A stretch of 64,000 bases of DNA from Octopus sinensis (Eukaryota): the NCBI RefSeq assembly GCF_006345805.1, contig NC_043010.1:52638001-52702000 (forward strand), in the 5' to 3' direction. The position numbers were made by a program, and so were the translations under genes. Below are positions 1 to 64,000 of this stretch, in pieces. Within the stretch, counting starts at the first letter, position 1. Every line of letters begins with the position of its first letter. The notes under the pieces are model-generated. The model had not been told where the DNA came from. It worked only from the letters and a program-made list of their open reading frames with translations, and did not search any database.

Positions 1-175
1 CACACACACACACACACATATAAACATACATGTGCATTCATTCATTTATATATGCTCGTGTATGAGCATATAGATGTGTGTGTAAATACATCTATATATA
101 TGGACGTGTGTGTGCATAAATATCTATACATGCACGTGTAGATGTAGATACATATACGAATATCATATTATATCC

Positions 176-259
<84 letters not shown>

Positions 260-471
260 GTCTATCTATCTATCCATCCATCTATCTATTGTATATAAAT
301 TTAAAATAATAAGGGTTGAAAATTAAATATTAATTTGATTAATATCAATTTAAAACCCGTGGTCTAGCATATAGAAAAATCTGAAGATTCAGAAAAATTA
401 TATTGCATACATGTAAGAGGGATGACCACTAAGTGGACATCCATTATGCTAGAAATCTACCCCCCTATGGT

Positions 472-545
472 CTTACCACTAAGAAAGGAATGTTCTCTGT
501 CGTTTGCTAAATTTTTCTTGAGAACATTCCTTTCTTAGTGGTAAG
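472..545. repeat. Perfect 26-bp inverted repeat with a 22-nt loop
   Basis: cttaccactaagaaaggaatgttctc (472-497) and its reverse complement (520-545). Confidence 0.92.
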
Positions 546-999
546 TGAGAGCATGCATACGCACACAGGAACGAATTCACAGACATACTTTCACAAGACT
601 TGTCTTGTTTTCTTCTTATGTGAAATGAGCCATTTTACTGACCAATATGCTTATATTCCATCCACACATTGAAATATGAAATATACCAGATTTAGAAATA
701 CTATATCTCCCACCCCCTTTCATCATTTGCATAAAAAAAGGAAAAGAACAATAAAATAAAATAGAAAATAAAATAAACAAATCCTTTTTTTCGAACAAAA
801 AATCAGGTAAAATGGATAAAAATGTTCACACAAAAACAACAAAAATGAAATAAATATGCAAAAGTTACTAAAGCACACAGAGATAAAAATTAAAAAAAAG
901 TACAAAGATATATGTCATATATGAATTTATATATATATATATATATACATACACACACATATTTATATATATATGAATGTATACGATATATAGTGTGTA

Positions 1000-1030
<31 letters not shown>

Positions 1031-1833
1031 TATATTATATATATATATATAAAGATATGTAATATATGCATATATATATGCATCCATATATATATATGTA
1101 TATAAATATACATATATACACACACACATATATGTATATATATTGATATATAAATACACACGCACACATATGTATATATATTATATATATGTATATATAT
1201 AATATATATATTATATGATATATATATATATATATAATATATATATATATAAATACATTCATACATACATATACACACAAGCATATATATGTAAACATAT
1301 GCATATATATATATATATATATATTATGTGTGTGTGTGCATTTTTAATATTTTGCTGTTGTTATTGCTACTATGGTAATAACTAACTTGAAACATTAGCC
1401 CCATCAACTACCTGCGATGCATCCTCCTTTAAGAAACCTATGATGTGAGACTAATGAAACCAGTGAGTGTTGCATGAAATCTTCGCTGCACGTAACCTTT
1501 CAACGTTTCTGCAAATCCTTGTAGATGTTATGTGTGTTTGTCTCTAGGAGTCTTCTAGAATGAGCTTGTCCTGCTTTGGTCGGGCTGGACTTTCAGTCAC
1601 AACAATTGTCACTAGACCATACACAACAGTAGATGAATGAGATGTGATTAGACAACTAACACTCACCAGAATGACCCTGTGCTTTGCAGAGAACTCAACT
1701 CTCTTTACTGCAAGGATCAGTTGCAATGGAGGAGGAGGGTAATGTGTCTCAGTGCAAATGCGTTTTGCAATTTTGGATTTGTTTTCATTTCTTTTCTAAC
1801 CTGGTACCTGAGTTACACACAAGCTTGAGACAT

Positions 1834-1889
<56 letters not shown>

Positions 1890-2065
1890 AGTACAAGTAT
1901 ATATGTATGTATAAGTTTATATATTTTTGTAGATATATATATATATAAATATTAATATATATATACACACATATATGTATACATACATCCACATATACAT
2001 ATATATAAACACACACACACACATATATAAAGTATATATGTATATATATATATGTATGTATATAT

Positions 2066-2108
<43 letters not shown>

Positions 2109-3213
2109 GTTATGTGTTTGTGTGTATATGTATGCATGCTTATATGTAAGCATAAGAATGTGTGCATGTATGAACATATTTTTGTCTGTTCGCACATGTA
2201 TACATGTATGTCATCATCTCAGTGTGTGTTTAGAAGTATAAATGAGTATGTGTGTGACTGTGTGTGTGTGTGTTTGTATGTAGATATGTGTCTTTGTGTG
2301 TATATATATATGTGTGTACATATAATATATATATATATATTTATAAATATATATTAATACATATAAATTTCTGACCATACATATATACATACATATTTAA
2401 GCATGCACACATCACACACACACACTCACACACACACATGCATACACGTATTTGTAATGCACTACAAGCCTTATGTAAGCATTTATATGACTTGCACATT
2501 TACACATAAAAATTTGAAGGAACACTCACGCACACACATGAACCAGTATGTACACATACCTATATATACATGTGTTGTGTGTTTTTTCTTTCAGCTAAAT
2601 ATTGTGTGCGTTTGTGTGAGTTAGTATGTGTGCTTGTGTGAGTTAGTATGTGTGTTTGTGTATGTGTGTGTGCGCATATAGATATGTCTCTCAATATACA
2701 TATATGTGTATGTTTCACATGAATTATAATATCTAAACATAAGAATGTGTGCATGTAGAAACATGTTTTTGTATGTTCTCGTATGTATATATACGTATGT
2801 CATCATCTCCATGTCTGTTAAGAAATATAGATGTGTGTTTCTGTGTGTGTGACTGTGTCTGTGAGAATACATTCAGCAATGGTCAGAATAACAGTTTCTG
2901 ATGCTAACTCATCCGTAAAGATAAATTTAATCAGTCAATTAAAATTTATTAATGAAAAATTAAAATTAATTTGAAATTGATTTCTAATTTCAAAAGTGAA
3001 TTTTAAAATTTGAAATTAATTTCCCAAAAAATTAATTTCAATCTCAAATTGAAATTTGAAATTAATTTTTTAAAAAAATTCAATTAAATTAAAAATCAAT
3101 TAAATTAATTAATTAAGTTAATTAATTAATTGTTTTGTTTTGATTATCAAAATCAAAATCCAAATGAAAAAATTCTAAAACAATGAGGAAACAGACAATA
3201 AAACAAGACCTAC

Positions 3214-3357
3214 CTCAGTGGTTCGTCGTCTTTGCGTTCACCATCTTTTCCAAGAATTTTCTTTAACTTGGCTGCCCGAGGGCAGCCCGACAGACTGCGG
3301 TGGGAGGAATAATTGCCCGTAATATGTCCTGAGCCGTCACAGCCTGGGGTGGGACAT
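3214..3357 (-). CDS. Myt1: Myt1-family exon containing complete ZF5 ([28 protein letters not shown])
   Basis: ctcttgttag|A TGT CCC ... CTG AG|gtaggt. 144 nt, phase 2-2. The supplied track lists other frames for this region. Confidence 0.96.
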
Positions 3358-4515
3358 CTAACAAGAGGCCAAGACCAAACGGAAAGCAAACAAAAACATT
3401 GTCAATACATCGTAACAATGGCGGCATCATCAGCAGCAGCAGCATACAGCATCATCAGCAAATCAGCAGCAGCAAAGAAAACATCAACAGCAGCGAAAAA
3501 ATATAAAACATCAGCAACAGAAACCGATAGAGAGGTAGTCAAATAGAGGGAGAGAAAGGGACTGGGAAGAAGAGAGAATAAGAGAAAGATAACGAAAAAA
3601 TACAAAAAAAAAACCACAGAGAGAGCAAGAGAGACAGTAATGAGTGTGTGCCAGAAGAGAAAGATAGATATAGAGTGAGAGAGAGAAGAGAGAAGACAGA
3701 AAAATGAAAGTGAAAGTAGAGAAGAGAAAAATGAAAGTGAAAGTAGAAAAGAGAAACAAAGGTGTATACTTTGGTGGTGATGGGAGAGTAGAAGTGGAGT
3801 GGAGAATATATGGTTAGCTTATATGGAAGGAGTTGTTTGAGAGGGGAAAGGTTGACAATACTGGTGACATTATAATACAACAATGACAACAACAAGAACA
3901 ACAATAAAATGAAGATTGGCACTTTACTTTTGATCTCCTGAAGGATGAAAGTGAAAACATCCCAAGTAAGGTTTTACTAAGGAATTTTAAATGACTGGCA
4001 TTCATTCTGGCTGAGGTCAAATTTGCCTCTTAACCCTCCGGTGTTGATAAAAAAGAAAGTACCAATCCAATACTGAGCTCGATAGAGATAATTGTTTCCC
4101 TCGCTGAAATCCGCCATGTTTGATTCGTCTAAGAGGGAGTAGTTCCAGCAGATTTATCTCCCTTTAAACAATTGTAATTATCTCCCTTTCACCTGGCAGC
4201 TTTTATGCATACATACAAACATACATTATATAAAATCCTTAAAAATGTTTTAGCCCGGAGGCCGCGGCTATGCTGGGGCACCATGCATATTCAGACAGAG
4301 AGAGAGGAATATTTATTTAAAGGGGATCCATTTTATATAATATATATACACAATACATATACATACCTAAATATATATATATATGCTTTGTCCACCATGG
4401 AAAATAAAAAGGTTGGATGTATAAAAATTCATTACATATGAACACGTGTGTATATCTATATACACTTCGTGTGTGTGGTGTCTGCATCTATCTACCTACC
4501 TACCTACCTACCTAC

Positions 4516-4554
<39 letters not shown>

Positions 4555-4912
4555 TACATACATACATACATACATAGCAGAAGCAACAATGTGACTCACA
4601 CTTTCTTGCTTCTGCTAATTATAATTAAAAATATATTTTGAGTTCTGATTTTCCTGTTTGCACCAACATACCTTTGTAAATATATATAAATCTCTCTCTC
4701 TCTCTCTGTATATATATAAATTTATAAATATATAAATTTATAATTTATTTTGTCATTATATCGACTGAGGTGGTATTCTGACCATATCGCACGAGGAGTT
4801 TTAGGCGGGAAATTTAAACTGGTCATGTGCATACATATGTATGTATACGTTCGTATATGTAAGTATAAAATATGTTGTATATATATATGTATATTTGTAT
4901 TTATGTGCTGAG

Positions 4913-4975
4913 TATATTCCTCTGATGAAGGCAGAGCATTTCTTACGCAGAGCCAGAAATCCAGGATCTGGAATT
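4913..4975 (+). ncRNA. Decayed hammerhead-like motif in a probable Penelope-like terminal repeat remnant
   Basis: attcct-CTGATGA-aggc...gcca-GAAA-TCCAGGAT-C-tggaat. Partial stems and a near-palindromic stem III. Confidence 0.38.
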
Positions 4976-7479
4976 ATCCAGTAACTTTTTTGCTAGTTTA
5001 TTTTGTCTTTTTGTGTTCTCTCCTGGTGCTGTATGAACATTTAATGTGGTTTTAGAGCCAAGTTTTGACTGCTATTTCCAACGTGGCGGCAGCTCTTAGA
5101 TACCCTAAATTATAATTATATATATATATAATGACAGCATACATACATTGGTGTATGTGTGTATGTGCGTGCATGTATGTGTGTGTGTGTGTGTATGTGT
5201 GTGTGTGCATGGCACTATGCACATTGAATGCATTAAAACCAAGAGCAACAACATTTAACCAATCAACATGCATCCCAAGTAACATTTAATTTAAAGCAAA
5301 CAAAACAACAAAATTGAAATAATAATAATAATAATAATAATATAATATTAATAATAATGATAATGGTAACAATAACGATAATAATCCTTTCTACTGTAGG
5401 CACTAAGGCTGAAATATGTAGGGACAGTGGGAATCAATTACATCGACCCCAGTACTTAAAAGGATAGAAAAAGCAAAGTCATCTACAACAGAATTTGAAC
5501 TCAGAATGTAAAGGCAGAAAAATGCCATGAAGCATTTTGTCTGTCATGCTAAAAAATTCTGCCAGCTCACTGTCTTTATTTAATAATAATAATAATAATA
5601 TTAATGATGATGATGATGGTGATGTTTGGAAATTTTGGCATAAAGTCAATAATTTTTGCGGGTCTGTGTTACTTGATTATATCAACTGTAGTATCACTTG
5701 GTACATATCTTATCGACCCCACCAAAAAAACCAGTGAAAGGCACAAAGGCACTTGAGAATCTGACCTCAGAATGTAAAGCGCTGTAAGAAATATATATAT
5801 ATTTTTATATTTGTCAGGCAGTTTTTTCTTGGTTAGGGCATATAACCAATCAGAAAGTACTGATGGTTACACACCAACTACTGCACTTGACAATATCAAT
5901 AACTCTTCAAACATGCTGGCCAGAAGCACATGGACTCTTTTATGCAGAGGTTTGTTCAATGATGATAGTGTGGAACAGTGATGAAAAGCCATAATATTTT
6001 CCAGGAGGAAAAAATAAGAGTTGTCTCACTTGGTAAGAAGTCAGCTATGGCCAAAGGGGATCAGCTATGTTTGCATACGTTTTCCTTTCTCAAGAAGGAG
6101 ATGACCATGATGCCAAAACGCATTTTCTGTCAGATGGGTAGTGACTAAATATTTTAGTATTTGTGTTGAAGAAGGAACTAGATCATGTGAATTCTTAAAA
6201 ATTATTCTTGCAGCCAAGCAAAGCTTGCAACACTTACCATATTTTAATGGGTATAAAGAACCCCTCATGTATAAGGAACATCCTAATTTTGGGGGCTTAA
6301 AATTTGTAAAAAAAGGTTTTGTAAGGGATTATAATACTATCCATGTATAAGAAATACCCATATTATTCTAATTTAATTTTTAACAAAAAAGGATTCCTTA
6401 TACACATTAAAATATGGTGCTTCCATTCAGGAATGGCCCAGGTTGTTTCTAGTTTCCAGTTGATTTTGTACAGTATTCTTTCATCTTCAAACAGCCATAT
6501 ATAGCTGGCTAATGTTATAATATTGTACTTCTATTGAATGCTAAAAGAGGGCTTGTGATTATTTAGTCTGGCTTTAGACATCAAATTCCTGTGATGGTTC
6601 ACCAGAATTAAATGGTAATCAGAGGGGGTCATAGGTAAAAAATGGTTGAGTATGACTGATTTAAATGGTGGGATGATGCCAAGTGTTTGGCATAAATGTT
6701 TCCAAGGATGCTGTGTGATATGAACTTTTGGAGATAGAATATAAGTAAAACAAAAATCTATATGAAAAATAGGTAAAAATAAAATCCTAAAAAAACATGA
6801 AAATACTTTGGACATATTTTCTATACCATTTTGTTTTAAGACAAGCATTGACCAAAAAATCAAACAAAGAAAAAAAAAACATTATCATCATCAATAATAT
6901 AATTTAATATAATTATAACATCTACACAGAAATGAAATAATGGCAGCGCTAGAAGCAATGCAAGCATAAACGACAACAACAACAACAACAAGGTCGTCTA
7001 GCCTGTTCAGCAAGTGTTTACTGAAAGAGTGAGGCTAAGTGTTTAGAACAACAACAACAACAGTAACACTAGCAACATCAATATCACAAAGGAATACAGA
7101 AAGGGGAAGGAAACGGAGAAACAAAAGGGGCGGCAGTGGGGGAGCAGAGTTATAGAAAAGGTTGCAGTGGGGGGCTGGAAGGAATTATTAGTTTAGAAAC
7201 GGTAACGTCAAGATAGGATGTTTTGGTCACAGTTGTCTGCTCCTTGACATTTTACTAATAACAACACAAACCAGCCTGTTAATCTGTGGAATTGGTTAAA
7301 ATGAGACTTAAAGGAGTTGTGATGTAAGCATTTATTGCGGCTGGTTGCCTAGTTATGACAAAACAAATGTCAAAATTGGTTGCTTGGTCTTTGTGTGAAG
7401 ACAACCACATCAGAAAACCATCAAGTGGGATGCTTAGCAGGTGTTGATATTATAAATTGCTGGAGTAGTTGATATGATA

Positions 7480-7535
<56 letters not shown>

Positions 7536-7629
7536 ATACATATATATGTATATATATATATATACATATATATATGCATAAATATGTATATACATACATA
7601 TATATGTACACACAGATATATACAAATAT

Positions 7630-7672
<43 letters not shown>

Positions 7673-7724
7673 ACATATATACATTCATATGTGAGTGTGC
7701 ATTATGTATATCTATGTGTGTTTG

Positions 7725-7783
<59 letters not shown>

Positions 7784-8231
7784 TACATATATACACACGC
7801 ACACACAAAACAGACACATATACGCACGTGCGCACACACATACACACACTTGTTTAATTTACCTTGCCCTGACAGATATGACAGGCGATGCTGACCAAGG
7901 TGGGATTTAGGGATATAAACTCATTCCTAAACACAGCAAGATAGTTTATCTAACACTGTAGAGTTCCTGCCTTTTTGTTTGTTTATTTTAAATATCTTCT
8001 ATGTAGTATAAAAGACAACAAGCATTTCATAGAGAAGACAATGCAGTGATAATCTTGCATTTCTCAGAGACAGCAAATATGTCAAAGAATTAACTTGGCT
8101 TCTTATGAGAATAAAAACAAGGCACAGATTTTAGGTAATAACAGGTCGTTGCTTGTTATTGTGAATAAATATATTAATTCTTTTGTCATATATACAAATC
8201 ATATATATAACAAATTAAAAAAAACCCAATT

Positions 8232-8609
8232 GTGGAGGCACAATGGCCCAGTGGTTAGGGCAGTGGACTGACGGTTGTAGGATAACGGTTTCGATTCCCA
8301 GACCGGGCGTTGTGAGTGTTTTATTGAGCGAAAACACCTAAAGCTCCACGAGGATCTGGTAGGAAGTGGTGGCAGACCCTGCTGTACTCTTTCACCACAA
8401 CTTTCTCTCACACTTTCTTTCTGTTGCTGCTGTACCTGTATTTCAAAGGGCCAGCCTTGTCACACTCTCACACTGAATCTCCCCGAGAACTACGTTAAGG
8501 GCACACATGTCTGTGGAGTGCTCAGCCACTTGCACGTTAATTTCACGAGCAGGCTGTTCGGTTGATCAGAGCAACTGGAACCCTCGTCGTCATAACCGAT
8601 GGAGTGCCA
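8232..8609 (+). mobile_element. tRNA-derived SINE 'family C'
   Basis: tggcccagtggttagggcag A-box and ggtttcgattccc B-box. Flanking duplication resembling catatataacaaatt. A related head with a different tail lies at 12116-12407. Confidence 0.8.
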
Positions 8610-9390
8610 ACATATATAACAAATTTATAAATAATATATATATAATAAATATAATGATTTCTTTTGTCAATATATAAATACATATTGATTTCTTTTGCCA
8701 AATATTCCAATTTTACGCCAAAAATTTACAACCAAAAAAACACAGGACAATTTATACACTGAGATGACTTTGGGTGACCCCAAAAATTGCATGTGAAATG
8801 CAGCAGAATTTAGAAACAGTGAAAATTTATGGATGTTTCTGCTACATGTTTACACAATACAGTATATCATCTTTCTTCTAGGCTGGAAATCATGGTACAA
8901 CCAAGGTGGCATTTTTTTTTCCTGCAGTCAGAGAACTGTTGGTTGTTGATTGTATTGGCCCTATTATATTACTGGTAGTGGTCTTGGGATCAATTTTCGT
9001 TTTTTTTCAAAAGGAGCAAAACAACGTACACAGTGCTTAACCAAATGAAATTAAGTCAGAACTAAATACGACTAGGAATTTAGTTCACGACCATTTGCCT
9101 GTGCATGAGTATGTTAGTGTGTGTGCATGTGCATGTATACACATATATGCATACATCTACATATGTATGTATGTATTTATATATATATATATATTATATA
9201 TATAATATATATATATATCTATATATATATATATATGTATATGTATATATATATGTAATATACATATACATACACACACACACACATATATATATATATA
9301 TGTATATACATGTGTATATATATATATATATGTATGTATAGATATATGTATATATATATATATGTACAGATATAGATATATATGCATAGA

Positions 9391-9470
<80 letters not shown>

Positions 9471-9494
9471 AGATATATGTATAGATATATGTAT

Positions 9495-9545
<51 letters not shown>

Positions 9546-9638
9546 AGCAAAACAAAGAAAGACGGTGATAAAGTGAATATATTTGTGTGTATATATATAT
9601 ATATATATATATGCATGTAGATATATATATGTATGTAT

Positions 9639-9687
<49 letters not shown>

Positions 9688-9954
9688 ATATGTATATATA
9701 TGTATATATATGTGCATGTATATATACATACAGGTATACATGAATCTATTGAACAGACAGAGAGGTGGAGTGGAGCCAAGTAACACAATGCAATACATCC
9801 TAAATATTCATATGAATCACAATTCATGGTAAAGAAACAAGAAAACATCAACAAATGTTTGTTTCAAAATAAAAAACTTCAAACAAAATACTTTTTAAAA
9901 ACAGTTTCTTTCAAACTTCAAAAAACTTTGGTGAGATATAAGGATAATCACTAG

Positions 9955-9958
9955 TAAC

Positions 9959-10002
<44 letters not shown>

Positions 10003-10056
10003 AATCAATGATAATAATAATAATAATAATAATAAATAATGATAATAATAATAATG

Positions 10057-10090
<34 letters not shown>

Positions 10091-10115
10091 TAATAATAAT
10101 AATAATAATAATAAC

Positions 10116-10147
<32 letters not shown>
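9955..10147. repeat. Long (AAT)n microsatellite. The window also has many (TA)n, (CA)n, (TATC)n, (TATG)n and (GA)n tracts
   Basis: Directly visible. These tracts give rise to the IY/CV/TH/LS-rich ORFs in the track. Confidence 0.95.
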
Positions 10148-10149
<2 letters not shown>

Positions 10150-10704
10150 GCCCCGATGCAGTACCTGGCAGTGGCTTTCATGGCTTCTGATCTTAACTGA
10201 TTGGAAGTGTTATCATGTACCTTGTTTTGTCTTGGTATAAAAGATGGTCTACAGCAAATATTCTGCTTAAAACCACAGATTTGCTTGTCAGTTGTTTGAC
10301 CGTAACCAGCTGAGCATGTCCCTTAGTGGCTGATGATATGTGCATCTCTGATCACGAACAGAAGTAGTGGGGGAGCATCATAGCCATCTGTTGAGAGGGA
10401 TTCTTTGGGGTTTGAATAATTCACCTCTGGAAACATGGGTGTTTTGTTCAACAACCTTAAACAAACCTTATTCAGGGACCTTTTGAGTGGGATGAGTTAC
10501 TCGACCTGAAGAAGATTCCAAGTGGGCCCCACCTGCAAGGTCATGTGCTGTTTATCTTGATATGAGATCACCGTGTCGCACACATATGGTTGTGATGTAT
10601 GTGCCTAGTGTACCCTTATCAGATGGGTAGTCATGATGGGTATACTGGGCTTCGTATATTTGTACCCCAGTGTTGCTTTGATGGCATGCACTGCTCTCTC
10701 ACTC

Positions 10705-10705
<1 letters not shown>
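10148..10705 (+). mobile_element. About 560-bp non-coding interspersed element ('family F'), flanked by (AAT)n
   Basis: Five copies in the window: 10148-10705, 14503-14718 (partial), 15569-16098, 16125-16629 and 41901-42238 (minus, partial). Confidence 0.8.
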
Positions 10706-10749
<44 letters not shown>

Positions 10750-10966
10750 CTTTCTACTATAGGCACAAGACCTGAAATCTGGGAGGGGGAGGGTCGATTA
10801 CACTGACCCTAGTACTCAGCTGGTACTTAATTTATCGACTCCAAAAGGATGAAAGGCGAAATTGATTTCGGTGGAATTTGAACTCAGAACGTAGCTGCAG
10901 ATGAATTACCACTAAGCATTTTGCCTAGCGTGCTAACGATTCTGCCAGCTCGCCACCTTACTAATA

Positions 10967-11003
<37 letters not shown>

Positions 11004-11215
11004 CTTTCTACTATAGGCACAAGACCTGAAATCTGGGAGGGGGAGGGTCGATTACACTGACCCTAGTACTCAGCTGGTACTTAATTTATCGACTCCAAAA
11101 GGATGAAAGGCGAAATTGATTTCGGTGGAATTTGAACTCAGAACGTAGCTGCAGATGAATTACCACTAAGCATTTTGCCTAGCGTGCTAACGATTCTGCC
11201 AGCTCGCCACCTTAC
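10750..11215. repeat. Exact tandem duplication (period 254 bp) of a SINE-B copy plus (AAT)n
   Basis: 10750-10961 and 11004-11215 read identical. Confidence 0.92.
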
Positions 11216-11220
11216 TAATA

Positions 11221-11255
<35 letters not shown>

Positions 11256-12064
11256 AACGACAATAATAATAATGTTTAAAAATTGAATAACATACACACA
11301 CACACACACATATATATGCATGTGTATTTGGATATATATATATATATATATATATACATACATACATACAATTTTTAAGAGGTAAATTGTAATGAAGACA
11401 TCAAGCGAATAAAGGATTCAATATCTTCAGTAGAGTGAATTATTTACTTGTTCACAGATGACAATGAACTTTGCTGTTTTGCCTACAATGGTTTTATCAA
11501 CCTGTTGAGGTGTTGTAAGGGGTGACAAAAAAAATAAGGCTGACATCATGAAGAGCACACAGCCCTAAAACATTGCCTTTAACAAAAGCCTGTCCAAGCC
11601 AAACCAAAAGGGAAAGGAAGATGTTAAAGTGATGATGATGATGATGATGATGATGATGGTGATGGTGATGATGATGATGATGGTTATGGCTTATAATCAA
11701 CTCCTACTGAGCAGTTTCAGAAGTGATCCTAGCCAAAACATCAAAGTGACTGTCACCTTTAAGCAAGTAAGCATGTGTATGGCTTAGTGGTTGAGCGTTG
11801 CACTAATGGTTGCAAGATCATGGCTTTGATTCCCAGACTTGGTGCTGTGTTGTGTTCTTGAGCAAAGCACTTCGTTTCACGTTGCTCTCAATTATTTCTT
11901 CACCTGAAATGTGGCACACAGTGCACCTGCACAGGTAATGTTGATTTGATGCAGGGAGTGAGCTTATTTGTACACAAACATTTGATCACTATGAAGAAAT
12001 TAGCTGTGTGGTTGTTTGGCAAGAAATTGCCAAACCCTCATATGTCATCTAACAATGGGAGAGT

Positions 12065-12106
<42 letters not shown>

Positions 12107-12778
12107 TATATTATGTAGAGGTGCAATAGCCCAGTAGTTAGGGCAGCGGACTCGAGGTTTCGATTCCCAGACTGGGCGTTGTGAGTGTTTATTGAGCAAA
12201 AACACCTAAAAGCTCCATGAGGCTTCAGCAGGGGGTGGTGATCCCTGGTGTACTCTTTCACTACTCTTTCTCCCACTCTTTCTTCTGTTGGCCTGCTCGC
12301 TTAGCCAGCGGGGTGGCGTCATTCGAAGGCTAAAACAATGCGAACGCATTGTGACTAGCGATGTGTAACAACACCTGATGGTCTGGTCTGTCACGTGATC
12401 ACGTGATATTATATTATATTATATTATATATATATATATGTGTGTGTGTGCAGGTATGTATGTTATATATGTATGAGTGTATGTGTGTGTGTGTGTGTAA
12501 GTATCTTGTCTGCTGGAGTTAAGGTAGAAAAACAGCTGTGCTAATGACATCTTCTGAGGTAGAAACACAGCTGTCCTTTTAGTCCCCTTTCCATCAAATT
12601 ATATTTTCCTTAATAGCATGTTGATTTCAGTGGATTCCCGATTCCTGAGATTATCTCCTTTTCATATTTGGACATGGCTTCCAATTGAGACAAGGCATAT
12701 GATTACTTAAAGGGAAGCTAATTTTAATAAAATCAAGAATTTATCTTTTATAGTATTGAATATACCTTTATTCATCTT

Positions 12779-12819
<41 letters not shown>

Positions 12820-12857
12820 TATATATATGTATGTGTATAAATATATATATATATGTA

Positions 12858-12889
<32 letters not shown>

Positions 12890-12991
12890 TCTATATAGTT
12901 ACATTCACATACACACATTGGACATATATCTACATATGCATAAAAGTGCAGCGTTGCATCATCTTATTTTTCAGCATTTCGTTTTACTCAC

Positions 12992-13210
12992 TTTTGTTCA
13001 ACATGGCTAGCAAGTACCGTTGCTCGATCCGCAAGCGGACAGCCAGACAAACTTCGATGAGATGCATAATTTCCTGAGACATGTCCACTGCCGTCGCATC
13101 CAGGGGTTGGGCAATGAATTAATTCTCGCCCTTCACGTGATGTTCGCGGTGGTGTGCTGCTTATTGGAGATGCCTTGCTCAACGAACTTGGACTTTTCGG
13201 ACTTGCTATT
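12992..13210 (-). CDS. Myt1: Myt1-family exon containing complete ZF4 ([26 protein letters not shown])
   Basis: ctcttaacag|A ATA GCA ... CAA AA|gtgagt. 219 nt, phase 2-2. Confidence 0.96.
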
Positions 13211-13328
13211 CTGTTAAGAGAAGAGAAAAACAGAAAAGATTAAGTTAAGAATTATTATTACCACTGTACAACCCATTGTTTTATGGTTGGTGTAAGTAAT
13301 AATTTTACTCAATTGAAATATAGATATA

Positions 13329-14169
13329 CAGGGTGCAGCAGAAATAACGATCTTTTTATTTAGTAATTTTTATAGTACAAAAAATTTTTTTCTTTAGTAA
13401 TTTTTTATTGTGTGGAGGCGCGTGGCTTAGTGGTTAGGGTGTCAGCATCATGATTGTAAGATTGTGGTTTCGATTCCTGGACAAGGCGACACGTTGTGTT
13501 CTTGAGCAAAACACTTCATTTCACGTTGCTCCAGTCCACTCAGCTGGCAAAGATTAGTAACACTGCAATGGACTGGCATCCCATCCAGCTGGGGAACATA
13601 TACGCTATGGAAACTGAGCCCATGAGCCTGGCTAGGCTTTAAAAAGGGTGCAAAAAAAAAATCTATTGTACAAAAATTTATTACAGTAGTTAAAGAAATG
13701 AAAAAAGAAAAACCATAAATGAAAATAAATTGCAGTAATTTTAAGAAACTTATTAAGTATTGCACCGCCAAAATAACATAATTCATTATGATGAAAAATG
13801 TAATTAACATGTTCAAAATGATTTTCAGTACAATGCTGAGCCCTACCAGTAACACTTTCACAAACCTTTTGACACATTTCCCCATTAATTGCAGAAAATC
13901 TATCAGAAATTGTTTATTTTAATTCATGAATTGTTTTTAGTTTGAGTGAGTAAACAAGATCTTTCAATACACCTATAAGAAAAAAATCAGGTGGTGTTAG
14001 GTCTAATGATTGTGATGACCACTCAATTGATCCATGTTGTCCTATCCACCTCACCTCAAAATTAAGATTTAACGTTTTACCTATAGTGAGGTGGTGCACC
14101 ATTATGATGAATGTAGAAAACTATAAAAATTATAGAAATAAGAAAGGGCATTTCTTCTGCCACACCCTG
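13329..14169 (-). mobile_element. Internally deleted Tc1/mariner element with transposase C-terminal remnant, carrying a SINE insertion
   Basis: TA|cagggtg termini at both ends. The minus strand encodes HNGAPPHY...RWIG...EWSSQSLDLTPPDFFLIGVLKDLVY, a decayed WPxRSPDLTPxDFFLWG motif. Confidence 0.72.
13411..13650 (+). mobile_element. tRNA-derived SINE 'family D'
   Basis: tggcttagtggttaggg A-box, ggtttcgattcct B-box, and a CORE-like ttcttgagcaaaacacttcattt segment. Confidence 0.8.
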
Positions 14170-14176
14170 TACATCA

Positions 14177-14410
14177 GGTGGCGAGCTGGCAGAAACGTTA
14201 GCACGTCGGGCGAAATGCTTTGTGGTATTTCGTCCGCTGCTGCGTTCTGAGTTCAAATTCCGCCGAGGTCGACTTTGCCTTTCATCCTTTCGGGGTCGAT
14301 AAATTAAGCACCAGTTATGCACTGGGGTCGATATAATCGACTTAATCCGTTTGTTTGTCCTTCTTTGTCCCCTCTGTGTTTAGCCCCTTGTGGGTAGTAA
14401 AGAAATAGGT
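14177..14410 (+). mobile_element. tRNA-derived SINE 'family B'
   Basis: gagctggcagaaacgttagc A-box-like and gagttcaaattcc B-box. Other copies: + 18484, 25694 (12-bp TSD aatattctgtat), 30805, 47187; - 5390, 10750, 11004, 15350, 20375-20965, 24215, 31905-32330, 59362-59838. Confidence 0.85.
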
Positions 14411-14717
14411 ATTGACCTGTGTCTATGTTTGTCCTCACATCCCATCACTTAACAACCAATGTTGCTGTGTTTATGTCCCTATAACTTAGCAGTTCAGCAA
14501 AAGATGCCCTGATGCAGTACCAGGCAGTTGCTCTCGTAGCTTCTGATCTTAACTGATTGGAAGTGTTATCATGTACATTGTTTGTCTTGGTATAAAAGAT
14601 GGGCAACAGCAAATATTCTGCTCTGAAAACATGGGAGGTTCGTTCAACATCCTTAAACAATCCTTATTCAGGGACCCTTTGAGCGGGATGGGCTACTCGA
14701 CCTGAAGAAAATTCTAA

Positions 14718-15290
14718 CAAAGTAGCCCAAAACCTCCACTGGCTACAATGCCATAAGTATGGATATGAGGTTATGGGTGATTGATACCAATATACACCAG
14801 AAAAGGTAATGAACGAAAAGGGAAAGGCAAAAATCCTCTGGGACTTTGATTTCCAGACAGACAAAGTTTTAGAGCACCGAAGGATGGATATAGTAACCTT
14901 TAGGAGGGACAAACAGGAGTGCCTAATAATAAATGTGGTAGTGCCAGGGGATCATGAAAGAAAGAGAAAAAGGTTGATAAATATGGAGACTTGAGAATTT
15001 GAGTTCACAAAGATGTGGCAGCTATGAGAGTCAAACATAAAGGTTATCCCTATTGTTATTAGAGCATTGGGTTCAATACCAACCAATCTGAAAAAAAAAC
15101 ATTTGAAAACTTTAGAAATAACCCACAATCTAGGTGTATTGCAAAAGTTGGCATTACTTGGAACTGCACACATATTGCGTAAAGTACTGTCTGGCTGAGG
15201 TCCTTGTGACTTGACAAAGAGTGCAAACCCCCAGTAGACATAACATCTTCAATCAACAATCTCACAATATTGTATACTGTGTGACTTCTA
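14718..15290 (+). mobile_element. 3' remnant of an R4/Dong-clade non-LTR retrotransposon (restriction-like endonuclease region), inactivated
   Basis: Translates KVAQNLHW...KILWDFDFQTDKVLEHRRMDIV...VIPIVIRALG...LLGTAHILRKVL with a stop and frameshifts. Ends at an (AAT)n tract. Confidence 0.8.
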
Positions 15291-15568
15291 TAATAATGAT
15301 AATAATAATAATAATAATAATGATAATAGTAATGATGGTTTCAAATTTTGTAACAAGGGTAGCAATTTTGAATAGGATAATTTAATTACATTGACCCCAG
15401 TGTTCAACTGGTACTTATTTTATTAACCCTGAAAGGTTGAAAGGCTAAGTCAGCCTCGGCGGAATTTGAACTCAGAATGTAGCGATGTGCAAAATACTGT
15501 TAAGCATTTCATCCAGTGCACTAATTCTGTCAGCTCGCCACCTTAATAATAATAATAATAATGATGAT

Positions 15569-16629
15569 AGATGCAACACCAGGCACTGAGTCTCATGGCT
15601 TCTGGTCTTAACTGATTGAAAATGTTATCATGTACATTGTTTTGTCTTGGTATAAAAGATAGGCTACAGCAAATATTCTGCTCAATACCACAGATTTGCT
15701 TGTCAGTTGTTTGACCGTAACCAGTTGACCATGTTCCTTAGTGCCTGACAATATGTGAATCTCTGATCATGAGCAGAAGTAGTGGGGGAGCATCATAGAC
15801 ATGTGTTGAGAGGGATTCATTGTGGTTTGAATAATTCACTTCTGGAAATACAGGTGTTTTGTTCAACATCCTTTATTCAGGGACCTTTTGTTCTGGATGG
15901 GCTACTCGACCTGAAGAAAATTCTAACTGGGCCCCACCTGCTGTTTATCTTGATATGAGATCACCAAGTTGCACACATATGGTTGTGATGCATGTGCTTG
16001 GTGTACCCTTATCAGAAAGGTAGTCAAGATGGTTATACAGAGCTTAGAATATTTCTATTCTAGTGTCACTTTGATGGTATGCACTGCACTCTCACTCAAT
16101 AACAACAACAACAATAATAATAAAAGCATTGATGCAATACAGACAGTGGCTCCCATGGTTTCTTATCTTAACTGATTGGAAGTGTTATCATGTACATTGT
16201 TTTGTCTTGATATAAAAGATGGGCTACAGCAACCAGTTGAGCATGTCCCTTACTAGCTGACGATATGTGCATCTCTGTTCACAAGCAGAAGTAGTGGGGG
16301 AGCATCATAGACATGTTTTGAGAGGAATTTGTTGGGGTTTGAATAATTCACCTCTGGAAATATGGGTGTTTTGTTCAATGTACTTAAACAAACCTTATTT
16401 AAGGATCTTTTGTCTGGGATGGGTTACTTGACCTGAAGGAAATTCTAACTGGGCCACACCTGCAAGGTCATGTGTTGTTTATCTTGATATGAGATCACTG
16501 TGTTGTACACATATGGTTGTGATGCATGTACCTGTTGTACCCTTTTCAGGGTAGTCATGATGGGTATACTGGGCTTCATATATTTGTATCCCAGTTTCAG
16601 TTTGATGGCATGCACTGCTCTCTCACTCA
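15569..16629 (+). mobile_element. Two head-to-tail family F copies separated by an AAC/AAT tract
   Basis: Both align visually to 10148-10705 and have diverged from each other. Confidence 0.75.
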
Positions 16630-16740
16630 GTAATAATATTAATAATAATGTTATTATCATTTTTAAATTGTTACACTAGATAATAATAGAGTCAACAATA
16701 CCTTTGCAAATATTTTCTCCTGAATTATTTGCTCCATATT

Positions 16741-16778
<38 letters not shown>

Positions 16779-16924
16779 TATAGTAATAATAATAATCAGT
16801 GAATTTGGGCGTGTAATCTGGGAATGCATACAATGCCCTTCTCTGCCCTAGGTGTATGGAAAACACTCGGCGAGAAACGGAAGAAAATTTGAAGAAAGAA
16901 GGAAAAAACATAATAATAATAATG

Positions 16925-16966
<42 letters not shown>

Positions 16967-17109
16967 TAATAATAATAATGATAATTCTTTCTAATATAGG
17001 CTCAAGGTGTGACAATTTTTTGGGAGGAGGCTAGTCGACTATGTTGACCCCAATGCTCAGTAATAATAATTCGTATGAAGACAAGCCAGTGGCTGTAATA
17101 AGGAATAAT

Positions 17110-17460
17110 AAATATTGGATTTTATGGGATATCCCCATGAAGACAAACCAAAAGTATGCAAATGCAGTAAGAAAAATAGATATGATCATAGAGGAAAACG
17201 AAAAAAAAATGATAATGTGAGATCATAGACTTTGTAATATCATATAATAATAGAATGAATACCAAAGAGATTGAAGAAAAATTGTGAATTATCAGCATTA
17301 GTCAGAGAGATGAAGATATTGTGGAAGACTGGGAAGAAAATTACGCCTGGGGTAATTAGTGCAAAATGCTGCCTAATAGACTGAAAGACATTGGAATCGA
17401 ATCTCATATTGTCAATCAGTAGAACAATGTAATTGTGTATTCTGAAAAAAATCACAAGGG
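17110..17460 (+). mobile_element. Second, more decayed R4/Dong-like endonuclease remnant
   Basis: Fragments such as IEEKIVNYQ..VREMKILWKTGKKITPGVIS resemble the EKxxKYxxL..LW..V.P.VIG region. AAT-rich surroundings. Confidence 0.4.
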
Positions 17461-19354
17461 ATGAAGTGTAAAGCTGAGCATGGCATAATTTTCATTAAAA
17501 ATATAAAGAGCCAGTTACTATAAAAGTAATAACAATTCTGTCGTTTTTGCATGAAGATAATGATGAAGATGCTGATGATGATGATGATGATGATGATAAA
17601 GTTAAGTAACCAACAGGGATGGACCCTAAATAATATGATTAAATATAACTGTATGAGAATTTAATGTGGTTTTAGAGTCAAGTTTTGGCTGCTGTTTCCA
17701 GCGTGGTGGTATCTCTTAGATACCCTAAATTATAATTTTAATAACAATAATTATATATATATAAATAAAGTATAAGGAAAGGAAAAATTGTAGGAGTAGA
17801 CGAACTCATAATCCAGGTTCGTACAGAACCAGTATACATTCTACAAATTGTTTTGGAGTCTAATTAATTCCAAAGACAAAATTGAAAAACTCTTCTTGAA
17901 ATGAAAATTAGATTCTTCGTCAAGAATTACATACCGGTATGAATAATTACGACCAACAAAAATATACAAAAACCTTTCATAGTCAAGACGGGAATGAACA
18001 AATAGTAATATATATTCTCTTTTACTCTTTTACTTGTTTCAATCATTTAACTGCGGCCATGCTGGAGTACTGCAAATTGACCCCAGGACTTATTCTTTGT
18101 AAGCCTAGTACTTATTCTATTGGTCTCTTTTGCCAAACTGCTAAGTTACAGGGATGTAAACACACCAGCATCAGTTGTCAAGTGATCTTGTGGGGGGAGG
18201 ACAAACACAGACACACACACACATATATACATATATATATATATATACGATGGGCTTCTTTCAGTTTCTGTCTACCAAATCCACTCACAAGGCTTTGGTC
18301 AGCCCAAGGTGCCACGCAGTGGGACTGAACCCAGAACCACGTGGTTGGTAAGCCAGCTACTTACCACACAGCCACTCCTGTGCCTATATTTATGATGGGC
18401 ATCTTTCAGTTTCTGTCTACCCTATCTACTCACAAGGTTTTGGTCGGCCCAAGGATATGGTAGAAGGATACACTTTCCCAAGGCAGCGAGCTGGCAGAAA
18501 CGTTAGCACGCTGGACGAAATGCGTAGCCGTATTTCGTCTGTGGTTACGTTCCGAGTTCAAATTCCGCCGAGGTCGACTTTGCCTTTCATCCTTTCGCTG
18601 TCGATAAACTAAGTACCAGTTACGCACTGGGGTCGATGTAATCGACTTAATCCCTTTATCTGTCCTTGTTTGTCCCCTCTGTGTTTAGCCCCTTGTGGGT
18701 AGTAAATGTAAAAAAAAAAAAAAAGGTGTCACACTGTGGGACTGAACCCAGAACCATGTGGTTGAGAAGGAAACTTCTTACCGCATAGCCACCACCTGTA
18801 CAGAACCGAGATACATACTGAATAATATTTTGTCAAATGTTCTAAACACCTCTGCAAATTCGACCCCTTGAAATGAATGCACAAGTGTGTTTGTGTGTGT
18901 GTGTGTGTATGTGTGTGTGTATGTGTGTGTGTGTGTGTGTATGTGTGGGTGTGTGTGGAAATCTGCTTCAATAAGTTTTGACCGTAACAAAGGAAAGGGC
19001 AAGATGACAGTCAGTTGTCTGTTGTGTCTTTTCTGTTAACCTTAATCTCAAATTAATTTGTTTCACAGCAGATGTTGCTAATCCTTTGCTTTGTCAGGAT
19101 TTTAGAATATCAAGCAAAAGGTGGTAGACACAGGAGTTTGTTGTTGTTGTTGTTGTCGTTGTGTGGGTGGGGGGTGGGGGGATTTGTGGTTGGTAGAGGG
19201 TAAAGAAAACACCAGACGCTGACGTTTGTAGATTGTAGTTGCTGATTATTTTTGACAGAGATCTGGGCAGATGCACCAGCACCAGCCCCCCCCCACCACA
19301 TGCCGTCGGTTATATGGTCTATAGATGTTGTTGATGGTGGAGAAAGAGAATGGC

Positions 19355-19533
19355 AAGAAGATAGATAGATAGAGAGATAAATAGGTAGATAGATAGACGG
19401 ATAGGTAACAGATAGATAGATAAACAGATTGATTGATAAACAGATAGACAAATAAATGGATAGCTAGCTAGCTAGGTAGATAGATAGAGAGATTGATGGA
19501 GAGATTGATAGATAGATACATAGATAGGTAAGG

Positions 19534-19575
<42 letters not shown>

Positions 19576-19600
19576 GTAGGTAGGTAGGTTGGTAGGTAGG

Positions 19601-19648
<48 letters not shown>

Positions 19649-19716
19649 CAGGTAGATAAACAGATATAGATAGATAAATGGATAGCTAGCTAGCTATGTA
19701 GATAGAGAGATTGTTG

Positions 19717-19765
<49 letters not shown>

Positions 19766-19778
19766 GTAGGTAGGTAGG

Positions 19779-19813
<35 letters not shown>

Positions 19814-19901
19814 ACAGATAGACAGATAAATGGATAGCTAGCTAGCTAGCTAGGTAGATAGATAGAGAGATTGATGGAGAGATTGATAGATAGATAAGGA
19901 A

Positions 19902-19933
<32 letters not shown>

Positions 19934-20030
19934 GTAGGTAGGTAGGTAGGTAGATAGATGGACAGGTAGATAAACAGATATAGATAGATGGATAGACAGT
20001 CAGACAGACAAGTCAATAGATAAATAGACA
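19355..20030. repeat. Compound (GATA)n/(GGTA)n microsatellite with internal block duplications
   Basis: The interruption block gataaacagata..aaatggatagctagctag recurs at about 19435, 19655 and 19810. Confidence 0.9.
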
Positions 20031-20111
20031 GGGAAATTGACAGATAAGGAGACAGTTAAATAGAGAGACAGAGGTAGATAGATAACTAGACAAATTAGTT
20101 ATGAACAAGCT

Positions 20112-20185
<74 letters not shown>

Positions 20186-21465
20186 CCAATTTCTTAATGG
20201 CTTTGATTACATTACTCTGTAGTCTGTAGATGTTTTGTTGGCACAGAGAAGCAATTATAAAACTGATAACAATGATGATGATGATAATTGTGGTAGCAAC
20301 GATAACAATGATGATGATATTGATGAACGATAGTGGTGATGCTGAAGATGCTGATGATGATTCCAAGTTCTTTTCTACTCTAGGTACAAAGCCTGAAAAT
20401 TTTTGGGAGGGAGGCCAGTCGATTAGATCAACCCAGTATACAACTGGTACTTAATTTATCGACCCTGAAAGGATGAAAGGTAAAGTCGACCTCAGTGGAA
20501 TTTGAACTCAGAATGTAAAGACAGATGAAATACCGCTAAGCATTTCATGCTAACGTTTCTTTTTTATTTATTGCCCACAAGATGCTAAACATAGAGGGGA
20601 CAAACAAGGACAGACAAAGGGATTAAGTCGATTACATCGACCCCAGTGTGTAACTGGTAATTAATCTATCAACCCCGAAAGGCTGAAAGGCAAAGTTGAC
20701 CTCGGCGGAATCTGAACTCAGAACGTAACAGCAGATGAAATACCTATTTCTTTATTACCCACAAGGGACTAAACATAGAGGGGACAAACAAGGACAGACA
20801 AAGGGATTAAGTTGATTACATCGACCCCAGTGTGTAACTGGTAATTAATCTATCAACCCTGAAAGGCAAAGTCGACCTCAGCGGAATCTGAACTCAGAAT
20901 GTAACAGCAGACAAAATACCGCTAAGCATTTCACCCACATGCTAACGTTTCTGCCAGCTCACCGCCTTTATGAGTTGAAGTTCTGTGAGAAGGTTTTTAT
21001 CGATCCTTACAATTTGATGATTGCTCTTCATCCTTTCCACATCATTTCCAGTGAAAGACAAGAAAGTGAAGTCTCTCTCTCCACAGTGAGGTTTGAACTC
21101 AGAACATAGATGGTCATAACTAAATACCATCAGTGGATGTACTCAGTTTAATGCACCCAAGAATTCAACTGGTACTTCATTTATTGACACATGCTATTAG
21201 GCACAGGTATGGGTGTGTGGTTAAGAAGTTTGCTTCTCAACCAAAAGGTTTTTGGTTCTGTCCCTCCACATGGACAAGTGTCTTCTACAAAAATCAGAGG
21301 ACAGCCAAAATTTTGTGAGTGGATTTGATAGATGGAAAGAGTGTAAAACCCAGCCTTATACATACATACATACATAGAATTCACAAAAAAAACAACAAAA
21401 GATGAAGATCGGTGGTGTAGACAGCAAACAGATGTATTAGTATAACTCTCGGGAAGTGAAAAAGT

Positions 21466-21501
21466 CTTTAACATTTTGAGCCTACGCTCTTCCACAGAAA
21501 G
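21466..21501 (-). ncRNA. Decayed or variant minimal hammerhead motif
   Basis: Minus strand cttt-CTGTGGA-a-gagc(gtag)gctc-AAAA-TGT-T-aaag. Stems I and II are perfect; the core is altered (G12 lost, A6 changed). Confidence 0.42.
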
Positions 21502-21921
21502 GAACACAGAAAGAAACAAGGAGAGAAAATAAAGAATGTGTAGTGGCTAGTGATCTATCATGGCGATCTACATACATATATACATACATATATACATACA
21601 CGCATATAAGAACCAAAGGTCCTTTCCAAACTAGAGGCTTATAAGGCCAGTCATCCTGCTTCCCCCCGCCCTGCTTCCACAGATGGAATGTCAATCCATT
21701 GCAGGATTATTCATTTTCTGCCAGCTCCCAGGACAAGAGCAATGGAAAATGAAGATGTTTTACTCAAGAACACAGTGTGTCGCCCCATACAGGAATCCAA
21801 ACCACAATCTTATAACCATAAGGGCAACACCGTAACCACTATGCCACGCACTTCCACATATGTATATATGTACATATGTATGCATATATATATATACACA
21901 TATACACACATTATATAAGCA

Positions 21922-21961
<40 letters not shown>

Positions 21962-22022
21962 AAGGTGTAGCGTTTGTAAGAGTCTAGATTGAATTGATAT
22001 ATCGGTTCCATTCTAGCAAAAA

Positions 22023-22060
22023 CTGTCAGATGAACGGCAACAAGAAACTCAGAGTAACAG
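22023..22060 (+). ncRNA. Decayed minimal hammerhead motif
   Basis: ctgt-CAGATGA-acggcaacaa-GAAA-CTCAGAGT-A-acag. Stem I, stem III and GUA are retained; core U4 is changed and stem II does not pair. Confidence 0.45.
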
Positions 22061-22162
22061 ATTTTGTTGAATTTTCTGCTGCTTTAAATAAAGCATATTA
22101 CTCTACCACTGGTATTTGAGTACTCTTTTTTCCACCTTGTTTCACATTTATGTGTTTACTCC

Positions 22163-22202
<40 letters not shown>

Positions 22203-25200
22203 GTTAGTGCATAATTATTGTGGCTTTTTGTCAACAAATTTTATTCAACAAAAACAATAAAAATATTTAACAAAAACATCTTTAAATGGCGGTCTGACCA
22301 TCTGCCAAGCAAACGGGAAGCAGTAATTGAAGTAGATGGTGTATATGTCCCGGAATAATCATTTAAAGATGTTTTTGTTATATGGTGTTATTGTTTTTGT
22401 TAAATATGCGCCAACCCAATATATATATACGTATGTATGTATGTGTATAAATATATTTACACATGCACACACACACATATATGACCATCACTCTCCAATA
22501 AGCAGTGTTGTTCATTTCTAGTCTCCTATGAAAACATGTCCGAGCATGATGAAATATTGCCTTGATAAGAAACAGGTAAGGATCAATGATAAGAAGGTCG
22601 TCAAGCCATACAAATCTGGCTCAACAAATTCCATCTGACCCCTACAAATAAGGATAACCAGCACTGTCAGTTACGACGACGAGGGTTCCAGTTGACCCGA
22701 TCAACAGAACAGCCTGTTCATCAAATTAAGGTGCAAATGGCTGAGTACTCCACAGACATGCATACCCTTAATGTAGTTCTCAGGGAGATTCAGTGTGATA
22801 CAGAACGTGACAAGGGAGACTCTTTGATTTACAGCTATTACTCACTTTTTTTTTACCAATAGGTGCAGGAGTGGCTGTGTGGTAAGTAGCTTGCTTACGA
22901 ACCACAAGGTTCCGGGTTCAGTCCCACTGCGCAGCACCTTGGACAGATGTCTTTCTCTCATTCTTTCTTCTGTTGGCCTGCTTGCTTAGCCAATGTAGCA
23001 ACATCTGATAACCTGGTCGGTCATGTGATCATGTGATGTATATATATATATACGTATGTATGCATATATATATCTATGTGTGAGTGTGTCTTTGTGTCTG
23101 TGTTTGTTCCAACATCACCGCTTGACAAACGGTGTTGGTGTGTTTATGTCCCCGTAACTTAGTGGTTCAGCAAAAGAGACCGATAGAATAAGTTCTAGGC
23201 TTAAGAAATAAGTCCTGGGGTTGGTTCGTTCAACTAAAATACCTTTGAAGGTGGTGCTCCAGCATGGCCAAAGTGAAATGACTTAAACAAGTGAAAGAAT
23301 AAAAGAATGTGCCTTATTTTCTTTTGTGTTCCTTTTTTTACTTGGTTTAGTGATTGGGCAATCCCTGTTTCAGGACCTCCACCTTGAAGGGTTTAGTCAG
23401 ACAAACTGACCTGGGACATATTTTTTTTATATCTGATTCTTATACTATTAGTCTCTTTTGCTAAGCCACTAAGCTACAGGGATGAGAACAAACCAAGTTG
23501 TCAAGTGGTGGGAGTGGGTTTAGGGGACAAACACTAACACACACTCATACATATCTACATACATAAACGATGGGCTTCCACATAGTTTCCATCTACCGAT
23601 TTCACTCACAAAGCATTGGTCATCCCAGTGCTACAGTAGAAGACACTTGCCCAAGGTGCTGCGCAGTGGGACTGAACCCGAAGCCATGTGACTGGAAAGT
23701 GAGTTACTTAAACATGCATTCATGCCTGCATCTCAAATGGTAATTAAAGGCGTCTGTTTGAATAAGATTTATGATTAAATATTGATTTTAGGTTTTAATT
23801 AGTGAGTCATGGACAATAAAGAACTATAGCAGGCCATGGTAGATAAATAAGTTGTAGATCAATGGTATAGGCTAGTGCGCTGCAACTGGTATGTTACGGC
23901 ACACTGGCGTTCTGCAATAAATCAAAATTCCATAAATACTTAATATTCAATTTTATTTGATCATTCTAATTATGAATGTTTAATAATTAAATGCTGTGAG
24001 TTAAAATCAGTTTTTTTTTCTTTTTCAATATTTGTCTATTCATTAGCGAAGTCTCATACAAAATAATTTTTTGTTTTAATCTTGGAATTAAGCGGGTTTT
24101 GATTCACTGTCAGGTGATTTTTGGCCAACCCTATAAGTGTGCCACAAGTGGGAAAAGAGTGCACAAAAGCAGGGGAGATAACTCGGAATGTTTCTTAATT
24201 ATACTTTTCTATTCTAGTCACAAGGCCCGAAATTTTGGGAGTGGGGGCAGTCAATTAGATCAACCCTAGTACGCAACTGGTAACAAATTTATCAACCCGG
24301 AAAGGATGAAAGGCAAAGTCGACCTTGGCAGAATTTGAACTCAGAACGTAAAGACAGACGAAATACTGATCAGTGGTTTTCAACCATTTTTTTTTATATC
24401 GATAGACCTCCTTGATTACTGTTTTATTCTGGTGGATCCCAAAAGCCATCTGATGTTTGAAAGCTAGTTTTATAAATACCCCTTGACCAGAAACATGTTA
24501 AACTATGTAAAATGTTAAAGAAACCTAGCTGCTTTTTGGGAGGTTTTTTTGCAATAAAAAGACCTAAAGTAAAATTTTTTCATGACAAGGTTCAATCCCA
24601 TTGTGTGGCACCTTGGGTAAGTGTCTCCTACTATAGCCTCGGGCCGACCAAAGCCTTGTGAGTGGATTTGGTAGACGGAAACTGAAAGAAGCCCGTCGTA
24701 TATATGTGTATATGTATGTGTGTGTATATGTTTGTGTGTCTGTGTTTGTCTCTCCAACGTCGCTTGTGTGTTTATGTCCCCATAACTTAGCAGTCTAGCA
24801 AAAGAGACTGATAGAATAAGTACTAGGCTTACAAATAACAAGTCTCAGGGTCAATTTGCTTGACTAAAGGTGGTGCTCCAGCATGGCCGCAGTCAAATGA
24901 CTGAAACAAGTAAAAGAGTAAAAAAATAACCCTTAAAATGCTAATGTGGTTCCTCAATTTACTATTTTGCTTGCGTGGACCCTCAGAAACCTTAGAAGGA
25001 CTCCGAATATTACTTATTATCAGTGAATGTCCAGTCCTCAGCCATTGCTTGTTGGCCCTGTAGTAACCAAAGCAATAGTGGCAGCAAGTGGCTTAGTGAT
25101 TAGGGTGTTGGACCCATGATTGTGGTTTCCAAGGCTATAGTAGAAGACACTTGCCTAAGGTGCCATGAGCAGGACTTAAACCCTGAACCATGTGGTTGGG

Positions 25201-25301
25201 AAGAAAGCCCCTTACTACACAACCACACCTGCCCCTAACATCAGAAACTCAAAGCTATGAGAGAATGCAGGATTAATTCAATGTCAATGAAAAAACCATT
25301 A

Positions 25302-25680
25302 CATCATCATCATCATCGTTTAACGTTCGTTTTCCGCGCTAGCACGGGTTGGACGGTTCGACCGGGGTCTGGGAAGCCAGGAGGCTGCACCAGGCTCCAG
25401 TCTGATCTGGCAGTGTTTCTACAGCTGGATGCCCTTCCTAACGCCAACCACTCCGCGAGTGTAGTGGGTGCTTTTTACGTGCCAGGGAAGTCTGGCAGCG
25501 GCCACGATCGGTTGGTGCTTTTAACGTGCCACCGGCACGGAAGCCAGTCAAGGCGGCGCTGGCATCAGCCACAATCGGTTGGTGCTTTTAACGTGCCACC
25601 GGCATGGAAGCCACTTGAGGCAGCGCTGGCATCAGCCACGTTCGGATGGTGCTTTTTATGTGCCACTGGCACAGGTATCA
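25302..25680 (-). mobile_element. RTE-tail repeat ('family E') with internal tandem units of about 67 bp
   Basis: ggatgcccttcctaacgccaacc motif and (CAT)n end. Related copies at about 27290, 31740, 34985, 42350, 49630, 51460 and 61960. Confidence 0.7.
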
Positions 25681-26211
25681 CAATATTCTGTATTAGCACG
25701 CCGGGCGAAATGCTTAGCAGTATTTCGTCTGCCGTTACGTTGTGAGTTCAAATTCCGCCGAGGTCGACTTTGCCTTTCATCCTTTCGGGGTCGATAAATT
25801 AAGTACCAGTTACACTCTGGGGTCGATGTAATCGACTTAATACCTATGTCTGTCCTTGTTTGTCTCCTCTGTGTTTAGCCCCTTGTGGGTAATAAAGAAA
25901 TAGGAATATTCTGTATGCTAAAGTGTTAAAATGTGTAAGACATGATGACGCTCCTATGGCTTCATCAGGAGTTAAAGACCCACTACTAGGACTCACTTCA
26001 CCACCCATGGTAGCTAGCTTACTATTTAAAAATGTTCATAGAAAAAACTGTGTGATGTTGGAGAATGAGATTACTTCATAATTTAATTACAAAAACAGTG
26101 TTGGCTGTATATTCATTGTAAGATGGTGGGTTTGATTATTTTCTGTATTTTCAATAACATTAGCTCATTCCTAATAGATTTTTTTTCTTCAAACTTGTGT
26201 TTTATACTACA

Positions 26212-26596
26212 CTAGCAGTATCGCCCGGCGTTGCTCGGGTTTGTAAGGGAAATAACTATAAAGCATTTTTAGAGAGTTATAGCCAAAAAATAGCAAAAAA
26301 ATGGAAAAAAAATTATGGTAAATATATTTTTGAGAGTTAAAAAGGTGGAGTTGCGTCCCCTAGACAGTCTGTGGTTTGTGTTTCTGACTCTCGACCCCAT
26401 GTCGAATTTATCGATTTTTTTCAGAACTGGGGGAACTTTTCAAAATTTTCGCTGCGTTAGTTTTGAATTATGACATTGGGCTATGTGTGTGTCAAGTTTC
26501 ATCAGAATCGGTTGAAAGCCGTGGTCAGGGTGAGGGTACAACCTAACAGACACACAGAAACACACACAGACAAACTGCCGTTTATATAGAGAGAGA
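26212..26596 (-). mobile_element. Non-autonomous Helitron-like element (385 bp)
   Basis: Minus strand A|TC start, subterminal hairpin cccgagcaacgccggg, and CTAG|T end. No TSD. Confidence 0.7.
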
Positions 26597-26810
26597 TATC
26601 CTTGTATTTCATATGTAGCAAATACCTACCAGTGCATTCATAAAAGCTCTAAACTACTTTCTGTTGGCTACTGTATATTAATCCCAACCTTCCAAGTTGA
26701 CTGTATGGGACTGTTGTGCGTGCAGTACTATATGTAGCATAGCATAAATATATTTGGAAATATTAAATTTCTAAATATCTCATAGAGATATGTATGGTGG
26801 TGGGGCGATA

Positions 26811-27036
26811 GAGTGGTTGTATACTGTCAACTTAACATGGCAGTCGGGGATTACACCACTGCTGTTCAGCCCTAGGAAGCATCGACGCTTCCTGTCGGCT
26901 TCGACACATTTCCTGTGAATATATAAGGACACAGGAAATATGTCGAAGCCGACAGGAAGCGTCGATGCTTCCTAGGGCTAAACAGCAGTGGTGTAATCCC
27001 CTACTGCCACGTTAAGTTGACAGTATACAACCACTC
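26811..27036. repeat. Long inverted repeat: 107-bp arms, 12-nt loop, 4 mismatches
   Basis: Arms 26811-26917 and 26930-27036 compared base by base. Confidence 0.95.
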
Positions 27037-27850
27037 ATAAATATATTAATAATAAGAAATATTTCATGGATGGAGATTTTTATATTTTTCTTAATACATT
27101 GCTACATATGTTTTGGCATAGCATGTATTTTTATGGGACTACCTCACCACATCCATAGGATATTATCAATTATTATTTATAATATCCATGGAACCTAGGG
27201 GAGTCCATTAATTTGGCTTGCATAATTCTTTAGGCAATTTTTAGATTAATGTTCATGGGATTACCTTGTTGTTTAGACTTCATCGTTATCATCATCATCA
27301 TTGTTTAACGTCCGTTTTCCATGCTGGCATGGGTTGGATGGTTTGACTGAGGTCTGGAGAGCCAGTAGCTGCACCAGGCTCCAATCTGATCTGGCAATGT
27401 TTCTACAGCTGGATGCCCTTCCTAATGCCAGCCACTCTGAGAGTGTAGTGGGTGCTTTTTATGTGCCACCAGCACAGGAACCAGTCAGGCAGGCATTCAG
27501 GATATTAATTGTTCTACACCAATCAAAAAGTTCTGCTGGATTAATGGGTGGTGCTTGTGAATTCTTGCAGAGTACTAAACAGATGGATGTATTGATAGAG
27601 GCAAGAATTTTAAAAAAGGATACTTTGTTCGTTGTTTAGATATCAACATAGGTGGATATGGAGAAGAAGGTGAGAAAGATAAGAAAAGAAAAGGTGAGGG
27701 GAGATAAAATTGTGAGTTGTATTTAGTCAAATGTGTACAGACAGGAAAACTAAAAGAACTGGGGAACACACAGAAGAGAGAAAGAATCGTAGAGGTATAA
27801 CTGATGTATTGCACATAAATTTTAGCAACAAGATCAATGTGGACCTTTAA

Positions 27851-28658
27851 CCCTTTCGTTACTGTATTTATTTTGAGATGCTCTCTGTTTCTTTCAATTA
27901 CTTTAAACATAACAAACAACTTAGTTATCATTAAACTAGTGTTCTCTCTCTATCCGCTCAGTCGAATTTGACTCTCGGTCACTTGTTGGATCAGTGTCCT
28001 CCAGTCAGTTCTATCCTGGGCCGCTTCCTTCAGATTGGCTATGTCCATTCCAGTATCACTCCTGATGGTGTCAAGCCAGCAGGTTCTTGGTTGGCCTCTT
28101 TGTCTCTTGCCACAGACCATTCTGAGCGTGATGTCCTTCTTCAAGGATTCCCTCCGCATAATATGACTGAAATATGCCAATCTATACTTGATGATCCCAG
28201 CTTCTAGCGACATTTTCGGCCTGATCTGCTTAAGAACTTTTCCATTGGTGAACCTCGCTGTCCATGGAATCCGCAAAAGTCTAACTAGTGTTAGGAACAT
28301 AAATTGTGACTAAGGTTTGGTGGAAGATTTTAATTCAAAACTTATGAAAACAAGACATTTGTACAACAGAGCCAGAGGTGGTTTCAGCCTGGTTGGTATC
28401 AAAAGGCTTAAGAATTGTTTCTCTATTATATATTTTAACCCTTTCATTATTGTATTTATTTTGAGATGCTCTCTGTTTCTTTCAATTACTTTAAATATAA
28501 CAAAGAATTTAGTAAAATAACTTTGTTATCATTAAACTAGTGTTAGGAACATAAATTGCGACTAAGGTTTGGTGGAAGATTTAAATTCAAAACTTATGAA
28601 AACAAGACATTTGTACTCAGAGCCAGAGCCGTTTTCAGCTGGGTTGGTAACGAAAGGG
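27851..28658. mobile_element. Two adjacent piggyBac-like MITE copies (about 220 bp each); the first is interrupted by the RTE insertion
   Basis: TTAA|ccctttcgttac ... gtaacgaaaggg|TTAA termini. The second copy spans 28439-28658. Internal sequence is shared between the copies. Confidence 0.7.
27944..28282 (-). mobile_element. 5'-truncated RTE/BovB-like LINE 3' end
   Basis: ORF RLLRIPWTAR...YFSHIMRR...RGQPRTCWLD...DRTDWR, a (GA)n tail, and a 10-bp TSD aactagtgtt at 27934-27943 and 28283-28292. Confidence 0.85.
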
Positions 28659-28763
28659 TTAAGGGTCATATGGACCCCAGTTGAGACCCTCTACACTAGG
28701 CTATGTGCCGGCACTAATTATCACAACAAGATGTGGAAAAAAAAAAGAACAATAGAAACTTAC

Positions 28764-29216
28764 CCATTGACACAGACTGTTTTCTCCAAGGCAGGAACAT
28801 TTACTGGTGATACAGGCAAGCCATTGTAATCTCCTTTTGATGATGATGATGATGATGATATAGCAGTGTTCAAAGGTGGCGATGAAAGTGAGGCAGGTAT
28901 GGATGTGACAACTGAAAGTGCTGATGGGGAAGAGGAAACCATAAGGTCATCAGGCTGCTGCTGCTGATGATGGTGTGTTTGATGAGAAGATAAGGTCCCT
29001 GTATCAGGCTGAGACACCTGGTGTACAGTGTGTTGGGGTTGCTGCTGCTGCTGCTGCTGATGTTGTTGCTGTTGTTGTTGATGATGTGGTGATTGTTGTT
29101 GTTGATGTTGATGTGGGGGTGGTGGCGGTGGTGGAGGTGGTTGTTGCTGATGCTGTTGTTGTTGTTGTTGATGGTGGTGGTTTTGGTGTGGGTGCTGTTG
29201 TTGTTGGAGTTGTTGT

Positions 29217-29248
<32 letters not shown>

Positions 29249-30051
29249 TTGTTGCTGCTGTTGCTGCATGACGTTGACGTTTGCTGTTTCCATGAGACCA
29301 GTACCTGCACCACCACCGCCGCCGACACCACCAGCAGCACCACCACCACCACCACTGCCACTGCCACCACCACCACCACCACCACCACCACTGGCAGCGG
29401 CGGCGGCAGCAGCAGCAGCAGCAGTGGCGGCAGCAATAGCAATTGCACAATTGCCGGGGCTGCTGCTGTTAGTACTGCCGTTGCTGGTGTTGTTGCGGCT
29501 CGTCAGTGGCATGTTGCCGCCTGGTAGCGACGTCGTGGTCGTGATGCTGGCAATGGTCGTGGTGGCCGTCGTCGTCAGTCCTGCAGGGACATTCACCGAC
29601 GTCGAAGCTGGTACCCCGCCCACTGATGCGCCAGGCATTGGTTTCATGGTGAGGTCCAGCCCGGAGCCGTTTGTCACACAGTTCACTGTATTAGTCGTGG
29701 AAGCGGTTGTGGAAGCAGCAGCTGCTGCAGCTGCCGCCGCCGCTGCTTTTGTGGAGAGGTTAAGGGCAACAGGGACTTGAGGATCATATCGATACTGCGG
29801 TTTGTAGTTTGGCCGTTTGCTCAAGATGTTTGGTCGATCAATGCTTGAGTCTTTCGGTTTGGGAGCAATGGGTTTGCCGGGATAGAGTTTTGATTGATAT
29901 GTTTGGAATTCAGTGGGTGGCCGGTTGTATTTCTCGAGTTCTTTGGCTAGATTGGTGCGTGGTGTAGAGGTGGACACATATGGAGGATATTCATAGCAAG
30001 GGAGATCAAGCTGTTTAGTCAATATCATTGGTCGAAGTACACGGTCGGAAC
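28764..30051 (-). CDS. Myt1: Myt1-family exon (1288 nt): MYT1 domain motifs (SDRVLRPMILTKQL, TPRTNLAKELEKY) followed by poly-A/T/G/Q/H/P tracts
   Basis: cttttcag|GT TCC GAC CGT ... AAT GG|gtaagt. Phase 1-2, within ORF 28760-30271. The motifs match the vertebrate MYT1L SDRVLRPM / PRxNLAKELEKY region. Confidence 0.92.
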
Positions 30052-31014
30052 CTGAAAAGAGAAACAGGTGAGGAACTGTTATGGAGTGCAGTGGAAATAT
30101 ATGGAAGTGAAAGTAAGAGAGAGTTAGAGAAAGGAAGTATGAGTGTATAATAAGAGGGAGAGAAAAAGAGAATGTTTTAAAAGATGAAGATAGTTTGTGA
30201 GTGTGTCTGTGTGTGTGTGTGTGAGAGAGAGAGAAAGAGAAGGAGAGAGAAAGAGGAGAGAAAGAAAGCATGAGTGTATAGAATGAGGGAGAGAGAAAGA
30301 GAGAGTTTTAAAAGATGAAGGTTATAGCTAGATAGCTAGATTGATAGAGGGAGAGAAAGAGAGATTGGTAGATAGATAGAAAGATAAGCAGAAAGATACA
30401 TAAATAGAGAGACAGAGAGAGGTGGGGGGGGACAAAGAGTGAAAGAGGGTGGTAAAAGCAGAGTTTAAAAGTGTGTGCTAGATACGAATAAAAAAAAAAT
30501 GTAATTAGGAGAGAGGGAAAGAGAGAGAAAGAGAAAGAGAAATTTTGCATAAACAATGAAGACAATATGAAGAAAGAGAGAGAGAGAGAGCATGAGACAA
30601 TAAGAGCATGGAAATAAAGTTTTTTGTGCATTAAAATATGTAGTTGTGGAGAAATACTTATGATGACAAGTGTTTTGATCTGAAACTAGGGCTTGCACAA
30701 CTAAAATGATCCCAGTGTGGAAGACACAAGTCAACCATTCAGAAACACACAAAAACCATTAGCTTCAATTAAACGTTCATTCTTTGTTATATGGTGTTAA
30801 AACCTAAGATGGCAAACTGGCCGAATCGTTAGCACACCAGGCAAAATGCTTAGCGGCATTTTGTCCATCCTTATGTTTCTGAGTTCAAATTCCACTGAGG
30901 TTAACTTTGCCTTTCACCCTTTTTTTTTTTTGGGTGGGGGTGATAAAATAAATACCTGGGGACGATATAATCGACTTGTTCGAAAATAATTGTCCAGAAA
31001 CAAAAAATTATTCC

Positions 31015-31197
31015 GGAGATGTACTTGTATGGGTCGCGATCTCAAAAATATTTTGGCAAATTAAATTTAAATTGTTGAAGTGAATAGAACGGTTTTTGTG
31101 TGTTTTTAAATGGCTTATAAACACCTTCCATGCTGCAATTGTTTTTGTTTCAGCACACAATCTCAGATCAGGTCACTTGCTATGCAAGTACATCTCC
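31015..31197. mobile_element. MITE with 13-bp TIR (ggagatgtacttg / caagtacatctcc)
   Basis: Perfect TIR pair. A partial second copy lies at about 62452-62645. Confidence 0.6.
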
Positions 31198-31200
31198 ATA

Positions 31201-31231
<31 letters not shown>

Positions 31232-31255
31232 TGTATGTATTTATGTTTGTATGTA

Positions 31256-31291
<36 letters not shown>

Positions 31292-33146
31292 TTTGTTTTT
31301 GTCTCAACTCCACAGCCTGACAAATGGTGTTGGTTTGTTTATATCCACCAAAACTCAGCAGTTTGGCAAAATAGACCAACAGAGTAAGCACCAGACTTAA
31401 TAATAATAAAAAAAGAATACTGTGGTTAATTTGCTTCACTAAAACCATGCACAAAGCAAATTACTGCAGCATAACTGCAAGTCTAATTAACAACTGAAAC
31501 AAATAAAAAAAGAAATGAAAAATAAAAGGGATCATACGTGTATCTACTTCCTGGCCGGTATTCACGGGGCTGGAAATCGTGGTACCTAGAAGGCAGAAAA
31601 AAGGGCATTTAATGATTTTACAACAACAACAACAACAACAACAGCAGCAGCAGCATTATAGTACAATCAGATCAATCATATTAATGGTTTTTAACTGTAG
31701 ACAGAAGATCAGAAATTAGGAAGAGATGAGCACTGTATCATCATCATCGTCGTTGTTTAATATCCACTTTCTGACGCTTGCATGGGTTGGATGGAATTTA
31801 AGGAGGTGGATTTTCTACAGCCTGATGCCCTTCCTGTTGCTACCCCATGTCTGTTTCCAAGGAAGGTAGTATTTCCTCAGGGTTAGACATGTCTCATAAG
31901 AAATCCTTTCTACTACAGGCACAAGGCCTGAAATTTTGGTGGGGGTGGGGGTGGGGCAGTCGATTGTGCAACTGGTACTTAATTTATCAACCCAAAAGGA
32001 TGAAAGGCAAAGTCAACCTTGGCAGAATTTAAACTCAGAATATAAGGACAGACGAAATACCGCTAACCATTTCACCTGGTGTGCTAACGATTCTACCAGA
32101 TTTCTGCCTTATGTCTCACAAGGAATGAAAGACACCACCTGAAATTTTTGGGGAGAGGGCCAGTCGATTAGATTGACCCCAGTATGCGACCGGTACTTAA
32201 TTTATCAACCCCGAAAGGATGAAAGGCAAAGTCGACCTTGGTGGAATTTGAACTCAGAATGTAGCAGCGGATGAAATATCGCTAAGCATTTTGCCTGGCA
32301 TGCTAATCATTCTGCCAGCTTGCCGCCTTACACACACACACACACACCACACACACACACACACACAATGTACATCTACACAGTTTCCAGCAACCTGAGT
32401 CTCTGTCTATAAAAATATCAAAGTATCGAACCTAGAACCACATAACTGAAAATAAATCTTATAACCAGCGCAAGAGAAAAATAAATGCAGAGAGAGAAAG
32501 AGAGAGAGAGGGAGGAGGACAGAGAAAGAGAGAGAGGGAGAAGGAAAGAGAAAGAGAGAGAGGGTGGAGGATAGAGAAAGAGAGAGAGGTGGGGAGATAG
32601 GGTGGGGGAACAGGATTTTAGATTTTAGTTTTTTTTTTTGATATGTATTCGGGGCAGTTCACTTAATTATAAATAAGTAGGAATTTGTAATGTTGAAGCA
32701 GAAAAAAAAAAAGAGAAAATTTTTTAATAAATATGTGTAATTGAATGTATGCTTATGGGTTTAGTCTCATTGCATGGCACCTTGGACAATGGTCTTATAT
32801 ACTACAGCCCTTGAACCAAAGTGCTGTGAGTGGATTTGGTAGATGGAAACTGAAAGAAGCCTATTCTTTGTGATTTTTTTTTTGTTCGTTTAGATTTTTT
32901 GCAAGCAATTTTGCAGATGCAAGTGCTACCAGTCGAAAGCTTCACATACCGGATGTTAGCAAGTTTAGGAGAGAATGAGCGCCATTTCAGGACCCACCAC
33001 TCAACGGCATGATTGCATACATACATATTTATATATACATACATATATACATACGTATGTATGTATGTATGTATGTATGTATGTATGTATGTATGTATGT
33101 ATGTATGTATGTATATATGTATATATATATATACACACACACACAC

Positions 33147-33179
<33 letters not shown>

Positions 33180-33382
33180 TATACATATATATACACATAT
33201 ATATATGTATATATATGCATGTATATATGTATGTTTTTTTTTCTATAGTTTCAGCTCAGAGCCACGGGCATGCGGCATTATTCGCACACTTCAAAGTAAG
33301 GTGTTGCTTATTTTGATATATATATATATTTATATATATACACACACACACATATATATATATGCTACAAATGGGGACAGCC

Positions 33383-33535
33383 GGTTTATGGGATTACCTT
33401 AGATTCCCAACCATAAAAGATTTAGCTTTATGGCATATTGTCAGATCCCAAAAACCAACAGGTTTTTGGGATCTGACAATATGCCATAAAGCTAAACTCT
33501 TTATGGCTGGGAAACGTAAGCTAATCCCATAAACC
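33383..33535. repeat. Inverted repeat: arms of about 74 bp, inner 36 bp perfect, 4-nt loop
   Basis: 33421-33456 is the exact reverse complement of 33461-33496. Confidence 0.92.
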
Positions 33536-33629
33536 ATCCCACCCCATATCTAATATATATTGCTCTACATCTTAGAGTTTGCTTCTTTCGGATTTATGTT
33601 TTCTACAAATGATATGTATATATGCATAT

Positions 33630-34540
33630 ATATTTTGAGAAGGTATCAAATGCAGGAGAATAACTGTGAAAACAGCTTTAGAAAATTGGGTAAAATACCC
33701 TTATTAACGGAAAAATTGGCCATCAGCTGCTACCAAGTATCAAACTCTGTACATCTCAAATTCCAGTTGAGCTCTCTGCATTACTAAGCTAAACGATCTC
33801 TGACGACAGACACTGTCTTTCATAATGCTAAATAAAAGCTTTTGGAAATGTGAGAACATTCTTATGGTCAAACATCGAAGTGTTGTGTGATATTTTCAGA
33901 AATGAAGAACATCTTGAATGCAAGAGAATAGCTGTGAAAACAGCTTTAGAAAATCAGGTAAATGTACCCATATAGATGGAAAAAAATTGGCCAGCAGTCA
34001 CTAAAGAGAATCGAAATCTGTACTCTTCAAATTCTGGCTCAGTGCTGATGTTTCAATATTTGTTTATAAAAATGTTTTCACATTTCTAAAATGTATCATT
34101 TAGCATTATAAAAATGGTCTCTGTAGTACAGAGCTATCAGCTGGAATCTGAGACATATGGAGTTTGATTCTCTGTAGCTGGCTGTTTTCTTTTCTGTCTA
34201 TAGGGGTATTTTTTTTACCTGATTTTCTAAACCTGTTTATGCAGCTATTCTTCTGCATTTAAAATGTTCTTAATTTCTAAGAATATGTCACTCACTTAAT
34301 GTTCCCAAATTTCAACAGGCTATTATTTAGTGTTATAAAAGACAATACCAGTTCTCAGAGATAATCTAGTTCAATGGTACAGTGTGCTCAACAGGAATTT
34401 GAGAGGTAGACTGTTTGATTCTCTGTAGTAGCTGCTGGTTACTGTTTTTATTTTCCATATACAGGGATTATTTTTACCCGATTTTCTAAAGCTGTTTTCA
34501 TAATTATTCTCCTGCATTCAATATTTTCTTAATTTCCAAA
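33630..34540. repeat. Degenerate nested palindrome of about 900 bp (two direct units followed by two inverted units)
   Basis: tgca(g/a)gagaata.ctgtgaaaacagctttagaaaat at 33651 and 33919; reverse complements end at 34257 and 34516. Confidence 0.8.
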
Positions 34541-35213
34541 AAAATACATCATCCAATCAATGCTTCAATGTTTGCTTATAAATATATATTTGTGTTTGTG
34601 TGTGTAAAAAGTTATAAATGACAGAGAAATATTTCGATGAAATTTTATTTAACAATAAGAAAATTTTAATATCACCTGAGGATGTAACTTAAATTCTGCA
34701 TTATTTTAAAGGATTTTTTTACCTTTTGCAATAATGCAGACATATAAGTAATTCATTTATTTATTTAAATATAATAATATAAAATATTTGCATGTTTTTA
34801 AGTTATGAAACAATTTGTGATGATGTTAGAATTTTCTTATTAAGTAAAATTTCAAGACACTATTTCTCTGCTCTTGTATTCTACTATATATTCTATATGT
34901 TTTGTAGAATGAGACATTAAAAAACTTTTTTCATGAGCACTATCAGATTATCTAAATCCATATATTGTGGCTTAAATATATATCTTCATTGTTGTTTAAT
35001 GCTTGCTTTCTATGCTGGCATGGGTTGGACGGTTCAACTGGGGTCTGGGAAGCCAGAAGGCTGCACCAGGCCCAGTCTGATCTGGCAATGTTTCTACGGC
35101 TGGATGTCCTTCCTAACGCCACACTTATGTATACGTATCATCATCATCATGGTCGTCTAATGTCCGCTTTCCATGCTGTATGTATACATATATATACACA
35201 TACATATATATAT

Positions 35214-35256
<43 letters not shown>

Positions 35257-36231
35257 ATATACATACAGACACACACACACATATATATATACATATATAT
35301 ATGTATGTATGAATGTATGCATGTATATATGTATGTATATGTATATATATATATATGTATGTATGTATGTATGTTCTGTCAAGTCACTTTTGAGTGCTAC
35401 TGGTAACATGTAACCCAGTACAACCTGTTGCATGGTCGGGTCGTCGGCGACTAAACTGGCAACCCCGCCAAGCTTGCTTGGTGAGAAGGGTGTTTATTGG
35501 ACACCCTGCGGGATGAAAAACAAAACCCATCAAAATGTGAAGGAACTCTTGAGAGTCAACGGCCATCCAATAAATGTCTTAAGGCTGGATCATGCGTGGG
35601 GAAATAGAAATAATCGGACTGAATACCCGATCACGCCGTTAAACCATTGGGAGTGAAGGACTCCTAGCCTTTGTTAGGGCATTCTTCTAGGAGAAGGTAA
35701 CTCAGGTAACTGGGATAACTCCGATATAAAACCTGCGGCTCAGTGGTTACCGATGGTTCTTTTTGGATTATGGCTGCTGTTGCTTAGTGGGTGGGATTGA
35801 CTTAGTGCACAGCCTTTCCCCATTTAAAAAAAAATCTTCTTGCACAGGCATTGCTCGATAACAACATTGATTAAGCTTCGTGCAATGGCCATACTCGATA
35901 ACGAGGGGGCAGCCACCATGTATGTATGTGTTGCTCCATGTCTTGATGTCACATGACATTTGTAAATGCATGTCTCTATCATAAAAGTAGTGTCATTCAT
36001 TTCCAGTATTCTGCAAAGACATTTCTGGCTATGGAGGAGAAAGAAATTCCCTTAACATGCAAACAGGCAAGGGTTGACAATGTTACACAAAGGGTGGTGA
36101 CAGTGGTGGTGGTGGTGGTGGCGGCAGTGGTGGTGGTGTTGGTGGTAGTGGCAATGGTTAGAATGGTAGGATGATTTATTTATTTATTAAAATTTCTTTT
36201 TTTTTTTTAGAAACAATATAACTGAGTGTAC

Positions 36232-36405
36232 CTTTAGTGGTGGTGGTAGAGGTGATGGTGGTGTTGGTGGTAGTAGTGGTGGTGGTGGTAGTAGTGGTTG
36301 AATGGAACTTTCCAATGGTGGTTGACATGTAGAGAGCTTTCTCTCCGTCTGGCAACCATCGGTTCTGAGAGATGCGAGAAGAATCAGCATCATAGGGAGC
36401 CATAT
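36232..36405 (-). CDS. Myt1: Candidate alternative (cassette) exon of Myt1, 58 codons (DMAPYDADSSRISQNRWLPDGEKALYMSTTIGKFHS-polyT-K)
   Basis: Pyrimidine tract plus tttatttatag|AT ATG, and donor ACT AAA G|gtacac. 174 nt, phase 1-1, stop-free. Fits the phase-1 intron it lies in. I recognise no homology. Confidence 0.45.
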
Positions 36406-36524
36406 CTATAAATAAAGGGGAAGAAGTAGGGAAATAGTTGTAAGATATAAGGGCTACAGGGCTGGAAGGAGAGGAGAGAAAAGAGAGAGAAGAAAGGGAT
36501 GAGAAAAAAAGATGTAGAAGGAAA

Positions 36525-37110
36525 TAAGTGAGTGTAAGTGAGGGAAGGAAATGAGTGAATGAGTGAGTGAGGGATGGACATAAATAAGTGTGGGAGTGAG
36601 GGAAGGAAATGAATGAATGGAAGTGAGAGAAGGGATTGAATGAGTGTGCATGAGAGGGAAGGAAATGAATGAGAGAAGGGATTAAATGAGTGTGAGTGAG
36701 GGAAAGGATTAAACGAGTGTGCATGTGAGGGAAGGAAATGAGAGAATGGGAGTGAAAGAAGGGATTGAATGAGCATGAGTGAGGGAAAGGATCCAATGAG
36801 TGTGCATGTGAGGGAAGGAAATGAATGAGAGAAGGGATTGAATGAGTGTGAGTGAAAGAAGGAAATGAGTGAATGGGAGTGAAAGAAGGGATGGAATGTG
36901 TGTGAGTGGAGGAAAGGATTGAATGAGTGAAGGAAGGAAAAGAGTGAATGTGAGTGAGAGAAGGGATTAGATGAGTGTGATTGAGGGAAGGGATTGAAAA
37001 AGTATGAGTGAAAGAAGGAAATGTGTGAATGAAAGTGAGGGAAGTGAATGAGTGGGTGTGAATGACAGATGGGAATGAATGAGGGTGAGTGAAGGATGGA
37101 AATGAGTGCA
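36525..37110. repeat. Degenerate purine-rich tandem repeat (gagtgagggaaggaaatgaatg-like)
   Basis: Recurring gaaggaaatga and gggattgaatgagtg units. Almost C-free on the plus strand. Confidence 0.8.
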
Positions 37111-37603
37111 AGTGCAAATAGAAGAAGAGGAAGGGAAATAAAATGGAAGAAAGATAGCGAGACAAAGATGAAAGAAAGAGAGAGAGAGAAAGAGAGAGAG
37201 AGAGAACAAGAGAGAAGAATGAAAGTGAAAGTAAGAGAATGAGCAAGATAAATATTTAGAAACAGAGACAAAGGAGAATAGAGTAAGAGAATAAAGATTA
37301 AAAGACACACGATCTCTCTCTCCCCCTCTCCTCTTCTCTTTCTCTCTCTCTACACACACACATAAATATACACATATAGAAGGGTGAGCTGGAAAGTAAG
37401 GCAATTTTTATTTCCCTTATTTTTTGACTAACCTTTGTAAATACAAGGGTTATTCAAAAAAGTAATGCAAATATAAATTGTATTACTTTCTTACTCATCC
37501 TCATAGATTTATACATGTATATGACGTTTTAAAGTTATCTCTACAGGGCCAGCAATTAATATTTGCAAGTATATTTACATGTGCTCGTATGTCTCTGTGT
37601 ATA

Positions 37604-38488
37604 AACCTGGTCTGATCAATAAGTATCCAGACTGTTGCCATAGTAACGAAGGTAAAATATGCAGATTGAAGCCAAGCCGCTCGGCACAGATTGACCTTGA
37701 ACTCTGCTGTGCATGAAGTTTTGAAACATTCTTGCTCACTTTCGCTGTTTACAGCAGTGCTTGGAAGGAAGGTGTGTAGTGTGTGATCATAGCATTGACC
37801 AAGACAGAGAAAGTTGAGCCGAGAATCTGCATCAAATTTTGCTAAAAACTTTGGCGACACCTGCTCAGAGGCCTACGCTAAGTTTCCATCATTCTCAACA
37901 CAATCAAGATCTTGTGCATCTGAAGCCCTAGCATCTTTTTTGTCAGCTGAAAGCAGTTTTAGCACAAACTTGGCAGACACGTGTCTCATACCCAAATCTT
38001 CAGTGATAAGGGACTGAACTGAACCATAACTCATCTGTATAACCTCTGATAATTCACGGATGGTGATTTGACAATTTCTCCTTACAGCTGCACACACATT
38101 TGCGATATTTTTCTCAGTTCTGCTGGTTGCAGGTCACCCAGAATATTCATCAATATTGACATTTTTTCAGCCATCTTGGAAACATTTGAACCACTCGTAC
38201 CCTTCTGTGTGGCTCATACACTCCTTGCCATACATTTTCTGCAACTTTGCATAGGCCTTTTGAGCAGGTATTGCCATGACAGCTTTCGCTGTCGTGGTCA
38301 ATGCGATGATCACACACTACACACCTTCCTTCCAAGCACTGCTGTAAACAGCAGAAGTGAGCTAGAACGTTAAAATTTACTGCACATGCACAGCAGAGTT
38401 CAAGGTCAATCTTTGCCAAGTAGCTTAACTCTGCATGCTTTAGCTTCGTTACTATGGCAACAATCTGGATACTTATTGATCTGACTAC

Positions 38489-38489
<1 letters not shown>
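37604..38489. mobile_element. Mariner-derived element made of two 5' ends in inverted orientation
   Basis: 37604-37885 (+) and 38240-38489 (-) are mirror copies of the TIR, 5'UTR and transposase start. The minus strand continues into ITIRELSE...SYGSVQSLITEDLGMRHVSAKFVLKLL. Confidence 0.75.
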
Positions 38490-38555
<66 letters not shown>

Positions 38556-39229
38556 CACACACATATATATATATATATATATAATATATATATATATACA
38601 CACATACATATATATATACTCTTTTACTTGTTTCAGTCATTTGACTGTGGCCATGCTGGAGCACCGCCTTTTAGTCGAGCAAATTGACCCCAGGACTTAA
38701 TTTTGTAAGCCTAGTACTTATTCTTTTGCCGAACCGCTAAGTTATGGGGATGTAAACACACCAGTATAGGTTGTCGAGCGATGTTTGGGGGACAAACACA
38801 GACACAAACACATACACACACACACATACATATATGTATATACGACAGGCTTCGTTCAGTTTCCATCTACCAAATCCACTCATAAGGCTTTGGTTGGCCC
38901 AAGGCTATAGTAGAAGACACTTGCCCAAGGTGCCACACAGTGGGACTGAACCCAGAATCACTACCACAACAATTATTTCGCTCATGCCAGCTTTTGACTA
39001 ACACTGGCATGACTGCTACCATCACCCCCTGTCACCACTTCTAGTTAACTAGCAACACCATCATCATTATCACTGGTAACATTAATAAGAACAACTACTG
39101 TTACTAATAAATACTACAGCCTTCACTGTTGCTACCAGGCTTCCAGTTTTTGCTGGAACATTCCAGGTAAACATTGCCAGGTAACTGATAAAAATAAATG
39201 ATAAGGGAATGTTTCATTGTATCAGGAAA

Positions 39230-39780
39230 ACACTCAGAGGTGTGAAAAAAGATTTAGGGTTGTGAACTATATATTTAGAGGTGTGGCCAAACATTTAGAG
39301 GTGTGACGAAAGGTTTAAGTCTGTAGACAATATATCTAGAGGTGTGGCCAAGCATCTAGAAGTACAGCTAAAGACTTATAGTTGTGGCCAAAAATTTAGA
39401 GGTGTGGCTAAACACTTATAGGTTGGGCCAAACATTTAGAGGTGTGGTTAAACATTTAGAGGTGTGATCAAACATTTAGAGGTGTGACAAAAGGTTCAAG
39501 GCTGTAAACTATACATTTAAAGGTGTGGCCAAACATTTATAGCTGTGACCATACATTTAGAGGTGTGGCCAAACACTTAGAGGTTGGGCTGAACATTTAG
39601 AGGTGTGATCAAACATTTAGAGGTGTGACAAAAGGTTTAGGGCTGTAAACTACACATTTAAAGGTGTGGCCACACATTTAGTAGTATGGTCGAACATTTA
39701 TAGCTGTGACCATACATTTAGAGGTGTGGCCAAACACTTAGAGGTCAGGCTGAACATTTAGAGGTGTGGTCAAATGTTTA
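39230..39780. repeat. 20-bp minisatellite (consensus aacatttagaggtgtggcca), about 27 units, with outliers at 40052-40100 and 40463-40585
   Basis: Direct tandem units without spacers. Multi-unit blocks recur at periods of about 141 and 161 bp. Confidence 0.9.
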
Positions 39781-41257
39781 TATAGACAAATAGTTACAAG
39801 CATGGGTGAAGTCAAAGAAAGGATTCTGAAACAGACTTACTTTTAGATTCATCTCTTTTGCTTGCAAGAATATCTGGAGAGAAATAGAACAGAAAAAACA
39901 ATGAATAAAAATGTACACACACACAAACACTGTCACACATACACAAGCACACATATTGTCACACACACACACAGAGTTACCATTCATAATTGTTTGACTG
40001 AGTACATGCAGCAGAAAATTTTGAGCAGCAATAGAAGCATGGTCAAACGTTAATAGGTGTGGTCAAGCATTTAGAGGCATGGCAAAACATCTAGAGGTGT
40101 CAGTCCACCACAAGGGTTCATTCCTTGTTGTGGTGCAGTGGCTTGCATTCATCAACGGTCAAAGAGCTATGCCAGAAGAGTGCAAGCTTTTGGTAGGGCT
40201 TCTTGTGCTGGACAGGTCAAAGGATAGAGGCCAGGCTAATATGGATTGCCCAATTGTAGAGGTAAAACTGGGTTTGTGTAGGGCCAACACCCCTGCCTAG
40301 AAAAAAGCAAAGTTACAGAAGCTTCAATGACAATTCAGTAAAATAAAAAAGAAATTAGAAGAAGGCCCTTCCTTAGAGAAACATAATGTCCTCCACCTCA
40401 TACTGAGGGAATGACCCTGGTGCATCCTAGAGTCAAGAACAGCAAAGGAAAATTGTTGACCAAACATTTAGGGGCGTGGCAAAACAGTTAGAGGTTGGGC
40501 CAGATATTTTGAGGTTGCGCAAGACATTTAGAGGTGTGACAAAAGGTTTAGAGCTGTAAACTATACATTTATAATTGTGACCCAGCATAGAGAACAAATG
40601 GCTTAAATAAGTATACTTGTCTGTAGAATACTGAGCTACTTACACATTAATTTAATGAGACAGAGGCATTCAGATGATTGAGTAATGGAATGCTCATGCT
40701 GAAGTTGATGGGAGGAGCCATCAGATCTGATTAAAGAAGGATGGATGGATCATTGCTAAAAAAACCCTTGATTGTAGGTCTACCTAATTAGAACCAATTT
40801 GGGGTTGAACAAATTTCCAATTAAATCACATAATGAGGTCTTAGATACACTACGTCTGATAAAATATAAGAAGGGCATGTGATGATTTAATGAGGGTTGA
40901 CCTAGGGCTAAACAAAAACAACTGCAACGATAACCGCAACAACAACAGTAATCTTCAAACTGCTTATAAAAGCTATCCTTTGGAATATTTTTATAACGGA
41001 TCATCATTATTCAACATCAGGTGTTGGGGGCAAATGCTCCCATGATCTTTGTTGGGTCATCTAATATGATGGGATCAATGTGGGAGTAGAGAATGTTGAA
41101 CTTCTGTAGAATGTGATGCCCAGAGGTGAAATATTGACAGTAAGCAAATTATACCAGATTCTTGGTAGGGAACCTTTCTCTATTGTGTTGTTGCATGTTG
41201 TACTCAAATACACACACACACACATGCATAATATATGTATGTATATATATATATATG

Positions 41258-41331
<74 letters not shown>

Positions 41332-41469
41332 GTACACAAACACCAATGTCCCATATAATAGGATTGATAATTGTAGAAGGTTTCTTTTAAATGAAATCTA
41401 TGGTAGCCTTAACCCATAAAGACTTTATCCACAAATTTCTGGCAAAGATTCACAAATGGATACACACAC

Positions 41470-41521
<52 letters not shown>

Positions 41522-41548
41522 ATATATGTATATATATATGTATATATG

Positions 41549-41587
<39 letters not shown>

Positions 41588-41711
41588 TATGTATATATAT
41601 GTATATATTTATATTGGTAATTAGTAAGGGATTTCTCCAAACAATTACCAATTTGCTCACAGTTAGGTATTCAAAACAGAGTAGAAACATGTGTAGGTCC
41701 ATTTGAGGCTG

Positions 41712-41762
<51 letters not shown>

Positions 41763-41805
41763 AAAAGAATTAAAGGTTGTGTTAATGCTACTTTGTAATA
41801 ATCCC

Positions 41806-41866
<61 letters not shown>

Positions 41867-42252
41867 GTTATAATTATCATCATCATCATTATTACTATTA
41901 TTGAGTGAAAGAGCAGTGCATGCCATCTAAGTGACACTGGGGTAAAATATACGAAGCCCAGTATACCCATCATGACTACCTGTCTGATAGGGGTACACCA
42001 GGTACATGCATCACAACCATATGTGCGTGACATAGGAATCTCATATCAAGATAAACAGCACAAGACCTTGCAGGTGGGGCCCAGTTAGAATTTTCTTCTG
42101 GTCGAGTAACCCATTCCGCTCAAACGGTCCCTGAATAAGGATTGTTTAAGGATGTTGAACGAACCACCCATGTTTCCAAATGTGAATTATCCAAACCTCC
42201 AAGAATTCCTTTCAACACATGGCTATGATGCTCCCCCATTATTACTATTATT

Positions 42253-42293
<41 letters not shown>

Positions 42294-44159
42294 CATTATT
42301 ATCATCATCATCATCATTATGGATATATATATATATATATATATATATAGTGCCGGTGGCATGTATAAAAGCACCATCTGATCGTGGCCGTTTGCCAGCC
42401 TCACCTGGCCCCCGTGCTGGTAGCATGTAAAAAGCACCATCCGATCATGGCCGTTTGCAAGCCCCGTCTGGCAACTGTGCTGGTAGCACGTAAAAAGCAC
42501 CCACTACACTTACGGAGTGGTTGGCATTAGGAAGGGCATCCAGCCGTAGAAACATTGCCAGATCAGACTGGGCCTGGTGCAGCCTTCTGGCTTCCCAGAC
42601 TCCAGTTGAACTGTCCAACCCATGCTAGCTTGGAAAGCGGACGCTAAATGATAATGATGATGATGATATATATGTATATTTATATGTACACACACACACA
42701 CGCACACGCACACTCACATGCATACACACAGTTTTGCAATGATGTGTCTCAGAGTTTGGCTTTACTCCGTGATGCTATGTACACAAATAGTTTGCTGTAG
42801 CCTTGTAGCAGCCAAATCCTTGTGGATGAAACTGGAAACATGTCAAATACATAAATAAATATTTATATCTACACATACACACACACATTTCTCTCTCTCT
42901 CTCTCTAAATATATATTCATATATAAAATATAAGTGAATATTTATATGCATTCATGTATTATTGGAAAACCTTTATAATTGGCTGAAGAGCACTCAACAT
43001 CTTAAATCTGCTGTAATACTTACAACTTTTAATAAAATGTTGTAGTGTGAAACAATTGTACCAAATTACCGGAGTCATTCTTGTTGCTTATTTTTGATTA
43101 TAATCACCCCGCAAATTTTTATGGATAACACCATACAAAATTCTGGTGCATCTAAATTAAGTACCATATTCATTTGAATCTAAATTGTTGCATTCATACT
43201 TATATGTACTTACATATAGAAAACAGTTACAGACATGCACAAATATATAATATCATAATTCATTACACACATGCATATTTTTAAACACATGCAAACACCA
43301 GTACAATGTGATGTAGAACAACTAAGACACAGCTAAGCATAGAGATTGTTAGCAAAATTTGGACAACATAACGTGCAGGAGTGGCTGTGTGGTAAGTAGC
43401 TTGCTAACCAACCACATGGTTCTGGGTTCAGTCCCACTGTGTGGCATCTCGGGCAAGCGTCTTCTGCTATAGCCCCGGGCCGACCAATGCCTTGTGAGTG
43501 GATTTGGTAGACGGAAACTGAAAGAAGCCTGTTGTATATATGTATATATATGTGTATGTGTGTGTATGTGTTTGTGTGTCTGTGTTTGTCCCCCCCTAGC
43601 ATTGTTTGACAACCGATGCTGGTGTGTTTATGTCCCCTGTCACTTAGTAGTTCGGCAAAATGGACCGATAGAATAAGTACTGGGCTTACAAAGAATAAGT
43701 CCCGGGGTCGAGTTGCTCGACTAAAGGCGGTGCTCCAGCATGGCCACAGTCAAATGACTGAAACAAGTAAAAGAGAGAAAGAGATAACATTTAATTAGAT
43801 AATGGATAGGAAGGTTTCTGGCCCAAAAGCAGCTATTAGCAGGCTCTAGTATATCAAGTAGAGTTGTATTATGGTTTTTATAATTTTTTTTTATACCCAA
43901 ACTGAAATTTTTGTATACCTTCTCCTCAACTTCTCACCTATGCGACTTATGACTGCAAAAAGTCGAACGCTTTGCAAAGGTTGAACATATCATTCAAGAT
44001 CCTCTGCATTGTTATCAAAAGATATATGATGGGAAAAAGAAATGAAAACTATTCCAACAGAGCTCATTATACAGTTCTGTATTTAAGAGTTGAAGAATTA
44101 TGTACATTATTTAAATTATTTACATTTGATGGATATTTGTCCACATCTTGTTTGTTATT

Positions 44160-44205
44160 AACACAACATTTCGGCTGATGTATCCTCCAGCCTTCATCAG
44201 GTGTC
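44160..44205 (-). ncRNA. Minimal hammerhead ribozyme, nearly intact, sense to the Myt1 pre-mRNA
   Basis: Minus strand gacac-CTGATGA-a-ggctg(gaggatacat)cagcc-GAAA-TGT-T-gtgtt. Stem I gacac/gtgtt, 5-bp stem II, stem III AATGTT (one transition from the palindrome AACGTT), GUU triplet. Confidence 0.68.
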
Positions 44206-45316
44206 TTGGGGAAATTTCAAACCTGGGTTCTCATTCCTAAGGTATTTTTCAATGCTATTATCATTATTACTATTATTATTGTTCAGTTCATTGCTTGGAA
44301 TCTTGGTGTTAGTAGCCCGTGCTCTTAATCACTATGCCATATGCCCATGGGCATATGGCATAGTGGTTAAGAGTGCTGGCTACTGTATGGTTTGGATGAA
44401 GTTAGTTCTGGTAGATTTGAAATGGCCGGATGCCCTTCTTGTATCATGTTTGCTCAAGGTCAATTTATATCAGGGTTAAGGTAAAATATTGTTGTTAGTA
44501 TTGGATATCATGGCTAACAGAGAAACAGAGGATATCACATTTGAAGCACAGTTATCAAAGCCTGGCGAGATGCTGTGTTAAATATTATGTAAAGACTGTG
44601 TGAGATGTAACGTAAAAAAAAAAGGAGTGGGGGAACCATAGATATATCAATATATCTATGTTTGGTCAGGATATCTAGCTTAGCATAAAAAATCAAATAA
44701 GAAATATTTATATTTCAGGCAGCAAAGTTATCATGCACAGACAGACAAAGAGAGAGAGAGAAAGAGAAAGAAATGTTGAAAAAATAAAAATGAAATAAAG
44801 AAAGAAACAGCAGAGTTAAGATAAGATATTGAACAAAGATTAAGTATTTCAAGAAGACAAGATGTCAAAATTTTAAAGATAAAATTTGCAACGTCAAGAT
44901 AAGATGGCAGGATTATGACAAGACATTCAGGATGAGATGACATACTGTGCTAAAAGAAGGCAGAAAAATACGAAGGGATATCTTACAATAAAATTAAAAA
45001 AGTAATGTAAAAAAAATGTAACCACGACAAAACATGATATCAAAACATGACAGCGGAAACTAAAACGTGATATACAGTTGAGTCTAAAAATGGTTAAGAC
45101 AGAAATTGTAAAGCTAAGAAAACAGGGTATGTTTAAAAATACAATGTGTATAGGCTCAGACATGGTTTTGTGGTTCAGAAGCTTACTTTTGTGAACATGT
45201 GATTTTGGGCTCAGTCTTACTGAGTGGTACCTTGGGCAAGTGTCTTCTACTATAGCCCTGGGTTGACCAATACCATATGAATGAATATGGTAAATGAAGA
45301 CTGTGTGGGAGCCTGT

Positions 45317-45379
<63 letters not shown>

Positions 45380-45383
45380 ATAT

Positions 45384-45695
45384 GTTGAGACCCCCTTTGG
45401 TCATGATTGCACCTAGAAAGTTACCCTCCCAAGCACAAGTCCAAGTCCAGGCAAGGTTGTTTATGGAAGACCAGCAGTCCCCTCTCCACACCACCAGTGT
45501 TATCCAAGGGAAAGGCAACGGCCGATACTGCTTGGCACCTGTGATGTCGCAACTCATTTCTACAGCTGAGTGAACTGGAGCAACGTGAAATAAAGTGTCT
45601 TGCTCAGGAACACAACACACAGCCCGGTCCGGGATTTGAACTCACAACCTCACGATTGTAAGCTCAACGCTCTAACCACTGAGCCATGCGCCTTC
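45384..45695 (-). mobile_element. tRNA-derived SINE with an RTE-like 3' tail
   Basis: Minus strand tggctcagtggttagagcg ... gagttcaaatccc head, CORE-like middle. Confidence 0.75.
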
Positions 45696-45776
45696 ACATA
45701 TATATGTATATATATATGTGAATATATATATGTATATATATATGTGTGTATATATATATGTATGTATATATGAATA

Positions 45777-45839
<63 letters not shown>

Positions 45840-46331
45840 GTGTGTGTGTGTATTTGTAGCTTTGTCTTCATGTTGTTACCCCAGCACTTGAAAACAGGTG
45901 TTGGTTTATTTACATCCCTGTAACTTAGTGGTTTTAGCAAAAAGTACTGATAGAAGTATCAGACTTAAAAAAAAACCCCAAAAAACAAAAAGAAAAAAAA
46001 CAAGTATGGAGGTCAATTCGTTCAACTAAACTCTTCAAGGTGGCGCTCCAGCATGGCTTCGGAAAATGAGTCAGACAAGCAAAAGACGAATGATATAAGA
46101 TAAAGCTAAACCTAAACACCCTGATTGACAAAAGTAATTTTAGTGATATGTTTGTTGATAAAGCAAGACAGCATGATGGATGACAGTAAAATTTACAAAA
46201 GTGATATAAATATAAAACAGATTATACATGTTAAGGAAAGATGGAGAAAAGCAAAGCTAGGAGAAAGGAGGCAAGGTTAAAACTGAATATGAAACTATGG
46301 AAAGAAACGAAATAAAATTTCAAAATTTTAA

Positions 46332-47521
46332 CCCTTTAGCATTCAATATGACCATGTTTAACTTGTGGAGGTGTGTTGCTTAGTGGTTAGGATGTTTGAT
46401 TCATGACTGTAAGATTGTGGTTTCAATCCCTGGACCGGGCAATCTGTTGTGTTTTTGAGCAAAATGCTTCATTTAACTTTTGCTCCAGTACACTCAGATG
46501 GTAAAAATGAGTACCACTAGTGGAGGTGTGTTGTTTAGTGGTTAGGGTGTTGGATTCATGAGTGAAAGATTGTGGTTTTAATCCTGGGAGAGAGCAATCT
46601 GTTGTATTCTTGAGCAAAATGCTTCATTTCACTTTTGCTCCAGTACACACAGTTGGTAAAAATGAGTACCACTAGTGGATGCATGTTGCTTAGTGGTTAG
46701 GGTGTTGGATTCATGACTGTAAGATTGTGGTTTCAATCCTTGGACAAGGCAATCTGTTGTGTTCTTGAGCAAAATGCTTCATTTCCCTTTTGCTCCAGTA
46801 CACACAGCTGGTAAAAATGAGCACCACTAGTGGAGGTGTGTTGCTTAGTGGTTAGGGTGTTGGATTCATGAGTGTAAGATTGTGGTTTCAATCCTGGGAG
46901 AGGGCAATCAGTTGTGTTCTTATGTAAAACACTTCATTTCACTTTTGCTCCAGTCCGCTCAGCTGTAGAAATGAGTTTAGTCTGGAAAGAGATGGGTTCC
47001 ACCAGGCTTTCTCACCCTAGATACGCTGCATGGCTGCAGTGCCCTGATGACCCCAAAGGTTTAAGGGATTTGTTACTTGTCAATATCTGACCCAAATATT
47101 CTACCTGTTTTATGTTCAGACTGGCCAGATCTAGCCTCTCACACCAACTCTCAATGTCATATTAAAAATAAGCAATTAGGGTGGTGATCTGGCAGAATCG
47201 TTAGTACATTGGGCAAAATGCTTAGCAGTATTTTATCTGCCGCTACATTCTGAGTTCAAATTCCACCGAGGTCGACTTTGCTTTTCATCTTTTCTGGGTT
47301 GATCAAATAAGTACCAGTTACGCACTGGCTTCAATGTAATCGACTAAATCCCTTTGTCCTTGTTTGTCCCCTCTATGTTTAGCCCCTTGTGGGCAATAAA
47401 GAAATAAAAATAAGGAATTATATCATTGAAGTCTTGAAGCTATGAGATAATGCAGGCTTAATTCAAAATAATGTGAATAAATAAGGATTATATTTAATGG
47501 AGTAATCTGAATGCTAAAGGG
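46332..47521. mobile_element. piggyBac-like MITE expanded by nested SINE insertions
   Basis: TTAA|ccctttagcattca ... tgaatgctaaaggg|TTAA, a 14-bp perfect TIR. A related copy lies at 61811-62200. Confidence 0.7.
46365..46978 (+). repeat. Tandem array of four 155-bp SINE-D heads
   Basis: Units start at 46365, 46520, 46675 and 46830. Each has the tRNA-like head and CORE-like segment but no tail. Confidence 0.9.
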
Positions 47522-48192
47522 TTAAGGTTAAAATCATAAAGCTAGGATAATACGGAAAGAGTAAAACAGGACATGAAAGTTAGGATGAAAGGTGAAGATA
47601 AGAAAATATAATGTTACCAAGCAAAGACAAAAACCACATGTTAGCCAGGAGATAATATTAGCAGATATGAAATCTTAGGAAAATACATATAAATGGTTAA
47701 TAATACATGATTACATGGTTAAGATAGGATATCACTTTTAAGAGAAGATTGTAAACTTAAGATGAAGTTAGAATTTAATGAGGGGCAGATGAGATGTGAA
47801 GCTGATAAAATAGGTTAGGTAAAAAACAGGTGAGTTACGAAGGTCATGATAAATACAATAGGTCAGATGAGGTTATAAAGTTAGAAGGCAGTTCGAGTTA
47901 GATGAAAGGAAGAAAGAAATGAAGAGGAGATCAATGGAGATACAGAGGAAAATGAAATAAAATATATATGACTAGATTTACATATGACCTTGTATCTCTT
48001 GGTTGTTTATATCCGATGATTGCTTGTTTGTTATTTTGACCCTGTCCAACAATGTGTTTGGTAGGATTATGTAAATTGCACTTATAAGTGCATGTATGAA
48101 TTGCATTTTATTGTGTGACATCATTAATTAATTAATTACCAAATACAGAAACATATGTAACATGATACCAAGTTCATGCTCATAGATAGATG

Positions 48193-48227
<35 letters not shown>

Positions 48228-48503
48228 GGATGGATGATTAGATAGACAAACTGAGAGATAGTGAATGGATGGTTAGACAAATAGATGATAGTTAGATAGA
48301 CAGATGAAAAATTAGATAAATATATTGAGAGTTAGACAGATACATAAATAGAAGAATGGATGGTTAGATAAACAGATGCATAGAGCAATGAATAGAAGGA
48401 TGGATGAATAGATAGATGGATGGATGGATGGGCAAACAGAAAGATTAGTGATGAGAAACAGGAAGCAAATGAAAGTGAAATGAAGTAGTTTTACTTTACA
48501 GAC

Positions 48504-48611
48504 CCGACTTGACCTCTTGTGCAGCCAATCGGAGCAGGTCAGTCTCAGTGCAGGCAGCAAGCACGGCCTTAGAAGGGTCATCATACTTTGGAATGAGCAC
48601 AAGGTGAAGGC
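48504..48611 (-). CDS. Myt1: Myt1-family exon (GLHLVLIPKYDDPSKAVLAACTETDLLRLAAQEVKS)
   Basis: ttggcaattag|GC CTT CAC ... TCG G|gtctgt. 108 nt, phase 1-1, stop-free. Resembles the invertebrate Myt1 segment before the SDRVLRPM motif (from memory). The donor is weak, and a second GT lies 4 nt downstream. Confidence 0.78.
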
Positions 48612-49228
48612 CTAATTGCCAAAAACAAAAAACGATAAAACAAAGAAAAACAACAAAAAACAAAACCAAAACAACAACAGCAACTACAGCAACAAAAAAA
48701 TATATAAAAAAATAAAGATGATCATAAAACTAACAAACTGTATTTAGGTGTTATTGTTGTTGAGGCTGTTTAGCTTCATATCAGTCCAGATGGCGCAGGC
48801 AGATCAAAAGCAATCTAACTATGACCATCACATCAGAATTTTGCATACCTAGGACTACATTAACTAATGTGTTTTCTTTCTCAAGATCATCTGCATGTGA
48901 TTTGAGGGAATATGTTTGCTAAGTGGAAGAAAGGGTAACAATGTTCTTTGTCTATCTCCTTAACTTCTTGGTGATTTTAGGCAAAATTATACTGTCTCCA
49001 TCTGTTTTAATTAAATTAAATTCTTTGTGCAGCTGAGGATTGCTCTGCATTTAAATTGATGTAATGGTTGCATTGTTCAATTAAATGGAGTTGCGTGAAG
49101 CGATCGTACTGCATTACCTCTGGATATCCTTGTTGCTTATTTTGATTTTAATCATTTTATTTTGAAATTGTATGGATAATACCGTACTAAATTCTAGTGC
49201 CTCAACCTAAGTACCTAATTCATCTGAA

Positions 49229-49259
<31 letters not shown>

Positions 49260-49337
49260 GTATGTATATAAGTGAGTGAACAAATAAAAGAAGGGCACTC
49301 AACCAATTTATTGGGAGTTACATGTATGGATCTAAAC

Positions 49338-49433
49338 TCTTGAGTCTCGAGTGTGATGCTAGTCATCAGTCCTTTTGAATTTGAATTCAAATTCAAAATG
49401 ACCGACGACTAACATCACTCTTGAAACTCAAGA
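49338..49433. repeat. 96-bp palindrome with a perfect 26-nt loopless centre
   Basis: Centre ttttgaatttgaattcaaattcaaaa at 49373-49398. The outer arms pair with 7 mismatches. Confidence 0.85.
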
Positions 49434-51022
49434 ATACCAACGAATTTTAATCAAACTGTTTTGATTCACACACACACACACACACACACTTATATACGGC
49501 AGGTTTCTTTCAGTTTCCAACTACCAAATCCAATCACAAGGCTTTTGTTGGCCCAAGGCTATATTAGAAAACACTTGTCCAAGATGCCATGCAGTGATAT
49601 TTTGATAATGCATTTATATATAGTTATTGGTTAGTTAGTGCCATGTAAAAAGCACCTGTGTTGGGGCGATGAATAAAGCACTGGTGCTGGTACCATGTAA
49701 AAAGTACCCATGTTAGTGCCACATTAAGTACAGTGTACTCTGTAAAGTGGCTGACATTAGGAAGGGCATCCAGCCACAGAAAACCATGCCAAAAACAGAC
49801 AATCGAAGCTTGGTGTAGCTCTCTGGCTTGCCAGCTTCTATCAAACCTTCCAACCCATGCCAGCATGGGAAACCAATGTTAAATGATGATTGGTTTGCAA
49901 TGCAGCAACAGCACCATGAGCAGCAATGAATGAAATACTAGGCGCAGGAGTGACTGTGTAGTAAGTAGCTTGATTACCAGCCACATGGTTCCGGGTTCAG
50001 TCCCACTGCGTGGCACCTTGGGCGAGTGTATTCTACTATAGCCTTGGGCCGACCAAAGCCTTGTGAGTGGATTTGGTAGATGGAAACTGAAAGAAGCCCG
50101 TCGTATATATGTTTATATATATATATATATATGCGTGTGTGTGTTTGTGTGTCTGTGTTTGTCCCCCTAGCATTGCTTGACAACCGATGCTGGTGTGTTT
50201 ATGTCCTCGTTACTTAGCGGTTCGGCAAAAGAGACCGATAGAATAAGTACTGGGCTTACAAAAGAATAAGTCCCAGGGTCGAGTTGCTCAATTAAAGGCG
50301 GTGCCCCAGCATGACTGCAGTCAAATGACTGAAACAAGTAACAGAGTAAAAAGAGAAAGAGTAGGAGTAGTAGCAGTTATGGTAGTTGTGATGATGGTGG
50401 TGGTGGTGGTGGTGGTTGAGGTTGTGGTTGTTGTGATGGTGGTGGTGGTGGTTGTGGTGGTGATGGTGGTGGTTGAGGTTGTGGTTGTTGTGATGGTGGT
50501 GGTGGTGGTTGTGGTGGTGATGGTGGTTGTGGTGGTGATGGTGGTGGTGGTGGTGGTAGTAGCAGACACAACAGATCATGGCACCAACCACAATTATAGC
50601 TATGACTGCTAAAATAACAACAACAACAACAACAAATAAATTAAAAGGTACAAAAACAACAATAACAACACTACTATCAACAACAATATTACGATAATAA
50701 TGATAATAGTAATAATGATAAAAATAATAATAATAAGGATAACAACAACAACAATAATAACAACAATGACAGCAACAAAATATATAATAAATAAAAATGT
50801 ATAAGTTAATAATAGGAAAATACAAATTTGAGTGGGCAACAAAGAAAAGAATTGAATAGAATTGAATAAAGTCTTTCAACAATAACAACAACAATCTATA
50901 AATATAATGAACAATGGCAATGATCTGTGATGACAAGATACACAAACACAAACAGTGCAAACGCATGAAACTCTTGAGTCACTCTGTTGCTTCTGCTAAA
51001 TATTAATAAAAATATACATATA

Positions 51023-51193
51023 GGCGCAGGAGTGGCTGTGTGGTAAGTAGCTTGCTAACCAACCACATGGTTCCGGGTTCAGTCCCACTGTGTGGCATCT
51101 TGGGCAAGTGTCTTCTGCTATAGCCTCGGGCCGACCAAAGCCTTGTCAGTGGATTTGGTAGACGGAAACTGAAAGAAGCCTGTCGTATATATG

Positions 51194-51224
<31 letters not shown>

Positions 51225-51430
51225 ATGTTTGTGTGTCTGTGTTTGTCCCCCTAGCATTGCTTGACAACCGATGCTGGTGTGTTTACGCCCCCGTCACTTA
51301 GCGGTTCGGCAAAAGAGACCAATAGAATAAGTATTGGGCTTACAAAGAATAAGTCCCGGGGTCGATTTGCTCAACTAAAGGCGGTGCTCCAGCATGGCCG
51401 CAGTCAAATGACTGAAACAAGTAAAAGAGT
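51023..51430 (+). mobile_element. tRNA-derived SINE 'family A' (CORE-like middle, internal TA/TG microsatellite)
   Basis: ggcgcaggagtggctgtgtggtaag head and gaaacaagtaaaagagt tail. Other copies: + 22861, 24580, 43372-43780, 49941-50355, 63748-64000; - 18012-18385, 23335-23730, 38615-38960, 54577-54945, 60343-61024, 62765-63169. Confidence 0.85.
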
Positions 51431-52059
51431 ATACATATATACATACACACACACATATATATCATCATCATCATTTAATGCTTTACATGCTGGCATGGGT
51501 TGGATGGTTTGGCAGGAGCTTCACTGCCTTGTTTTGGTATGGTTTTTACAGCTGGATGCTCTTCCTAACACCAACCATTCTTCACACACACACGTATATA
51601 TGATTATCATGATAATCATTTAATGTCTGTTTTCCATGCTAGCATGAGTTGAATGGTTTGACAGGAGCTGGCAAGGCTAGGAGCCTCAGCAGGTTCCATA
51701 TACACACACACACACATATATATCCACACTCATATTTATATATGAACAATTTAGTGTGAAACTGATGTATCACTACTTTTTTGATAAGTAATGACAGCTA
51801 TGAAGCTGGAACTTCTTTCCTGACAAAAATCAATAACTATATATAAACACAAAATCCAGATGAGTACCAACACTTCCATGTGGCATGCTTGAACAATTGT
51901 GAAGATTTCTTTACATGAAACCGTTGGTTGCTTTGTTAATCCACAAATGAAGAATATTTGCATATGAATGTGGTGTTGAGCCCTCATTCTCATTGTTGGA
52001 GAATAATTATATACAAGTATGTGTATATTATATGTTTATATATTTATGTTATGTATTAC

Positions 52060-52124
52060 CTGATTTTTTGTTACTTTGCGTGTTCATGATTTTGCCCATA
52101 GCTGCAATAGGACAGCCAGACAAA
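52060..52124 (-). CDS. Myt1: Myt1-family exon: end of ZF3 (SLSGCPIAAMGKIMNTQSNKKS)
   Basis: ttttttttacag|T TTG TCT GGC TGT ... TCA G|gtaata. 65 nt, phase 2-1. Confidence 0.93.
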
Positions 52125-52424
52125 CTGTAAAAAAAAAGAGAATGAAAAAGAAGAAAAGATTAAATCCTTTAGTTACATATGTCTGGAATTATTTAAAAAT
52201 ATACATTATTGTGCAATCATTTTAGTAATATATAATATTCAACACAATATAAATATTTAAAGGTAATCCAATAATGGCCACTCCATATTTTTCCTATGAA
52301 TAGTGAACTTTAGATTGCATTATGAAATGTGTCTTTTATCAAAACGGTAATGCTTACTTAGTGGGAGATTTGGCTGCTATTTCTCAGAAGTCAATCAATC
52401 ACATAAAGGCTCTGTCCTTGGCTC

Positions 52425-52950
52425 ATCATTGGATATATGTTTAATTGATGTGGAGAAGCTCCTCTTTTGGGAGCTCATTGATGGATTTATGCTTAATAGA
52501 TGCGATAGGCTCTTCCCAGGTAGCTAGTATTGGTATATAAACATTAATCAATGTGGTGAAGCCCTCTCATGAATAGATGCAGTAAGGCTCCTCCCATGAC
52601 AAGGTGTCATTGGTTAAAAATCTAATTGATGTGGTGAAGCCTCCCCCATGATATCTCTTAGGATATATGTTTAACTGATCTGGTAAGGCCCCTCCTATCA
52701 TAACTTATTGGTGAACACACACATATATGTTAAATAGATGTGCTGAGGTTCCCATGACAATGTGACATTGGGTAAAGGTCTAATTGATGTGGTAAAGCTC
52801 CTCCTGTAATATGTCATAGGATATATGTTTCATAGATGTGATGAGACCCCTCACACATTAGCTAAACATTGGTTATATATTTAAATGAAGTGATAAACTC
52901 ACTCCCAAGGTAGGTTGCCATTGGCTATATTTATATGTTCAACTGATGTG
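52425..52950. repeat. Degenerate minisatellite of about 50 bp, roughly 11 units
   Basis: Recurring taattgatgtggt(g/a)aag..cctccc motif at about 52442, 52494, 52545, 52572, 52622, 52671, 52731, 52780, 52829, 52881 and 52939. Confidence 0.7.
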
Positions 52951-52990
52951 ACACAAGTGTTAAAAAGATTCCAGGAGTGTTTCTTTTTAC

Positions 52991-53081
52991 CTTCTATGAG
53001 AGTTCCTGTTACTGTTCACATGGCCTCTTCCATTACAACCTGGTGTCGGACATCGTAGAATGTGGTCCTGGAGTGCAAGAA
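52991..53081 (-). CDS. Myt1: Myt1-family exon: first half of ZF3 ([30 protein letters not shown])
   Basis: accaacag|TT ... AG|gtaaaa. 91 nt, phase 1-2. The [12 protein letters not shown] finger is characteristic of this family. Confidence 0.95.
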
Positions 53082-53175
53082 CTGTTGGTGGTTGAAATAA
53101 AATGAAAGAATTATATTTATATGTATTTAGTGAGAGATACAGAGTTATATATATATATATACATACATAATATAT

Positions 53176-53229
<54 letters not shown>

Positions 53230-54112
53230 AGCTAAGCAGCCATATTTTTTCCATACCTGCCATCTCTGAAGAGCACATGGTCTTAGTTAAACATTCTCTT
53301 ATCTAATATCCAGTGTGAAACTGATTGGTAAGATCAGCTGAAATGGATCTATAATACTGTACACACACACACCACACACACACAAAAGAACAGAGATTTA
53401 TTCATGATTTATCAGGTATATATATTCCAAACAGAAAAACATTTATCAAAACACTGCAACGGAACATTTATGCAGATTTAATCAATTTCATATTCGATTG
53501 ATTAAAATGCTACAGAGGAATTCAACACCATCCTGTTCTTATCGATGTTATATCACCACTCATTTCACTAGACAATTTAGTCAGTCAGTTCTGATACCTA
53601 CAAAATGCTTGTAAAGTGTTCACCTGGGTTCTTTTATCTTCTTTTCCTTCATTATATATATATATATATTATACGGATAGTTAGCTAGCTAGCAAGATAG
53701 ATAGATAGATAGATATATAGATAGATGGACAAACACATGTATGTGTATATTCATGTAAAGTCATATTTAACATAATCAAGTGCATTTGGATATGATAAGA
53801 CCCTCTGCTGCAGAAAGAGTCCCGAGTTATGTACACATTGGGATATAAATGACAACCCTGGATGATAGGATGCATGCATTTCTGCGTCTTTGCACTTCGT
53901 CAATTATGAACACCAAATCTGTGATTCACAGCCTGACAAGAACAGATAAAATACATTGCTAATAATAGATTACAGACTGACTAGAACACAATTCATCTGT
54001 TAATGTGTGTGTGTGTGTGTGTGAATATATATGGAACAACAAATTATTAAGGAAGTAATGCTTTGAAATCCACTGCTAAGAATCTGAATCTAATGGTGTC
54101 TAGATAACCTAC

Positions 54113-54153
54113 CTTCAGGGGATACCTTGTCCTTTCTTGGGCATCCAGACAAG
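54113..54153 (-). CDS. Myt1: Myt1-family 41-nt exon: end of ZF2 (SLSGCPRKDKVSPE)
   Basis: ttttgttacag|C TTG TCT GGA TGC ... GAA G|gtaggt. Phase 2-1. Not in the ORF track; found by looking for the missing LSGCP half-finger. Confidence 0.93.
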
Positions 54154-54341
54154 CTGTAACAAAAGAAAAAGAACATTGATGATAATAATAATAATAATAT
54201 ATATGTATGTGTGTTTGTGTGTGTATTTGTGTGCATGTGTGTGAGTGTGTGGATGTATTATTTATGTATAAAATACGTAAAAAAAAATGTGCCTTGAATT
54301 GTCAATAAATTGTGGTTCTTATAGCTTGTTTACGTACGTAC

Positions 54342-54411
54342 CTTCTATGATGAGAATAAAGTCCAGTAACATGACCAATGCCATCACAGCCTGGAGTTGG
54401 ACATTTACTAT
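54342..54411 (-). CDS. Myt1: Myt1-family exon: first half of ZF2 ([23 protein letters not shown])
   Basis: tatttacag|AT ... AG|gtacgt. 70 nt, phase 1-2. Confidence 0.95.
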
Positions 54412-54576
54412 CTGTAAATAATATAAAAGAGATACAAATATAGAATATTTCAGTCCAGGTAACATATAAACAAGAAATGATCATTCTTGTTGTTGTTATT
54501 TAACCCTAGGATAAATTGAACCAGTAGATCTATGATGAACGATATTTTACTCAACCTTTCTTTCATCTTTCATATC

Positions 54577-54945
54577 TTACATGTTTTAGTTCTTAGGCTG
54601 CGGCCATGCTGGGGCACCGCCTTGAAGAATTTATATCACAGCCAAATCTATCGACCCGAGTACATATTTTTTTAAAGCCTTGTACTTATTCTATTGGTCT
54701 CTTCTGCTGAACTGCTAAGTTACAGGGATGCAAACACACCAACACCAGTTGTTAAGTGGTGATGGAGAGACTAACACAGATACAAAGACACACACACACA
54801 CACATACAATGGGCTTCTTTCAGTTTCCACCTACCAAATCCACTCACAAGGTTTTGGTTGGCCTGAAGTCATAGTGGACGACACCTGCTCAAGATACCGC
54901 ACAGTGGGACTGAACCCAGAACCAGGTGGTTGGGAAGCAACCTAC
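54577..54945 (-). mobile_element. SINE family A copy filling most of the 633-nt intron between the giant exon and the ZF2 exon
   Basis: Reverse-complement similarity to 51023-51430. Confidence 0.8.
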
Positions 54946-55044
54946 ATGTGGCATGAGACCAACATGTGGCATAGTATGGTCCATTATAGAACAACAACAG
55001 CAAGACTATGATATCAATAAACAAACGAGGCATTCTATTCTTAC

Positions 55045-58000
55045 CTTTCATGACACCTGACCCGATGTCGTGTGTTCCACTTGTAGTGACAGAGGGCTCA
55101 TCTGGCAGTCTCTTGGTGTTGGCGATGTCGAGGTTGCTGTTGTTGTTGCTGTCAGTGACAACATTAATTAGTTCTTGGCCGCCGTCATCGCTGTATACAT
55201 CGTAGTCACTGCTCACTCTGACTCCGACTGCTGAATTAACAGGAGCTTGCACCAGGGTGCTTATCACTGAGCTGTTGCCCATCGTCGCATGGGCTGTGGT
55301 GGTGGCTACCACTCCTGCCGCCGCCGTCGTCGTCATGGTCACCGACGAAGACGGTGGGGTCGCACCGGTAACCGAGGGGGAGGAACAAGGAGAGGAACAT
55401 GACGATACTGAGGGTGGGGCAACAGGAGTAGTGTTGCTGCCAGCGGTAGCCCAATCGGTGACCACCATGTAATCGGGGTCGCCACCCATGCCTGCTTGTT
55501 GCTGCTGCTGGTGCTGCTGCTGCTGGTGGTGAAGCCCTACACCCACAACGCCATCCATGGCCATCCCTGCTGACCCCATCTGCATTTCCATCACTTCGCT
55601 GCTGCTGTTGTTGTTGCTATTGTTATTGTTGTTGGCGGTGGTATTGGAGAGGTTGTGTGTTGCGGAAGCTAGTGAAGCTGATGGTGAAGACGACATCGTC
55701 ATCATCGCAGCGGCGGCGGCTGCAGCAGCAGCAGCAGCTGCTGCAGCCGCACTGCTGCTGTTGCTGCTAGCGCTGTTACTGGTGTTATTGTTATTGCTGT
55801 TGTTGTTGTTGTTCGTGTTGGTCAGGCCTCGCCGCCGTTGCGGTGAGAGTGATGGATGCTGGTGCTGTTGTTGTTGTTGTTGATGGTGGTGGTGATGATG
55901 ATGACGATTATTATTGTTGTTGTTGTTACTGCTACCAGTGTTGCTATAGTGTTGGTGGGGATGAGGATGTGGCTGGAGGTGTGTGTGCGGGGAAAGGCTG
56001 CCTGTCGTCGAGCACATCATATCGACGGTGGTGGTCGAGACGATGCCACTGTTCGCCACAGCGGCACTGCCGCCGCCGCCACCACCACCACCACCAACAC
56101 CACCACCAACACCACCACCTCCACCACCACCTCCACCGCCACCACCACCACCACCACCACCACCACTGCTGGAGGCGGCGTTCGGGCTGAGCGTTGCTGC
56201 TGGCAACGGAGAGTGGTGGTGCTGCTGTTGCTGCTGTTGATGATGATGGTGATGATGATGGTGGTGATGATGGGACGGCGGCGGCGACCGGACGTTGACA
56301 GGGGATGGCAAACCGATGACTCCTCCGGCCACCGTCGATGGACTCGACGTTGAGGAAGACGTCGTTGTCGCTGCCGTCGTAGCCATGAGACTGTCCTCCG
56401 TGTAGATGCAGTCGCTTGGCATGGCACCAGCCGCTAGGGTGGTGGTCGTAATCCTGCTGTTGTTGTTGCTGTTGTTATTGTTGTTGATGTTGTGGTGGTG
56501 ATGGTGTTGGTGGTTGTGTTGTTGGAGTTGATGATGTTGCTGTTGTTGATGATGATGATGTTGCTGCTGCTGTTGTTGGTGGTGATGCTGCTGGTGGTGT
56601 TGGTGTTGTTGCTCTTGGTGGTGTGGGTGATGGTGAGCAGAGGCATGGAGGTGCTGTTGCTGCTGCTGATGATGATGAGGATGCGGGTGGTGGAGATGCT
56701 CCACGGGTGACACCACTGGTGGCTTCTCCTTTGTGGCAACCGGAGCATATGCCTTCCCATCATGCCCCAGTCCTAATCCCATTTGCACTCGCTGTGAGCC
56801 ACTTTCAACATTATCTCCCCCATCGCCTTCATCTTCCTCTTCTTCCTCATCTTCTTCTTCCTCTTCATCTTCCTCCATCTCCTCTTCATCCGCCCCTCTC
56901 AGAACACAACACTCATCTTCCTCCTCTTCCTCTTCGCCTTCCTCCTCTTCCTCTTCTTCTTCTTCCTCCTCCTCCTCTTCTTCTTCCACTTCTCCAGCCA
57001 TTTCCAACTCTTCCAGGTCTTCTATTTCCTCTTCTTCCTCCTCTTCTTCTTCCTCTTCGTCTTCCTCCTCCTCTTCGTCTTCTTCCTCTCCTTCAACCGA
57101 CTCTGGAATGTCCATGATTTCATCATGTTCTTCGTCGACTTCTGCTCCTGTCCCTGCCTCTGCCTCCACTTCAGCCTCTGCTTCTGCCTCGCTGTTGCAC
57201 TCACTTTCTGCTGAGCAACAGGAGGTCGCTCCAGACTGGATACTCGCACACTGCTGCTCGATCTTCAGCAGGATTTCAGCGTCATCGTCGGATGACACCA
57301 CACCCACCTGGCTCTGAGGATACTTTCCTGAACTTGAAACTGAGCCCGAGGATTCATCGCCATTCCCATTGTTTGCAGCAGTGCTACCACCTCCACCCGT
57401 GCTGCCTTGCGATGACTGGGTCTCATCCCGGTACGATGACGATAGCGTTTCAGCGTCACCGCCTCCTCCATCGCCAACATCATTGGAGACGCCGCCACCA
57501 CCGTCTTTCTTTGCAGGTATGGCCGTTGATGATGACGACGAAGAGGAGGAAGAATGAGGGAAGGCGCTGGATGAGCCAGAAGATGAAGCAGCAGGTTGGC
57601 GGCGAGAAACTTCCCGTGTGGTGACAGAACTGGTACGTGAAGTTGCTCCACCGCTTCGTGTGTTACTTGACCCTGAGCGGCCTCCTCCCACTTTTCCTCT
57701 CCGACTTCCTGCTCCTCCTCTCTTGTTTCCGCTGCTACTGCCGACACCTTCACCCGTCTCTCCTTCTTCTTCTACATCCTCCTCCTGCTGTCGCCTTCTG
57801 CCAACCGTACCTTCCTCGGAAGCAGCAACCTCTTCATCTTCCTCATCCTCTTCGTCCTCCTCTTCCATCTCGTCAGCTTCCTCCTCTCCCATTTCTTCTC
57901 CTTCCTTCTTCTTTCTTTTCTTCTTTTTTTTCTTCTTCTTCCTTCTCGGTCCCGTCCCACCCACAGCACTGCTCTCCCGGCTGCTGGCATGGTTGCTGTT

Positions 58001-59198
58001 GTCATCGTCACTCGTGGTTCCACGACGCTGGGCTGCTGACTTTCTCCTCGTCGAATAGTAGTAGCTCTCCTCTGCCGTTTCATCATACTCCCCCGACAAA
58101 CTGCGCAGCGCTCGCTCAGCCTCTTGGAAGCACTTCTGTTCGTCATCAATCTCCGCCGTGGCTGTCGATGCTCCACTAACTTGACCGCCACTGCTGCCAC
58201 CACCAACAACACCACCACCACCACTACCACTGCCACTACTGCTGCTGTTGCTGCACGATAACAGCTTCGTAGACACGGCCAGAGTAGCCGCGGTCACTGC
58301 GGAAACTGCAGTGGAAGTCACCTCTGAAGAAGCAGCAGTGGAAACGTTCACATCGAGACCAAGACCTAGGCCTAGTTGAAGTCCAAGACCAAACCCTAAC
58401 CCGAGGGGCGTTTTATCATTGCTGCAGCTGGCCTCGGTGTTTGTAGTGCTAGTAGCAGAAGTAGAAATGGAAGTGGTGGCAGGAGCCGTTGTTGCTGTCG
58501 ATGCGGCCGTTGCATTTCCTTTGGTGTCTTCGGTGCTTTCGCTCGTAGTGGGTGTTCCCTTACTGTGACTGTCTTTGAGAGAACTAGCGACGCTCGCTTT
58601 CGAAGAAGTCGAACTCGATGCCGATGTAGACGTAGACGACGCAGAAGATGTCGAAAGAGCCGAGAGAGGTTTTTCCTTTGAGCGGCCACTACCACTACTA
58701 CTTCCGCCACTGCCACCACCACCACCACCACTACCGCTGCCACCACTACCACTTGCAGTGTGTTTCCCCTTGTTCTTTTCCTTTCCTTGGGAAGCAGCCT
58801 CTCCCTCCGGTACAGCTGCTTCGGCTTTCTTCCTTTCCACCTCTCCTCTCCCTCTACCTCTTTCTTCTTCTTCTTCTTCTTCTTCTTCGGCTTCTTCTTC
58901 CTCCTCTTCCTCTTCCACTCCTTCTTCGTCTTCCTCCTCGTCCTCGTCGTCGTCCTCTTCACTCGTCCGTGATGTGCTGCTTCTCCCTGCTGCTGCCGAT
59001 GTCGTGGTAGTAGTTGTTTTTGTTGCTGTTGTTGTTGCTGTTGCTGCTGCTGCTGTTGTAGCTGTCGCTGTTGCTGATGTCTGCTGCCGTTTACGACTCC
59101 GCTTTACGGAATGATGAGCGGCTTCTTCCTCCTCTTCTTCTTCTTCTTTCTCAAGTTTTCGCTTTTTTGCTGCTGCAGCGATTGGACATGCTTGAACA
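55045..59198 (-). CDS. Myt1: Myt1-family giant exon (4154 nt): end of ZF1, KKRK motif, acidic tracts and poly-E/S/T/G/A/Q/H/N low-complexity region
   Basis: Acceptor actttttcag|T GTT CAA GCA TGT CCA and donor ATG AAA G|gtaaga. Lies in the stop-free frame of ORF 54869-59440. Phases match both neighbouring exons (2 in, 1 out). Confidence 0.9.
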
Positions 59199-59229
59199 CT
59201 GAAAAAGTGCAAAAGAAAAAGGATAATAA

Positions 59230-59303
<74 letters not shown>

Positions 59304-60712
59304 CATACATACATACACATATACAATATAATAATATAAATAGGAAATAAATAAAATAAAAAGAAAGGCAAAGTTGACATTGGTAGAATTTGAACTAAGA
59401 ACATAAAGATGGAGGGAATACCTATTTCTTTACTACCCACAAGGGGCTAAACACAGAGAGGGCAAACAAGGACAAACAAACGGATTAAGTTGATTATATC
59501 AACCCCAGTGCACAACTGGTACTTATTTAATCGACCCTGAAAGGATGAAAGGCAAACTCGACCTCGGCAGAGTTTGAACTCAGAACGTAGCGGCAGACGA
59601 AATACCTATTTCTTTACTACCCACAAGGGGCTAAACACAGAGAGGACAAACAAGGACAGACAAACGGATTAAGTCGATTATATCAACTCCAGTGCGTAAC
59701 TGGTACTTATTTGATCGACCCCTGAAAGAATGAAAGGCAAAGTCGACCTCGGTGGAATTTGAACTCAGAACGTAGCGGCAGATGAAATACTGCTAAGCAT
59801 TTCGCCCGGCGTGCTAACGTTTCTGCCAGCTCACTGCCATATGGATAAGATTTTCTCACATGTCGTTGCATACAAAATTTGCTAAACCTTCATATTCTTG
59901 CCTTTCTTTATTGCTAAGAAAGTTGCTAAGTTGTTGTTCAGCATATCCACATCTCTATCTCCTTACTCACTTTGTCCTACATTATGAATAGGGCTTTTAT
60001 TGTTTATGACAAACCCATGAGATATAGTTTATGCTTCTTCCAGCTTGTAAAGCCAAACCAATTTCATATCCCTGGCATAGAGGGTAAGATCAAATACAAC
60101 AAGGCATTTTTTTATATCTAATCCCCTAATGTCGCTACCAATCAGTGCCATCTTAAGGCACGGGCACACTGAACAGTTGCTTGGGGCGCTTGTGGATCTA
60201 GGGGTCCGATTCTGATTTATGTATGCTGTGGCTTGCTGGCAGTAAATATATACATTATAGGGACCAATGCATTTAGTTGCCCAAGGCCCTAAAATGCTAC
60301 TAAGACCCTCCTGCCAATTCTCCATTTTGTGCATAATAACTCTCTTTACTCTTTTACTTGTTTCAGTCGTTTGACTGTGGCCATGCTGGAGCACTGCCTT
60401 TATAGTCGAGCAAAAGACCCCAGAGCTTATTCTTTGTAAGGCTAGTACTTATTCTATCGGTCTCTTTTGGCGAACCACTAGGTTACGGGGGCGTAAACAC
60501 ACCAGCATCAGTTGTCAAGCGATGCTGCAGGGACAAACAGACACACAAACATATACACACACACATATACATATATTCTACATCAAGTGAAAGTCGGGAT
60601 GGACGCTTCGTTTTTGTGTTGGTGCCCCACTCTGTCATACGCGACTATGAGGATTTGCATCCCCAACGTAAAACTTATAATGTAATACATGTCCTTGAAG
60701 TAGTAATTGTAC

Positions 60713-60788
60713 GCGGCTGAAGAAGGCCATAGACACACATTATGCATTGTTATAAAACCGTCTAATAAAGGCCTGAAACATGTACCGC
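60713..60788 (+). ncRNA. Minimal type I hammerhead ribozyme (Penelope-type), apparently intact
   Basis: gcgg-CTGAAGA-aggcc...ggcct-GAAA-CATGT-A-ccgc. Stem I gcgg/ccgc, stem II aggcc/ggcct with an inner tagac/gtcta helix, palindromic stem III ACATGT, GUA cleavage triplet. Confidence 0.75.
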
Positions 60789-60818
60789 TGAATCCTTGGC
60801 ATCATGTTTTTATTTTGA

Positions 60819-60868
<50 letters not shown>

Positions 60869-61810
60869 TATATGATGGGCTCCTTCCAGTTTCCGTCTAC
60901 CAAATCCACTCACAAGGCTTTGGTCGGCCCGAGGCTATAGTAGAAGACACTTGCCCAAGGTGGGACTGAACCCAAGACAATGTGGTTGGTAAGCAAGCTA
61001 CTTACACACAACCACTCCTGCGCCTAACAATAATTATTACTCTAAATTAGCCGCAGACTTCTAAATTAGCATGCAGACTTTTCTCCAACCTCCTGTAGAG
61101 GGTTAATTGGGCCACAGGCATTACCCTTTACTTTAAATTCAGTTTTACTTTAAATTCAGTTTAAATGGAAAACTTGTAAGTTCACAAATTTTTGCAGTTC
61201 TTTTAAAATTTGAATTTTCAACTGTTAGCATATAACAAATCCTCTTCTAAACCCAATCCTATTGCTGGATGTTCAAGAACCAAATTAAGGGTAGATTTTC
61301 AATCCTGGGACCATCCTCATTCCAAAAATGTATAATATGTCTAAGGTAGATCAAATGTAGGCTGAGCTACAGGGTTCCCAGACAGATGGATAGACAAAAT
61401 TTTACGTTTACTTATTATAAAAGATAAATAGAGTGAGAGAGGCACTATTAATATCCAAAGGTAAAATATTCACCACAGAAAGTGGATGTAGTGTTAGAAC
61501 ACACAAATACTGTGATATTTACCATGGGAGAAACTCTCATATGGTTATATGATGCATGAAAGCACATCATAGCTATCGCAAGTGGTAGACAATCACTGCT
61601 ACTCCTCCTGCTTGGACTACCAGATCATGTGATTTCAGCCTGAGTTGGCCTTTTCAATGATAGACACCAAGGGGCTGGAAAAAGCAGTGACTGCTGTGCT
61701 AGTGATATACATAGTAAATTATGCTCTAACTTGTGTGCATTTGTTATATAATTGCTCCCATCACTTTATTAAGTTTTTCAGGTTTCTCTGATGATTGAAC
61801 AGTGATTTAA

Positions 61811-62200
61811 CCCTCCAGCATTTAAACCAGTCATATGTGGCCCAGATATTCTGCCCATTTTATTTTCAAACCAGCCTAATTCAGCCTTTCACACTTACCC
61901 TACAATATTGCGCCACATAAAATGCACATGTGTTGCTGCTGCATAAATGCACTCATGCTGGTGGCATGTAAAAAGCACTCGAGACACTCTGTAAAGCGGT
62001 TGGTTTTAGGAAGGCCATCCAGTTATAGAAACCATGCCACAAAAGGCAGTTGGAGTCTGGACAGCTCCTGGTTTACAGCTCCATGGAAAACTGACGTCAA
62101 GCAATGATGATGAGAAGGATGATCATCATCGAAGTCTTTAAGCTATGAAAGAATGGACAGTAAGCATTATACCTGACAGAGTAATCCGAATGCTCAAGGG
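61811..62200. mobile_element. piggyBac-like MITE (same family as 46332-47521) with an internal RTE-tail insertion
   Basis: TTAA|ccctccagcatt ... aatgctcaaggg|TTAA. Internal similarity to 47085-47521. Confidence 0.6.
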
Positions 62201-62334
62201 TTAATAAATAAATAACTAGGACAGGCATACCTGTTGCTCACTCCAGACCCTTTGGAAAACCCGAATGCGACATTATTTATTAACAGCAATTGCAACCAAC
62301 ACCAACACCAAGAAGACAACATGGTAGTACTTAC

Positions 62335-62397
62335 GTTCGATGCCGGGCATGTTTTCCTGTAATGTGACCTTGACCACTACAGCCTGGCGTCGGACAT
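62335..62397 (-). CDS. Myt1: Myt1-family exon: first half of CCHHC zinc finger 1 (CPTPGCSGQGHITGKHARHR)
   Basis: Acceptor ctttgacag|A TGT CCG and donor AC|gtaagt. 63 nt, phase 2-2. Joins the next exon in frame to give ...HRTVQACPIA. Confidence 0.93.
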
Positions 62398-62650
62398 CTG
62401 TCAAAGATATATTGAAAATGAGAATATACATATATATATATATTATATATACGAGATGTACTTGCATAGCAAGTGACTTGATCTGAGATCGTGTGCTGAA
62501 ACAAAAACAATTGCAGCATGGAAGGTGTTTCTAAGCCATTTAAAAACACACACACAAAAAAAAACTGTTAGAGATTCACTTCAACATTTAAATTTAATTT
62601 GTGTCAAAAATTTTCATCGCTTTGAAACAGCGACCTGTTCGCTGACAAAA

Positions 62651-62695
62651 CTCTGATGAAGGGATATAATAAATATCCTGGAAACAGCTTAGGAC
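62651..62695 (+). ncRNA. Decayed hammerhead-like motif
   Basis: CTGATGA-a-gggatat(aataa)atatcct-g-GAAA-CAGCT. Stem II is good; stems I and III are broken. Confidence 0.38.
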
Positions 62696-64000
62696 CTTCT
62701 ATCTATAAATGTTCTAAAATCTACTCAGCCTTGGTTTTTTTATCTCATTACGAAAAAAAATTTATTCTTTTACTCTTTTACATGTTTCAGTCATTTGACT
62801 GAGGCCATGCTGGAGCACCACCTTTAGTCGAGCAAATCGACCCCGGAACTTATTCTTTGTAAGCCTAGTACTTATTCTATCGGTCTCTTTTTGCCGAACC
62901 GCTAAGTGACGGGGACGTAAACACACCAGCATCGGTTGTCAAGCAATGCTAGGGGTACAAACACAGACACACAAACACATACACATACATATATATACAT
63001 ATATACGACAGGCTTCTTTCAGTTTCCGTCTACCAAATCCACTCACAAGGCATTGGTCGGCCCGGGGCTATAGCAGAAGACACTTGCCCAAGATGCCACG
63101 CATTGGGACTGAACCCGGAACCATGTGGTTGGTTAGCAAGCTACTTACCACACAGCCACTCCTGCACCTATATACATATGTATATATATTTAATGTAGGA
63201 TAAAATTTTTTTCGAAAGAAAAAAATTTTATCAATGGCCAGCATATTAAAAAATACCTTTAATGGTTAAAATTATAAACAACTTATAAATAAGGGCAAAC
63301 GAAAAAATTTCTAATGCCAAATATGCCGAAAAGTTGTACATATGTATATATATGCAGTCAAGGCTGAGTGGCATTCAATTATAAATAAATAAAATAAAAA
63401 TTACACATTGTGTACAGGACATCACCCACAAGTGAAAAATATGTAACCACAAGAGAAAAGTACAGGACAAAATGCCAAAAGAAGATAACTCTTCATTAGT
63501 TGTTGGACTATTTATTACTCCTATTTCATGCTTTTAATGATGATATAAGGAAACTTTATAAGGCAGCACCATCCAGAAATTTTAAAGATATAAAATTCAT
63601 GGAGAGTTAGGGCCTCAAACGAAGAAACAGCAACAGAGTGCACGTACAGAGTAAACAATCAGTGAAGACAAATATTAAGGGCCGTTAGGTCAAGACGAAT
63701 TGTAATGTTACATGTATATATGTACATATGTATGTATATATACATGAGGCGCAAGAGTAGCTGTGTGGTGAGTGGCTGTGTGGTAAGTAGCTTGTGTACC
63801 AACCACATTGATCAGTCCCACTGCGTGGCACCTTGGGCAAGTGTCTTTTACTATAGCATCGGGCCGACCAAAACCTTCTGAGTGGATTTGGTAGATGGAA
63901 ACTGAAAGAAGCTCATCATATATATATATATATATGTATATATATATGTGTATGTATGTGTGTGTGTGTATGTTTGAGTGTCTGTATTTGTCCTCCCCCC

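What the first reader, a model, noticed from the sequence alone, without database searches (positions are those of the whole stretch)
44160..44205. Near-intact hammerhead ribozyme in sense within a Myt1 intron
All core nucleotides are present (CUGAUGA, GAAA, GUU), with 5-bp stems I and II, an extra A after the core, and a loopless stem III (AAUGUU) that can pair only with a second copy. Penelope-associated minimal hammerheads with such palindromic stems are known to cleave as dimers. Predicted cut is between 44165 and 44164. If active, it would cleave the nascent transcript of a neuronal TF in an 18-kb intron. It might also need a partner RNA from another copy, which would couple cleavage to the expression of related repeats (inference).
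Basis: partly seen in the sequence, partly recalled or inferred. Interest (0 to 1): 0.8.

Follow-up and report, generated by a model that had tools for sequence, protein, structure and literature searches.

The report
Decayed Penelope hammerhead copy in intron
The hammerhead-like motif is real, but it is one slightly decayed copy among more than a thousand of the minimal hammerhead carried at the end of an octopus Penelope-like retrotransposon. It sits alone in a Myt1-family intron and very probably does nothing to the host transcript.

Summary
The motif is on the minus strand at 44205..44160 exactly as described. It has the CUGAUGA core, an extra A, a 5-bp helix II, GAAA, a loopless helix III, U17, and a 5-bp helix I. 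The predicted cut is at 44165|44164.

It lies in sense in an ~18-kb intron of a MYT1-family gene. A structured descriptor found no match in 48 Mb of simulated sequence, so it is not a chance match.

It is not a gene-specific element. It sits in a ~280-bp solo terminal unit (44348..44070) of an endonuclease-positive Penelope-like element (PLE). At least 1088 anchored copies exist in this genome, which is probably Octopus sinensis.

The architecture matches the published PLE "min-HHR". PLE relatives from a beetle and from a metagenome contig carry the same motif after the ORF, with compensatory changes in helix II. The ribozyme is therefore real at the family level.

This copy has lost the conserved C15.2 through CpG decay. 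Its 4-nt dimerisation palindrome is now AUGU (+2.6 kcal/mol, against -1.7 for ACGU). There is no second copy in 64 kb. Published min-HHRs are inactive as monomers and weak even as dimers.

Verdict: a new member of a known kind. Cleavage of the Myt1 transcript is unsupported and unlikely.

The parts
44160..44205 (-). Minimal type-I hammerhead motif (min-HHR). It comprises helix I, the CUGAUGA core, an extra A, helix II with a 10-nt loop, GAAA, loopless 15.2/16.2, U16.1, U17 and the helix I 3' strand. The predicted cut is between 44165 and 44164.
   Evidence: Sequence read. It is the only descriptor match in the window. It aligns in register with family copies and with foreign PLE motifs.
44167..44168 (-). 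Positions 15.2/16.2. This copy has U.G, where the family majority and both foreign relatives have C-G, a CpG.
   Evidence: at position 15.2, C in 38, T in 28 and a gap in 3 of 69 copies. CG in L107 and L109; duplex energy -1.7 (ACGU) against +2.6 kcal/mol (AUGU).
44070..44348 (-). Solo, non-autonomous terminal unit of a Penelope-like element. It has a tRNA-like head (44348-44284), an AAT-rich microsatellite (44283-44256), and a tail carrying the hammerhead (44255-44070). The last 33 nt (44102-44070) are the optional 3' extension.
   Evidence: BLAST against genomic copies. The same head and tail follow the PLE ORF in 6 of 6 loci. No PLE ORF is present in the window.
44349..44384 (+). Inverted 36-bp stub of the unit's 5' end. 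With 44316-44348 it forms a 33-bp hairpin-capable inverted repeat.
   Evidence: 89% over 38 nt on the opposite strand. Inverted partners abut the 5' end in 11 of 20 randomly sampled copies.
48508..48612 (-). Upstream flanking exon of the MYT1-family host gene.
   Evidence: tblastn of a zf-C2HC-bearing homologue, residues 476-510 of P0008.
29747..30061 (-). Downstream flanking exon, encoding the MYT1 domain, within open frame 28760-30307.
   Evidence: Pfam PF08474, 28.5 bits against a cut-off of 27. tblastn hits from P0001-P0008.

Best explanation
The site is a passenger copy of the minimal hammerhead ribozyme that belongs to the 3'-terminal (pLTR-like) module of an endonuclease-positive Penelope-like retrotransposon. 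In the element, the motif most likely helps process multimeric or tandem PLE transcripts. Two motifs pair their 4-nt A-C-G-U segments to build a shared helix III, and each core then cuts after U17. That step is inferred from the literature and not shown here. The window holds a solo ~280-bp unit with a 36-bp inverted 5' stub, inserted in sense in an ~18-kb intron of a MYT1-family gene. It has decayed neutrally since insertion, and C15.2 has become U by CpG deamination. It has no partner nearby and a destabilised palindrome, so it is expected to be catalytically silent and to have no effect on the host transcript.
For: Repeat membership: 93-96% identical copies genome-wide, and 1088 copies with both flanking anchors exact against 0 for the reversed-pattern control. 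PLE identity: the head-plus-tail unit starts ~35 nt after the stop of an ORF in 6 of 6 loci and in 3 of 20 random copies. The ORF has a YVDD reverse transcriptase (RVT_1). Its homologues carry PF00078 and PF26215. Its C-terminus aligns with a PF01541-positive GIY-YIG PLE family at hhalign probability 99.8%, E=1.6e-27. PLE-style insertion anatomy: inverted partners in 11 of 20 copies, an optional 33-nt 3' extension, and one direct tandem with a 221-bp period. These match the description in PMC8557442. Family-level ribozyme: the motif shows the published min-HHR signatures (PMC4209133). It aligns in register with motifs 83-87 nt after the ORF in PLE relatives from Leptinotarsa and from a JGI metagenome contig. 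On that alignment 95.5% of cells are paired, against 24-56% when the partners are slid, and 4 pairs change on both sides. Neutral decay of the dispersed copies: non-CpG core sites vary as much as stem sites (0.039 against 0.043), and CpG sites vary at 0.28. This copy: single in the window, and helix III at +2.6 kcal/mol.
Against: No activity data exist for this family or this copy. All invariant core nucleotides and helices I and II are intact in the window copy, and the monomer minimum-free-energy fold keeps both helices. Weak cleavage with an abundant trans partner therefore cannot be excluded by sequence alone: pairing with an intact ACGU copy gives about +0.1 kcal/mol. The cross-species covariation rests on only three lineages, and the beetle copy has a C at core position 4.
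Confidence: 0.85

Rival explanations
1. The intronic copy is an active ribozyme that cleaves nascent Myt1 pre-mRNA by dimerising with RNA from another copy of the repeat. That would couple expression of the transcription factor to expression of the repeat.
For: The core and helices I and II are intact and in sense orientation. The genome holds more than a thousand potential partner copies, and about 13% of a sample of 70 are fully intact. Dimeric action of PLE hammerheads is documented (PMC4209133, PMC6765202).
Against: There is no partner in cis within 64 kb. The intermolecular helix III would be 4 bp, at +2.6 kcal/mol as a homodimer or +0.1 with an intact partner. Published min-HHRs gave no monomer cleavage and only low cleavage as tandem dimers or trimers (PMC4209133). 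Copies decay at the neutral rate, with no sign of constraint. Nothing distinguishes this copy from the other >1000.
Confidence: 0.03
2. The motif is a conserved structural element of the PLE 3' region but not a working ribozyme in this clade. It might, for example, serve as a recognition or priming structure for the reverse transcriptase. Its hammerhead core would then be retained for reasons other than cleavage.
For: The in vitro activity of metazoan min-HHRs is very low (PMC4209133). PLE clades without canonical hammerheads proliferate well (PMC8557442). Even the ancestral helix III of this family is marginal, at -1.7 kcal/mol.
Against: Every catalytic core position is kept in octopus and in the metagenome relative, together with covarying helices and the conserved 15.2/16.2 CG. 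That pattern is the one expected for catalysis. The only common core polymorphism among octopus copies is at N7, the one core position that tolerates any base.
Confidence: 0.1
3. The motif is a chance resemblance amplified by a repeat and has no hammerhead ancestry.
For: About one full descriptor match is expected by chance somewhere in a 2.7-Gb genome. This extrapolates from the core-only rate of 6.5 per Mb. The Rfam models do not score it.
Against: It lies in the terminal module of a PLE, the location where such motifs are known. It shows the extra nucleotide after A9, the G10.1-C11.1 pair and the CG at 15.2/16.2. It is alignable with motifs at the same place in PLE relatives from other phyla, with compensatory changes.
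Confidence: 0.02

Closest known systems
Minimal hammerheads (min-HHR) of metazoan Penelope-like elements (Cervera and de la Pena 2014, PMC4209133; Lunse et al. 2017, as cited in PMC6765202)
   Same: Both have type-I topology with an open 4-5-bp helix I and an unpaired nucleotide between A9 and G10.1. Both have a G10.1-C11.1 pair and lack a helix III hairpin, with palindromic 15.2/16.2 so that two copies form helix III. Both are located in the PLE terminal repeat, mostly occur as dispersed single motifs, and sometimes occur as pairs on opposite strands.
   Different: Helix II is 5 bp (6 with a G.U) with a 10-nt loop, shorter than the 7-8 bp reported for Schistosoma. The terminal unit also carries a tRNA-like segment and a microsatellite between the ORF and the motif. 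This particular copy has U.G at 15.2/16.2.
Schistosoma Sm-alpha / Sj-alpha SINE-like elements with hammerheads
   Same: Both are short, very abundant, non-autonomous retroposon units that combine a tRNA-like 5' part with a hammerhead.
   Different: The Schistosoma motif is a canonical, efficient type-I hammerhead with a helix III hairpin and loop-loop contacts. Here the motif is minimal, and the tRNA-like nature of the head is not confirmed by ARAGORN defaults or by Rfam.
Metazoan non-LTR retrozymes (PMC7229834; bioRxiv 10.64898/2026.07.22.740005)
   Same: Both are non-autonomous units related to PLE terminal repeats and carry a hammerhead. One locus here shows a direct tandem with a 221-bp period (L003/L004).
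   Different: Retrozymes are defined by tandem arrays with canonical hammerheads and circular RNA products. Most copies here are solo or inverted pairs, and the motif is minimal. Circular RNAs were not examined.
Conserved intronic ribozymes of amniotes (hammerheads HH9/HH10; CPEB3 HDV-like ribozyme)
   Same: Both are self-cleaving motifs lying in sense within an intron of a host gene.
   Different: The amniote ribozymes are single-copy, structurally complete, active as monomers and conserved across species. This is my own knowledge of those families and was not tested here. The site here is a recent repeat copy that lacks a helix III.

Membership tests
PLE minimal hammerhead (min-HHR) | Conserved catalytic core: CUGANGA, GAAA, U16.1, H17 | tested here: met
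   all positions are present in the window copy.
PLE minimal hammerhead (min-HHR) | Unpaired nucleotide between A9 and 10.1, and a G10.1-C11.1 pair | tested here: met
   A at 44193; G at 44192 pairs with C at 44173. The foreign relatives have an extra C and G-C or G.U.
PLE minimal hammerhead (min-HHR) | No or minimal helix III, with complementary (palindromic) 15.2/16.2 | tested here: inconclusive
   The family majority and the relatives have C-G. The window copy has a U.G wobble, which still pairs, but the 4-bp dimer helix is predicted unstable.
PLE minimal hammerhead (min-HHR) | Location in the terminal repeat of an RT plus GIY-YIG Penelope-like element | tested here: met
   This holds at the family level; the window copy itself is a solo unit without an ORF.
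PLE minimal hammerhead (min-HHR) | Helices supported by covariation among related elements | tested here: met
   95.5% of cells are paired and 4 pairs change on both sides, with slide controls at 24-56%. Only three lineages were available.
PLE minimal hammerhead (min-HHR) | Mg2+-dependent self-cleavage as a dimer | not testable with these tools
   This needs in vitro transcription of tandem constructs.
Rfam Hammerhead_1 (RF00163) | Score at or above the gathering threshold of 34 bits | tested here: not met
   There is no hit at gathering score or at E<=10 for the window site, nor in the L098 locus that holds an intact copy. Other PLE hammerhead families in the same genome do pass.
Non-LTR retrozyme | Tandem arrays of units, each with a canonical type-I hammerhead, yielding circular RNA | tested here: not met
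   The window copy is solo. One tandem pair was found among about 50 loci. The motif is minimal. Circular RNA is not testable here.
tRNA-derived SINE | Recognisable tRNA-derived head with A and B boxes | tested here: inconclusive
   ARAGORN defaults and Rfam find no tRNA. Only at an 80% threshold does ARAGORN call a 65-nt tRNA-like fold; three of its six calls (L087, L093, L095) fall on the sense strand at comparable offsets. The resemblance to box A and box B is by eye.
tRNA-derived SINE | Discrete unit with a fixed 5' end, independent of the autonomous element | tested here: met
   of 48 head-containing copies, 37 begin within about 25 nt of the head start, 11 continue into the ORF, and none ends in the 100 nt between.

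The most novel reading that the evidence does not exclude
The solitary intronic copy could still cleave Myt1-family pre-mRNA at 44165|44164, by forming a transient heterodimer with abundant RNA from intact copies of the same Penelope-derived unit, perhaps helped by an RNA chaperone. Output of a neuronal transcription factor would then depend on expression of the repeat in octopus neurons.
Probability: 0.02. Interest if true: 0.75.

Novelty: new member of a known kind. Interest (0 to 1): 0.18.

Why it matters
As it stands the finding matters little. It adds an octopus family to the known minimal hammerheads of Penelope-like elements. It also illustrates how a motif that looks like a gene-specific ribozyme can be one of more than a thousand decaying repeat copies.

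Two side results may be useful to transposon and ribozyme specialists. First, the same min-HHR is alignable across PLE relatives from an octopus, a beetle and an unidentified eukaryote, with compensatory changes. Second, in the octopus it is packaged in a discrete, SINE-like ~280-bp unit with a tRNA-like head. That packaging may link part of the large octopus SINE load to PLE machinery.

If the intronic copy were shown to cut the Myt1 transcript, it would be a rare case of repeat-dependent ribozyme control of a host gene. The evidence points the other way.

Tried and rejected
- Rfam cmscan of the whole window at gathering thresholds, and of 43600-44800 at E<=10, gave no hammerhead. It also gave none in the L098 locus that holds an intact family copy. 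I rejected this as evidence against the motif, because the models require a helix III hairpin.
- RF00163 run on the whole genome found other PLE hammerhead families with an 8-nt palindrome, not this one.
- I looked for the autonomous partner among the 30 best GIY-YIG loci. They belong to a different, Neptune-like PLE family with no similarity to the tail. The partner was instead found from ORF remnants upstream of random copies.
- Pfam did not recognise the C-terminal endonuclease directly. A profile-profile comparison settled it.
- tRNA detection in the head failed with ARAGORN defaults and with Rfam. Only relaxed thresholds gave hits.
- Three closer PLE homologues lie on ENA contigs whose DNA could not be served.
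- The energy of the full hammerhead dimer could not be evaluated, because it is a pseudoknot in concatenated notation. I used the energies of the isolated helix III duplexes instead.
- Lunse et al. 2017 is not held in the library and is cited through the review PMC6765202.
- No clear target-site duplication was seen by eye at the window insertion.

Full report
**Observation**

The minus strand from 44205 to 44160 reads GACAC-CUGAUGA-A-GGCUG-(10-nt loop)-CAGCC-GAAA-UG-UU^GUGUU. This is a type-I hammerhead layout.
- Helix I is 5 bp (four Watson-Crick pairs and one G.U).
- The full CUGANGA and GAAA core boxes are present.
- One unpaired A lies between A9 and G10.1.
- Helix II is 5 bp and opens with G10.1-C11.1.
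- Positions 15.2 and 16.2 are directly adjacent, so no intramolecular helix III can form.

One correction is needed. The segment that can pair with a second copy is the 4-nt A15.1-U15.2-G16.2-U16.1, not the 6-nt AAUGUU. A14 and U17 must remain unpaired in the catalytic fold.

**Chance**

A loose pattern (CTGATGA, a gap, GAAA, a gap, GT) is expected 0.73 times per window. I also wrote a full descriptor requiring the core, an optional extra nucleotide, helices I and II of at least 5 bp, paired 15.2/16.2 and UH. It matched only this site in the window. It matched nothing in 48 Mb of first-order Markov sequence, even with 4-bp helices. Core-only matches occurred at 6.5 per Mb.

Extrapolation gives about one chance hit per 2.7-Gb genome, so the context decides.

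Rfam reports no hammerhead here at gathering score or at E<=10. It also misses an intact copy of the family (L098). That reflects the missing helix III hairpin and not absence of the motif.

**What the sequence belongs to**

The 141 nt around the motif have 93-96% identical copies on all large contigs. A pattern made of two flanking anchors (24 specified bases) with a free 49-53-nt interior matched 1088 times. The reversed control matched 0 times.

Alignment of copies with their flanks shows a unit made of four parts:
- a ~75-nt tRNA-like head;
- a variable AAT-type microsatellite;
- a ~150-nt tail that carries the motif;
- an optional 33-nt 3' extension.

In 3 of 20 copies taken in genome order, the head is preceded by the end of an open reading frame. 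I searched the genome with that 160-residue C-terminus. It returned 150 scored matches at 77-100% identity to the query, out of 4693 first-look candidates. In 6 of 6 fetched loci the head starts ~35 nt after the stop codon and the motif-bearing tail follows.

The ORF has the features of a Penelope-like element:
- It contains a YVDD reverse transcriptase, with an RVT_1 match. The RT blocks are visible.
- Database homologues carry PF00078 plus PF26215.
- A profile of it aligns from the RT thumb through the C-terminal endonuclease with a second octopus family that scores on Pfam GIY-YIG. The hhalign probability is 99.8% and E=1.6e-27.

The element is therefore a canonical endonuclease-positive Penelope-like element (PLE), and the repeat unit is its 3'-terminal, pLTR-like module.

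The way copies sit in the genome fits PLE behaviour as described in PMC8557442:
- An inverted, usually 5'-truncated partner abuts the 5' end in 11 of 20 random copies.
- A 30-40-nt extension is present at one end only in some copies.
- Occasional direct tandems occur (221-bp period in L003/L004).

One homologue is named by NCBI as an Octopus sinensis protein. It lies on a contig of exactly the length of G000:C1. The window is therefore most probably from that species.

**The copy in the window and its host gene**

The unit runs from 44348 down to 70 on the minus strand, that is 44348..44070, and includes the 33-nt extension. A 36-bp inverted stub of its own 5' end lies at 44349-44384, which creates a 33-bp hairpin-capable repeat.

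There is no PLE coding sequence in the window. There is no other copy of the tail and no other descriptor match.

On the same strand lie exons of a MYT1-family gene:
- zf-C2HC motifs at about 62.3 kb, 13.0 kb and 3.3 kb;
- a MYT1 domain in the frame 28760-30307 (PF08474);
- further exon matches at 58.1, 54.4, 53.0 and 48.5-48.6 kb.

The motif therefore lies in sense in the intron between 48508 and about 30.1-30.3 kb.

**Is the family's motif a real hammerhead?**

It has the features that Cervera and de la Pena (PMC4209133) list as emerging signatures of PLE "min-HHRs":
- a G10.1-C11.1 pair;
- palindromic 15.2/16.2 without loop 3;
- a short open helix I;
- location in the PLE terminal repeat;
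- pairs of motifs on opposite strands a few hundred bp apart.

I fetched three more distant PLE homologues (42-44% protein identity). The Leptinotarsa copy (L107) and a JGI metagenome contig (L109) carry a motif of the same architecture 87 and 83 nt after the stop codon. These align in register with the octopus motif, including GAAACGU and part of loop 2.

On that alignment 95.5% of cells in helices I and II are paired, against 24-56% when the partners are slid. Four pairs change on both sides, three of them in helix II.

With only three lineages this is modest, and the beetle copy has C at core position 4. It still agrees with the literature and argues against a chance motif.

Among 69 octopus copies the commonest core variation outside the two CpG dinucleotides (C11.1-G12 and C15.2-G16.2) is T or A at N7, the one core position that tolerates any base. 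Non-CpG core sites otherwise vary as much as stems (0.039 against 0.043 per site), and CpG sites vary at 0.28. Dispersed copies are therefore decaying neutrally.

**State and likely activity of this copy**

Core positions and helices I and II are intact, and the predicted monomer fold keeps both helices. Position 15.2 is U. The family majority is C (38 of 69 copies), as are both foreign relatives. The site is a CpG, with TG and CA decay products in many copies.

Only 9 of 70 sampled copies keep the core, the helices and the CG. The window copy belongs to the largest decayed class, with 19 copies. That sample is biased towards relatives of the window copy.

Nearest-neighbour energies for the isolated intermolecular helix III are as follows:

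| Duplex | Energy (kcal/mol) |
|---|---|
| ACGU with ACGU (ancestral) | -1.7 |
| Window AUGU with an intact ACGU partner | +0.1 |
| AUGU with AUGU (window homodimer) | +2.6 |
| 8-nt palindrome of another PLE hammerhead family in this genome | -10.3 |

In the published tests a single min-HHR showed no detectable cleavage. Dimeric and trimeric constructs cleaved only weakly (PMC4209133; summarised in PMC6765202). A recent preprint found that only one of nine PLE-related Xenopus retrozyme dimers cleaved in vitro (10.64898/2026.07.22.740005).

This copy is solitary, has a weakened palindrome and belongs to an intrinsically slow class of ribozyme. Cleavage of the host pre-mRNA is therefore very unlikely. 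That last step is inference and has not been measured.

**Comparison and novelty**

The site works like, and passes most membership tests for, the PLE minimal hammerhead. It fails the Rfam Hammerhead_1 threshold and is not a retrozyme in the strict sense.

Its packaging recalls the Schistosoma Sm-alpha SINE. It is a discrete unit whose 5' ends cluster at the head start: 37 of 48 head-containing copies begin there, 11 continue into the ORF, and none ends in the 100 nt between.

The tRNA nature of the head is not confirmed, however.

I found no paper that describes hammerheads in octopus PLEs or SINEs. The giant-squid genome paper lists 235 Hammerhead_1 hits (PMC6962438).

This is a new member of a known kind.

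**Age (rough inference)**

The window copy is 96% identical to its nearest relatives. It differs from the family majority at 4 of 62 positions around the motif, two of them shared subfamily variants. Using the calibration quoted for O. vulgaris, a Jukes-Cantor distance of 0.065 for about 18 million years (PMC13282606), the insertion is of the order of 10-20 million years old. That can be tested by looking at the orthologous intron in other octopus species.

Noticed in passing
window 44316-44381: There is a near-perfect 33-bp inverted repeat with no loop, made of the PLE unit's head and its inverted stub. In the sense pre-mRNA it would form a long hairpin about 110 nt upstream of the hammerhead motif. 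It scores on microRNA models (mir-7563, 39 bits) but far below their gathering scores. Many other loci carry the same head-to-head junction.
   Followed up: partly
window 44284-44348 (-); L082, L087, L093, L095 heads; L108:2600-2700: The PLE 3' region contains a tRNA-like segment, with stretches that look like box A and box B, right after the ORF. The short units start at its 5' end, like a Pol III SINE. ARAGORN defaults and Rfam find no tRNA, and only relaxed ARAGORN does. By eye, a PLE homologue on a Logan contig (L108) also has a tRNA-like stretch after its ORF. Part of the large octopus SINE load may be PLE-dependent.
   Followed up: partly
G000-wide; L031-L050: A different, RF00163-detectable PLE hammerhead family is present in the genome. 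It has a GUAC helix I and an 8-nt helix III palindrome, ACACGUGU, which has decayed to ACAUGUGU in most copies. There are 65 scored hits, including a tandem pair 431 bp apart (L036/L037).
   Followed up: partly
L051-L080 (e.g. L057, L058, L072): There is a second abundant PLE family with a Cys-rich linker before a GIY-YIG domain, which looks Neptune-like. It gave 4846 first-look candidates and open frames of up to 883 aa. It is unrelated in DNA sequence to the unit studied here.
   Followed up: partly
window 54869-59446 (-): A 1525-codon open frame lies on the gene strand, with only low-complexity Pfam hits. One short stretch (58138-58082) matches a zf-C2HC-bearing homologue. It is probably a very large, low-complexity exon of the MYT1-family gene.
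   Followed up: partly
window 43366-43801 and 45144-45386: Other interspersed repeats flank the PLE unit. Copies of the first recur near many of the fetched loci at 75-89% identity. They were not classified.
   Followed up: no
window 9956-11256, 16743-16966, 41805-41869, 42245-42293: The window contains AAT/ATT microsatellite arrays of the same type as the microsatellite inside the PLE unit. PLE units often begin or are truncated in such repeats.
   Followed up: no
ENA contig of P0009: Two identical 449-aa PLE ORFs lie head-to-head about 240 bp apart on one contig of another assembly. This is the same inverted arrangement seen for the short units here. The DNA could not be fetched.
   Followed up: no
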